From: Octopus sinensis
Taxonomy: Eukaryota
Assembly (NCBI RefSeq): GCF_006345805.1
Contig: NC_043005.1
Coordinates: forward strand, 5,766,001-5,830,000
DNA length: 64,000 nt
Reading direction: 5' to 3'
Part shown: positions 1 to 64,000 of the stretch, piece after piece
How the letters are laid out: the number at the start of each line of letters is the position of its first letter
Position numbering within the stretch: position 1 is the stretch's first letter
The notes under the pieces: model-generated
Seen by the model: only the letters and a program-made list of their open reading frames with translations
Told to the model about the DNA's origin: nothing
The model's database searches: none
Made by a program: the position numbers and the translations under genes

Positions 1-829
1 GAGTATTAGCCTTAAACCTTTGTTTTATTTAATACTACCGCCTGGCCCTTGATACTTTTCACATGATCATGTGACCAACCAGACTATTACATGTTGCTAC
101 ACATTGCTGGTCAAAATGCACTTTGCATCATTTGAAAGATACCACCCCACTGGCTAGGCATGCAGGCCAACATTCACCACTAATTGAAAGGGGAACTGGA
201 GCAATATGAAATGAGGTGTTTTGCTCAAGAACATAATGTGCTGCCTGATTTTGGCAGTATGTTGGGAATTGAACCTACAATCTAGCAATCATGACTACAA
301 CACCTTAACCACTAGGCCATGTACCTTTGCTGATGCTTTTAGTGAAGTCAAATCACACACACACACACACACACACACCTACTGCAGTATCACTTGGTTC
401 TTTTTCTTTGTCTTGTAAGTTACTCAGCAACCATGAGTGCTGGTGACATGAGAAAAGTACCCAGTACACACTGTAAAGCATTAGGAAAGCCACCCAGCCA
501 TAGAAACCATGCCTAGGTAGATACAGGAGCTCAATGTAATTTCACTGGTTTGGATTTTGTTAAACCATCTAATCCATACCAGTATGGAAGATGGATGTTA
601 CATGATGTTGATGAAGAACTCCATTATAAGTATCCTAACAGGTTTCTTGTCTGAAGATAACCTATAACTTTACTTTTTTCTTTTCTCCCCCAACCTCCTA
701 GTCTTGGAGGACTCTGCAAAATTTTAATATATCCTTTTTAACTTCTATGCCATTAAAATGTATAAAATAATTAAAAATGAATAATAATCTGGATGAGGTT
801 TATGATGATTCTCTTGCTTCTTTCTACAG

Positions 830-929
830 GTAGTTAGTGGTTCGGTTGGATGTTTACTTGCAATCAAACTGAAACCAATTCTTGAATGGCATGGAATGTT
901 CCTTCTCTCTGGTGGTATGGCAGCTGTTT
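830..929 (+). CDS. Penultimate coding exon of a multi-pass membrane protein, probably an MFS transporter (oxalate:formate antiporter/monocarboxylate-transporter-like); upstream exons lie outside the window
   Basis: Pyrimidine tract plus TACAG acceptor (827-829) and GTAAGT donor (930). 100 nt open frame VVSGSVGCLLAIKLKPILEWHGMFLLSGGMAAV, a hydrophobic helix-loop-helix like the C-terminal TM pair of MFS proteins. Family assignment is from resemblance only. Confidence 0.7.
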
Positions 930-2932
930 GTAAGTTTATCTATTCTCTATTGATTCTTTTAAACCTTACACACAAAGAAAGCTTTACAATCATTGCCATT
1001 TTAATTTCTTTTTCCCATGCCATCATGAAATTGAATGAGTCCACTGATTGAAATGTCACCATATGATATTGTATCATCTCATCTGTGAACACCTATCTTT
1101 GAAACCCAGTCTTTGGATATGAACAATGCACATATCCTTATAACACTGATTTTTGTTTTCTTCATCTTGGCATGTATGGATTGTTTCTATACACAACACT
1201 TTTCTATGTGTCTCAATATTTTATATAATCTCATTCAAAGATGTGCAAATCATATCATTATGAAAAAATACATACACATTATCATTATTGTGTTAATGTC
1301 CACTTTTCCATGCTTGTATGAGTCAAATGATGTTTATTGAGTTAACCCTCACATTTTCTATGAGAGATAACAATTCCCCATGGCCAGACATGTTTACACA
1401 GATATTAGAAATGAATGACAGGGATACTCATTTACAACAATTGTGTAGCATCAAGAGAAGTAAACTCACACACATTCTCATAAATGATTAGCTTTTTCAG
1501 TTTCTGTTTATGAAATGCACTCAAAATGCTTTGGTCAAGCTGGGACTATAGTAGATGACACTTGCCTAAGGTGCTGTGCAGTGAGACTGAACCCCAAACC
1601 ATGTGGTTGGGAAGCAAACTTCTTAGCCATTGTATTTTTTCTCTTTACTTGGTTCAGTCTGTTCAGCTGACGTCAGTTTCACTCTAATATCATGTTGACA
1701 ATTTGGAGAGATCCTATCGGTTTCCTCCAAATGAAGATTCCAAATGTCCAATGGAACTATGCTCCATATGTTATAGTGTAAAGTGGCTGAGTATTCCACA
1801 GACACTTGTAAACTTATTGCAGTCTTTCAGTGTACTCACTGCAAAGAGAGAGGATGGAACACTTTAGTAGTGTAACATAGGTTTTGACTGCTCTATGTGG
1901 TTTTTACACCCTATGCTATGCCACTCCAATAGTCCAGTCGTATAGCATGGGTTTTGTCTATTCTGTGCAGGAACCAACTTAACACCTACTTGCTTAAATG
2001 TAACATATTGTTGATCACAGCAAACATAAACTGGCTGTGCTGTGTGGTTCACATGCCACAAGCTATGCCAGTGGAATTCATTTTAAATTTAATGATGAAT
2101 ATATAACTTGTCTGGTAAATAGGATTGCCTACTGGATTATAGTGTGAGTGGTTGAGTATTCCACAGACATACAAGACTGGGTCCTTTCAATTACACCTTC
2201 TCTCCCAATTTCAAAGGTTTATGGTGACCTGTGTCTACTAGTAAAAATACACTTGCTGAAGGTGGCGCAATGGGAATTTTCTTTTTATACCTTTTAATCA
2301 AGAGAAAAGGTTGTATTCATGACTCTTCAAAGGCTAATGGAAGGGAGGGAAGAAGGAAGATATGAGTATGGAAATTTAGCCCAAATACTTACAACTCTGC
2401 TTAATGTGCCATGTGTTAAACTGGGTGAAGGATTACATATACCACCTAAGGGTTAAGTCTGATACCTTAGTTAAGCTTACCACTAAGAATGTGGAAATTT
2501 ATGATTAAAAAGTTAACTTCTTAACCTCTTTGCCATACACCCACATAATAGCAGAAAGAAATCTTGCAGTAAAAATGGCTTCCCCAGTTGCATGCAGATA
2601 ATCAAATCTGTAATAACCAGGTTACACTAAAGAACTAACCATTGCCCATGAATGAGATTGGCTTGGTAACATGTACATTGTTTTTGCTGGAAGAAGAGAG
2701 GTTCTCAAACTAGAAACCTGACCTGAAAGCTTGCAATAGAGTGGATTCTGCTAAAAGTACCGAAGTTGCCAGATGTTAGCAGAAGTTAAATCTATCAATC
2801 CTCATTATTGTTTTAACATCCACTTTTCCATGTTTGCATATGTTACACAGAATTCATTGAGCCAGATTTACTGCAGCAAGATATCCTTCCTGATACTAGC
2901 CCTCACTTTTCTGAGCAAGGAAATATTTCCCC

Positions 2933-3390
2933 ATGACATATAAGAGGTGCAGCAATATCAAAGAAAGGTTAACAGGGAAGATAGATTTTATGTGTGGAAG
3001 TTGCACTGGTATAATAAATACGAAAAACGTACAGAAAATACATTCCATTACATACCAGAGGAGAAAACTAGAAGTAGTTGATAGCTTCAGTTACCTAGGT
3101 GACCAAGTCAATAGCACGGGTGGATGCTCTGAGAGCATAGCTGCTAGAATAAGTTCAAAGAGCTCCTTTCTCTGTTGGTAACAAAGGGCTCTTGCTGAAT
3201 AAAAAGCAGACTGTATGATGCCTGTGTGCAAACAGCCATGCTACATGGCAGTGAAACATGAGCTATGACTGCTGAGGACATGTGTAGGCTTGTAAGAAAT
3301 GAAGCTAGTATGCTCCGCTGGATGAGTAATGTCAGTGTTCATGCATGACAGAGTATAAGTGCCCTGAGAGAAAAGTTGGATATAAGAAGC
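2933..3390 (+). mobile_element. RTE-clade LINE ORF2 3' fragment (degenerate) in the transporter intron
   Basis: Translates to KRCSNIK..KLEVVDSFSYLGDQV and, with frameshifts, LYDACVQTAMLHGSET. Similar to the copy at 6582-7390. Confidence 0.8.
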
Positions 3391-3404
3391 ATCAGATGTA
3401 TCAA

Positions 3405-3730
3405 TCTAATGCATTTCAATCTGTTTTAGGGTTGGGGGGGGGGTATCTTTTTTTTTTTCGCAAATGTAAATAAACCCAATCTGTTTCTTAAAGGAGGGAC
3501 ATATTCATACAGCATGGAATGTTGTTTACCTAAATGGACGTATTTGATTGGTTAAAATTGCCGAAATGCTCGATTTTAAAGTGGAAATATCTTACAAACT
3601 ATAGAATTTACTCAATAAAGCCAAGAAAAAAATGATGTTTTATAAACACATTCTACTAGTATACGAAGTTTAAAAGTGTTTAGTTAACTAGAAATTGTGT
3701 TGAAAACTGCCGTTCAAAAGGAAAAGATCC
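3405..3730 (+). mobile_element. Partial copy of the GG-ended MITE that is complete at 62661-63089
   Basis: Shares internal sequence (GCATTTCAAT..TAAATAAACCCAATCTGTTTCTTAAA..) and the right TIR (AAAACTGCCGTTCAAA.GGAAAAGATCC). Confidence 0.75.
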
Positions 3731-3876
3731 TAATTAAAATCTAAAAAAATATAAACATCTATTGGCCACAGAAACTCATGATATACTGAGGAGTCTGTGA
3801 TATAAATTTACTTATATTAGCCAGAAAAATCCGAGTGTGTGAAAGGTGAACCGCGATATGGCAAGGGATTACTGTG
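3731..3876 (-). mobile_element. Partial pogo/Tigger-like MITE (reverse copy of 59254-59452)
   Basis: Reverse-complement match to 59254-59400, including terminal CCGCGATATGGCAAGGGATTACTG. Confidence 0.7.
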
Positions 3877-4623
3877 TATATATAATCATGCAGTGGGACT
3901 GAATTTGAAACCACGTGGTTGAGAAACAAGATTCTTAATCACAGAGCTACGAAACACACATAACTCCATTGTGTATCTATTCATGATAGGGCACATATTT
4001 AATTGAAGTATGAGATAAAATGGTTGAAAAACACTTGTTTAAATCTATTGGAAGAGTAAGATGAAGGGATAGTGTATATGTTCCTTATCATAACATTCCT
4101 TTTACGATAGTAGCATGAGTTAGATAAATCTGTAGTATGGCATTTCATCATTAGTCTCCACACTTTATCGCTTCTATTATCAACGTTCATGCTATTTACA
4201 TTCAACATGCATTATCCTTTTGCACCCTTGCAGTTGTCTCCCTTGCATATGCAAGCTGCTGTCTTTAGCTCAATTAAATCCCTTGATACTTTACATCTTG
4301 TGTATTCTACTCACGTTATTTCTTTTCCGCCTTTATGATTTTTTTCCTAGGCTAATATCTGGGTGTCACTACCATGCAGCATTTTACCATCTTTCTTACA
4401 CGTTTTTGTCTCACAGTTTGCTTGTACAATATGCCTACAACTATCCATATATTATACTACCTAAATCTGCAAAGGCTTATTTCAAAAGGTGTCATCTGTT
4501 AACCATGATCCAAATTTTCTTGTGCCTGTCCTTACACTGAATAATTCTTTAAATTAATTCAGTGATATTCTGAAGTGTATTTATCTAAGTGTTACTACAT
4601 ATGTATTTTTTCTATTTGTTTAG

Positions 4624-4670
4624 GTATGGTGTTCACTCTAATGTACAATGAGAAATGCAAAGAGAAGTAA
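4624..4670 (+). CDS. Terminal coding exon of the same membrane protein (C-MVFTLMYNEKCKEK*)
   Basis: TTTGTTTAG acceptor (AG ends 4623). Phase 1 matches the 830-929 exon (T+GT=Cys), completes the last hydrophobic helix and ends at TAA 4668-4670. Confidence 0.7.
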
Positions 4671-5136
4671 AATTATCAGAAAATTCTCTCCTCATTCCAA
4701 TCATTCTCTAATATCTGCCAGTATGTTAAAATCTGGTATGCTCTATGTAACCTAATAATGGATTCCTCGTTAGGGTGATGTAATCATGTATTTTGAGATT
4801 ATTTAAAAACTGGACAAAAAATACCCTACCTAAGCAAAGGAAGAGAAAAATGGTGAAAATTAAAATTGTGACAATCTCCCATGATATTCATGAGATTATT
4901 AAAACATAAACAATTGAGAATGAAACTAGACGGTGCACAGAACAGGGATTAGTTAACACATAAGAGGCTGAGACGAATATAATGAAAAAATAAAATATCA
5001 TGACTAATTTAATCTTAAAGAAGTTTTAATTTTGTGGGGCTGTGATCAGATAACCAAAATTACAACTACAATTCAATATTGACTGATAAATCTAATTCCT
5101 GTGTTGGTTTCATCTTAGTTTATGAATTGTATGTAA

Positions 5137-5142
5137 AATAAA
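5137..5142 (+). terminator. Candidate polyadenylation signal (AATAAA) of the transporter gene
   Basis: AATAAA about 470 nt after the stop, followed by a T/GT-rich stretch (5150-5200). An alternative AATAAA sits at 4989-4994. Confidence 0.4.
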
Positions 5143-5613
5143 CTTCATTAAATTTATTTTTTGAGTTTCTCCAAAGTGTTTGTGGTTTATGGTGGTTTTG
5201 TTATTTATATTATTACAAATATTGATGACAGCATGATTATCTTCATTGGTAATCTTATACTGGGATAATACTTATTTAAAGGTTTCTAGTTCTGGGAGGC
5301 AGGTAAGAGACTTGCATGAGGTATCACATAGTGGGACTGAACCTGAAACCATGTGGTTGGGAAGCAAACCTTTTAACTCAAAAAGCTGTGCCTATGTGTA
5401 TGACAATAAAGACAATTACTTACCAAAAAAACCTAAGCAATAGTCTTACATATTTTTTTATAAATTTGTAGCTTTAAAATGGTTCTTTTAAATTTCCATA
5501 TAAGTGCTCAAGTAAATTTTCCTTTTTATTTGTGTTTATAATTGAGAACTACTGATCTATCTTTTTCATTGTATAATTGCATTGCTAATCAAAATACAAA
5601 TGTGAAAACTCAG

Positions 5614-5616
<3 letters not shown>

Positions 5617-5648
<32 letters not shown>

Positions 5649-5890
5649 TGTGTACAGTGCTCAGGTGCACTACAACTCATCTAAAGTGTATATATAATCA
5701 GGTGTAGTTTCGGCGGATTTCGGAAAGCATGAGGGCCTTAAAGGTTGCAGTGTCATGGCAGTCAACAACTGACGCAGGCAGTTTATTCCATGCTTCAGCA
5801 ACTCTGAGCGTGAAAAAATGTTTCCGAAAGTCATGGGAGCTGTGTTGTTTTCTGACTTTGTAGGCATGTCCACGTGTGTTAGACACATGG
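5617..5890 (-). mobile_element. 5'-truncated CR1/L2-group LINE 3' end with (TTA)n tail
   Basis: ORF 5698-5886 TRGHAYKVRK..RKHFFTLRVAEAWNKLPASVV..FK is the typical C-terminal motif of CR1-group ORF2. (AAT)n on the plus strand at 5617-5648 is the tail. Confidence 0.8.
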
Positions 5891-6027
5891 AGATCAAAAA
5901 GGTGTTCAGTGTTGTTGTTGGTGAGGTGGTTGATTCAAATTCAATTCATTTTGATATCTCAATCAATGTGTGTGGATGTGTTTGTGAGTAGGAGCAACTG
6001 AGAGGAAGATTTGTGTGTGTGTGTAAG

Positions 6028-6296
6028 CTAAAAACAGTGTGAAGCACATTGTAACCACCAATGTATAACATCCCATAGTCTGACTGATACTGTGACATAT
6101 ATACATATGTCTATAGGTACGGATTTGTCTGACAGAAAATGAAGGAGCAAGTCATCTGCTTTTCCATACTTTTGTGGGTATGACAGACTTCTTTCAGACA
6201 AATTTTCTGCAACCCAGATGCTGTTTCTATCAACAACCCTAACTTGTTTCGAAGTAAAGTAATATTTCCTCATGTAGGACATATTTTCATGAGAGA
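6028..6296 (-). CDS. Candidate terminal coding exon of an unannotated small gene (phase 1 acceptor, 88 full codons to TAG)
   Basis: Minus-strand acceptor TTCTTTGTTTCCAG ends at 6297. The frame SHENMSYMRKYY...LWDVIHWWLQCASHCF* is open. Phase-compatible with the AAG|GTAAGC donors at 9116 and 11414. No homology recognised. Confidence 0.3.
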
Positions 6297-6532
6297 CTGG
6301 AAACAAAGAACTCTGATTGTATGACTACAACACTTGTTTTTAGCTATCCTGTGACGTCAAGATATGGAAGCCCAAACACACATGCATTATGTATATATAG
6401 GCAATAGACTTCTTTCAGTTTCTGCTTACAAAATGCACTTACAAGGTTCTTGCCCAAAGTGCTACACAGTGACTAAGTTCCAAACCATATGGTTGGGAAG
6501 GAAACTTAACTGCACAATGATACCTGCACCTA

Positions 6533-6576
<44 letters not shown>

Positions 6577-6581
6577 GCTTT

Positions 6582-7390
6582 AGGTAGAAATAACTACAGG
6601 GGTATCAAACTACTGGATCAGGTGATGAAGGTCACAGAGAGGGTCATAGCCCAACTAATTAGGGAGAGAGTCTGCTTAGATGCAGTTCAGTTCTGTGCGA
6701 GGTAGAAGCACCACTGATGCTATATTGCTGGTATGGCAACTGCAGGAGAAATACCTAGCCAAAGATAAACCCCTATACTTGGCTTTTGTTGACTTGGAGA
6801 AAGCCTTTGACAGGGTTTCCCAATCCCTTATCTGGTGGGTGATGCAGAAACTGGGGATTGACGAGTGGTTAATAAGAGCTGTACAGGGATGCTGTTAGTA
6901 AGGTAAGGTTTGGTAATGTGTCCGGGTAGAAGTAGGGGTCGACCAAGGATCCGGAATCACTACCAGAATTAGAGAAGAAATTTCAGGTATGGAAGCAAAG
7001 TTTAGAATCAAAGGGACTTAGAGTCAATGCTGCAAAAACCAAAGTCCTCGTAAGTAGGAAGGCGTACACATCACAAACCCTTTCATGTAGATGGCCCTGC
7101 TCGATCTGTAGAAAAGGTGTAGGTAGAAACTTCATAAGATGTATCCAATGTAAACTATGGACACATAAGAGGTGCAGCAATATCAAAGGAAGGTTAACCG
7201 GGAAGATAGCTTTTGTGTGTGGCAGATGCACAGGGGCAATAAACACCGCAGATGCTCAGAAAACAGATTCCATCACATGCCAGGAGGAGAAATTAGAAGT
7301 AGTTGATAGCTTATGCTACCTAGATGACCAAGTCTGTAGTTGGGGTGGACTCAGAGAGCATTGCCACTAGAATAAGAATAGCCTGGGCTG
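6582..7390 (+). mobile_element. RTE-clade LINE reverse transcriptase fragment (frameshifted, internally deleted)
   Basis: NYRGIKLLDQVMKV, GRSTTDAI..QLQEKYLAKDKPLYLAFVDLEKAFDRV: conserved non-LTR RT motifs. Confidence 0.9.
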
Positions 7391-8899
7391 GTGTGAGAGT
7401 GATAGTAGGCATAGAGACAGTGAGGATGGTGGCAGAGAGAGAGGGAGAGAAAGATATTTAAGGAAAGTTGATGATGTGTTATTAAAAGTAGTAGTGCAAT
7501 GGGAGTAATAAAAGAGAGATAGAGAGTGGGTATGTGAGAGAAAGAGGGAGATGTACAACTTTCCTGGATAAATTCCTGTGGCCAGCATACTGTACCAACT
7601 ACTGAACGCTATCATTTTTGTTTTTTTTGCTTTCTTTAATAAATACATATATATGTGTGTGTGTACACATATACATACACACACACAGATATATATAAAA
7701 TACACTTCAAATGAAATACAGTTTTCCCCAAAATTAAACATGTCTCATATAATAAATGTGAATGTCAGTGTGTCACACTTTTCTTTATTCCTAAAGGCCG
7801 TAGCCCAACATAGACCAGTTTGAAATCAGGCTGACTCTGGGAGTAAATTAAAAACATTCTGGACTGAATCCGGACCAGCAATCCTGAAAATTTGGTTTCC
7901 TATGTTTTCATTAATGCGATTTTTTTTTTTCACATGATTTTTAGCAACGAATACAATCATCATTGGGATATGACTCTGGAGGAATCAATTGCAACAAATT
8001 CTCCAAAACAAGCCAGAGGTTTGTTTGCAGATCTTTCCAATTGGGGTTAGTTGCTTAAAAGCTACATACTAGCTTAAAAGCCACCCTATCAAGTGGCTTT
8101 TAAGCTAGTCCACACCAAAAATATGAGTAAGAGAAGCAGCAAAGTACAGAGAAAAGAGAGTTGGGGCAAGGATGTCACCCTGCTTGACACCATTCTCTAC
8201 AGGAATGGGTCCTGCCATGCCACCACCAACTTTGACCCAAACCTCCATCCCATCATGAAACACATTCAATAATTTAGTGCGAGTAAATGAGGCATTAAAT
8301 TTAATTCAACAACAGAAAAAAAAAGAAAGAAAGAATAACATATAATGGCGGTGCCCCAGCATGGCCACAGCTCAAGAGCTGAAACTGGAAAACATAACAT
8401 ATATTCTAAATGGGTTTTATAACCTAAAAATCAGAAATATTCAAATTCCTAAATATTTTCTTTTTATATTGTCGTAGGTTAAACAGAAATTATAAAGAAT
8501 ATTTTATCCTGTCTTCCAAATTCATGTTGGCAATGCAATAATATTAATTAGGACGAAATTATATACTTTTCTGTGTCGTTCAAAGGGTATAAAATATAAT
8601 CACCATATACACCTTCAAAAAGTTTCTTAAGCAAAATTTCATTTAAAAATACGAATTATTAAGGAAATTATCAAGAAATGAAATTGAGAGAATGGGTGCC
8701 CCAAACTGTAGTTACGCTTTTAATTATAAGACAAAGTATCAAACACTAAACTAAAACCTTCCCAGCTCGGTTAAACCAAATAATACCAGTTACTGGTTTA
8801 CGTAGTTAATATTGGAGTATTGAACTCAAAGATCGTCTTCGAAAATTGGCCGATTCATTTAGATTTTTTCCGGAACTAAATAACTATGACATAACACAT

Positions 8900-8993
8900 T
8901 GGACATTAATTACAATGGGCGGACAGGTGTCCTCACCTGTCCGTCCATTGTAATTAATGTACATAATTCCTTATATAAAAAATATAGAATAGT
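8900..8993. mobile_element. 94-bp hairpin-containing segment flanked by 9-bp direct repeats (possible MITE remnant)
   Basis: 27-bp stem (8903-8929/8934-8960, one G.T) with TCCT loop. ATAACACAT at 8891-8899 and 8994-9002. Absent from duplication copy 2. Confidence 0.55.
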
Positions 8994-9115
8994 ATAACAC
9001 ATCGGGTATCAATCTTTTTTAGCTTTATAGAGGAACACTAGAACATAAAAAAGAAAACATCATCCATCCACTTAAATGGTTTTACGGTTAAAAAATATCG
9101 AATACTATTGCTTAC

Positions 9116-9339
9116 CTTGTATTATTGTCATATATTTGCTTGTATATGCCAAAATAATGATGAAATAATTCAGTGTTGGTGACACTCAGACATCAAATAT
9201 AGATTTTTTTTCCTAAAGTTTTAAATAATTTTTCAATTCCGCGCTTCACCATTTCAAAAGGTCGGAGTCGATCACGTGATGTGTCGTCTGCTCTTTCCAG
9301 TTTGTTCAGAACCACGTGACAGTGTTGGACGCTCAGTCG
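9116..9339 (-). promoter_or_regulatory. Candidate promoter plus first exon, copy 1
   Basis: CpG-rich patch with two CACGTG E-boxes (TCACGTGA 9272-9279; CACGTG 9313-9318) next to a (CT)n tract. Consensus donor AAG|GTAAGC at 9116/9115; ATG ACA ATA ATA CAA G at 9131-9116. Confidence 0.45.
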
Positions 9340-9474
9340 GTCCCCCCTCTCTCTCTACTTCTCTTTCCATCCTCTCTCTCTCTCTCTCTCTCCCAGCGGA
9401 GTTAACCCTTCCTAACAATTTGCACAGCTGTAGTGTGTGCCGCCCCCGGAACCCCACGAAAAGCACATATTTCT

Positions 9475-9690
9475 GTATTACCCACAAGGGGCTAAACATA
9501 GAGGGGACAAACAAGGACAGACATAGGTATTAAGTCGATTACATCAACCCCAGTCCGTAACTGGTACTTAATTTATCGACCCCGAAAGGATGAAAGGCAA
9601 AGTCGACCTCGGCGGAATTTGAACTCAGAACGCAACGGCAGACGAAATACCGCAAAGCATTTCGCCCGGCGTGCTAACGTTTCTGCCAAC
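9475..9690 (-). mobile_element. tRNA-derived SINE, family B (central GCCTTTCATCCTTTCGGGGTCGATAAA domain)
   Basis: The reverse strand carries a tRNA-like A/B-box head (TGGCAGAA.CGTTAG, GAGTTCAAATTCC). Near-identical copies at 15921, 58700 and 63467. Confidence 0.85.
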
Positions 9691-10088
9691 TTACCGTCCC
9701 CACCCCCAATCAACTCCGCTAGACTGGTCACCCGACCTGCTAGAGATAATAACCAAATATCTCCCAAATCACTCCCTTAACCGTCTTAAAAACTCCAAGT
9801 GGTACATTGGATGACATAGTCTTAGATGCTCTGCCTGAAATAAAGACATGATGGTTATGGGGGATTGCGCTTTATTGTTCGTCTGTTAGTTCAAAGATCT
9901 CGCCATACTAATAACCTGTATGAGAGAAGACATTGTCCCCCCGTCTGCGTGACTACACGATACCCTGGAGACCAATTCCAACATTGCTGGCACATCGCTT
10001 GCCAAAACATTACACACTTTATTTTAAAAGTAAATAAGAGCATAAATAAAGTATTGAATTTAATTTCATAATAGAAAAAAAAAAAGAT

Positions 10089-10468
10089 GTGGCTGTGTGG
10101 TAAGTAGCTTGCTTACCAAACATATGGCTCCGGGTTCAGTCCCACTGCGTGGCATCTTGGGCAAGTGTCTTCTGCTATAGCCCCGGGCCGACCAAAGCCT
10201 TGTGAGTGGATTTGGTAGACGGAAACTGAAAGAAGCCTGTCGTATATATTTATATATATGTATGTGTCTGTGTTTGTCCCCCTAGCATTGCTTGACAACC
10301 AATGCTGGTGTGTTTACGTCCCCGTCACTTAGCGGTTCGGCAAAAGAGACCGATAGAATAAGTACTGGGCTTACAAAAGAATAAGTCCCGGGGTCGAGTT
10401 GCTCGATTAATGGCGGTGCTCCAGCATGGCCGCAGTCAAATGACTGAAACGAGTAAAAGAGTAAAAAG
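10089..10468 (+). mobile_element. tRNA-derived SINE, family A (GTGGCTGTGTGGTAAG head, internal (TA)n/(TG)n), full length
   Basis: A-box TGGCTGTGTGG, B-box-like GGTTCAGTCCC, tail CAGTCAAATGACTGAAAC-(GAGTAAAA)n. Many copies in the window. Confidence 0.9.
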
Positions 10469-10907
10469 TAAGAGCATAAATAAAGTATTGAATTTAATTT
10501 CATAATAGAAAAAAAAAAGATGGAAGAATAACAACATTTTAACTTATTATAACCTACAAATTGAAGATATTTAAAGTTTTAAATACTTGTGATTTACGTT
10601 GTCGGAAGTTAAACGGAAAAGAAAATATTTTATCGTGTCCTCCAATTTCAGATTGATAATGAAATGATATCAATCAGGACAATGCCATGGACATTTCTGT
10701 GTTGTTCGATGATTATTATCAAGTTATTAAAACAGCCAAAATAGTATTGTCTTTTTTTTCTTTCTGAGGAAAACAAAAAATCGATCAGAAATCGCATAAT
10801 TGTCGTGTTACACCGTCGAAATGTTTCCTCAGAAAAATTTTATTTCAAGATGCGATTTATTGAGGAAATTATCTGGAAACAAAGTGGAGAGAATTGGTGC
10901 CCCAGAC

Positions 10908-11095
10908 ATGGCCAAGTGGTTAGAACAGCGCGGTCGAGAGATGGCGGGTTCGAATCTCAGACTGGGCGATGTGTGTGTGTGTTTTATGAGCGAAATACCT
11001 AAGACCCACGCGGCTCCGGCAGAAGGTAATGGCGAACTTATGAAACCCGTCCTTATGCGCCAGGCATGGCTCGAGAAGGAACAGAAGAAAAAAAA
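10908..11095 (+). mobile_element. tRNA-derived SINE, family C head with A-tail, 5-bp TSD
   Basis: A-box TGGCCAAGTGG, B-box GGTTCGAATC, oligo-A tail. CAGAC at 10903-10907 and 11096-11100. Empty site in duplication copy 1. Confidence 0.8.
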
Positions 11096-11413
11096 CAGAC
11101 TGTAATTATGTTTTTAATTACAAGACAAAATATCAAACAATTAAAACCTTCCCTGAAAGGTTAAATCTAATAACACCAGTTACTTATAAACGTAGTTAAT
11201 TGGAGTATTAAATTCAAAGACCGTCTTTGACAATTGGTCTCTTCATTTAGATTTCTCCCGGAACTGAATAACTACGACATAACACACCGGTCGTCAATCA
11301 TTTTAGCTTTATGAAGAAACAGAAAAGAAAACATCATCCATCCACTTGACGCGGAGAAGTTTATTATATTTAAATGGTTTTACGGTTAAAAAATATCGAA
11401 TACTATTGCTTAC

Positions 11414-11637
11414 CTTGTATTATTGTCATATATTTGCTTGTATATGCCAAAATAATGATGAAATAATTCAGTGTTGGTGACACTCAGACATCAAATATAG
11501 ATTTTTTTTCCTAAAGTTTTAAATAATTTTTCAATTCCGCGCTTCACCATTTCAAAAGGTCGGAGTCGATCACGTGATGTGTCGTCTGCTCTTTCCAGTT
11601 TGTTCAGAACCACGTGACAGTGTTGGACGCTCAGTCG
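11414..11637 (-). promoter_or_regulatory. Candidate promoter plus first exon, copy 2
   Basis: Identical to 9116-9339: E-boxes at 11570-11577 and 11611-11616, donor at 11414/11413, ATG at 11429. Confidence 0.45.
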
Positions 11638-11869
11638 CTTCCCTCTTCCCCTTCCTCCCCTCTCTCTCTATCTATCTCCCTCTCTCTCTCTCTCTCCGCC
11701 ACCACTTCCACCATATTAGTCTAGATTGAGCGGAGTCGACTCTTTCTAGCAATCTGAAACCACAAGACGAAACTAGGAAGCTTTTATTTTATTGCTCGAT
11801 CTGCTGTAAATGGCAGGATATTTCTCTCAAATTTCTTCGTATCTCTCTCTCTCATATATATATATATAA

Positions 11870-12156
11870 TCACCGTGATCACCGTGACCGATCAGGCAAT
11901 CAGATGTTGCTACACACCGCTGGTCACAATGCGCTTCGCATTGTTTTAGCCTTCAAATGACGCCACCCCGCTGACTAAGCGAGCAGACCAACAGAAGAAA
12001 GAATGAGAGGAAGTTGTGGAGAAAGAGTACAGCAGGGATCCTCCCCCCTGCCGGAGCCTCGTGGAGCTTTAGGTGGTTTCGCTCAATAAACACTCACAAC
12101 GCCCGATCCTACGAACGCGAGTCCGCTGCCCTAACCACTGGGCCATTGCGCCTCCA
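11870..12156 (-). mobile_element. tRNA-derived SINE, family C
   Basis: Reverse-strand head GGAGGCGCAATGGCCCAGTGGTTAGGGCAGCGGACTCG; body shared with 26815-27095. Confidence 0.8.
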
Positions 12157-12959
12157 CACACACACATATATATATATATAAGGGGTACATTTGATAAGAT
12201 AGTATGAGATGCACTGCCTGAAATAAAAACGAGATGGTCATAGTGGAACGTCTTCTGTCATTGGTTTGTCATTCAGAGCTCTACCGTTACTAAACATGTA
12301 CGGTATAGCACACTGGTTTTGAATTCGTGGCACTGGCGGTTAATTACATTGTGTGTAGATTGCACGTGGGAAAACTGTTTTATAAGTAGTATTTGTGTAT
12401 ATCGTGAATAATAAGTTTTTCAAGACATACAATCTCTCAAGTTTTAAATCTCTTTCAAAAATATACGGGGCACCATTTGTGAACCACCAAAATATATAGT
12501 AATATTAGATCTCGGAGTACACACATGATGTTATAAATTATAACAAGTAAATATTGAGTTGAAAACCCATTTGGATTGAAAAAGTCGAAGGCTGCCCATA
12601 ATACTCGAACACGACATATATATCTCTTGAAAAGCAGTTTTAATTAAAACACTACTGCAACTTTTTATTCACTTCTGACTTGCTTACACTCTATTTTGAA
12701 GTAATCCACGGCCCAGATTTTTGATAGTTTGAGAAACCCTGTTCTAAAGCCTTAATCCATTTCATTCTGATCTGCAGGAAACTAGTCTTATGATAAAAAT
12801 TTTGTTTTAACGTGATCTGAGGCAAAATCTTCCATCAAAATTTCGTGTTTATTGTAATAGCTTAATTATTACAATCTCCATGGCGTATAAGTAACCAAGA
12901 TCACTTTCTTCCTGGTCTGGACGCAGCTCCGTTACAGGGTTCTAGGCGAGTCATTTTGG

Positions 12960-13140
12960 ATATGCAAGGGAACAAGTCAATCGCATCGACCCTAGCACTT
13001 GACTTGTACTTTATTTTATTGACCCTAAAGTGAGGAGAAGCAAAGCTGATCTCGGCGGGATTTGAACTCAAAGCATAAACAGCATTAGTGCTACTTAGAA
13101 TTTTGTCCGACGTGCTAACCATTCTGCAATTTCGCGGCCT
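12960..13140 (-). mobile_element. Degenerate family B SINE
   Basis: GATCTCGGCGGGATTTGAACTCA and CGTGCTAACCATTCTGC match family B. Confidence 0.7.
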
Positions 13141-15026
13141 TAAGATGATTGGATCTTCCAGAGGTGGATGACGTTTTGTAAAAACACGTTCCATTCATTT
13201 TAGGCCAGAAATATTAAAGGTACATAACTGAGGCTTGTCTATGTTAAGCAACTGGCATTACTAAATAATTCTCTCCCTTGAGCGACAGTTAACAGCATTT
13301 AATGTCGTAACAAACGCATTGTCTTGAAGAAAATTGTTGTGAGCAATATGGAGTAATGGCATAAAAGTGAAACATTCGTGCCTTGGGGTAAGAAATGCCT
13401 TAACCTTTAGAAAACAGTTGCTGTTGTGAGCAATAACATGGCAGGTTTAATGTGAAAGCACAGCAATGATATATGGACAAAGATTTTAAAAAGTTACTAA
13501 GGAAGAACATTAAGTTTGACTGAATGGATAAATTCAACTTAATAGGCAATGTTTTTCTGACTAGAATCTTAGCACCAGCCCCCACTCCGAAATTTCGTCT
13601 TTTTTTTTCCTACGTATTTACAGCTAGATGCCCATCCTGTCACCAACACACCCTTTTGGGGGGTTTTAAGGAATCTTTCATGATTTTGAAAGCACATAAT
13701 AAGTGCACCATTTTCTTTTTATATAAGTGAAGCCACTTGTTTGTATGTTTTTTAAAAATACCAACGTAAAGACAAACATGCACCTTTGTAAAAATATATA
13801 CAAGACTCCTTTCAGTTGCCATCGACCAAATTCACTCATAAGGCATTGGTCAACCTGGGCTTCTGCTAGAAGACACTTGTTAAGCATATCATACAATAGG
13901 ACTGTAACCTAAACCAGATGCTTGGGATGCAAACTTTAACCACACAGCCATACTTAACACCTAAGATTTAGGGAAATGCCTGAGAATCCCTTTTTGTGTG
14001 TACATGTGTGTATATGCTATTTCCACCATGACTGCCCTTCTTAGACATGCATACTGCCAACATTATTTGATTGCCCCCAGCACATAATTCAGTTACAATC
14101 TTTGTTAAATGAAACTGACTTAAACCCTTAATTTACCTCATGGAATTTACACTTAAGCAACACGAACTTCCATAGATTTTATCCAACCAAATTTCACCCT
14201 AAAAAGCAATAGTCAAAAAGTGATGTGCATTGGAATCCAAGAGCCCGGGAACAGGGGGTGCACCTGCACCCCTTGGAATTTTCAGGTGGTGCAAGATCAA
14301 AATTTGCACCCCCTACATAATTTTACCAGTTTCAGAAAATAGTGTCCAAAAAATTATCTGTATAAGATGCTTGAAGCTAGATTTCGTTTCAAAGCAAAAA
14401 CAAAGAACAAAAATAAATAAATAAAAGTGATGAAGCTGGGCTTAAAATTCCCAAGGGAATTTATGACTAAGCAACTTCTGAAGCAAAGAAGCATCAAATA
14501 AAAAGTATGTGACAACAACAACAATAGCAGCAAACGACAACATAGCCAGCATCTACGGCTACTCTTCAATACATAGCATTACTTGGATTCTTGAAGACAG
14601 CCCTATTCTGACAAAAATAGCTCCAAAATCTTGCAATGCTGAAAATGTGTGAAGGTTCTTGTCCTCTCTCAAGTTCTTTGAAGTTGATGTTGATAAAGAC
14701 TGACAACATGGTTGAATGGATTCGTCTGTTTGAACTCAGCCTAAAAATAAAAGTCCTTTAAAAATTCTTTCAGTCATATCAGTTTTCTCATTTGGGTTGT
14801 TAGGTCCAAAGTTTGACAAGGGAACAAAATGATTTATTTTTGTCTTTGATATTTAATGCTCATTGTTAAATGCTTTGATACTTATTGCTCATTCGAAATA
14901 CTAGTCCAGTTTAATAAAAAAAAAAAGATTTTGAAAGGAAACACTTAACTATAAATGATTGCAGACCAACCCTGAAATTACCTAATTTGCAAAGAAATGT
15001 ATTCAACAATATCAGATCCGCAGACG

Positions 15027-15290
15027 AGACTTCATGGAAAATTCGAAGGACTTCCTGGAAAATTCCAAGGGTGACACTTCCTGGAAAATTCCGAGTATTT
15101 TCTGGTAAGTTCCAATGTTAAGATACTTCTTGGAAATTTCCGAGGATGTGACTTCCACGAAAATTCCGAGCATTTCATGGAAATTTCCGAGGATGAGAGA
15201 CTTCCTGGAAAATCCCGAAGGTGGGACTTCCTGTGAAATTCCGAGGGTGAGATTTTCTGGAAAATTCCGAGGACTTGCTGGAAAGTGAAA
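15027..15290. repeat. Degenerate minisatellite, about 11 units of about 20-30 bp, core ACTTCCTGGAAAATTCCGAG
   Basis: Core recurs at 15031, 15052, 15078, 15100, 15127, 15153, 15174, 15202, 15228, 15254 and about 15275. Confidence 0.85.
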
Positions 15291-15884
15291 TCAAAATCAA
15301 AATTGCTGACGTGGCCGATGACAGTACCGCCTGATTGGCACTCATTCCAATGGAATATTAACAGCACATCTGAATGTGGGGTGTAACCGGCCCACTTATG
15401 GGTATCCCTCATTCATTAGACAATGAATTTTGCTTGCGAAGACCTATTGAGGCAATTGTAAACAAATCAAAATCGCTGATGTGGCCGATGACAGCAATTC
15501 CTGATCGGCACTCATGCCAGTGGAACATTAAAAGCACATCCAAGCGTGATCATTGCCAGAGCCACGGATTTGCTCCCATGCTGGGTGACACATGAAAAGT
15601 ACCATTCGAGCATGATCATTGCCAGCATCGCTTTACTGGCACATGTTCTAGTGGCACGTAATAACACCTTTTGAGTGTGGTCATTGCCAGAACCACCTGA
15701 CTGGTTCTCGTACCGGTGGCAGGTAAAAGCACCCACTACACTCTCAGAGTGGTTGCATTAGGAAGAGCATCCAGCTGTAGAAACTTTGCCAGATCAGATT
15801 GAACCTGGTGCAGCCTCTGGTTCACCAGTCCTCAGGCAAACAGTCCAACCCATGGAAAGCAGACATAAAACGATGATGATGGTT
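15287..15884 (+). mobile_element. RTE-LINE 3' tail element with internal duplication and (GAT)n tail
   Basis: Ends GCATCCAGCTGTAGAAAC..CCATGGAAAGCAGACATAAAACGATGATGATG. Internal repeat about 15287-15378 vs about 15464-15548. Confidence 0.75.
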
Positions 15885-15920
15885 ATATATATACATGATA
15901 GGCTTCTTTCAGTTTCTTAT

Positions 15921-16144
15921 TTCTTTACTGTCCACAAGGGCCCACACTCAGAGTGGACAAACAAGGACAGACAAATGGATTAAGTCAATTATATCGACCC
16001 CAGTGCATAACTGGTACTTATTTAATTGACCCCAAAAGAATGAAAGGCAAAGTCGACCTCGGTGAAATTTGAACTCAGAATGTAATGGCAGAAGAAATAC
16101 TGCTAAGCATTTCACCCGGCATGCTAATGATTCTGCCAGCTCAC
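15921..16144 (-). mobile_element. Family B SINE
   Basis: Matches 9475-9690. Confidence 0.8.
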
Positions 16145-16363
16145 CTGCTTCTTTCAGTCTCTGTTTATCAAATTCATCCACAAGGCTTTAGTCAGCCTGA
16201 GGCTATAGTAAAAGACACTTGCCCAAGGTGTCATGCAGTGGGACTGAACCAGGAATCATGCGGTTGAGAAGGTAGCCACGTTTGTGCCTATTCTTACTGC
16301 CCAGCTGGTGTTAGAGCACCTACAATGCTAGATGTTCTATATATAACAGCCACGTATATTTTC

Positions 16364-17313
16364 ATTACTGGTGACTTCAACTACCCTGAAATTGAATGGG
16401 AAACTTTCCGTTGGTAATAACACTTTACCACCACTCCTAGAACTGTTATCAGTGTTGTGACAAAGGAACCTCTAAGTGACTCAATCATGCTATGATCATT
16501 GCCAATCTGTTTCTTGTAGGCAGAAACAAGAAGCATCACAACCTTCAAACCACTCACTTTGACTGGAACTGTTACCGTAAGGGTTTACGACACCTAAACT
16601 GGTTTGAATTTTACAATCCAGGGGATATCAATACTGTTTTTCAAAATATCTGCAGTGCAATCTGGACTACATGTGAAGCACCACTACTGTACAAACGCTC
16701 TAGAAATAAAAACAATGTAATTTGGGAGACTGCAGCAGTTCGATTTGCCAGGAAAGATCCTTGTGATGCTGAACAGAAATAGACAGCATAGAACAGATGA
16801 GAGCAGAAGAAGATGCAACAGATCATCTAACTGACCCAAGCAAGCAACGAAAAAGGCAGTGCTTGAGTTTGAATGATGTATAGCAACTAGCCCTGACAGC
16901 AAAGTGTTCTGAAAATATGTGTGTGCAAAACAGAGTTCTCACTCCTAACTGGCCCTCTTCACGATCCCCACACAGGTCAGATGACTGATGACGCCAAGGA
17001 ATGCACTGAGCTTATTGCTGAATGCTATGCTGGCATTTTTACTGCTGATAACCCCAACGTATCTTCTTCCCCAACTCTGACATCAAATTCCATAACATCT
17101 GTGAAATCCACATCCACAATGCTGTGACACCACCTCAAGAATAAGTGCAACTATGCCTCTCCTGGTCTTGATGGTGTAACTTATTTTCTTATCAAATGTG
17201 GTGGGTTCTTTCTATTGCACCAGCTTTCTTCTTTTTGTCAATTCTGCCTTAACTGTGTCATTTCAGAGCACTGGAAAATTGCCAGTGTTATTCCCCTGTT
17301 CAAAACAGGTGAT
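16364..17313 (+). mobile_element. Degenerate CR1-group LINE ORF2 fragment (endonuclease end to RT start)
   Basis: ITGDFNYPEIEWETF (16364-), SPGLDG (about 17158) and WKIASVIPLFKTGD (about 17272-17313), with stops and frameshifts in between. Confidence 0.75.
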
Positions 17314-17664
17314 TGCAGTTTTCCTACAGCTGGATGCCCTTCCTAATGCCAACCACTCTGAGAGCGTAGTGGGTGCTGTTTTTTTTTGTGCCACTGGCCA
17401 ATTTCCTGCCTAGTACTCATTTCAGATCCCCAATTTATCTTTTCACTCCTAACTTCCTTCCCTCTATCCTTCTCATTGTACCTTTGGAACACAAGCACCA
17501 CTATTTTCTTTTTTTTTTGTTAGTTTTTGTTATGTAGTGTCCCACAGTTTGAAATACTTGCAATTTGTATTTTTACTGCTTATTTTAGCTTTGCTTGATA
17601 CATTTCCAAAATTAAACATTTTAATATGCAAAATATACTTCACATTATTATATATACTATGCAT

Positions 17665-18173
17665 TAATGCAAAAAAATATTGTGTTTATTGGCTATCTTC
17701 AAAATGATCACACCATCAATGGAAAATTTCAATACCAACTTCCTAAGGCAGTTATGAAAGGCTATCAAGACCAAACACCCAGAAAAACTGATGAATGGGG
17801 GTCTCGTTTCATTAGGACAATGCTTCAGCACACAAGTCCTTGGTTTCAATGGCTGCTGTGTGTGACTGGCTTTGAACTGGTTGATCACCCTCCCTATGTT
17901 AGTGATTTGGTTCCTGCTGGTTATCATCTGTTTCCCAACATAGAAAAACACTCAGCTGAGCACCAGTATCACTATGAGGAGAACATCTTATCTGTTGTTG
18001 ATGACCATTTTGATCAACAGAAAAGCTTCTTCGCCAGTGTGACCCAAGCACTGCAACTACTTATGGAAGTGTGAGGACAGTAAGAGGAACTATGTTAGAA
18101 AATGAACTTCATTTGGTCACATTCCATTGAAAGTGTCTAGCTCAGATTATGAACATTTCAGCCAAGCCTCATA
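17665..18173 (+). mobile_element. mariner (Tc1/mariner) transposase 3' fragment with right TIR
   Basis: ORF 17667-18074 contains GFELVDHPPYVSDLVPAGYHLFPN (decayed HPPYSPDL motif). TIR-like ATGAACATTTCAGCCAAGCCTCATA ends at 18173. Confidence 0.8.
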
Positions 18174-18475
18174 ATAATAAAAATTATTATTATTATACCT
18201 GCATTTGTTTTAATGTTAACATTGAAAAAAATCCACATTTGTCATGAAAAAATTAGGACCTGGGCTTGCACCCCCTTAGCAAATTTTGTTGCTGGGCCAC
18301 AGTTGGAATCACACCTAGAACCATGTGGTCCCAGGTTTTACCCACGTCATCAAATAGTAAAATAGTGTTTCAAGCAAAGAGTTGGCTTTCAACTTGCAAA
18401 ACATTTCTAATAATACAACAGAAAAATAAGAACAACAAAATTGTCTTTGAGAAAGTCTGACAACTTTCTCAGCTA

Positions 18476-18481
18476 TTTATT
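18476..18481 (-). terminator. Candidate calreticulin polyadenylation signal (AATAAA)
   Basis: TTTATT on the plus strand, about 500 nt beyond the stop codon. Confidence 0.45.
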
Positions 18482-18978
18482 TGTAAATTTACATATATTA
18501 CATCCTTTTGTTTTAAATTAAAAAAAATATATATAATAAAAAACAAAAAAGAAAAACAAAGTGACAACAGGACAAAAAACAACAAACAGACCATGTCAGT
18601 TCATGTCATGCTTGTAAAAACGAAGTACATTTCAAACACAGGCGGTTTTGATGTGCACATGAAAATGTAATTGACAAGATTTTTCAATAGCTTTGAAGAC
18701 ATTTTAGGTTCCAATCCTGTTGCCATTCTTCCAACAGACCATTGCTGCTGCTGATGCTGCTGCAGGGGAACCCAACATCCTGCTTAACATCAATATTTTC
18801 TCAAACAGATATTTTAACTGTGAGCCACAACTGATGTAGTTTCGGTCATCTTCAAATTAAAAGAGAGTCTTGTCACATGAATGATGAATTGACCCATCCC
18901 AGCCCATAGAGTCAGCCCAAACCCTCCCCCTCCCAAAGAAACAAGAAAGTTACTGGTTATGTAACTCAAGAAGCAGCT

Positions 18979-19002
18979 TTACAATTCTCCACCGTGGGAA
19001 TC
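18979..19002 (-). CDS. CALR: Calreticulin exon 11 coding part (DSHGGEL*)
   Basis: Strong acceptor TTTTTCTTTTTGTTTCAG, phase 0, GAT TCC CAC GGT GGA GAA TTG TAA. Confidence 0.85.
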   Translation of the reverse strand, partial: DSHGGEL

Positions 19003-22000
19003 CTGAAACAAAAAGAAAAACAGTTAAGTTTTGTTGAAGCATTTTCTTGACAAATAATTACTTAATTATCTCCCCTGAAGTTAGTTTTTGTTTTTTTAAG
19101 TTTAACATATTGCATTCGATTGCAGCCATACAGAAGCACTTCCTACCAAAAGCTATGTTGGCAGGAGCTTTTGATAGACCCACCCAGGTTGGACAGATCA
19201 ACTATTAAAGGCCAAACACAAAGCAATCTACTGATCCTGTAAGTTGAGACCGCGAGCACAATGATACAGCCCAGTGCCATAAAAACTAGTTTTTAAGTGG
19301 AAATAGCAAAAAGCTATTTGATACAACTGCTAAGCTATCAAGCTCACCAAAATCTGGCCCCTAACCCAGGACTGATGAAGCAGGAGTAAGTGACTAAATC
19401 TACCCCAGTACAACACAAAGAGATTCCACAGATTCATCTCCCAACCCATCGATCAATATGTACAATATCTTGTACTGTTTTGTTTCCAGCTCTGGTCCTA
19501 TTCCTGGATATATAGATGACCCCAGGTCAGAATTCAAACCAGGAACTTAAATTTCTGAACTCAAGTGATATCACTTTTGTAGGAAACTACTAAGCACAGG
19601 TTTTTACCTCTGGATACCAAAGGCTTGGTGAATAAGGAAATCATCCATTTAGGAATAAAAGTTTCTACTTCAAACCTAGTCTAGGACAACCAGACATCAC
19701 ATACTGGACAATGGAACTGACCAAAAGAACACACACACACACACAGGACAGGATACGCAAAACTGTCTTAAAATCCTTCTCACAACTGTAGTTGATAAAA
19801 TTCATTATCATTAAACTTTTGGAAATCAGTGAAATTGCTCCTGAACCTGAATTATTTTAGATTATATTTAATAATCTTTCTTTATCACAATCTCGCAAAC
19901 AAGGATACTAACATGCACAGATCGCAAGAAAATGAATTTAATTCTAAAACTGGATTAACATGTGCAAACATAGTAAGTCATAAGTTTCAGTAGAATACAA
20001 TCAGGACAAAATGTTTGAAATGCACATAACTTGGAAAACTTCACTTAGGCTCAATGCGTGTGTCTCTTTTCTGTGATTATACCTATTTCTGATGCTTTGT
20101 ACATCATATAGTCACCATATATTCACCAAATTCACAAAAGTAAAAAAATATATATATATATACCTTTTTGGGTTCTTCTTCCTCTTCTTCATCCTCATCT
20201 TCATCTTCGTCTTCCTCCTCATCATCTTTTTTCTTGTCAGCTTCTTCAAAATTAAAGATTAAAAAACAAAAATAAGACATTAACTGAAGATAAAATTGGA
20301 AGAAAACTTCAATGACTCCAGCTGTAAAAAGTGCCCAACCATATTCATTCCTTCAGAAGTCATGTCTACAGCTGTCACAGAATTAACCCACATGAAACCA
20401 CAGTTCAATTGTTCAGAGAACAAAAACAAGAGCTAAGACTTCTGTTTGAGAAAGAATGATTAGCTTCATTTTAAGAACTTCTTGTTTGTACCAGGGGTTT
20501 ATTAAGTGAATTTCTCTGGATTCATTTCTTCTTTCAATTTATGAGCTTGATGGTGGTTGGTGAGTTGGAATTCAGTGACAACGATTTATACACTGGATGC
20601 CCTTTCAAATGCCAACTACTTTATGGAATGTACTGCGTGCTTTTCATGGTACCAGCACTTATGAGGTACCCAAGTAAATTGCAAGTCAAAAGGAAAAAAA
20701 AAAAGAAGCTCCTGCAACTGAGTGGGAATGTATTTTGCAATGGGTAGGGACAAGTCTTTATGGTTCAAATTCCTGCAGTACTTAGGACTAAGAGAGCAAC
20801 TGAATCACCGAACAGTTTGGCCAAATGAATGCAGCACGGTTCTTAGATGTTACACTCTTTTTGGGTGCAACTCTTCTTGCTGCCATCATCATTACTGTTG
20901 AGGTGAAAATTAAATAGGTTTCAGATCTGCATCTACCTCACTGAAACATTTGCTACAGGAAAGAGAAATTTAAAATTGAAAAATAGAAACCAACCTTCAT
21001 CTTTCATTTTCTTTTCTTCTTCTTCTCGGACTTTTCGTTCTTCCTCTTCCTGTTGGTCTTTCATTTTCTTTTCAGGATCCTAAAGTAAAAAAAGAATAAA
21101 AAATTAGGAAATCTATCTACCTAACTCATAGCTACGGGTTTGAACAACTGTCACCACGGCAGTCTTACCGGTCAGTACCAACAGTCTCAAGTCAATGACA
21201 TCATTTAACATACACATTTCATTTCTTAAACAAGTTACTATCAAAACCCGTTTACAACAGTCAGATTTCACACCTAAGATGGGGAGTCACAAAAACATTG
21301 TAAGCTTCTTGTGATATTCATGTTATATAAATAATTTTTGGCAACTGTCGCCAAATAAACATCACCTATCAACACTACCAAATATCAGTAAATAACTTTG
21401 GTAAAAAGAAATCAACATTACCTTAGTTTTTGCCCATGTCTCTTTGGCATGTTCATCTGCATCTGCAACACTGTTACCAACAAATATGTTATCAAAGATG
21501 GTTCCAGATTTCACCTAATGAAATAAAAAGTTTTTTTAAAATCAAAATGCCAGAATATGTGCCCAATAAAATATTTCAACCATTCATATATAGCCTTGGA
21601 AGTGACCAATACCTTATAGGTATAAAAACTTTACAGAAGCCAGCTGTGTGGGGGGGGGGGTGAAAGAGAGAGAGAGAGAGAGAAGTTATGAGTGTATTAA
21701 GCAAAGAAATGTCGTCTGCAGGTCTTCAATAACACTAGAATGGTCCAGTGAAAAAAAAAAAAAAAAAAAACCCAACTTATTTGAAAAACAAGGCAAGAGG
21801 TTTGGCAACCGAAAGAGAATCAGCAAGCCTCAGCCACCCTACGCCAGCATGGAAATCAACACTAATTTCATGTGTTTGATTTAAATCAAACATACCTACA
21901 TAGTATTCCCATAGTGTATGTGCACACACACAGTTATATGTAAATACATCTATGAAGACACTTGCCCAAGATGTCACTCAGTGGGACTGTACTATGTGGT

Positions 22001-23134
22001 AATGAATGCATCTATTGATGTGATTAACAATTATATGGGTAAACCTGAACACCAAGAGTAATAAAGCAAGAACCTCAGTCCTATCAACATGGTTCACAAA
22101 CCAGCAAATGAACACATGTAGATATGAGAAATACAAACTCAAACATCCATACACACACACTCATTATATGACAACCTTTTTTCAGTTCCCGTCTACCTAA
22201 ATACATACCAGGCACAAACACAAAAACTGCTGTTGAAATTTAGAAAGACTGATAAACCAGTCAATCGATACTAAAAAAAAAGTGAACTACATTCCTAAAA
22301 TCCAACATTGTCCAATTCTCTGACCATGATTTGTACAGGTCATTACAATCAGAGTCAATTCTTAGAATCATAGCTCTCCAAGACAGGTTGGCAGATACAT
22401 CTCATTTGGCATGATTTCTTCAGCTTCGACCTGACAACCAGTCCCCCCCCTCTGCCATAAAAAATAGGTTTTACATCAGAGAATAGTGCATCCTTTTTGT
22501 AACTGATGGATGAAACCAGCAATCAGTTCTCTTACCCAAACGTGTCTCACTTTATATTTTAATAGCAAAATATTACCAATAATTCATAAACATACCATGC
22601 AAGTAACTTGGTGGAAACCATGTGCCCACAGTTGTGTATAATTAACACATATACTTTTAACATAAAAACAACAACAGGTCTTTACATTTTTACAAGTCCA
22701 ATGATATCTATAAGAACTATACTATCCTTAAATATGTTTTAGCCTGAAGGCCGCGGCCATGCTGGGGCACCACCGCTGGCAATGGTTTTTCTTTTTTTAT
22801 ACATGGAATTATGATTCCAGCACAATTGTCACATTGGAACTGCTAGTCCCATTAAGATTTGCTTGTTTACCATTGTTATAAGGCCCAGTCTGATCTGACA
22901 GTGTTTCTACAGCTGGATGCCTTCCTAACACCAATCACTCCGTGAGTGTAGTGTGGGTGTTTTTTACGTGCCAGGAGAGGCTGTCAACGGCCACGATCAG
23001 TTGGTGCTTTTTATGTGCTTTTATGTTTAGAAAACCAGGATCACATTCAGTTTAACCAACCATCATCTAATTGACTAGGATTTGGGAAAGACTTGCTTTC
23101 TATTCATGTAACCACATACAAGCACCCTCCTTGA

Positions 23135-23184
<50 letters not shown>

Positions 23185-26100
23185 TATATACATACACACA
23201 TACATCTGCACACATTACATATATATAGGTACAGATGTGGCTGTGTAGTAAGAAGCTTGCTTCCCAACCACATGGTTCAAGTTCAGTCCCACTGCATGGC
23301 ACCCTGGGCAAGTATCTTCTTCTATAACTTCAGGCTAGCCAAAGTTGTGAGTGGATTTGGTAGACGGAAACTGAAAGATTTGTCCCCCCACCATTGCTTG
23401 GTAACTAATGTTAGTGTGTTTATGTCCCCAAAACTTAGTTCAGCAAAAGAGACCGATAGAACAAGTGCTAGGCTTACAAAGAATTAAGTCCTGGGGTCGA
23501 TTTGTTCAACTAAAGCAGTGCCTCTAGTATTGCCGCAGTCAAAATGACTTGAAACAAGTAAAAGAATACACTGTTTTGCATACATTTTCCCACATACACC
23601 AGCTTGTAAAGATGTGCCAAGTGCAAACATTTCTGTACCGAATATTCTTATAGTAAACCACTTGCCTAGTATCTAGGACTTATCAGTCTTGGTTACGACC
23701 CTTTGATCACTAGACATACATTTATATGGAAGGTCTGAATGTACAGCTGCGAGACTGCTCAGTGCAGATATTGTGCCTCACTGTTATCAATTTGTTGTTG
23801 ACCATAAGTGCTAAAAGATATTTACCTGCCATAAGTCAAAGCCCACAGCACCAATGCTAGTGTATTTGTAGAGATTTGTGTCAGGAGAATAGTCTGGGTT
23901 ATCAATTTCTGGGTGGATCCATTCGCCCTTGTAGCTGGGGTTATCAATCTGCTTGGGTTTCCATTCACCCTGTAAAGAACAATATCAGTCACCATGTCAA
24001 TAACTGAAAGGTTACCAGGCAGAAAGATTGAAATCTACATTTACAAAATCTGAACTCTGAATTACAACTTACTTTGTAGGCTGGGTTATCAATCATTGGG
24101 GGTTCCCATTCTCCATCCATATCATCATCCCAATCATCAGGTTTCTTGGCATCAGGGTCAGGAATGTGTTCGGGTTGATCCCAATCTTCAGGTTTTTTGT
24201 CATCAGGGTCATCCATTTTCTCACGATCATCCCAATCTTCTGGTTTCTTTGCACTAGGATCCTAAGTGGAAAAATAAATAAATACCCTGATCAGTCAGAG
24301 ACGCAGCTCGTATTGATATACAAAGTAACAGTGGAAACAGAAGTAGGATTTATATTTTAAAGGTTGTCACCAATGGTGTAAAATTACAGATTCAAGAAAG
24401 GTATTTTAGTCCTAAACATTTCAACATGCTGTCAATCCAGTATTTCAACATCAAGAGGGAACCAGTAGAGAAAATTGATAACATTTCCCAAGTCAACATA
24501 GCAAAAACATCTTAAAGTACCTTTCGAGAGAAATTGAAAGCCTTGTTATATTGTATTGTGTAACATTTGATTAACAAGTTACAAACATTCATCTAACATT
24601 CAGCAGAAGCACTGAGCAGTCTTTTTAACTGAATCATCCAGGTGTATCGAAACAAATGGATGAAATAACAGTCAAAATACTTAAGTAGTGTGATCCAACT
24701 TCTGGTTGTAGCTATGCACTAAAGCACTTACTCAAAATCTGTACAAAGTCAAACAATCAGAAGGAGCCATAAGGAATTTCTACACAATGCTCTAAAACTG
24801 ATAAACATCTCTTTTCACTAAATCTGGCTGGCTGGGTTTACACATAACATATATAAATAATGGGCAGCAAGCTAGCAGAATTATTGACACAGTGGACAAT
24901 ATGCTTAGCAGCATTTCGTCCATCTTTATACTCAGAGTTTACCTTTCGCCCATTTGGAATTGATAAAACAAGCACCAGTTGAGCACCAAGGTTGATGTAA
25001 TCGACTTAACCATTCCCCCATAATTGCTGGCCTTCTCAAAAATTTGAAACAGAGATGATGCCCTGGCCATCTCTAAAAGAGCCAACAGGCACACATTTGA
25101 CAGGCTTAGAAAGGACCCGATTAGTGCCCTAGGCTCCCTGTGAGTCAACTATTGAGATCAACCTCACCAGCATGGACTTCCTAGATGTCACTCTAGACTT
25201 GGGGCTCCAGTACACACAGTCCCTACTGCACACCAAACGAAAGGCTGTCCTACATCCACACAGCCTCCTGCCAACCCCACCCCCTATCATATTCAAGAAC
25301 TTAGTGAAGGGTGTCAGCAAGAGGATCTCGAACTTATCCTCAAGCCAAGAAATGTCTGACACCACAGCCACCTATTACGAGGCACTCTGGAACATTGTTT
25401 GGTTTACCCCACATTTCTCACTCAATGTAAAGACTCATGTGGGAAGAATATTCCCCAGGATAGTAGACAAACACTCCAGACACACAGGAAAGGACCTTTT
25501 ATTGCACACCCACCATGGAAAGTATATTAGCGAACATCCATAAAACGTGGGAGGGAGTACAACGACTGACCAGTGGGGGACCAATGCAAGGCTGAGGAGT
25601 AATAGCAGCAATGGCTCATCCAACAACACTGACAGCAATGGCAGATACGCCAACGATCCCCAATGCCTGCAGCCCCAGCAAAGCTAGCAGTTCCACACCT
25701 AGTGTTACCAATGACGGCAACCACATGACCATCATTGACAATGGCACAACAAGCTAGAAGCAACCTAATGGCAGAATTGCACATTCACCATTTTAGCCCA
25801 TATGGACTGCTAAGTGAACTAGTCTAAGGTAGATAGTCATCACCAACCCAAATTGTTTATTAACTCACTGACTGTAACAATTCTACCTCCACAGTTTGAA
25901 AAGCTATATGGCCTTTGCTATTAGAGTCTGACGAGTCGTCCATAATGCGTATGCAAAACCACTGGGCCTTCTATGATTGGACATACACTCAACTGCATAT
26001 ATATATATATATATATATCATCATCATCATCATCGTCGTTTAACGTCCGTTCTCCATGCTAGCATGGGTTGGACGGTTCGACCGGGGTTCTGGGAAGCCA

Positions 26101-29100
26101 GAAGGCTGCACCAGGCTCCAGTCTAATTTGGCAATGTTTCTACAGCTGGATGCCCTTCCTAACGCCAACCACTCCGTGAGTGTAGTGGGTGCTTTTTACG
26201 TGCCACCTGCACAGGTGCCAGGCGGGGCTGGCAACGGTCACGGTCAGATTGGTGTATTTTATGTGCCACCGGCACGGAAGCCAGTCGAGGCGGTGCTGGC
26301 ATCGGCCACGAGTCGGATAGTGCTTTTTACGTACCACCAGACCAGGGATCCTGGCTGGTTCAATTCGATTTCGCTTGCCCCAACATGTCTTCACAAGCAA
26401 AGGGGGTTGGCAAGGGTGCCTGTCGTACGGTCGCATTGGAGTATTTTACGTGCCACGGCCACGAGTCGGATAGTGCTTTTTACGTACCACCAGACCAGGG
26501 ATCCTGGCTGGTTCAATTCGATTTCGATTTCGATTTCGCTTGCCCCAACATGTCTTCACAAGCAAAGGGGGTTGGCATGGGTGCCTGTCGTACGGTCGCA
26601 TTGGAGTATTTTACGTGCCACGGCCCCGAGTCGGATAGTGCTTTTTACGTACCACCAGGCCAGGGATCCTGGCTGGTTCAATTCGGTTTCGATTTCGATT
26701 TCGCTTGCCCCAACATGTCTTCGCAAGCATGGGGGGTTGGGATGGGTGTCTGTCGTCGGATGAGGTTCTATATCGACTTCGCTTGCCTCAACCGGTCTTT
26801 GTGTCCAAGGGAATATATCACCATGACCGACCAGGCAATCAGATGTAGCTACACACCGCTGGTCATAATGTGCTTCGCATTGTTTTAGCCTTCAAATGAC
26901 ACTACCCTGCTGGCTAAGCGAGCAGGCCAACAGAAGAAATAATGAAAGTCATGGCGAAAGAGTACAGCAAAGATTCCCCCCACCCCTGCTGGAGCCTCGT
27001 GGAGCTTTAAGTGTTTTTGCTCAATAAACACTCACAACGCCCGGTCTGGAAATCGAAACCACAATTCTACGACCGCGAGTCCACTGCCCTAACCATATAT
27101 ATATATATTTATTGTTGCAGTAACTACAAGTGTTTGTGGTATTGCTATTGAAGAATTCTAAAACAGAATAACTGTGAAACATGCAACAGATCAACAAGAA
27201 GAATAAGTTACCTTGATTTTCTTGGGTGGCAAGAAGTCCCAGTCAGATTCCAAATCGCCACTTTCAACTTTCTCGTTATCAATTTTCACTTCATAAGTGT
27301 TGTCTGGTTTTACTATCAAGGTGTACAAGTGGGTGTAAACATCATCCTGTAATAATTTCAAATGAATTTGATCAGCAATTTCCACAAATGCCAAATAATC
27401 AAAATAAAAATCATTTTCTTGACAAATATAAAAATTTTTAAGCTTTGCACCCTCACCTTGCATCGGATATCTTTTTTAGTCAACAAGTTCTTTCCTTTGT
27501 AGTTGAAGATGACATGTACTTTCTTCGTGCCAGGACCACAGATATCAGGACCTGGAGATATACAATACATTCGTACAAATTTCTGTCACTAGACCAAGGC
27601 AAAGTTGAAGCACCACTATTGATGAATTTCAACAATAATATTAACCCTAGTAATTAGTAATGTGCTCATGTTTATCTTGTTATATTTTTGTTGAAATATG
27701 TATTTTTTCAACAAATTTTGAAAATAAGAGTCTATTCAAATTATTCGATGTTTGAAACAGAAATTAACATGAAATTTTGATGGAAGGTTTAAATATCGTA
27801 ATTTTTTTATACAATTCCTAATAACATTTAGTTATAAAAATAAGTTGGTTTAAAAAAAAAAAACAGTGAATGAGTATGAGGGTTCCATAGAGCAAAATAG
27901 GCACCAATGGCAAAATCCTTTGAGAAACACTGCTGTAACTAAACAGAAGCTCGATTTATGACCAACATGGACATTTAGGATTTCAAGTTGCAAACTCATC
28001 TATGATACAACAATTAATTTTCTTCCGTGATCATTCCTCTGAACACTTGTAAGAAAGCCTTCACTCTTCAGTTGCTTAGAATACTATATTACACTTTCAC
28101 TATAGTGAAGCAAGTTACTGAGAGTCAAATGTCTTAGACATAGATGCTATACTGTACAAGTAACAGAAAGAAACCACTCTACTATTCTTCGCCATCCCCC
28201 ACCCTCAAATACAACTGAATTTATTATTTCTATAATAAATGCTTTTTTCAATGTCTTCAGTTAAGTGAAGCATGATAATGCTTACGAGATACAAGTACCA
28301 AAACTAAAAAGAATTTTTTTAATTTACTATTCTGTGATACAAACATCAATTTGAACTTGGAGAGTTGGTGAAACTAGAACTTTAACGGCTATAGTTATCC
28401 ATGAAGTTCAGAGAATGTGTTAATAAACTATGAAAGCTACTTAAATTTACCATCAGTATAAATTACTTCCAGGTCTTGGCACTAAAATGCATAGCTAGTT
28501 AGCTGCTGTGTACAATGCTTATGAAGGTCATAAATTTTACCTTTCAGCATTCAGGTCTAAAGGTGAGCCAGAACTTGTTTATAATTCATAGACATGAAAA
28601 CAGCATAAATGTGGTCAGTTCGCATGGTTGCTGAAGGCTTTCCATTACTGCAGAGAGATCTTTGCAGGACTAACCATCAGTTTATTAGATCAGAGATTAC
28701 TGATTCTTTCACTAATTTTAGTAATTAGACTAGTCATGCTGGGGCACTACTTGAGTTTTTGTCAAACAAATCAACACCCCTTGTACTTTTTTTTTTCTTT
28801 ATTAAAGCCCAGCACTTCTTGTATCAGTCTCTAAGTGACAGGGACTGGTTGTCAAGCACTGGCGTGAGACAGACACAGACAACTTTTCTTTCAGTTTGCA
28901 TCAACCAAATCCACTCACAAAGGGTTTGTTCAGTCAAGCATTAGATATTAGCTTTTAGTGGGACTGAACTCAGAACCATGTGGTTGGGAAATAAACTTCT
29001 TACCACACAGCCAGGCCTGCACCTGTTTATAGTTTTAACTACCATTAGTATAAATAACCACATCACCTTAACAGGCCAGTTCGAATCATTTGTAACACAC

Positions 29101-32100
29101 ACACACACGTTGTAGAATAAATAGAATTTGTATTCACCGAACATAATGAGGTATGGAGAATCGCCATGGAGATTTTTCTGATCAATATCATCACTGTACA
29201 ATTTGATGTAGCCACCACCACAGTCAATATTCTGTTCATGTTTCACTGTAAACTGGAGAACAAGTGGTTCATTTTCATTGCTGAATTTATCAAAATTAGC
29301 TGAAATTCCATAGAATTTAGCATCTTGTGATGTTTTCAAGCCTGTAAAGAGAGGATTTAGAAAAACAAAGTACTATGACAGCATGGGCGAAATATGGATA
29401 TACTGTGTATGGAGTCAGGAATTTCTTATTGAGCAGCATACCTTTGTCTTTGACAGCATCACCATAAAATTTTCCTGCTGATATTTCAAACTTTCCTTGA
29501 TCACTGCCTTTGTATATTGAGTCGACCCATTTTGATCGCCAAGAATCATCTGAAATAGAAAAGTAAGTGTTATTGTAACTTTTAAATAAATCCTTTTCCA
29601 GAAAAAAAAAAAGGGAGGGGCTGTCTTCAAGTTTACCATAAGAAATGAAAACGAAATAGCGCCACTAGTACAATCTAGAACCTTTAAAACAAGCTTTCTA
29701 GAATTGTCGTTAGGAACTAATAGCTATCACTTTTGATTCATCAATTAATTTGTCGAATTAATTATTTTGAAACCCCTTCCACCAAATAAAGCCCAAAATT
29801 TAGAAAAAGCAAAAGAAAAAAAGTACAAAACTTTAGAAGCAGTGTTACAAGTTAACCAGGTAAATTGAATTGACATTTTCACGTGACCTTAAAAAGAAAC
29901 TATTTTGCCCACGCCCCCTACTATATATGTCAGTGACTACAAGCTTAAAATTAAGCATGCAACAATATCAATAATTATGTTACAGGGGGAAATACCCCAA
30001 GAGACCACTCTGTACACTAAACACAAGCCCGGCAGAGTCTCAGATGTAATAAGAGGAGTTGAAAAACTTCGAGTAAACAACCATGCAATAAAAATTGAAG
30101 TTTTTCAACTCCTTATCTTACATATGCGCAACCCAACCCGTATTTGTATGGGAAAATATGCAAGCTATGGATTTCTATTGGTAAGTAATCCGATATAGCG
30201 ATAACAGTTTAAAAACTGTAAGTAGCTATATTTGCTTTGTTAAAGCCAATTTTTCTTGAGAAAATATTTATTACCATTAAAATGTGAATAATTTCCATTC
30301 AAGTGTAGTGTGTAGGTTAACGCATTACCGAAATAACATTTAAATACTGTGCGAGATAAATATTTCATCTGCTGACAAGGATTAACTGATATGCCATAAA
30401 GCTAAGCCTTATTTCTCACATTGTTAACCCTCATTTTTTATTTAAAATGCAAAATTTTAAAGCGGTGTTATCGAGTACCGGTCAGGATTTTTAAATAATT
30501 TTAAAATTCCGGGCTACAAATTAGTATAAAATTTTGTAAGGGAATCAACAACTAAAGTCCCCAACATTGCATGAATTCTTCACTGGTCTTGGCAGCGATC
30601 AAATAAAGGCACAAACTAGCAACCACCGAAACAAACTGCAATGCAGCTGGCTGCACCAAGGGAGGTCTGCTGGGGGAGAAGACTGTGGCAGACGCATTCA
30701 CTCTTACACACGTGGATATTAATTCAAGAATAAAAGCAGGGTTGGCATGGAATCAAATTATAGCAAGAGTTTCGGAAACAAAAAACAAATGTGAATACAG
30801 ATATGTTCACATGTATCAGATAAAATACAGAAAGAAAGAAAAAAATCAAGTAAAAACAGATAAGACAGACCACATGCTGCTTCAGATTATATCCGCATTT
30901 TGTTCCAAACGTAAATGCTACGGAGATCAGCCACCAGAACTGGTGGCCCAGAGTGATTGAGAGAGTTCAGAGGAAAGATGGACGGCAACACATACCCGTA
31001 AAGCCGACCTCTATTCGGCAAAAACTTGTTACAGACAGAAGGAACAAAATCAGACAACTATAACCCACTTATATCTAATCAGTAATGATAGAGAGCATTT
31101 ACAAGAATAACCTCCGTCGAGGAAACTATTATGGCACCACCGAGACCTACACAACCCGGCCATAAGTGTTTTTAATGTTTTAATCTAATCAGGACAAATT
31201 CGACAGAAAAAGCCCAAAATATAATGCATGATCTGTATTCCCCACTTCTTTTCCCAGATGGTTTAACCGTACTGGGAAAAAGTTCCTATTATACCAGCAT
31301 CAGCGCAATACCTTCAGAATTATTTCTAATTCTTCTACCTTTCTATTTCCAGTGATTCGCAGAAATTAATTATTAAAGAATATGACAATTGCGCCGAACA
31401 TCAATAAGCTCTTGGATAGAGAGAGAATAATTTCCAAGAGTGGAGGAAGTGATACGGTGGTTGAATGAAATAAGCTAGCAGCATATTTCTGACACATCAG
31501 CAATGATTATGTCTAACATAAAATACAGGGACAGAAATTTTGCCGGCGGGGGATGCTATTATATGACTAGTTTAAATCGACTCCTTAATATTCAACACAT
31601 TTTATCGAACCCGGCGCGATTTTAACTCCAGAAAAGAATCTTAACCAAATAACGCTCCATCGATACAAGAATAATTCCTAACCCTGACAGAATAACCATA
31701 AATATTCCAAGTGTTGCTATTTGATCAGTTCCAATTTTTGGAACATCCACAGAAAATAGAGTACATTTAATTTTATGGAGTGGAGGAACCATCGCTTTCA
31801 CAGTCTTCATTAATTTTTTTCTTAATATGAGCCTAATGCATGTGTATATATTTTTGTATTTATATATGCAGATTTCGATGTTGGTCGATTCCTTGGGAGC
31901 TGGAGTTTCACTGTGAGGAGAGAGCATTAGTATTTCTTTACTTTGGAATTTTAGCTTCGTTAATTGATTCTTTTAAAGACGAACAAACCCAAAGCCAAGA
32001 TAAAATTCTAACTGAACACAACATACTTAGATTACCAATTTGAATTTGGGACCGCAAGGGCGAGAATATAGAATACATACCATTCAGGATATTTTGAATA

Positions 32101-33443
32101 GATGTCTGTTTTTCTGCATCACCGAAGATGCACAGAATCAACAGCAATTGGTGGGAGTCAAAGAGAAAATACCGAAACACACACACATGGCTTTCGAGTT
32201 TTCTGGCAGTTTCTCCAACCTATCTCTGAATTACATATGCAGACTAATATTAATATTATTTACTGCCGCTGTTTAACTGAACCTACGTTGAAAGGCGTTC
32301 CAGCCATGGCCACTCTTTTATTATATATATTAAGGGCTAGTGTTCAATGTGTTCTGTTTTTTTTCAAAGATAGTGATTCAAAGATGTTTGCTATTCCTAG
32401 AAGGTGGAGTAATAGCTATTAGCATCATTAGGCTCGTCCCTTGTGGGTTGTCCTCAATATTTTTTGGGCCCTTGTGGCCAATAAAAGAAATTGGTATTAG
32501 GACAGTGGATTGACAGAGTCATTAGAGCCTTGAACAAAACTCCTAGGGGCATTTCTTTCAGCTTTTTTGTTCAGGGTTCAAATCCCGCTCAGGCAATCTG
32601 TACCTTTTAGTCCTATGTTGTAAATAAAATAAAGTACCAATCAAGTACTGGGATCGATATAATCGATATGACTTATGCTTAGGATAAAAACATTATTATT
32701 AATACTAGGCCCAAGTTAGAAATCATCGTAGATTTATATTTAATGAGCGTTAAAAGGAAGGCGTTTATGGACATTTTCAAATTATATTTGATGAAACAAT
32801 GCAAACAACTTTTAGCTTATTTCATTTTTAAAAACAAATTAATCAAAGTGTCAATAAAACTGCTAATCCGTGGAACCGAATCCTGCTACAGACTGCAAAG
32901 AGGTTTCGATTCCAGGTCAAAGCCATTTTGCTACAGACTAAATAAAATCTCCAATAAAAAGAACTGGATTGAGCACATTTTTTTTTCACATTCTAAGCTC
33001 CTCTCAATACAACTGAGGGTGTAATTAATGAAAACAAAATCAACGTATGGATTTTTTATTTAAAATATTTTCTGTGTGTTTTTCATTTCCGTTTTTTTCT
33101 TCTCAACAAGAAAAGCAATATCTGTTTCCAAAATCACCAGCTTCTAATTGAGATTTTTAATTTAAATTGTTTTATTCTCATTCAACGAAGTCGGATATCT
33201 GAAACTGCAGTAAAAATAAGGGAACAATATTGACACAGGCAATATTGTCCGTCGTCCCCAATTAATTAAAAATAATGTGATGATGGTAACAACGATGCCA
33301 AGTTGTTGATGATGAAGAGGGATTTAAAAAAAAAAAGAGAAAGTTTGTTACTCACCAATGAAATCTTCTTTGAAATACACTTTCGCATTAGAAAGAGCAA
33401 CTAAAACTAAGAAAAGCCCTCCGGATAGCGTAAGGCGCTCCAT
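18979..33443 (-). CDS. CALR: Calreticulin, complete 11-exon CDS, 1245 nt / 414 aa: join complement(33356-33443, 29442-29549, 29138-29341, 27457-27551, 27212-27346, 24073-24261, 23826-23969, 21422-21514, 20995-21079, 20164-20243, 18979-19002)
   Basis: Signal peptide, [24 protein letters not shown]-domain repeats ([29 protein letters not shown]), VKSGTIFDN and an acidic C-domain. All introns are GT-AG and phases add to an open frame. Confidence 0.97.
20164..20243 (-). CDS. CALR: Calreticulin exon 10 (acidic tract [27 protein letters not shown])
   Basis: Tandem AAG/AAG acceptor (exon start 20243 or 20240), AAG|GTATA donor. Confidence 0.88.
20995..21079 (-). CDS. CALR: Calreticulin exon 9 ([28 protein letters not shown])
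   Basis: CTTTAG acceptor, G|GTTGG donor, 85 nt. Confidence 0.9.
21422..21514 (-). CDS. CALR: Calreticulin exon 8 ([13 protein letters not shown]...ETWAKTK)
   Basis: CATTAG acceptor, AAG|GTAAT donor, 93 nt. Confidence 0.97.
23227..23568 (+). mobile_element. Family A SINE in calreticulin intron 7
   Basis: GTGGCTGTGTAGTAAG head through GCAGTCAAAATGACTTGAAACAAGTAAAAG tail. Confidence 0.85.
23826..23969 (-). CDS. CALR: Calreticulin exon 7 ([11 protein letters not shown]...GFDLWQ)
   Basis: TTACAG acceptor, CAG|GTAAA donor, 144 nt. Confidence 0.97.
24073..24261 (-). CDS. CALR: Calreticulin exon 6 (P-domain; [11 protein letters not shown]...IDNPAYK)
   Basis: ACTTAG acceptor, AAA|GTAAGT donor, 189 nt. 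Confidence 0.97.
25130..25510 (+). mobile_element. Penelope-like element RT C-terminal fragment in calreticulin intron 5
   Basis: [35 protein letters not shown] and [20 protein letters not shown] resemble the PLE RT thumb/linker motifs. Confidence 0.7.
26018..26812 (-). mobile_element. RTE-tail element with an internal 3-unit tandem repeat (153/165/truncated bp)
   Basis: (CAT)n-GTTTAACGTCCG tail. Units start at 26306, 26459 and 26624 and differ by (ATTTCG)n copy number. Confidence 0.8.
26815..27095 (-). mobile_element. Family C SINE
   Basis: Co-linear with 11870-12156. Confidence 0.8.
27212..27346 (-). CDS. CALR: Calreticulin exon 5 ([24 protein letters not shown]...[10 protein letters not shown])
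   Basis: TTACAG acceptor, AAG|GTAAC donor, 135 nt. Confidence 0.97.
27457..27551 (-). CDS. CALR: Calreticulin exon 4 ([32 protein letters not shown])
   Basis: CTCCAG acceptor, AAG|GTGAG donor, 95 nt. Confidence 0.97.
28730..29022 (-). mobile_element. Degenerate family A SINE in calreticulin intron 3
   Basis: Reverse complement of the family A head (GTGGGACTGAACTCAGAACCATGTGGTTGGG..ACCACACAGCC) and body. Confidence 0.7.
29138..29341 (-). CDS. CALR: Calreticulin exon 3 ([12 protein letters not shown]...DCGGGYIK...YLIMF)
   Basis: TTACAG acceptor, G|GTGAA donor, 204 nt. Confidence 0.97.
29442..29549 (-). CDS. CALR: Calreticulin exon 2 ([36 protein letters not shown])
   Basis: TTTCAG acceptor, G|GTATG donor, 108 nt. 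Confidence 0.95.
33356..33443 (-). CDS. CALR: Calreticulin exon 1 (signal peptide; [29 protein letters not shown])
   Basis: ATG at 33443, donor G|GTGAG, phase 1. Confidence 0.92.
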
Positions 33444-33654
33444 ATTTCTTTTTTTTATTATTATTTATCGGTTTTTGTTTTTAAAAAAATTTTTCTTTTC
33501 GGGGGTCGAGCAGACACTTGCGTCAAATTGAAACCACGGCGCCGACTGAAGGCCAAGAGGGTTTTGTAGCGCTATTTGTTAGAGAGAGGTGGAGGCGAGG
33601 GGGAGGACATGTGATGAAGACAGATGGAAGCTGTTCATTGGTCGAGACGTCCGA

Positions 33655-33673
33655 CCAATCGCAGCTCACCACG
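33655..33673 (+). promoter_or_regulatory. ER stress response element (ERSE), perfect CCAAT-N9-CCACG, 212 nt upstream of the calreticulin ATG
   Basis: CCAAT CGCAGCTCA CCACG matches the established NF-Y/ATF6 ERSE consensus typical of ER chaperone promoters. Confidence 0.85.
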
Positions 33674-34754
33674 CGCAATGCAGCCGTTGTTCAATCGAAA
33701 TATCAAACGTTAGTTACATTAGAGTGTGTGCAATTCATGTTGAGAATAAATTCTACGGTAGCCCCAAACTGCAACAAATGTTATAAATGCAAACCTAGTT
33801 CTCATTCATTCCGCCACAACCACTGCCAGTTGTTGCTGTGGTCGTCGTCGTGAATGTCACCACCGCCACCATCATCATTATGGTCATCAAGTTTTTTTCC
33901 CGTCTTATCGCCAGTCATCATCACCTTCGTTACCGCCATCAAGCTTTGCTCTTTATCTTATTGTCATCATAATCATCATTTACTCAAATATATCCTATAT
34001 TTGTACCTAAAATGTGTTTGAGTGCTTGTCCGCCGTGAATAGTGCAACTGATAACTGCTGACAAAGTCCGTGAGTGATCCGAGTTCAGTTCCCAGTTCCA
34101 ATTATTTCACTTAATTCTTCTGGGAAAACCAGGAACGCCATAACGGTTATCCCCCACCCACCCATAAAATATATAACAAATGATCAATAAAAATGAATGT
34201 TTCTTGTCATAAACCTTCGCAGTTTATTGTGGTTCTTCTGGGAGGAGGGGTAACCCCAGTTCAGCCTTGATCGAGTGGCTCTCTAACCACGAGCATTCCA
34301 GCTGGTTCTTTCCCGTTTTTTTTTTCTTTTACGGATATGTAGGTCTAAGTTATCCAGTATGTTCTGCGTATCCATATGTAGGGTGTGGCTTGAGGGAGAT
34401 TTAGCTGCTATTTCTAGCAGGTTAACGGTCACATAGTGGTTACTTCAATCTTTGTCCCTATTTAGACGTGTGTACGCTCAGAACTGCCAGCAGAAATTTG
34501 GCAAAGTGGAACAAGGTTACTTTACCCTTTCTCTTCTCCCCCTTGTCCTAGTAAGTGATTGGAGGCTCCTTCCCATCATCAGAAATTTAGGAGGACCCTT
34601 CTGAGATGTCTGGGATAATGTACTAGGCCATGCATATGCTCACTTATATGTATGCCTATATTTGTATTAATTTATTTTACATCTTTTACTAGTTCCAATT
34701 ATTTTGGTTGAGGCTAAACCTGGGCCTCCTGTTCGATTAAGTGCAGTTATTACA

Positions 34755-34937
34755 GTGCCGGTGGCACGTAAAAAGCACCCACTACACTCACGGAGTGGTT
34801 GGCGTTAGGAAGGGCATCAAGCTGTAGAAACACTGCCAGATCAGACTGGGCCTGGTGCAGCCTCCTGGCTTCCCAGACCCCAGTTGAACCGTCCAACCCA
34901 TGCTAGCATGGAAAGCGGACGTTAAATGATGATGATG
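34755..34937 (+). mobile_element. Short RTE-tail element
   Basis: GTGGCACGTAAAAAGCACCCACTACAC...GCATGGAAAGCGGACGTTAAATGATGATGATG. Confidence 0.8.
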
Positions 34938-35549
34938 GCTATGTAGTTAAGAAATTCACTGCCCAACCTTGTGGTTTTGGATTTGATCCCACTGTGCAGC
35001 ACCCACTATAGCTCCTACCCAACTGATGCTTTGTGAGTGAATTTTGTATCCAGAAACTTTGTCTGTGTGTGTGTATTTGTGCTTTGCTTTTCTTCACTTG
35101 ACAACTGGTATCCATTTACATACGCCATAACTTAACAGTTCAATCCAAGAGACCAATAGAATAGGTACCAGATTTTAAAATGAAGCATAGAGGGCACCAG
35201 TTTGTTTGACTAAACTCTTCAGGTTCATGCCCCAGAATAGCTGCAGTCCAGGGGCTGAAACAAAGAAAAGATAAATGACAAGAGACTACAATAAAATAAT
35301 AGCATTCCTTGTACTACCAGAAATGTGGACTTCTACTGGCCTAAGTGATACAATAAGTCAATGTATTTAAAAAGCATGTGGTGTTCACTTCCAAAAGATC
35401 CTAATTACACATTTGTGTGGTACAGTAATTCATAAAGAGAAAAATAACAATTTTCACTTAAAGCATGAATGAAACCTTGAGTTAAAACATTAATGAGGTT
35501 ACAACACTAATTAAAGTTTAAGTAAAAAATTGTTGCAAAAGTAACATTA

Positions 35550-36015
35550 CATCATCATCATCATTTAATGTCCGTTTTCCATGCTAGCATGGGTTGGACG
35601 GTACGACCGGGGTCTGGGAAGCCAGGAGGTTGCACCAGGCCCAGTCTGATCTGGCAGTGTTTCTACAGCTGGATGCCCTTTCTAATGCCAACCACTCTGT
35701 GAGTGTAGTGGGTGCTTTTTATGTGCCACCGGCACGGAGGCCAGTCGAGGCGGCGCTGGCAACGGCCACATTCGGATGGTTCTTTTATGTGTCACCAGTA
35801 CTGGTATCACAACTACAATTTCCATTGATTTTTTTTTATCGATTTCGATTTCACTTGCCTCAACAGGTCTTCGCAAGCAGAGTTTTGTGTCCCAAGAAGG
35901 AAAGGAATGCATAAGTGGACTGGCTACATCCGAGGTAAAGGCCATGGGTTATGGTCTCACTTGTCCTGCCGGATCTTCTCACGCACAGCATATTTCCAAA
36001 GGTCTCGGTCACTAG
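35550..36015 (-). mobile_element. RTE-LINE 3' fragment
   Basis: (CAT)n tail plus the same 3' UTR as 26018 and 39905. Confidence 0.8.
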
Positions 36016-37134
36016 TTACATATACCTAAAATCCTCTCACTCTCTCTTGCTCTCCGTCAGTTAGAAGGGCTCCTCTTAGCTCCTTAAGTCTTGCCTATAA
36101 ACACATTCATTGTTAGTTGTTTGTCTCTATTTCACTTCTTTTTCTTTTTCTGGAATGTAACAACAGCAAAAATCTGTTGAAAACTAAAAATGAAGCATTT
36201 AAAAGACATAATGGACGTCCATTGAAAAGGTACAGATCAGTGTTGTGAAAAGTATTTTAGGGGCCATAAACAAACATCGTCTTTGGTAAAAAAGAAAGAA
36301 GTGAAATATAGACAAACAACAACTGGTATGTTTATAAGTAAATACTATCATAAGCCCTGGGACTCATACGGCCAGTTATGCAATATTCAGGACATTTAAG
36401 TGACTGAGATCACAACTTACTGTCTGAGTGAGACACCAATCTATTGCAGTGAGTGAACTGGAAGAATGTGAAATGAAGTGCTTTGTTCAAGAAGACAAGG
36501 CACTGCCCTGTATGGGAATAGAAACCACAATCTCATGATCATGAGTGCAACACCCTAATCACTAGGCCATAAGCCTTCATTTTGAATGCTTCTATAGGTT
36601 TTATTTATTATGTCCTTCCCCAAATATAACAATATTGGTTTCATCACATGGTTTCTTGCAAAATAAATTCAAAATAAAAAAATATTTATTTCTAACTCAA
36701 AAACCATGCACAACTTTAGGAGGAGGTGAACTGTCAACAAAATTAATCTTAGTGTTTAGCTGGTGCTTGGTTTATCTTTCATCCTTGCCCATAATTCCTC
36801 CAACCCACTCTAATAAATGGCAGCCAATCCTGGGCAGATCTGAAAGCAGAAATACAAAGGGAAATAACTAAGCATTACCAGATGTTTTATTTGGTGCTTT
36901 GTCATTTCTGCTACTCCCTCATCACTCTCAACGATAATAATGAGAAAGAACTCTATATGGTTGATCTACCTGCTAGCAGTAGCAGCCCAATCTTCCTCAA
37001 AGTTCAAACTTTTTGTCTTGTTTGGGAATTTGGTAGATGGAAACTGTATAGAAGCTTGTGTGTGTGTGCATGCATGTATGTGTTTTATGTATGTGTGTAC
37101 CTTTAAGTTTGTCTCTGACACTGCTTGACCACAT

Positions 37135-37865
37135 CATCATCATCATTTATCACCCACTTTCCTTGCTGGCATGGCCAGAGAGCTGCACCAGGTTCTAGTC
37201 TGATTTGGCATGGTTTCTATTGCTGGATGCCCTTCCTAATGTCAACCATTCCAAGAAGGTAATGCTTTTTATGTGCCACTGGCATGGATACCAGTTACAT
37301 GACGCCGGTATTGGCCACAACTATGATTTCACATGGCTTGATCAGTCTTCTCAAGCACAGCATATCGCCAAAGGTTTCGGTCACTTGCTATCACCTCTGT
37401 GAGGCCCAACATTCAAAGATCATGTCATGGCTTCCTGGGTCTACCTCTTCCACAGGTTTCCTCCACAGTTAGAAATCAGCACTTCTTTATGCAGCTGTCC
37501 TTGTCCATACACATCACCAGACTATACCAACACAGTCGTCTCAGGTTTTCTTTCTTGACGCTTACATTCTACCATACATGCACACTGACATTGCACATCC
37601 AGCAAAGCATACTAGCTTAATTTCTTTCAAGCCTTTGCATGTCCTCTGTGGTCACAGCCCACACTTCACTGCTGTGTAGCATGGTTTTTCACACACAGGC
37701 ATCATACAATCTGCCTTTCCCTCTGAGGGAGAGGCTCTTTGTTAACAACAAGGGTAAAAGTTCTTTGAACTTTGCCTATTTTTATTCTAGCAGCTACACT
37801 CTTGGAGCATCCACCTCTGTTGCTGACTTGGTCACCTAGGTAACGGAAGCTATCAATTACTACTA
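37135..37865 (-). mobile_element. RTE-LINE 3' fragment including the end of ORF2
   Basis: Reverse complement of the RT C-terminal region seen at 3100-3390, plus the (CAT)n tail. Confidence 0.75.
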
Positions 37866-38391
37866 ACTACAACTTCCTGTGTTAATTTCTATTCACCCTG
37901 ATAACTTAGCAGTGCAGCCAAAAGAAACCGCTGGGACACATACTATGCTTAAAATAAATACTAAGGTCAATTTGTTTGACCAAACTCTTCAAGGTGGTGC
38001 CCCAGCATGGCAGCAGTCAAGTGACTGAAACATGTAAAAGAATATAAAGAAAACAAAGAAATACATTGACTAAATGCAGTCGAAGATGTCTGCAGAAACT
38101 AAACTGGTCATAGGTCTTCTCAAGCAATACTGACCTAAAGTTAAACAATGTAACAATTGCTTTTCACAGAAGCACAAGGTTCACACATACTGAGATGAGT
38201 TTGTACATATTTTATCAACTCTAGAAAAGATGGAAGGTAATGTTCACTTCGGGAAGAATTTAAACTGTGGCAGTAAAAAAGACTGCATTAGTGTGTTTAA
38301 CTCCTTACCGATTCACTCAGTTCACCATTCCTAACAAGCATTATAATAACCAGCAGAATATGTGAAAATTTCATGGCTTATGTCAGCATAT

Positions 38392-38604
38392 TTAACCCTT
38401 TCGTTACTGTATTTCTGTTGAGATGCTATGTGTTTCTTCCAATTATTTTAAATATAACAAAGAATTTAGTAAAATAACTAGTGTTAGCAACATAAATTGT
38501 GACTAAGGTTTGGTGGAAGATTTTAATTCAGAACTTTTGAAAACCAGACATTTGTACTAAAGAGCCAGAGCCGGTTTCAGCCGGGTTGGTAACAAAAGGG
38601 TTAA
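38392..38604. mobile_element. piggyBac-type MITE with TTAA target duplication
   Basis: TTAA|CCCTTTCGTTAC ... GTAACAAAAGGG|TTAA. Degenerate relatives near 27690, 50010 and 50310. Confidence 0.75.
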
Positions 38605-39339
38605 AAACATTATGTTAAAATGTTAAACAAAAGCAAGGACTTGTGAACATTTTTTTTTTTTGAAATCCTGCCATTTAATCAAAACTGTACTTTTAAATAT
38701 AATTGAAATGAACTTAGAAGGTATTGCTTATTTACCTTCTTTTAATGTTTGACGGATATGATCTGCTCTATAGTTTAAGGAAATAAAAGACGAATTAAAA
38801 CAATAAAACCTATTCAAATATATACAAAAAGTAAACAAACTACAGTTTATGTTGTCCAACCACCAATGCTCAGTCCAATTGAGATTATTTTCATTTCTTT
38901 TCATTTCACCCCAGTTCAGCTACCTACCTATTATAATCTATTAATATGGCTTTCTATCTGCATTTCTATTGATATATCTGTAGACTCACTTACATACCTA
39001 TCTATCTAGCAAGCTATTTGTCTACCATATCTACTTTCCCTTCTGCTGGTGTATGCATCTCTCTACTTTCATAATACCAATGAGCATTTAAACCTAACAA
39101 AAAAAAAAAAATGCATTATAGCAGTGTTCCAGCATGGCCACAACTTTTGGTCTGGGACACTTAGAAGATAAAAGTGTAACATCCACAGCTATTTGCTAAC
39201 TAAAGTTATTTCACTTAAATTTCACTGTTGATACATCTTTAAATTTATGAATATTCATGACATCGCTTCATTATGTTAAACATTTCAACTAGGCCTGCAA
39301 TTGGAACACTCAAAAACAGAATGATATAGACCTTCTCCT

Positions 39340-39424
39340 GCTCTCTCTCTCTCTCTCTCTCTCTCATGTCTTCTCTTTTTATTTTTTCCCTGATTTCACA
39401 ATTTCCATTTCTCTCTTTGTCTTC

Positions 39425-39475
<51 letters not shown>
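39340..39475. repeat. (CT)n microsatellite cluster
   Basis: Two long CT tracts. Confidence 0.9.
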
Positions 39476-39476
<1 letters not shown>

Positions 39477-39594
39477 ATATATATAAATCTTTCTTCATTG
39501 GAATCATTACTTCCCTTGATGAAACATACAGGCAAAATAGCCAGACCACAGGAACCAGCAGAATAATAGTATAGATAATGTAAAGCTTCAATAT

Positions 39595-39628
<34 letters not shown>

Positions 39629-39904
39629 TGTACACATGCACACACACACGCACACATGCATTCATGTATATATACATATATTTACATAAAAAGCCTGCAG
39701 TCCACTCTGCAAAGTGGTTGGTCTTAGGAAGGACATGGCTGCTTCCTTCTCTGGAGACTGTCAGAATGATTTGGACGCCTCTGATGAAAAACCAATAAGG
39801 TTTGAAAATTGATTAAGGTTGTTCATAATTCTTTTTTTTCAGTTTGTGGAGAAATGGCTAAAATTTGCCCTGTTTATAATTATACTATATGTTATATATA
39901 TATA

Positions 39905-40555
39905 TATCATCATCATCATCATCATCATTTAACATCTGTTTTCCATGCTAGCATGGGTTGGACGATTTGACTGAGGACTGGCGAACCAGATGGCTGCAAC
40001 AGGTTCCAATCTGATCTGGTAGAGTTTCTACAGCTGGATGCCCTTCCTAATGCCAACCACTCTGAGAGTGTAGTGGGTGCTTTTATGTGCCACCGGCACG
40101 GGGGCCAGTCAGGCAGTACTGGCAATGACTTCGCTCAAATGTTTTTTCACATGCCACCAGCACAAGTGCCAGGAAGGCAACGCTGGTAACAATCACGCTT
40201 GAATGGTGCCTTTTACGTGCCACTGGCACGAAAGCCAATTAGCCTCTCCATCAACGATCATGCTCGGATGGTGCTCTTAGCACCCCACTAGCACAGATGC
40301 CAGTCATTAAATTTGATTTCGATTTCACTTGCCTCAACAGGTCTTCGCAGGAAGAGTTTAGTGTCCAAAAAAGGAAAGGTATGCATAAGTGGGCTGGTTA
40401 CGCATCTAGCATAGGCCATGAGGTTATGGTCTCATTTGGCTTGCCGGGTCTTCTCAAGCACAGCATATTTCCAAAAGTCTTGGTCACTAGTCATTGCCTC
40501 GGTGCGGCCTAAAGTTCGAAGTTCGTGCTTCACCACTTCATCCCATGTCTTCCTG
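39905..40555 (-). mobile_element. RTE-LINE 3' fragment
   Basis: (CAT)n tail, shared 3' UTR and end of ORF2. Confidence 0.8.
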
Positions 40556-40830
40556 TGGAAGAGGTAGACCCAGGAAAACCTGGAACGAGGTGGTAAAGCA
40601 CGATCTTTGAACTTTAGGTCTCACCAAGGAAATGACTAGAGACCGAGACCTATGGAAGTATGCTGTGCGTGAAAAGACCCGGCAAGACTAGTGAGACCAT
40701 AACCCGTGGCCTCTACCTTGTATGTAGCCAGTCGACTTATACATACCTTTTTTTCTTCTTGGGACACAAAACTCCACTTGTGAAGACCCGTTGAGGCAAG
40801 TGAAAATCAAAATCAAATCAAATCATATCA
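40556..40830 (+). mobile_element. RTE-LINE fragment in inverted orientation abutting 39905-40555
   Basis: GRGRPRKTW..VVKHD-type ORF2 end and 3' UTR, complementary to 40310-40555. Confidence 0.75.
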
Positions 40831-40944
40831 GAAAGCAGAAAGCAGAACCAAAATCGAAGTCGATCAACATGCACATACATGTACACACAGATACACATCT
40901 ATATGGATACATGTATACATGCTTAAATACATACATATATATAT

Positions 40945-41161
40945 ATAAAGTTAATCCAAACAAGAAAGCACAAAAAAAAACACAACAACGCGAGGACGTG
41001 GAACAAATATAGTATTATTGGACGCTCAGGAAAGAAGGAAAGAAGGAGGGTTGAACGTTTCGAGCGGAGGTCTTCGTCGGAAACATAGGAGAAGGAAAGA
41101 TCCAGAGAAGGGAAGACAGAGGAAAAAAAATCGCCAACAGTACACACGAGGTCACATTTTG

Positions 41162-41165
<4 letters not shown>
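40945..41165 (-). mobile_element. Penelope-like terminal-repeat fragment between (TA)n tracts, with a degenerate hammerhead-like motif
   Basis: Minus strand 41084-41050 reads GTTT-CCGACGA-A-GACC-TCC-GCTC-GAAAC-GTT-CAAC. Partial copy at 49190-49245. Confidence 0.5.
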
Positions 41166-41203
<38 letters not shown>

Positions 41204-42493
41204 TGTGGGCTTGTAATTCTGAAAAGGGATCTCAGCTACAGGTAGTGACACTGCTGTCCCTTTCCCATGTCAGTAGTTTGTCCACTCTCTTTTAAATAGG
41301 ATACATCCAACATGAGAAACAAGTAAAGATAAGCATCAAAAACGGCATCTGACTGTGAAGCAAATCCCTCAATGCTATGTTCATCTAACTCATGCTAGGA
41401 TGGAAAAATGAATGTGAAACAAACAAGCTATGTCATCATCATCCTCATAATCATCATCATCATCATTTAACATTTATTTTCCATGCTGGCATGGGTGGAA
41501 TGCCAATGAGTTAGAGGACTGTTTTATGTTCCAGTGTCTGCTTTGGCGCCGTTTCTACAGTTGGTTGCCCCTTCTAATGCCGACCACTTTACAGCATGTA
41601 TTGGGTGCTTTTCTCATGGCACCAGCACTAGTGAGGTTACCTTGCAGCTTGCAAGACTACGATTCCCTTCAGAGGACGGGGTACAGAGGGAGGTGACTTT
41701 TTTGCTAGGTGATATGGGGGTCAATATATGAGGGAAAGGGCCAAAACAAAACAGATTTCTTGCTGTAGAGGAGCAACATGAATACTCATATCAAAGAAGA
41801 GGACGTTATATAATGTGACACTGGGTTCTCTGTACATAGGAAAAAAATGGAGTGGTCATGGCTGGAATGTATTTCACCATAGGTCTGTATGAATAAAGCT
41901 GACCTGGGTATTGTAACTATGTTTTAAAAGTTGACATTTTTTTTATGTGAACTTGCAAGACTGAGTTCAAATATACCTGTGAAAAAGGAGAAAGCAAAAT
42001 GAAGAAAAGGGGTTGTATTGATCTAGGGGGGGCCTTTCTACCTTAGTTTGTATTGATCTAGGGGGGCCCTTCTACCTTGATGGCGTGATTTGAAGGAGAT
42101 TTGATGATTAACTCCAGCAGGTCAAATAATCATTGGCTTGTTGAGAGTTGTTCAACCCCTGAAGTACCTACATAGGTACCACAGGGATGCCTAATATATA
42201 ATCTGTCGGATAAACTGATGCGCTTCAGAGTTATCTGTGTTCACCATAGAAACAATGCATTGTTGATGACGACATGATACAAAGTGCCAACCTCACACGA
42301 ACAATATGAATAAGCAACTCCACTGTCATCCGACTCTGCAACCAACTAGAACAGCTCATCACAATCAATATAATCAATGAACCAATGAAAGAGTCACTAT
42401 GTGTTAGTTCAGCCTGCTAGAAACAACAGCCAAATTTCCTTGAAGTTACACCCTAATGTCTTTAAAAATATGTATATATATATATATGTATAT

Positions 42494-42925
42494 TTTTACT
42501 TTTTATTCTTTTACTTGTTTCAGTCATTTGACTGTGGCCATGCTAGAGCATCGCCTTGAAGGGTTTTAGTCAATGAAATCGACTCCATGACTTATTTTTA
42601 AAGCCTAGTACTTATTCTATCAGTCTCTTTTGCTGAACTGCAAAGTAAACACACCAATACTGGTTGTCAAGCAGTGACAGGGTGGGGGACAAACACAGGC
42701 ATAAAGACACATAGAGAGACACACATATACACACACATACACACATGCATACACACATATACAACGGGTTTCTTTCAGTTTCCATTTACCGAATCCACTC
42801 ACAAAGCTTTGGTCAGCTTGAGGCTATAGTAGAAGACACTTGCCCAAGGTGCTATGCAGTAGGACTGTACCCGGAACCATGGAGTTGAGAAGCAAGCTTC
42901 TTACCACACAGTCACGCCTGGACCT
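42494..42925 (-). mobile_element. Family A SINE
   Basis: Full-length reverse copy with an internal (CA)/(TA) tract. Confidence 0.85.
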
Positions 42926-42956
42926 ATAAATAAGTATGTATGTGTGTGCATGTATG

Positions 42957-43010
<54 letters not shown>

Positions 43011-43013
<3 letters not shown>

Positions 43014-43249
43014 TCTTCTACTCTTTTACCTGTTTCAGGTATTTGATAATGGCCATGCAGGAGTACCACCTTTAGTCGAACAAATCAACCCCAGGACTTA
43101 TTCTTTGTAAGCCTAGTATTTATTCTATTGGTTCCTTTTGCTGAACCGCTAATTTACAGGACATAAACACACCAACCTTGGCTGCCAAGTGATTGTGGGG
43201 GGGGGGGGACAAACACAGACACACAAATATACACACAACACACACACAA

Positions 43250-43318
<69 letters not shown>

Positions 43319-43477
43319 GACAGGCTTCTTTCAGTTTCTGTCAACCAAATCCACCTCACACAGCTTTGGTTGGCCTGAGGCTACAGTAGAAGACACTTGC
43401 CCAAGGTGCCATGCAGTGGGACTGAACCCAGAATGATGTGTTTGGGAAGCAAGCTTCCTACCACACAGCCATGCCTA
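43011..43477 (-). mobile_element. Family A SINE
   Basis: Full-length reverse copy with an expanded internal (TA)n. Confidence 0.85.
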
Positions 43478-43950
43478 TATATAAAAACAATAACATGGTT
43501 GGGCTGAGCTGATTGAAACGTGTTCTTTATCAATGAACAAAACAATTACTGCATGTAAAAACAATGTTTGCTTCAGGTGAATTGAGAGCAAATTGTTTTG
43601 TTCATCAATAAAGAACACATCTGGAATAGCTGTAATGAACCTCAGCCCATCTGTTATTGCTTATACTTCATCACACTCAGAACCTTTCCTCCGTTGGATC
43701 TTGAGCCTACAGTGGATTGTGGAATGCGTGCTGGAGTGTACGCCTGTGTGACTTTACATATATGTTACTTGGTCATTACTTGTGAATGTATGCACAACTG
43801 GAAGGACAAATTTGTATTTACTTTAGTAGGTATGTGAGTGTGCATACCCACTGTTAGTGTACAGGTGCACTGACCCTGACTCTGCCTTGGTGCCTTTGTC
43901 ATTTAATTACCTTGATTCAGTTGGATCCTAAAAATTATATATATATATAT

Positions 43951-44116
43951 AGGCGCAGGAGTGGCTGTGTAGTAAGTAGCTTGCTTACCAACCACATGGT
44001 TCCGGGTTCAGTCCCACTGTATGGCATCTTGGGCAAGTGTCTTCTGCTATAACCCCGGGCTGACCAATGCCTTGTGAGTGGATTTGGTAGACGGAAACTG
44101 AAAGAACCCTGTTGTA

Positions 44117-44208
<92 letters not shown>

Positions 44209-44431
44209 TATATATATGTATGTATGTTTGTGTGTCTGTATTTTTCCCTCTAGCATTGCTTGACAACCGATGCTGCTGTGTTTATGTCCCCGTCACTTTG
44301 CGGTTCGGCAAAAGGGACTGATAGAATAAGTACTGGGCTTACAAAGAATAAGTCACGGGGTCGATCTGCTCGACTAAAGGAGGTGCTCCAGCATGGTCAC
44401 AGTCAAATGACTGAAACAAGTAAAAGAGAGA
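43951..44431 (+). mobile_element. Family A SINE
   Basis: Full-length copy with an internal (TA)n of about 100 nt. Confidence 0.88.
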
Positions 44432-44779
44432 AAGAGATATATCGTTGCTATTAAGTTAAATAGATTGCTTCATATATGGGCTGAGCTGTTTTATGTTCAA
44501 ATTTGGCCAAATGCAATTTTTTCAATATTTAATTTTTGCTTGCAATAGCCAGTTCTTTAGGTCAAACTATCGTATCTCCAGCTGCTTCAGATGCCAAGAT
44601 ATCAAAAATTGTCAAAGTGTGCTACAATGGTTTTGCTATGGAATGGTGAGACTATTTTTCTGTTTACTGAAAAAGCAATGTTTGGGACTTACAACACTTT
44701 TGCAAAATAGCAACGATATATATATATATATATAATATATTATTGAATGGAAGAAATGGAGTTGAACGAAGATTGTACA

Positions 44780-44889
44780 GAATTCCTTTTATTACATTCT
44801 ACACATGTTTCAAAGGCCACAAATTTCCAAATTCTGATTAAATAAGAGTACCATATTGTGGCTTTCTCATCAGGAAAAAACAGGAATTC
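44780..44889 (-). ncRNA. Type I hammerhead ribozyme (predicted), mirror copy on the minus strand, cleavage between 44800 and 44799
   Basis: Exact reverse complement of 45021-45130 except one base in loop II. Confidence 0.7.
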
Positions 44890-45020
44890 CGTTGACAGAA
44901 CAAAACAGAACAGAGGCGCAGCAATTCGAACGAGGAGGCTCTTTAAGGTTCAGCCATGGGCTCTTAAAGAGCCTCCTCGTTCGAATTGCTGCGCCTCTGT
45001 TCTGTTTTGTTCTGTCAACG

Positions 45021-45130
45021 GAATTCCTGTTTTTTCCTGATGAGAAAGCCACAATATGGTACCCTTATTTAATCAGAATTTGGAAATTTGTGGCCTTTGA
45101 AACATGTGTAGAATGTAATAAAAGGAATTC
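45021..45130 (+). ncRNA. Type I hammerhead ribozyme (predicted), cleavage after GUA 45110
   Basis: Core CUGAUGA 45037-45043. Stem II 45044-45054/45088-45098 (10 of 11 pairs). GAAA 45099-45102. Stem III AC-AUGU-GU, then A17. Stem I proximal UUC/GAA and distal GAAUUCC/GGAAUUC with an internal loop. Confidence 0.7.
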
Positions 45131-45325
45131 TGTACAATCTTCGTTCAACTCCATTTCTTCCATTCAATAATAATATTAAACTTCAATTATCCGCACCAAT
45201 GCACGGTTGCAGCACCAAATGGTCTTATCTCCAACCGTGTATTTTCTGCTGTGATTTTTGCTACCCAGGTATCGGTTAAACTTTTGAATAATCTGTAACA
45301 AGAAAATTCATCTTTCTATTTCAAC

Positions 45326-45370
<45 letters not shown>

Positions 45371-46342
45371 GTATATAAAGAAAGAACACAAACGAGTCGA
45401 GGCTCACTACAGCTGTTTCAGGCATGTTTTTTTTATTGAAGAACAATCTAATTATATCATGAAAAAAAAAACACATTTTCTTCAGGTGAATTAAGACTTA
45501 AACTTACATATTTGGTTCAGAAAAAATATCGAGATATGGAATGTGTGTTGACAGTCTCATTCTGGCAACTCTCCGGTTGATTTAATTGGTTTATTCATGA
45601 ATAAAGAACACATTTGAAACTGGTGTAATGGAGCTCAACCAATTTGTGTTCTCTCTTTACGTAAACACTAAATCTAGAACCTTCTGTTGGCATGCATGCA
45701 TGCATAATTTCATATACGTGTATACTAATATGAGTGTATATATTGATTTGCTCATGTACATGTATATGTAAGTGTTAGGACATGTCCATATATGTAACGA
45801 TCTATTTGTGCATGCTTGTATACAATGAATAGAGTAATCTCGACCATGACTTGGTATCGTTATTAAAATACTTTGATTCAAATGAATCCTACAAATAATT
45901 AATTGCATACATATATATATATATATATATAATTTACTTGTCTAGTTGTCAATGTAGTGTGTATATTAACCAAAGTATACAATATTATAGATACATTACA
46001 GCTGATCATACTAATGGATTTCACGTACCATTTTTTCAATACCTGCCATCTCAGATGAACACAGTTACCAGACAACCATCCACTTACATAATATTTGGGA
46101 TGAAACCAATAGGTAAGATCAGTTGTAATGGATCTATAACACTATACATTGATTAATAAATATATGTAGATGTATGTGTATGTATATGTGTGTGTGTGCA
46201 TATGTATGTATATATATATGAATATATATGAATATATATATATATATATATATACAGAGTAGTGGTACAACAAAGCGCCAATGTTTACTGGAAATAGCAG
46301 GCGATACATTTACGACTCTATATGTATTTACGACTCAATGTG

Positions 46343-46404
<62 letters not shown>

Positions 46405-47279
46405 TACATTTAAAGGTGGTGCTCCAGCATGGCCACAGTCAAATGACTGAAACAGGTAAAAGAGAGTACATATGTGGAAAATCATATTTATTGAATTTGA
46501 TGAAACTTGACATGTGAGTAGAAGTCGTGTCTAGAAACCTCATGACATACTTAGAGCGTTGAAAAAATCGATAATATGGCCCCTAGAAAGGACCTTTATA
46601 CCTCATTTGACTATTTTTAAACACCCAAGGGAAATAACCCATACCACCTGCAGTTTTTAGCGAAGCGATCAATATTTGATTGATATAATCAGCCGACCTA
46701 ATTCTGCATTTCACAATTTTGAACTACTAAACATTATTATTGCACTGCCTTAATTTGAATCATAAACATTAAAGACTTCATTCATACATTTCCATACATA
46801 CATACTTTTTTTAATGGCCATCACTCCGATAATTCTACATTTTTACAGTCACACTTTTTCCATGACAGTAGAAAAATGTTTTATTCTACAACATATTTAT
46901 AGTGGCTTCATGCAGGCATAGCATGGATTCGATCCTCGATTGCCAAATTTCGCACAGTAAAACAATAGTTTTTCTGTGAATGACAGCAGTTATACATTTC
47001 CCAGATGCATTCGCTAAGCAGAATAATTTCTTTGCCTCTTACCAATCTCCAACAACCTCTCTCACCAACTTCTGACAATCTTTCTCACCAACCTCTGAAA
47101 TTCTCTCTCGCCAACCTCCAACAATCTCTCCCTCCTCCAGCTGACATTATTTTGTACTTTTTCATGATGGGAAATACACCTTTTGTGGCAGTTATAACAA
47201 AATTGCCTTCTTATATCAGAGTAATAAAGTGTTTCAATAGAACATATTTACCCCTAGAAATTACTGGGTACACAAGCCA

Positions 47280-47410
<131 letters not shown>

Positions 47411-47413
47411 TAT

Positions 47414-47575
47414 AGGTGCAGGCATGGCTGTGCGGTAAATAGCTTGCTGCCCAACCAGATGATTCTGGGTTCAGTTCCACTGCATGCTATCTTGGGCAAG
47501 TGTCTTCTACTGCAGCCTCAAGCTAACCAAAGCTTTGTGAGTGGATTTGGTAGACAGAAACTGAAAGAAGCGTGT

Positions 47576-47620
<45 letters not shown>

Positions 47621-47835
47621 ATATTTGTGTGTTTGTATCTGTCTTGGTCCCTCCACCATTGCTTCACAACTGATCTTGGTGTGTTTACGTCCCCGTAACT
47701 TAGCAATCAGGCAAAAGCGACGGATAGAATAAGTACCAGGCCTACAAAAAATAAGTCCTGGGGTCGATTTTTTTGACTAAAAGGTGGTGCTCCAGCATGG
47801 CCACAGTAAAAATGACTGAAACAAGTGTGTAAAAG
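47414..47835 (+). mobile_element. Family A SINE
   Basis: Full-length copy following a long (TA)n. Confidence 0.85.
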
Positions 47836-48301
47836 TGTGTATAAATATATATATATAAAGAGAGAGAGAGAGAGAGAGAGATACATACATATATTCTAAT
47901 TGCTTGTGTATAATTCCCCATCCCATGCGTCATATGTCATTTTCCTGCGTATAACTCGCAGTAGTTTTCTTTAGCCTAAAAGAAACGAAAACACGTGTCT
48001 TTGTCTGATGCATGGTTTTGCTTTTACTTTATATCAGAACAATAAACTATAACATTTTAGTGAATTATGATTTTTCATTTTAATCAATACTATCTTATTG
48101 TCCATTGTTATCCGATACCTGATCAATAGCACTTTCCTTCAATTGTAAACTTACACTTGTTTCATCATAATCAATTTCTTTTTGCTCTCTAAGATCTCTG
48201 ATCCATCAAATGCATTTGTTGTACAAAAATTTTGAGCCACTATATCAGAATCAACAGAGTCCCATACCTGGTCACAGTGAAGGCTTTTTCAAATTTCATC
48301 A

Positions 48302-48668
48302 TCTCTATATATGTAAACGGTAAAATGTCTGTCTGTGTGTGTCCTTTATACAAATCCACAACTTTTCAGTTAGAGGGCTCGTACTTTCTATGGTCATTCA
48401 AAACCGTCCAAGTGTGGTCGTGCACATCTTTACATTTCCCCAGTCACCCTGCAATGCCATTAAAAAAATCAATAGAAGTGACTTTTTTGTGAATTTTCTA
48501 TCCAAATCCCAATCAAAATGCCCGAAACTTGATACGCCGATTGAATGCCTGCTAGCTGTATGTAATTGGTCGGAGATTTGGACAGTACTCGCGTGTATGT
48601 GTGCAAGCACGCAGCTGTATATGCATGTACTAGCACCATGACCTGGTGTTGCCGGGTCATAGTGCTAG
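48302..48668 (+). mobile_element. Non-autonomous Helitron
   Basis: Starts TC(TCTATATATG) after an A and ends CTAG before a T, with no TSD. Subterminal hairpin ATGACCTGG-TGTTG-CCGGGTCAT (48638-48660). Confidence 0.75.
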
Positions 48669-51096
48669 TATATAATAAAAATCAGGGTTGTGATTAGCTA
48701 GGCATTCAGAATATAATTCTTTCAAGGGTTTCCTTAAAGGGTTTTGTTAATCCTCAAAAATGACAAGTTTTGTGCTGTGCTGTTTGCAAACTGTTTCTTA
48801 CATCATCCAGAAGATGACCATGGAAAGAATCCATTATAAGCATTGATTTTAGTTTTTGCAAAGTACTAGCATAATAATTCCAAACAACCAAATCCACTCC
48901 TGAACTGTATTATTGCACTTTTGATGTTTTTCATTTACATATATATATATATATATATATAGATAATTACACTCGTGTACATATATATACATACACATAC
49001 AAGCACATACTTGTATACAATGAACTTTTTTCAGCTTCCTTTCTTGCCGAACTGTTAAGTTCCAGGGACATAAACACACCAACGCTGGTTGTCAAGCAAT
49101 AGCAGGGAGACAAATACATACACACACACACATATGTATGTATGTATGTATGTATATATAAATCCCCCAAAACGACAAACAAACACAAAAAAAATCAACA
49201 ATGTGAGGACGTGGTACATGTAAAGTATTAGCAGACGCTCAGGATATATATATATATATATATATATACTTATGCATATATATATGTATGTGTGTGTGTA
49301 GTAAATAACACATATACAGACATATATATACACATTCATACATCAGTAAATATTCCAATCTTTAATGATTCTATTTCTACCCTCTCTGTGGGAAGTTATT
49401 TTCCCCTTTACATGAGTAAATCACTTCTCTTCTTTCTCTCCTCATCTTATTTCAACCCATTTCCTCTTGGCCTTCACTAAATCACTTCCACAAGTGCCAG
49501 CTATTTCAATATCCTAGTCAAGCACTGCACAGTTGTATTTAATAATTAATGTGTTAATTACGCAATCAAGAATTAAAACCCACTTTATTAGAAGTGGAGC
49601 TGGAAGTTTAGTACCGTATAACTTGTGGCTGTGGGTTTTCTCTAGTAAGGTGTGTCTGCAAATTGGCATTGTATCATATCTGAACCCATTTCATTCACTT
49701 TAACCACTGTGGCTTTTGAAACACCTAAACCTTCCACACGTAGAAACATCAAGAGAAAGTTGACATAAGAGTTGGTTTCTGTTGTATTAAACCAATCACT
49801 AATATCAATCTAAACTGACATTTGTTATTGGTGTTGTTGTGTAGCCCAAGGTTAGACTTAACCATACAAACCTTTGATCAAAAGTGTTTCAGCCATGATC
49901 ATCCTGTCTTTGATTAATGTATAATGTATCTAGAACTACATTACCCTGGATACGTATGTCTTTTTTTTATTTTCAAGGATAGTAGCAAGCGATTTAGCTC
50001 TCCTTTTACCATATTTCTGTTGAAATGCACTGTCTTTTTTCAATTATTTTTGAAATTAATGGAGAAATTAGTCATTATTAAATTGGGGTTTGAAGCATAA
50101 ATTAGCATGAAATTTTTATGAATGGTTTTAATTTAGATCACTTTAAAACAGAATTTGTATCATAGAAACAGGGGCAATCTCAAGTGGGTTGGTATCAAAA
50201 GGCTTAAACCACACCCTACCACCATTGGATGATGTAGTCTGGGATTTACAGTAATAAAAAAATGACTGGATGGTCATGGCTGGGATGCTTCTGAACTTAA
50301 GATATGCTTAACCCTTTTGCTATCAGATTTCTGTTGAAATTCACTGCTATTGTTTCAATTAATTTTGAAAATAATGAAGAATTTAGTAAAATAACTTTTT
50401 CTTTTATTAATATGATGTTTGGAACATAAATTGGCACGAAATTTTTATGGAAGGTTTTAATTTAGATAATTTTAAAACAGGAAGTTTGCATCATAGAACC
50501 AAAGGTGGTCTCATGCAGGTTGTTTCAAGATTATGATCTGATAACAGGAATGAATGTGTGGGCTTTCAATTCTGCACCTTTAACTACAAGTATTTGTTGG
50601 CCAAAATTCATTCCTTGACCAATGATAAAGTTTAGTTATTTGGTATCTCATTTACTATGAGCTTCCCTGGATTTTTATTTATTCTTTTTATATTGGACAA
50701 AAGGAAGGAGCTGTGTCCATGGCTTTTGCTGGCCCTTCGAGACTGGCGAGTTTAAGTGATTATAATATTGTAACAAGGACTTGTGGTGGGTGAGAAGATA
50801 GTTTTTTCAGTAGAAGTGATCAATTTATACATGCAACAGGGAATCATTTACAGGGGTAGTAGGAGTTTGTTCCTAGTTCTTCTACTGAACCTAAGTGCCA
50901 TTTCAAATATTCCATAAAGTTGTCACATCTATTATTATTTATTCACTCTACTTCTTTATATCCCTCAGTTATTTCAAGTCTGGCAAGTATGGTGGTGGTG
51001 GTGGTGGGGGACCTAAGTTCTCACGAGGAGGTTTTTATTAATGTTGAAACATATCTAGAGTTGTCACTGCCAAAGATCAGACTCACCTTCCTTTGT

Positions 51097-51478
51097 CTAC
51101 TCTTTTACTCTTTTATTTGTTTCAGTCATTTGACTGCGGCCATGCTGGAGCACCACCTTTAGTCGAACAAATCGACCTCAAGATTTATTCATTGTAAGCC
51201 TAGTACTTATTCTATTGGCCTCTTTTGCTGAACCACTAAGTTACGGGGATGTAAACACACCAGCATCGCTGTCAAGCAATGGGTGGGGGGGATAAACACA
51301 CACACACACATATATACAATAGGCTTTTTTCAGTTTCCATCTACCAAATCCACCCATAAGGCTTTTGTCGACCCAAGGCTATAGTGGAAGACACTTGCCC
51401 AAGGTGCAATGCATGCGCAAGGTGCTTGCCGATGTGGCTGGTAAGCAAGCTACTTACCACACCGCCACTCCTGCACCT
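51097..51478 (-). mobile_element. Family A SINE
   Basis: Full-length reverse copy. Confidence 0.85.
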
Positions 51479-52302
51479 GTATGTTCATATTCTACTTTCG
51501 ATTAATTTAACTTTTATGATTGACTCCCTTAAATTTTTTTTTTCTAGACTAGATTTCCTTTTTTTTTTCCTCATTAGGGATGTAAATTTAAATAATTAAA
51601 TTTTTTTTGTTTCACTACATTAAATATATTGGCATATTAAATATGTTAGCACTACTTGTTTTCCTAGCAGAAGATTTCCCTACACAAACTATAAAGCTGG
51701 TTGTTAATTATGCAAAAGTGAAATTTTTAAATAATTATACGGTTAAAATGTATAATTCTTCTTCTTTTTTTTCTTTCTCAGAATTTATTGAGAAAGTCAT
51801 ACAAACAGACACAATAGAATGAATCTAAGCCGCCGGCATGCTTTTATTTATTATTCATTTATCTTTGCATATATTTTAAACTACTTTATTTCCTTGTACA
51901 AGTAGTTCGCGAGGCGGGAGGAGGGGGTAAGCAGATTATGCAATTATTGTACTTATGGTCAACCATAGTTTACATTGGCTGAGTAGGTTAGCCAACTGTT
52001 TAATCACCTTCCCGAGGACAAGAGATGTTCGCGTTACGTGGTGAGTTTTATGAAATCGGGGTTTCGAAGCCGCTCCACCAATCGTTGGCGACGACGTGGA
52101 AACACTCACATTCATGTCGTGTGTATGTGTTATTACTCGCCCGCGCGCACACGCACACACACATATGCATACATTATGTGTGTGTGTGTGTGTGTATGTA
52201 TGTATATATATATATATATTTATACACAAACACTCACACGTAGATAGGCATGAATACATGCACACACACATACTCTCACATGTATGTATATGTGTGTGTA
52301 TG

Positions 52303-52340
<38 letters not shown>

Positions 52341-52359
52341 GTATTTCTGTCTGTCTGTC

Positions 52360-52391
<32 letters not shown>

Positions 52392-52719
52392 TGTATACAC
52401 ACACACATTACCTTGACGTCCTTCAGCAATGCTATATATCACTTCACTTCCCATCATTTCGTTGCAATCCTCCACCGGCGATTTATTTAATGCACGTAAC
52501 TTATATATACACACCTACAGACACACATGTGTTTATACACGAATACACTCGCTATACTCCACCATTGATACATTAACAGAAACACTAATGTGTTGCTGAT
52601 GCTATTACCTTGAACAAGTAATATCCGTTGTTGAATTTTGTCAAACGGGGGAAAGTGTTTTATTCATAAACATATCGATTTTGATATCAGATCTTCAACA
52701 TATACCCAATGCAATCCAT

Positions 52720-52751
<32 letters not shown>

Positions 52752-54384
52752 AAGCACGCATCCACACTCATGTACATACACACGTACACACTCATACATG
52801 CTTATACACTAATATGTATTTCTGTATACATATCTGCATGCATACATAGTTTGTATATATTTATATACGTATGTGTGTATATGTGTGTGTGTCTTTGATT
52901 ATTCATAAATTAATCCAAACATCTGCGCTCGCGTGTGCGCGCGTGTATTTGTGTGTGTAAATTCCAAGTGCTCGTGTAATTAGCGAATGTTTTCGAGGCT
53001 AAAATCCGATTCCAAAACCCTGTTGGAACAGTAATCTTATAATGTCTACATGTCACAACTTCTCTCTAACCTTTCTTCCATATTATTTTTCTGATCAAAA
53101 CATCAAAACAAGATAACGAGTAAATGGCAGTGGAAGGCTTCTTGTTAGTGCAAAGTGAGTAGAATATGTTAGGAACTTGGAGAAGAAGTGCTCATATTTT
53201 CTCTGAGTCATCATAGAGCTATAAGCAACGTCCGGAGGAAAAAGAAACAGATAAAGTGATGAAAACGAGTTTCTTAGGACAACATTGATAAATTTTGTAA
53301 AACAAGGAAGAAGGGTTTACTGTACTGCTCACTGGTTTTTTAAAAAGGCTAGAGGGAAATGGTCACACGTAAGCAGAAAATGCCAGATCGTAATTGGATA
53401 CAGGAATTCATCGGAATATAATGAAAGGCCTAAAAGGATAAACCCCTCAGCCAGAAGTTAAAATCAGCGAGAATCTACAGGCATAGAAGACAGAACCTGA
53501 TCAAAAGGAAGACTCCGACATGCCCGGCAATCAACAACTGCGTGCCTGACAATGTACTGTGTGGCCCTCTGCTTGAAGGAGATAGAGCATATTTAGAAGC
53601 AATGGGGGTTTCCTGATCACGATTGATCAGGGGTTTCTTTGCGACTCGAAGATACTCACTTAATTAGATTGAGCAAATAGCAGAGAGTGTAGCTATTCTA
53701 TATTGCGATGGATCTGAATTCCTGGTTATTTTTAAAAAGTTCAGCTTGGCAAAAGTTTAAGGCAAAGATATATTCTCCATTTGTTCTCAAATCACTGTGA
53801 TCAGAGATCGATAAAGGGAATATCCCACTGTAAATCGATATATTTATATACATATATACCTGTGAGTGTGTAGCGTATGCCGAAATTATGGGAAGGTACA
53901 GTATATCGAAAATAATACAAATATGTTTTGGAATGTCACATTAGGTTGTATGAAATCCACTAACCCTTCGAAAATCCCCATTCCTGACGAAGGAATTCAA
54001 TATATATACATATATATATTATATACATGTATGTGAGTACGTTTATATTTTAATTTTCCAATATAATTCAGTTTTTGATTTAATTCATTTATATTTATCA
54101 CAGAATTAAGTAAATTACGCTGTGTAAAGTTGCCAAAGTGGAGAAGAAAATATTTGTGATCGAGGAGGGTCCGTCACACAGTTTAACATTAGCACAGTTC
54201 TGTTGATTTGGGGTTTAATCAGACACGAGTTAAGGCGTGGATGGACTTTGGGGTTTGCATTTCAGTGAGCTTTCAGTGATTGTATGGAAATTTATTATAA
54301 TGCTGTATCTAAAACTATAAGTACTCTAAATTATTGAATTTTAAAAAAGGTGGCAGGGTTAGTTATATCTATACACACATATAC

Positions 54385-54389
54385 ATCTG

Positions 54390-54473
<84 letters not shown>

Positions 54474-54475
54474 GC
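54385..54475. repeat. (ATCT)n tetranucleotide microsatellite
   Basis: About 20 tandem ATCT units. Confidence 0.95.
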
Positions 54476-55420
54476 TATATACGTACATCTATATGGGTGT
54501 GCGCACGTATCTGTATATGACTGAGTTAAGGGTGTTTTGAACTCAAGATCGTTAGGTCGTAGTTTCGATTCTCGAAACGGGCGATGAAGTAGTCTCCATC
54601 TTCAGAAAGCGACTATATTCCACTCGTTTTGCTCCAATCCACCCCACTCGAATTAAGAATGAGTATCAGTGACAGCTGGGAGTTAACACTACGAAGGACT
54701 AGCGTCCTGTTCAGGGTTGAGTCCTTGCACTCTCGATCGTCAAATAAATAAATAAATAAAATCCCGCTGTGACCCGGTCAACTTCCGACTCGGGGGTAAG
54801 CTTGTATACTTGATGTAAGCAGATATTACAGCGAAAGGAAACATTATACCAGAGCTTGTTGGTCGGTGAGTAAAAGTTTGTGCGAGACAAACTTTTTTTA
54901 AACAACTAATTCTCAAGAACAAAACGAATAAATTAAATTGTTCAACTTTTTCTTTTTCTTTTTGAAAATATTAATGGGAGCTTCACAAAGTTTATGGTGA
55001 TCCTACTCCGGTTCCTAGATTCATGTAAGATTGTATATTATACAGATGTATATACTCATGCATTTCCAAATTAATAATAGCCAAATCTCCCTCAAACTGT
55101 ACCCTACTGGCTTAAAAGAGAGACGGTATTAAATAAATAATGTGGTAAAGGGTACACTGTATTTGAGAAGACTGGATAGTCGTGGCTGGAATGTCTCTGA
55201 GCATATATCGGCTTGAGGTTAAACAACATTCATGATGGCACAACCACACAACAGAGTTTTTATATAGCAACTACAATTGCTAGAAATAGCAGCCAAATGT
55301 TCGATCGTCTTAAGTAAGGAAGTACACTGGATAATGTCTTCCTAGATACTCTCTCTTTTGTACAGCTATCCATCCATACGTATGTATGTGCCTACGCTCA
55401 TACACTTATGTATGTGTGTG

Positions 55421-55428
55421 AATCTATC

Positions 55429-55507
<79 letters not shown>

Positions 55508-55526
55508 GCCTGCCTGCCTGCCTGCG

Positions 55527-55585
<59 letters not shown>
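55421..55585. repeat. Compound microsatellite (ATCT)/(GTCT)/(GCCT)/(TA)
   Basis: Directly visible tandem units. Confidence 0.95.
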
Positions 55586-55589
<4 letters not shown>

Positions 55590-56109
55590 GGCGGTGCCCC
55601 AGCATGGCCACAGCTCGTGAGCTGAAACTAGATAAAATAAAAAAAATAAAATATGAGCGGTTTAGTTCACTTGTGATCTAAATGAATAGGTACGCTGAGT
55701 AAGTGCTATGGTTGGTCGTCTGTTAGGTTCCAAGTTCACAGCTGAGACTGGATCTAGGGATCCGTGTTAGGGTTCCGTTATAGCAGGACCTGTACCTTCA
55801 TGGAAGTACCAACCAACATCCAAATTCTTTGGAAAAAGATGAATTGTGAACATTATTCTCCCACCTTTATTCTACCTTTACTCTTTATTCTTCTATTTTA
55901 TTCCTCGTGAACACACACACACCTATTTTATAAGTTGGTTTTACTGAACGCATACCAACACGTCGCACTGGTATCACTCATTTCTCTCATTCCGATCAGT
56001 AAATCAAATGTAATTTTAATTAACAATATACTTAAAAAGTTGGCCCAAATATATTTTTTTTTACTGCTCCATGTGTTACTATCATGATATTGTCGTTTTA
56101 GAGTCAGGG

Positions 56110-56760
56110 TCATAAGTTAAACGAACAGATATAATCAAAGGCGTTCCATTCATGACCACATACCGCCTTTCATTAATATAGTATCTAAGACAACTTTATA
56201 ATGTTCCGCTTTTTTAAAAGGCACTAACAGTATGATTTAAGGGATATATAACTGCTATTTTTATCTAGTGCTGGAGCAGACATGGTCATGGGCAATCCAG
56301 TCATGACTAAAGCGCTTATTTAAGGCATTATCCTATCTCCCACATTTTTTAAAAGGCATTAGTGTGATTTTAGGGCGATATGGCTGCTATTGTAGTGCTC
56401 GACATGGTCAAAAACGTTCCGGCCATTACCACACGGCCTTTTATTACTATAATGCATCCTGAAACAACATTACCCAATGTGTCCCACAGTTTTTTAACCT
56501 CATTAGAGTGTGGGTTCAAGACACACGGCTGCTGTTTTTAGCACCTTAAGCAACCATATATAGGTTCCCCCAACCACCGATAAGCATTAACACGATCCGA
56601 TTAGTACTACCTGATTAAGTAAACCCATGTTCAAACAACCCAGCCATGACCACCACCTTTTATTCAAACAGTCTATCCAGGGCAATATGATCGGAAGTGT
56701 CCTTTTCAAGATGCTAGGGGAGTGGTCCTCAATCGAGGTCCGTATGACCCTTATGGGGAG
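56110..56760. repeat. About four tandem, highly diverged copies of an old interspersed repeat (about 150-bp period)
   Basis: Recurring (T)CCAGCCATGACCA..ATTA.CC.ATGT..TTTTTAA..TG.GATTT..GG..ATA.GGCTGCTATT blocks. Related fragments near 9720, 34240, 42400, 49840, 50200, 55070 and 57760. Confidence 0.55.
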
Positions 56761-57884
56761 TGGGGTCTATATAAGATTTAGTTGCTAAAAATTATATGCA
56801 CTGAATCGGTTATACTCAAAATATTTTAACTTTTTATACAATTCCTATTAAAATTTAATTATAAAAATATAATGGGATTTTTTAAAAAACATCAAATGGC
56901 TATGGAATCCTGTGGAGTAAAACAGCAATCAAAGGGGTTCCACACTTGCAAATAATCGTCGAGTTTTTGGCTGATATTTCTAACAGATCGGGCGACCATT
57001 TAGTGTTAGTTTTGGTGGGCCGTAGTAATTGTTCTTAGTCTTTGAGTCCATGTCTGTCCCGATGAAGATCTTATGATTACAAGCGCTCATCCTGTGCATT
57101 TTGTTCAATATGGTCTTCCATAGACAATTGAGCATGATGTGAGGGTGATTTGGTTGCTCTATCTAGCATGATTAATGGTTACTAGGTGTTTAGTGATTTA
57201 TTCCCAGGCCGGATCTATGAGCAAACGCATTTCATCCGTGACTATTCTGTCTTTTTGTATATCGAAGACCACACTGGTCAATAAATGTGGCCTTTGCCTC
57301 TCCACTTTCTTTCTCTTTGGTGACGGCGGCGGCGGTGGTGATAGTAATATAAGGTGGTGGTGCGGAGGGGGGTTAGGCTGTGGCTGAAAAATAAAGTATT
57401 TCGTAAAATACCTGTCATTATGAAACTAGTGTTTAGAATATGAATTAATATGAAATGTTGATCACTTTAAAACAACGTTTGAAGAGGTGGTCTCAGGCAC
57501 GTTAGTATCAAAAGGGTTGTGGTACGGTGTGATTCGTGGTAATGTTGGCAGCTAGCTCTTATTTCTAACAAGTCGAACAACAATGTAGACTCTCCATGAT
57601 GATGGTGGTCATGTTGTAAAGTTATATACAGAACCGATACGGATGAAAAAAAGAGGTGGTACCAGCGAAGAAGGATTTTCTGATTAAGCGTACATACATG
57701 CATACTTTTGTTCTCATTAACACATATGTACAAGAAGTAGCCGGTATCTTCAATGTCTTGTTGTTTAGCCCCGGGTCAGACCTACTCAACTGACCACCTA
57801 TATAATCTAAGACGTTCGTGCCTTACCTCCCGTCTTTTTCAGACGTAAGTGCACTTAGGACTATATTATCTTTTTTTATTTATT

Positions 57885-58440
57885 CAGTAATACCTCGATA
57901 AACGAGTTAATTCGTTCCCGGAGATCGCTCGTAAAGCAGAGCAATAATTTCTCGTAGTAGCAATGTTTTAAATCATAATTCGTTCTCATAAAACTATTTT
58001 ACCTATAAATTTCATAATGGTCGTAAATAAATGGCAATAAAACAACAGTGGAATGTAAAAAATACTTCATGTAAAGTAAAAAAGTATGTCAAGTTCATTT
58101 ATAATAAAAAAATATAATCGTTTCCTGAACCCCTTTCACTCGCACTAGACTCGTACACACCAGCATTTGTAGACGCGGTCACCGATTCACAAGCACTCGT
58201 AGACGGACTTGTAAATTTCTTTTTAAACAAATAATTCTAGAGTTGTTAGCTTAGAAGCTTTTTTCGCTCTCTGTAAATTTCTCGGTAACACGCATTTGTT
58301 ATGGTAGTAGAAACTTTTGCACTTGGTTCACAAAATAGCTGTTTGACCATTATATATTTATTATAAAATAGAACTCGTAAATCTGGCTTCTCGTAAAGTG
58401 AGGCATCACTGTACTCTTTTAATACATTAAGGTGTGGCAT
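57885..58440. mobile_element. Possible pogo/Tigger-like transposon remnant
   Basis: Starts CAGTAATACCTCGATAAACGAG, resembling pogo-family TIRs. No matching right TIR seen. Confidence 0.35.
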
Positions 58441-58699
58441 GAATTAGATATGGCTACAAGTTTCTATTCAGCGAATGTTTAAGAACTGTGCTTTTCGACC
58501 GCTTTCTGTTTGACGTCCTCATAATATTCAGGCGCTGTCAGTGTTACAAACACACAAAAAAGAATAAACTAACGCAAAATGGTGAGGGAATTAAGTAGCA
58601 GAAGATTAGGGGGGGGGGGTAATGGGTTGTATACCCCGGAAGTGGCGTGTTTAGCCGTGCCTCGTGGACATGGTTGCAAAGGCGTTGCTACAGAAAATG

Positions 58700-58927
58700 T
58701 ATTTCTTTTCTATCCACAAGGGGCTAAACACAGAGGGGACAAACAAGGACAGACAAAGCGATTAAGTCGATTCCATCGACCCCAGTGCGTAACTGGTACG
58801 TAATTTATCGACCCCGAAAGGATGAAAGGCAAAGTCAACCTCGGCGGAATTTGAACTCAGAACGTAACGGCAGATGAAATACGGCTACGCATTTCGCCCG
58901 GCGTGCTAACGATTCTGCCAGCTCGCC
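58700..58927 (-). mobile_element. Family B SINE with 10-bp TSD
   Basis: ACAGAAAATG at 58690-58699 and 58928-58937. Confidence 0.88.
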
Positions 58928-58949
58928 ACAGAAAATGGTCAACAACACT

Positions 58950-59150
58950 CGCTGTAATAGCCACCCAACTTAGCGAAGGTTATTTCTCACGTAAGCCGCA
59001 TTTATCCTGATCTTGTGGAGGAAATCAACAATACGGAGTCGGAGAACACCTGAGGTCTCGAAGGCGACCACTACAAACTGATAGCAACCGGCCAGGTATT
59101 TGTTTATGCTCCGCTCCCCTGTGTTACGGGCTTGGCGATTCTTTTGTCCG
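58950..59150 (-). mobile_element. Fragment of a restriction-like-endonuclease (CRE/NeSL-type) non-LTR retrotransposon C-terminus
   Basis: KY..GCYQFVVVAFETSG and a frameshifted VAI-QR resemble the FxPxAxETxG...SVAIQRGNA motif. Confidence 0.5.
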
Positions 59151-59253
59151 TTTACAATCTTCACAGGCATGTCCTATGAAAAACACTATACTACAGTACT
59201 CAGACTTCATCTCATAAGTTGTTGGTCAACCCAAGGTAAGGAATTATAAAGTA

Positions 59254-59452
59254 CAGCAATCCCTCGCCACATCGCGGTTCACCTATCGCGCACTCAGTAT
59301 ATTTTTCTGGCTAATATAAGTAAATTTATATCACGGACTCCTCAGTATACCGCGAGTTTCTGCGGCCGATAGGTATTTATATTTTTTTAGATTTTAATTA
59401 TTTCTGTGGGAGATTTTGGAACGTAACACCCGCGATAGTCGAGGGATTACTG
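59254..59452. mobile_element. pogo/Tigger-type MITE, TA target duplication
   Basis: TA|CAGCAATCCCTCGCCACATCGCGG ... CCGCGATAGTCGAGGGATTACTG|TA. Confidence 0.8.
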
Positions 59453-60256
59453 TAATTATAAAATTTCGCAAGGTACCATGCAGTGGGAACAAAGCACAAA
59501 TCACGTTTGTGGCGGTTGTTTAACCCTGACTGAGTGAACCTATGATTAAAAACATTCCATCATCATCATCATCACTCCCACCGATATCATTGTCACCACT
59601 ATCACCTCCACTACCACCATCATCATCGTCATCATCACCATCATTATCGTTTAGCGACTTGGGTCAACACCGAGCTCACGATCTCATTTTGTTACGACAC
59701 CACCGAAGTCTTGTGCTTCATATTCCGAATTCCTTGGCGATATCATCGAGATAAGAGAGCAAGCGATTTTTCTCACCAAACTGGCCAAGATCTTTAAAAA
59801 CAAATGATAGCACTATCTCATCTTTTGCTCTAAAACAGAGCTCGTTAAATCATACTCTGTGTTATCAAACTGCTTATAAGATGAGTGGTAAAGTTCTTTA
59901 AATTTGTTTTGTGTTGGTTGATTTTCCTTGAAGTATTTTGTACTTCACGTAGAAGTTAAGCGTAGCAAATATCTAATCCTTATAAAGACTTATCAGGAGC
60001 CATCATGCTTCAGACATATTTATATGTATACAAAACCTCTTCCGCTAAAACTGGTGACTCAACTTAATAGTGGAGTACGAAAAGATGTACAGAAGCCGGT
60101 CGTATATCTTTTTATTTATTTATTTATGTTTAATTTAGGAGGGAAGACAAGTGTTCATGACCAGTTACAGGGTTTCCGAAACCAGGAGAGAGAGGAAAGT
60201 ATCTTCAAACGGGAAGCCGGGCCCGAGTGTTTTTAACGGAGTGGATTCCTCTAAAG

Positions 60257-60487
60257 CAGTGGTTCCCAAACTTTTTCAAGCTGCTGCCCCCTTGAAACCC
60301 TGGCCACACTCCTAGTGCCCCCACCCCAACTAACCATCACAAACATAGACCTGTTTTTGAAGCAAATTCAAAGCAACTATATTTCACAAAACTTAACTTA
60401 ATGAACCCATTATTTTCTTCAACGCTCCCTTGGAACTTTCCACCCCCACCCCCAGGGGGACAATACTGCCCACTTTGGGAATCACTG
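60257..60487. mobile_element. hAT (Charlie-like) MITE
   Basis: TIRs CAGTGGTTCCCAAA / TTTGGGAATCACTG. 8-bp flanks CTCTAAAG / CTCTGTAG. Confidence 0.8.
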
Positions 60488-60702
60488 CTCTGTAGCCACT
60501 CGAAGTGTCAGGTCGTGGTGTTAAACTGGGCGAAGAGTTTAAGTGTACCATCTAAGCAGGCCATGGTAAGATTTGAACTCGGAACGTAAAGACCTGGAAC
60601 AAATACCAAAGTGAATCCAGTCGGACAGTTTTGAAGTTCCGCTAATTCACCGCCTCGGATTAGTTCTTTTCTTTTTTAAGTCGAACCCTGAAGGATGAAA
60701 GG

Positions 60703-60849
60703 CACTAGCGTAGCTAGGGTGGGGGTTGTAGGGGTGGTCCGTCCCGGCGGCACTTTTGGTTGGCTGTTGTCAGTATGTATTTTTTGCAGGATCCGGGGCG
60801 GCAAACGGAAGGGCCGCCCCGGGTGGCACACACTCTAGCTACGCTAGTG
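60703..60849. mobile_element. hAT-type MITE nested in a family B SINE
   Basis: Perfect 15-bp TIR CACTAGCGTAGCTAG. 8-bp TSD ATGAAAGG / ATGGAAGG (7/8). Confidence 0.75.
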
Positions 60850-61222
60850 ATGGAAGGTAAGGTTGACTTCAGTGTGCAGAAAGCCAAATACTATGGACGA
60901 AATGGGGGTGATTTGGCGCAGCTGAGTGGACATTCAGCCTGATTGGGCGACAGTACTTTTTGGCATTGGATGCAAATACACACACAAGTGCAGAAATATA
61001 CACAAACAGACAGAAGGGGGGAGAAGGAAATTACAATTTATTAATTTAACATGATTGACATATAAACACTTTTCCTCTTCTACAGATAAAGAAAAATATG
61101 CTCACAAACATAAAGAGAGCGAGAGAAGCATTAAAACGTCCGATGTCAAATAAGTTAGCTTCGAATCAGCGCCGCCAAATAAGCAGCGCCGAAACGGTAT
61201 GCCAGAACGTATCATAGCCTAC

Positions 61223-61511
61223 ATTTTATTTTATTTATGCGCCCTTTTCAAGCCTAGCCAGGCTCATGGGCCCGGTTTCCCGGTTTCTATGGCGTATGTG
61301 TTCCCTACAGCTGGACGGGATGCCAGTCCATCGCAGCGTTACTCAAGAAACAGGAAGAAAGAATGAGAGAAAGTTGGGGCGAAAGAGTACACCACCCCTA
61401 CCGGAGACTCGTGGAACTTTAGGTGTTTTCACTCAATAAACACACACAACGCCCGGTCTGGGAATCGAAACCGCGAGTCCGCTGCCCTAACCACTGGGCC
61501 ATTGCGCCTCC
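61223..61511 (-). mobile_element. SINE with family C tRNA head, 12-bp TSD
   Basis: ATCATAGCCTAC at 61211-61222 and 61512-61523. Head GGAGGCGCAATGGCCCAGTGGTTAGGGC. Confidence 0.85.
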
Positions 61512-62660
61512 ATCATAGCCTACTGCGGAACATTCTATTCAGTGCTCAAGCGATTCAGTGAATCCGCCAGCTGTTGAATGTATTTTTTCATGTAAATTAG
61601 CAGTTCGATAAATTGAAATCTATAAAATAGGTATCATATTGAAATAAAACACTGGGTTCGATATGGTTGACTAAGAGTAAATAAATAAAGCCAAACGAGA
61701 AGTCGGTGGTATCGTACCATGATGGCAGGAACCAACAAAATAAAAAGCTTCTGAACTTGTTACTGCAAGCCGAATATTAGTTGCTGGAGCGTTTGCTTAC
61801 ATGTCGAAACAAAATGAACATCCGATCTTTATTTTAGCCTATCATTTCTTAGACAATCATCTGTTATGAGAAAGTAACACATGGGCTGAGTGGTTTATTT
61901 ATCAAACAAGAATATCAATGAAAAGTATCGGCTGACTATTGTTATGAGGCGACCAGCTTTAAGTTTTACAAAAGCCAGTGACTAGCAAGTGGCGATATGT
62001 CATTGGTGAATCTATTTGCCCCCTCCCGCTCCGTCTTCCTCTCTTAAACCTTCTCTCACAACTTCTTCTCCAACACCTCCAACACCCTGTCTATGCACAA
62101 TCACATTCACTGATGATCTAATAATTCTTTCTCATATTACAACGTTTGCGGTGGATTGGTAGGTTCGTTAGAGCATTGGACAAAACATCTTTAAGTATTT
62201 GTGTTCTGGCTCTGTACATTTTGAGTTCGAATCCCGCAGAGGTCAAACTTCGCCTTTTATCTTTCCGGGGCCGATAAAGTAAGATACCAGCTAAATATAG
62301 AGGTTGATTTACTCACTTATCCGCCCCAATCACATTTCTGTTCCATCGACGGTCTATTGTATCCAGTCTCTTCATTTCAACCTTTTTTTCTTCCTTTTAC
62401 CCTCACGTGTCGAACAAAATAATTTCAAAGTTTAGCTACGGTTCTTTAGGTTCTGAGATCAAATAGCACCGAAGTCAACTTTGCGATTCATGCTTCCAGG
62501 GTCGATAAAATTAAGCACCAGCCAAACCCTCGGGTCGGTTTGCTCGCCACTCCCTCCTTTGTTAGACGCATGTTGCTCTCAATCCTTCACCTTAGTCCCT
62601 TTCTTTCAACCTTTCTCTCTCCCCTTTACTTTCACTTTATGGAGTTTTCGAACAAAATAT

Positions 62661-63089
62661 GGATCTTTTCGGTTTGAACGGCAGTTTTTTCTAGCGGTGT
62701 CATATGAAATTGTCACCCATAATTATGACCCTAATATCGATCTATTGCATTTCAATGTTTTAGGGTTAGAGTTAGGGGTGGGGTTAGGTATGGGGGGAAG
62801 GGTATCTTTTTTTCTTCAGAAATTGTAAATAAACCCAATCTGTTTCTTAAACGAGGGACATATTCATACGGCACAGAATGTTTTCACCTCAATAGACATC
62901 ATTGGTTGGTTGAAATTGCAGAAACTGAAAAAAAAAAAACAACAAATATCTTACAAACTATAGAATTTTCTCAACAAAGCCAAGAGAAAAAGATGTTTTA
63001 TAAACACATTCTACCAGAATACGAAGTTTAAAAGTGTTTAGTTACGTGGAAATTACTTTTAAAAACTGCCGTTCAAACCGAAAAGATCC
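62661..63089. mobile_element. MITE with 29-bp GG-starting TIRs and 8-bp TSD
   Basis: GGATCTTTTCGGTTTGAACGGCAGTTTTT / AAAAACTGCCGTTCAAACCGAAAAGATCC. Flanks CAAAATAT / CAAAATAC. Confidence 0.85.
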
Positions 63090-63466
63090 CAAAATACTTT
63101 ATGTTCTGGGCTCAAATCTCACCGAAGTCAGCTTTGCCCGTCATCCTTCTAGGGTCAATATGAAAGCAGTAAGGCCGCGTGTGTCTGCGTGAATGGAATT
63201 ACAATAGAGGACAAGACTTGTCTTTCAATCCCTCACTTGTTTATCTTTCCATCTCGCTTATACCCCCCCCTCTCTCTCTCTCTTCACACTCCGCAGCCAT
63301 TTCAACATTATCTTATGGTTTTAATCTTTACTTTCTCTTTCTCGCATCTCTCCAATTCTGTCTTTATCAGACAATACATCTCACCCCCCTCTTTTCATTC
63401 CTACTTCAGCTCTCGGATCTCTCAGCAATCATTCTCTCTTGCTCTCTCAATCTCATAATTTCTTAT

Positions 63467-63692
63467 TTCTTTACTACCCACAAGGGGCTACACACAGAGG
63501 GGACAAACAAGGACAGACAAACGGATTAAGTCGATTATATCGACTCCAGTGCGTAACTGGTACTTATTTAATCAACCCCGAAAGGATGAAAGGCAAAGTC
63601 GACCTCGGCAGAATTTGAACTCAGAACGTAACGACAGACGAAATACTGCCAAGTATTTCGCCCGGCGTGCTAACGATTCTGCCAGCTCACCG
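63467..63692 (-). mobile_element. Family B SINE
   Basis: Near-identical to 9475-9690 and 58700-58927. Confidence 0.88.
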
Positions 63693-64000
63693 CCTTTCAT
63701 TCTCATAATTTCTCTACCTTCATTTCCCTATTACACCTTTTTCCTTTCACACACCTTATTCTTCTTTCAAATTTGTTCGACTCTTCCTTCTTTTTCATCT
63801 TTTATCTCAGCTATTTCCCTTTCTTCTTCTTCACATACTTCCATGCCTTATTCTCGCCACCCTTCTTCCCATTCGTGATTCTCTTCAAATCTGTTTTTCA
63901 CATTTGCCCTTCTCCAATAATCTTTCACATTTCGCCTGTCCTCTCGCTTCGTATTTTTCTCACAACAGATTTCCGCCTTTCTCTATCATTCTTATTCTTT

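What the first reader, a model, noticed from the sequence alone, without database searches (positions are those of the whole stretch)
45021..45130. Hidden type I hammerhead ribozyme with an extended stem I
Seen in sequence: all conserved core elements occur in type I order. These are the stem I 5' strand, CUGAUGA (45037-43), an 11-bp stem II (one A.C mismatch, G10.1.U11.1 closing pair, 33-nt loop), GAAA (45099-102), a 2-bp stem III whose AC-AUGU region includes the palindrome ACAUGU, a GUA triplet (45108-10), and a stem I 3' strand pairing proximally (UUC/GAA) and distally (GAAUUCC/GGAAUUC) around an internal loop. Established knowledge: Penelope-like elements and retrozymes carry type I hammerheads with minimal, palindromic stem III that often cleave as dimers. 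Inference: this is a potentially active self-cleaving RNA from a cephalopod PLE/retrozyme-like family.
Basis: partly seen in the sequence, partly recalled or inferred. Interest (0 to 1): 0.85.

Follow-up and report, generated by a model that had tools for sequence, protein, structure and literature searches.

The report
Hammerhead-like motif inside a perfect palindrome
The sequence has every core element of a type I hammerhead self-cutting RNA, but it sits twice, mirror-wise, in a 435-bp near-perfect palindrome that looks like a head-to-head retroelement remnant, and no family copies or cleavage activity could be shown.

Summary
CUGAUGA, an 11-position helix II (one A.C mismatch, G.U closing pair, 33-nt loop), GAAA, a 2-bp helix III, GUA and a two-part helix I are all present at 45021-45130. 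A descriptor match of this grade is expected about 2e-5 times per window, roughly once per 3-Gb genome.

The motif lies in the right arm of a palindrome (arms 44738-44947 and 44963-45172, 209 of 210 positions complementary, 15-nt loop). An identical motif therefore sits on the minus strand at 44780-44889.

The palindrome abuts a (TA)n microsatellite. Each motif lies about 60 nt from an outer end. This matches published Penelope-like element (PLE) insertions: inverted 5'-truncated copies, a hammerhead near the 3' end, microsatellite targets, and paired hammerheads on opposite strands.

Several results count against it:
- No Rfam hammerhead model matches, even at E<=10.
- 10.1-11.1 is G.U, not G-C.
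- The hammerhead fold is 6.8 kcal/mol above the minimum free energy.
- A read-through transcript would form a -381 kcal/mol hairpin.
- No other copy was found anywhere searchable, so covariation is untested.

Verdict: a plausible PLE-type hammerhead relic, of a known kind, with activity unproven. Interest is modest.

The parts
44738..44947 (-). Left arm of the palindrome. It is the mirror copy of the right arm, read on the minus strand.
   Evidence: the repeat finder I1. blastn gives 99.5% over 210 nt. The single mismatch is at 44847.
44948..44962 (.). Non-palindromic 15-nt central loop (GTTCAGCCATGGGCT). It is the junction of the two inverted copies.
44963..45172 (+). Right arm of the palindrome, read as the presumed 5'-truncated 3'-terminal fragment of a retroelement.
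   Evidence: It has no other copy in the window.
45021..45130 (+). Type I hammerhead-like motif, plus-strand copy
   Evidence: hand check; descriptor hit
44780..44889 (-). Mirror hammerhead-like motif on the minus strand. C3 is at 44873, A17 at 44800. It differs only by one base in loop 2.
45037..45043 (+). Core box CUGAUGA (positions C3 to A9)
45044..45098 (+). Helix II: 45044-45054 pairs with 45098-45088. It has an A.C mismatch at 45047/45095, a G.U closing pair, and a 33-nt loop 2 (45055-45087).
   Evidence: The distal 7 bp have a pairing probability of 0.77-0.997, above 0.94 for six of them. The basal 3 bp have about 0.06.
45099..45102 (+). Core box GAAA (G12, A13, A14, A15.1)
45102..45110 (+). 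Minimal helix III (A-U and C-G, loop AUGU) followed by the cleavage-site nucleotide A17. The predicted cut is between 45110 and 45111. The segment ACAUGUGU is near-palindromic.
   Evidence: The dimer minimum-energy fold forms an 8-bp intermolecular helix, and the isolated duplex is -8.0 kcal/mol.
45021..45036 (+). Helix I 5' strand: distal part 45021-45027, proximal part 45034-45036
   Evidence: Pairing probability is above 0.96 for the distal part and about 0.016 for the proximal part.
45111..45130 (+). Helix I 3' strand: proximal part 45111-45113, distal part 45124-45130
44716..44737 (.). (TA)n microsatellite directly abutting the left end of the palindrome. It is the presumed insertion target.
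45170..45176 (.). ATAATAT, directly repeated at 44732-44738. It is a possible 7-bp target-site duplication, but this is weak evidence because the sequence is low-complexity AT.
   Evidence: read

Best explanation
The locus is a young, solo, head-to-head pair of about 210-225-nt 3'-terminal fragments of a retroelement, most likely a PLE or a non-autonomous element mobilised by one. It inserted at a (TA)n microsatellite. Each fragment carries a PLE-style minimal type I hammerhead motif about 60 nt from its 3' (outer) end.

In the parent element the motif would cut the precursor RNA after GUA, here between 45110 and 45111. It would probably act as a dimer through the near-palindromic helix III segment ACAUGUGU.

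In this particular copy the motif is probably a passenger. A transcript crossing the whole palindrome would fold into a 210-bp hairpin rather than a hammerhead. Only a transcript that starts inside one arm could adopt the ribozyme fold.

Shown: the motif, its rarity by chance, the palindrome, the microsatellite flank and the predicted dimer helix. Inferred: PLE origin, insertion by an inverted or snap-back cDNA event, and any cleavage.
For: Motif and statistics:
- The core is complete and the three-helix geometry is correct.
- The chance expectation is 2e-5 per window.

Context:
- The arms are 209/210 complementary with an asymmetric 15-nt loop, and both flanks are unique. This fits two copies made in one event, and fits a fold-back read artefact less well.
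- The 3' ends and hammerheads face outward. The two C3 positions are 164 bp apart on opposite strands.
- A (TA)n repeat lies at the left junction.

Literature:
- PMC4209133 reports paired minimal hammerheads 100-700 bp apart on opposite strands. It also reports a long helix II, a short helix I, and a palindromic 15.2-16.2 pair and loop 3 in PLE hammerheads.
- PMC8557442 reports inverted 5'-truncated PLE copies that form inverted repeats, hammerheads near the 3' ends, and a microsatellite insertion bias, (TA)n for Naiads.
- PMC7229834 describes a 2-bp stem with a tetraloop as typical of helix III in invertebrates.
- PMC13282606 lists 31 recently active PLE families in Octopus vulgaris.

Folding: the dimer fold forms the 8-bp intermolecular helix III.
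Against: - No Rfam hammerhead family matches at gathering score, nor at E<=10 on 141 nt, 801 nt or (at E<=5) the whole window.
- Two of the four hallmarks that PMC4209133 lists for PLE minimal hammerheads are absent. [quoted passage not shown]
- A 33-nt loop 2 is atypical.
- The hammerhead fold is -15.4 kcal/mol against a minimum of -22.2. The pairs next to the core have 1-7% probability, because UUUUUC pairs with GAGAAA instead. The z-score of the fold is only -1.7.
- There is no RT or GIY-YIG coding sequence near the locus, and the arm ORFs have no homologues.
- No second copy of the arm was found in the window, in metagenome contigs or in prokaryotic genome contigs. Family membership and covariation are therefore wholly untested.
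- The (TA)n preference is documented for Naiad PLEs, which lack canonical hammerheads (PMC8557442).
Confidence: 0.45

Rival explanations
1. The hammerhead resemblance is a coincidence inside an unrelated palindromic repeat. Candidates are a foldback or MITE-type DNA transposon, or a snap-back (self-primed) cDNA insertion of a LINE or SINE 3' end. The local hairpins exist for other reasons, and CUGAUGA and GAAA flank one of them by chance.
For: - At this grade about 1 chance motif is expected per 3-Gb genome. Up to about 8 are expected once the 7-fold excess of real hairpins is allowed for.
- A second, clearly weaker hammerhead-like hit exists at 39781 in the same window. This suggests the random models understate the chance rate.
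- No Rfam hammerhead hit was found.
- The 10.1-11.1 pair is G.U and the hammerhead fold is not the minimum-energy fold.
- The junctions carry TA and (AAT)n-like sequence and a possible 7-bp duplication. By my own knowledge, not tested here, these would also suit TA-targeting DNA transposons or (TAA)n-targeting Dong-type LINEs. PMC13282606 lists Dong-R4 LINEs as active in octopus.
Against: - The joint occurrence of a perfect 11-nt core, both nested helices and a near-palindromic helix III has an expectation of 4e-6 to 2e-5 per window.
- The outward-facing, 3'-proximal placement on both arms matches the published PLE architecture.
- No recognisable terminal inverted-repeat signature or transposase was seen.
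Confidence: 0.35
2. The palindrome is an assembly artefact, for example a fold-back or chimeric long read, or a mis-resolved inverted repeat. Only one arm would then exist in the genome. The motif in that arm could still be real or chance.
For: - The 209/210 symmetry is what a mirrored read would give.
- PMC8557442 notes that complex PLE insertions often cause problems in whole-genome assemblies.
Against: - The arms are only 210 nt long and are flanked on both sides by different, unique sequence. Fold-back reads usually mirror kilobases and end contigs.
- There is an asymmetric 15-nt loop and one arm-to-arm mismatch.
- The window contains no Ns.
Confidence: 0.1
3. The locus functions as a long-hairpin RNA gene, a source of endogenous siRNA or miRNA-like RNAs. 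The hammerhead-like motif would be irrelevant.
For: - A read-through transcript folds into a 210-bp perfect hairpin of -380.7 kcal/mol.
- Several miRNA models score on the centre of the palindrome, for example mir-3158 at 52.7 bits.
Against: - All these scores are far below the gathering thresholds (52.7 against 97). They simply reflect a perfect hairpin.
- No conservation or expression data are available.
- Single-copy young palindromes of this kind are usually insertion products.
Confidence: 0.05
4. It is a metazoan non-LTR retrozyme unit, that is, a tandem repeat expressed as a circular RNA.
For: It has a type I hammerhead-like motif with a 2-bp helix III and tetraloop, low GC, and a size within the 170-400 nt range (PMC7229834).
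Against: The defining tandem direct repeats are absent. The two copies are inverted, and no further copy occurs in 64 kb.
Confidence: 0.03

Closest known systems
Minimal type I hammerheads of Penelope-like elements (Cervera and De la Pena 2014, PMC4209133)
   Same: - The core boxes are complete and the topology is type I.
- Helix II is long and helix I is short, with poorly defined distal pairing.
- Helix III is minimal and the 15.1-16.1 segment is near-palindromic, which fits action as a dimer.
- The motif occurs as a pair on opposite strands 164 bp apart, within the reported range of 100-700 bp.
- It lies near the 3' end of truncated copies.
   Different: - The 10.1-11.1 pair is G.U instead of the highly conserved G-C.
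[quoted passage not shown]
- Loop 2 is 33 nt, where small loops are usual.
- There is no RT/GIY-YIG ORF or direct pseudo-LTR at this locus.
- Family copies and covariation could not be examined.
PLE insertion architecture: an inverted 5'-truncated copy head-to-head, with microsatellite targets (Craig et al. 2021, PMC8557442)
   Same: - Two copies lie head-to-head with their 3' ends outward.
- The copies are extremely 5'-truncated.
- A (TA)n repeat lies at the junction.
   Different: - Only about 0.2 kb survives per copy, and there is no element body.
- The (TA)n bias is documented for Naiads, which lack canonical hammerheads. Naiads in cephalopods are described as old remnants, whereas this palindrome is young (0.5% arm divergence).
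Canonical metazoan type I hammerheads and non-LTR retrozymes (Rfam Hammerhead_1; PMC7229834)
   Same: - The catalytic core is the same.
- Helix III is a 2-bp stem with a tetraloop, as in invertebrate hammerheads.
- The unit has low GC.
   Different: - No Rfam model matches.
- Helix I is 3 bp rather than 6, and helix II is 11 bp rather than 4.
- No loop 1 to loop 2 tertiary-contact motif is recognisable.
- The unit is not in tandem direct repeats.
Viroid-like circular RNAs with hammerheads in both polarities (Avsunviroidae, retroviroid-like CarSV RNA). This comparison rests on my own knowledge.
   Same: A hammerhead is encoded on both strands. The plus-strand hammerhead sequence is paired with the complement of the minus-strand one in a long rod.
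   Different: - Here the two motifs are identical because the DNA is a near-perfect palindrome.
- No circular RNA evidence exists.
- Viroid rods are imperfect, and their two ribozymes differ.

Membership tests
Hammerhead ribozyme, type I | Conserved core nucleotides C3 U4 G5 A6 N7 G8 A9, G12 A13 A14, A15.1-U16.1, and H17 (not G) | tested here: met
   CUGAUGA at 45037-45043, GAAA at 45099-45102, U45109 and A45110
Hammerhead ribozyme, type I | Three helices around the core, with helix I open and helices II and III closed | tested here: met
   The descriptor hit has helix II of 10 bp plus 1 mismatch, helix III of 2 bp and helix I of 3+7 bp. The helix ends next to the core are weak in the thermodynamic ensemble, at 1-7%.
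Hammerhead ribozyme, type I | G10.1-C11.1 closing pair of helix II | tested here: not met
   G45044.U45098 is a wobble pair. G10.1 itself is kept.
Hammerhead ribozyme, type I | Match to a curated covariance model (Rfam hammerhead families) | tested here: not met
   No hammerhead family is listed at gathering score, at E<=10 on 801 nt or 141 nt, or at E<=5 on the whole window.
Hammerhead ribozyme, type I | Loop 1 to loop 2 tertiary contacts | not testable with these tools
   No recognisable canonical loop motifs. PLE and mussel hammerheads also lack them (PMC4209133, PMC7229834).
Hammerhead ribozyme, type I | Mg2+-dependent self-cleavage 3' of H17 | not testable with these tools
   Needs in vitro transcription and cleavage assays.
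PLE minimal hammerhead (PMC4209133) | [quoted passage not shown] | tested here: not met
   Helix II starts directly after A9. No alternative register restores the unpaired nucleotide (hand check).
PLE minimal hammerhead (PMC4209133) | Palindromic 15.2-16.2 pair and loop 3, which allows a dimeric helix III | tested here: met
   ACAUGUGU pairs with itself over 8 bp (6 Watson-Crick pairs and 2 G.U). It forms in the dimer minimum-energy fold, and the isolated duplex is -8.0 kcal/mol.
PLE minimal hammerhead (PMC4209133) | Consensus families within a genome, showing covariation | not testable with these tools
   The source genome is not searchable here. No copy was found in the window or in the collections.
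Penelope-like element | ORF with a telomerase-like RT and a GIY-YIG endonuclease | tested here: not met
   No such ORF is listed anywhere in the window among stop-to-stop ORFs of 90 aa or more. ORFs from the arm and five other regions give no RT or GIY-YIG Pfam hit. This is expected for a copy that is extremely 5'-truncated, so it does not exclude PLE origin.
Penelope-like element | Inverted 5'-truncated copy adjacent head-to-head, and/or pseudo-LTRs | tested here: met
   Head-to-head arms of 210 nt. No direct pseudo-LTR is present.
Penelope-like element | Insertion into a microsatellite | tested here: inconclusive
   (TA)n at 44716-44737 abuts the left end, and (AAT)-like sequence lies at the right end. 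(TA)n is very common throughout this window.
Metazoan non-LTR retrozyme | Short tandem direct repeats, each carrying a type I hammerhead | tested here: not met
   There is no tandem or direct copy. The two copies are inverted.

The most novel reading that the evidence does not exclude
The palindrome could be a DNA copy of an ambisense, viroid-like or retrozyme-like RNA that carries a hammerhead in both polarities. Alternatively it could represent an undescribed mollusc PLE lineage. Its hammerhead would have an 11-bp helix II with a 33-nt insertion and a G10.1.U11.1 pair, and it would be switched off in the genomic hairpin and switched on only in arm-initiated transcripts or dimers.
Probability: 0.04. 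Interest if true: 0.65.

Novelty: new member of a known kind. Interest (0 to 1): 0.3.

Why it matters
If it is genuine, it adds one more lineage to the very large set of PLE-associated minimal hammerheads in invertebrate genomes. Its variant features are a long helix II with a large loop and a G.U pair at 10.1-11.1. These features escape the Rfam models, which is a small reminder that covariance-model scans under-count such ribozymes. It would not change the understanding of hammerheads or of PLEs.

The more useful practical lesson concerns context. The motif sits in a perfect palindrome, so this copy is unlikely to act as a ribozyme when transcribed through. Any assay must use single-arm or dimer constructs.

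Tried and rejected
- **Rfam at four settings.** No hammerhead hit. The hits on the centre of the palindrome (mir-3158, mir-290, MIR319 and others) are generic perfect-hairpin scores far below gathering, and I rejected them.
- **tRNA or SINE head in the arm** (a GTTCGAAT box is visible by eye). ARAGORN finds nothing.
- **Coding arm.** One frame is open for 73 codons to the end of the arm. The 104-aa ORF has no homologue among 5.8 billion proteins. The 60-aa ORF hits only translated tandem repeats. Pfam gives nothing. I rejected coding.
- **Independent assemblies.** Six exact-product look-ups were made, five of them on ORFs in or beside the palindrome. None of those five is on record. The closest available relative, a Logan contig from run SRR11869384, is only 76-78% identical in DNA.
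- **Collection scans.** The two-part pattern gave 0 hits in metagenome contigs and in prokaryotic genome contigs. A 24-mer gave 0 in genome contigs. A 21-mer gave 2 metagenome hits whose similarity stops at 22 nt, so they are chance.
- **Empty-site comparison.** I tried to use the neighbouring dispersed repeats. The flanks of the palindrome are unique in the window, so no empty site is available.
- **Six-frame Pfam scan of the neighbourhood.** I replaced it with an ORF listing and selected scans.
- **Species identification.** Only mollusc-level support was obtained. No paper mentions the SRA run.
- **Retrozyme reading.** Rejected, because there are no tandem repeats.

Full report
**1. The observation**

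- CUGAUGA lies at 45037-45043.
- Helix II pairs 45044-45054 with 45098-45088. It has ten pairs, one A.C mismatch at 45047/45095 and a G.U closing pair. Loop 2 is 33 nt.
- GAAA lies at 45099-45102.
- Helix III is two base pairs (A45102-U45109 and C45103-G45108) with loop AUGU.
- GUA lies at 45108-45110.
- Helix I has three proximal pairs (45034-45036 with 45113-45111) and seven distal pairs (45021-45027 with 45130-45124).

My own permissive type I descriptor re-finds the motif.

**2. Is it more than chance?**

- In 40 Mb of first-order Markov sequence modelled on the window, the permissive descriptor gave 8 hits, or 0.026 per 128 kb. None had a helix II of 7 bp or more.
- An independent-bases calculation gives 2.4e-5 per window for a helix II of this grade. 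It gives 3.7e-6 if the distal helix I is also required. That is about 1 and 0.2 per 3-Gb genome.
- Real hairpins in the window are about 7 times more frequent than the independent-bases expectation.
- The reversed window, used as a control, gave no hit.

The motif is therefore improbable for one window. It is not impossible for a genome-wide screen.

**3.

The motif lies in the right arm of a near-perfect palindrome.
- The arms are 44738-44947 and 44963-45172, 210 nt each, with a 15-nt asymmetric loop.
- There is one mismatch, C45063 against A44847, inside loop 2.
- The same motif therefore exists on the minus strand at 44780-44889. C3 is at 44873 and the cut would fall after 44800.
- Both motifs face outward, each about 60 nt from an outer end. 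The two C3 positions are 164 bp apart.
- The arm has no other copy in the 64-kb window, and both flanks are unique.
- The left end abuts (TA)n at 44716-44737.
- ATAATAT is directly repeated at 44732-44738 and 45170-45176. This could be a target-site duplication, but it is weak evidence in AT-rich sequence.

**4. Tests of ribozyme character**

- No Rfam hammerhead family matches at gathering score, at E<=10 on 801 nt or 141 nt, or at E<=5 on the whole window.
- The 110-nt RNA has a minimum free energy of -22.2 kcal/mol, with a z-score of -1.74.
- The best fold that contains the hammerhead helices is -15.4 kcal/mol. UUUUUC (45031-45036) prefers to pair with GAGAAA (45042-45047). The pairs next to the core therefore have 1-7% probability.
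- The distal helix I is above 96%, and the distal 7 bp of helix II are at 77-99.7%, above 94% for six of them.
- Two copies are predicted to pair through an 8-bp intermolecular helix III, ACAUGUGU with ACAUGUGU. The isolated duplex is -8.0 kcal/mol. This matches the dimer model for minimal hammerheads.
- A transcript across the whole palindrome would form a -380.7 kcal/mol hairpin. That would exclude the ribozyme fold.

**5. Comparison with the literature**

PMC4209133 describes metazoan PLE hammerheads.
- They are minimal type I motifs with a longer helix II (6-8 bp), a short helix I (2-5 bp) and a tiny, palindromic helix III.
- They have low activity in vitro and work only as dimers.
- They are often solitary, on truncated copies, and are sometimes found as pairs 100-700 bp apart on opposite strands.
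- The paper lists four hallmarks against chance. Here the palindromic helix III is met. The highly conserved G10.1-C11.1 pair and the extra nucleotide after position 9 are not met. Consensus families with covariation could not be tested.

PMC8557442 describes the insertion architecture.
- PLE insertions are strongly 5'-truncated.
- They often have an inverted truncated copy head-to-head.
- They carry hammerheads near their 3' ends.
- They show a microsatellite insertion bias, (TA)n for Naiads, although Naiads lack canonical hammerheads.

PMC7229834 defines metazoan retrozymes by tandem direct repeats. These are absent here. PMC13282606 lists recently active PLE families in Octopus vulgaris.

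**6. Search for relatives**

Nothing informative was found.
- The ORFs that cross the arms have no homologues.
- Exact-product look-ups failed.
- Pattern scans of metagenome and prokaryotic genome collections gave nothing, or 22-nt chance matches.
- The window is from an animal. Its calreticulin exons are closest to named mollusc proteins: Batillaria at 72% and Mytilus at 66%.
- An unnamed Logan contig is 97% identical in protein but only 76-78% in DNA.
- Copy number, core conservation and covariation remain untested. These are the decisive family-level tests.

**7. Interpretation**

The best-supported reading, at about 0.45, is a young head-to-head pair of 5'-truncated 3' ends of a PLE-type retroelement. 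Each end carries a PLE-style hammerhead motif, and the pair inserted at a microsatellite.
- The near-identity of the arms fits two copies made in one event.
- In the parent element the motif would cut the precursor after GUA, probably as a dimer.
- In this copy it is probably inert when transcribed through.

The main rival, at about 0.35, is a chance motif in an unrelated palindromic repeat, such as a MITE or foldback element, or a snap-back LINE or SINE fragment.
- It is favoured by the Rfam negatives, the G.U pair, the unfavourable fold, the unknown number of windows screened, and a second weak motif at 39781.
- It is disfavoured by the very low joint probability and by the fit to PLE architecture.

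An assembly artefact, at about 0.1, is made less likely by the short arms, the unique flanks, the asymmetric loop and the single mismatch. A hairpin-RNA gene and a retrozyme are minor alternatives.

**8. Verdict**

- If genuine, this is a new member, with variant features, of a known and very abundant class.
- Cleavage activity is unproven, and I put its probability at roughly 0.2.

Noticed in passing
window 39781-39819 (+): A second, weaker hammerhead-like motif. It has CUGAUGA, an unpaired A, helix II AAACC/GGUUU (10.1-11.1 is A-U) with loop AAUAA, GAAA, the near-palindromic segment AAUUGAUU, A17 at 39815, and a 4-bp helix I. It is unique in the window and lies just 3' of a dispersed-repeat fragment (39684-39736). 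The expected number of hits at this grade is 0.026 per window, so it is probably chance.
   Followed up: partly
window 23992-29664 (-): Calreticulin gene exons (Pfam PF00262 on homologues). The best named relatives are molluscs: Batillaria attramentaria at 72% and Mytilus edulis at 66%. An unnamed Logan contig (run SRR11869384) is 97% identical in protein but 76-78% in DNA, which points to a related species.
   Followed up: partly
window 17625-18071 (+): ORF that looks, by eye, like a mariner-type transposase C-terminal remnant (HPPY..DL.P..YHLF). It has no Pfam hit at E<=0.1.
   Followed up: partly
window 6355-7367 (+): ORF fragments that resemble the tail of a LINE reverse transcriptase, followed by a PHD-type zinc finger (Pfam PHD, E=1.5e-5). 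They are interrupted by a microsatellite.
   Followed up: partly
window 26303-26756; related 35588-36012 and about 39960-40500: A 165-bp tandem repeat (2.4-2.7 copies, 93-96% matches) that belongs to a dispersed repeat family seen several times in the window. It gives long spurious ORFs.
   Followed up: no
window 44375-44430, 46411-46466, inverted at 43021-43074: A 56-nt block, TAAAGGAGGTGCTCCAGCATGG.CACAGTCAAATGACTGAAACA.GTAAAAGAGAG, repeated at 87-95% identity. It is likely a SINE-like dispersed element that flanks (TA)n tracts.
   Followed up: no
window 25133-25540 (+): A 136-aa open frame (..[10 protein letters not shown].. ..[28 protein letters not shown]..) inside a calreticulin intron. 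From memory it recalls ORFs of invertebrate retroelements. It has no Pfam hit at E<=0.1, so this is unverified.
   Followed up: partly
whole window, e.g. 52174-52244, 39597-39665, 23139-23209: Many (TA)n and (TATG)n microsatellites produce sub-threshold matches to miRNA covariance models such as mir-297, mir-1277 and mir-3149. All are noise.
   Followed up: yes
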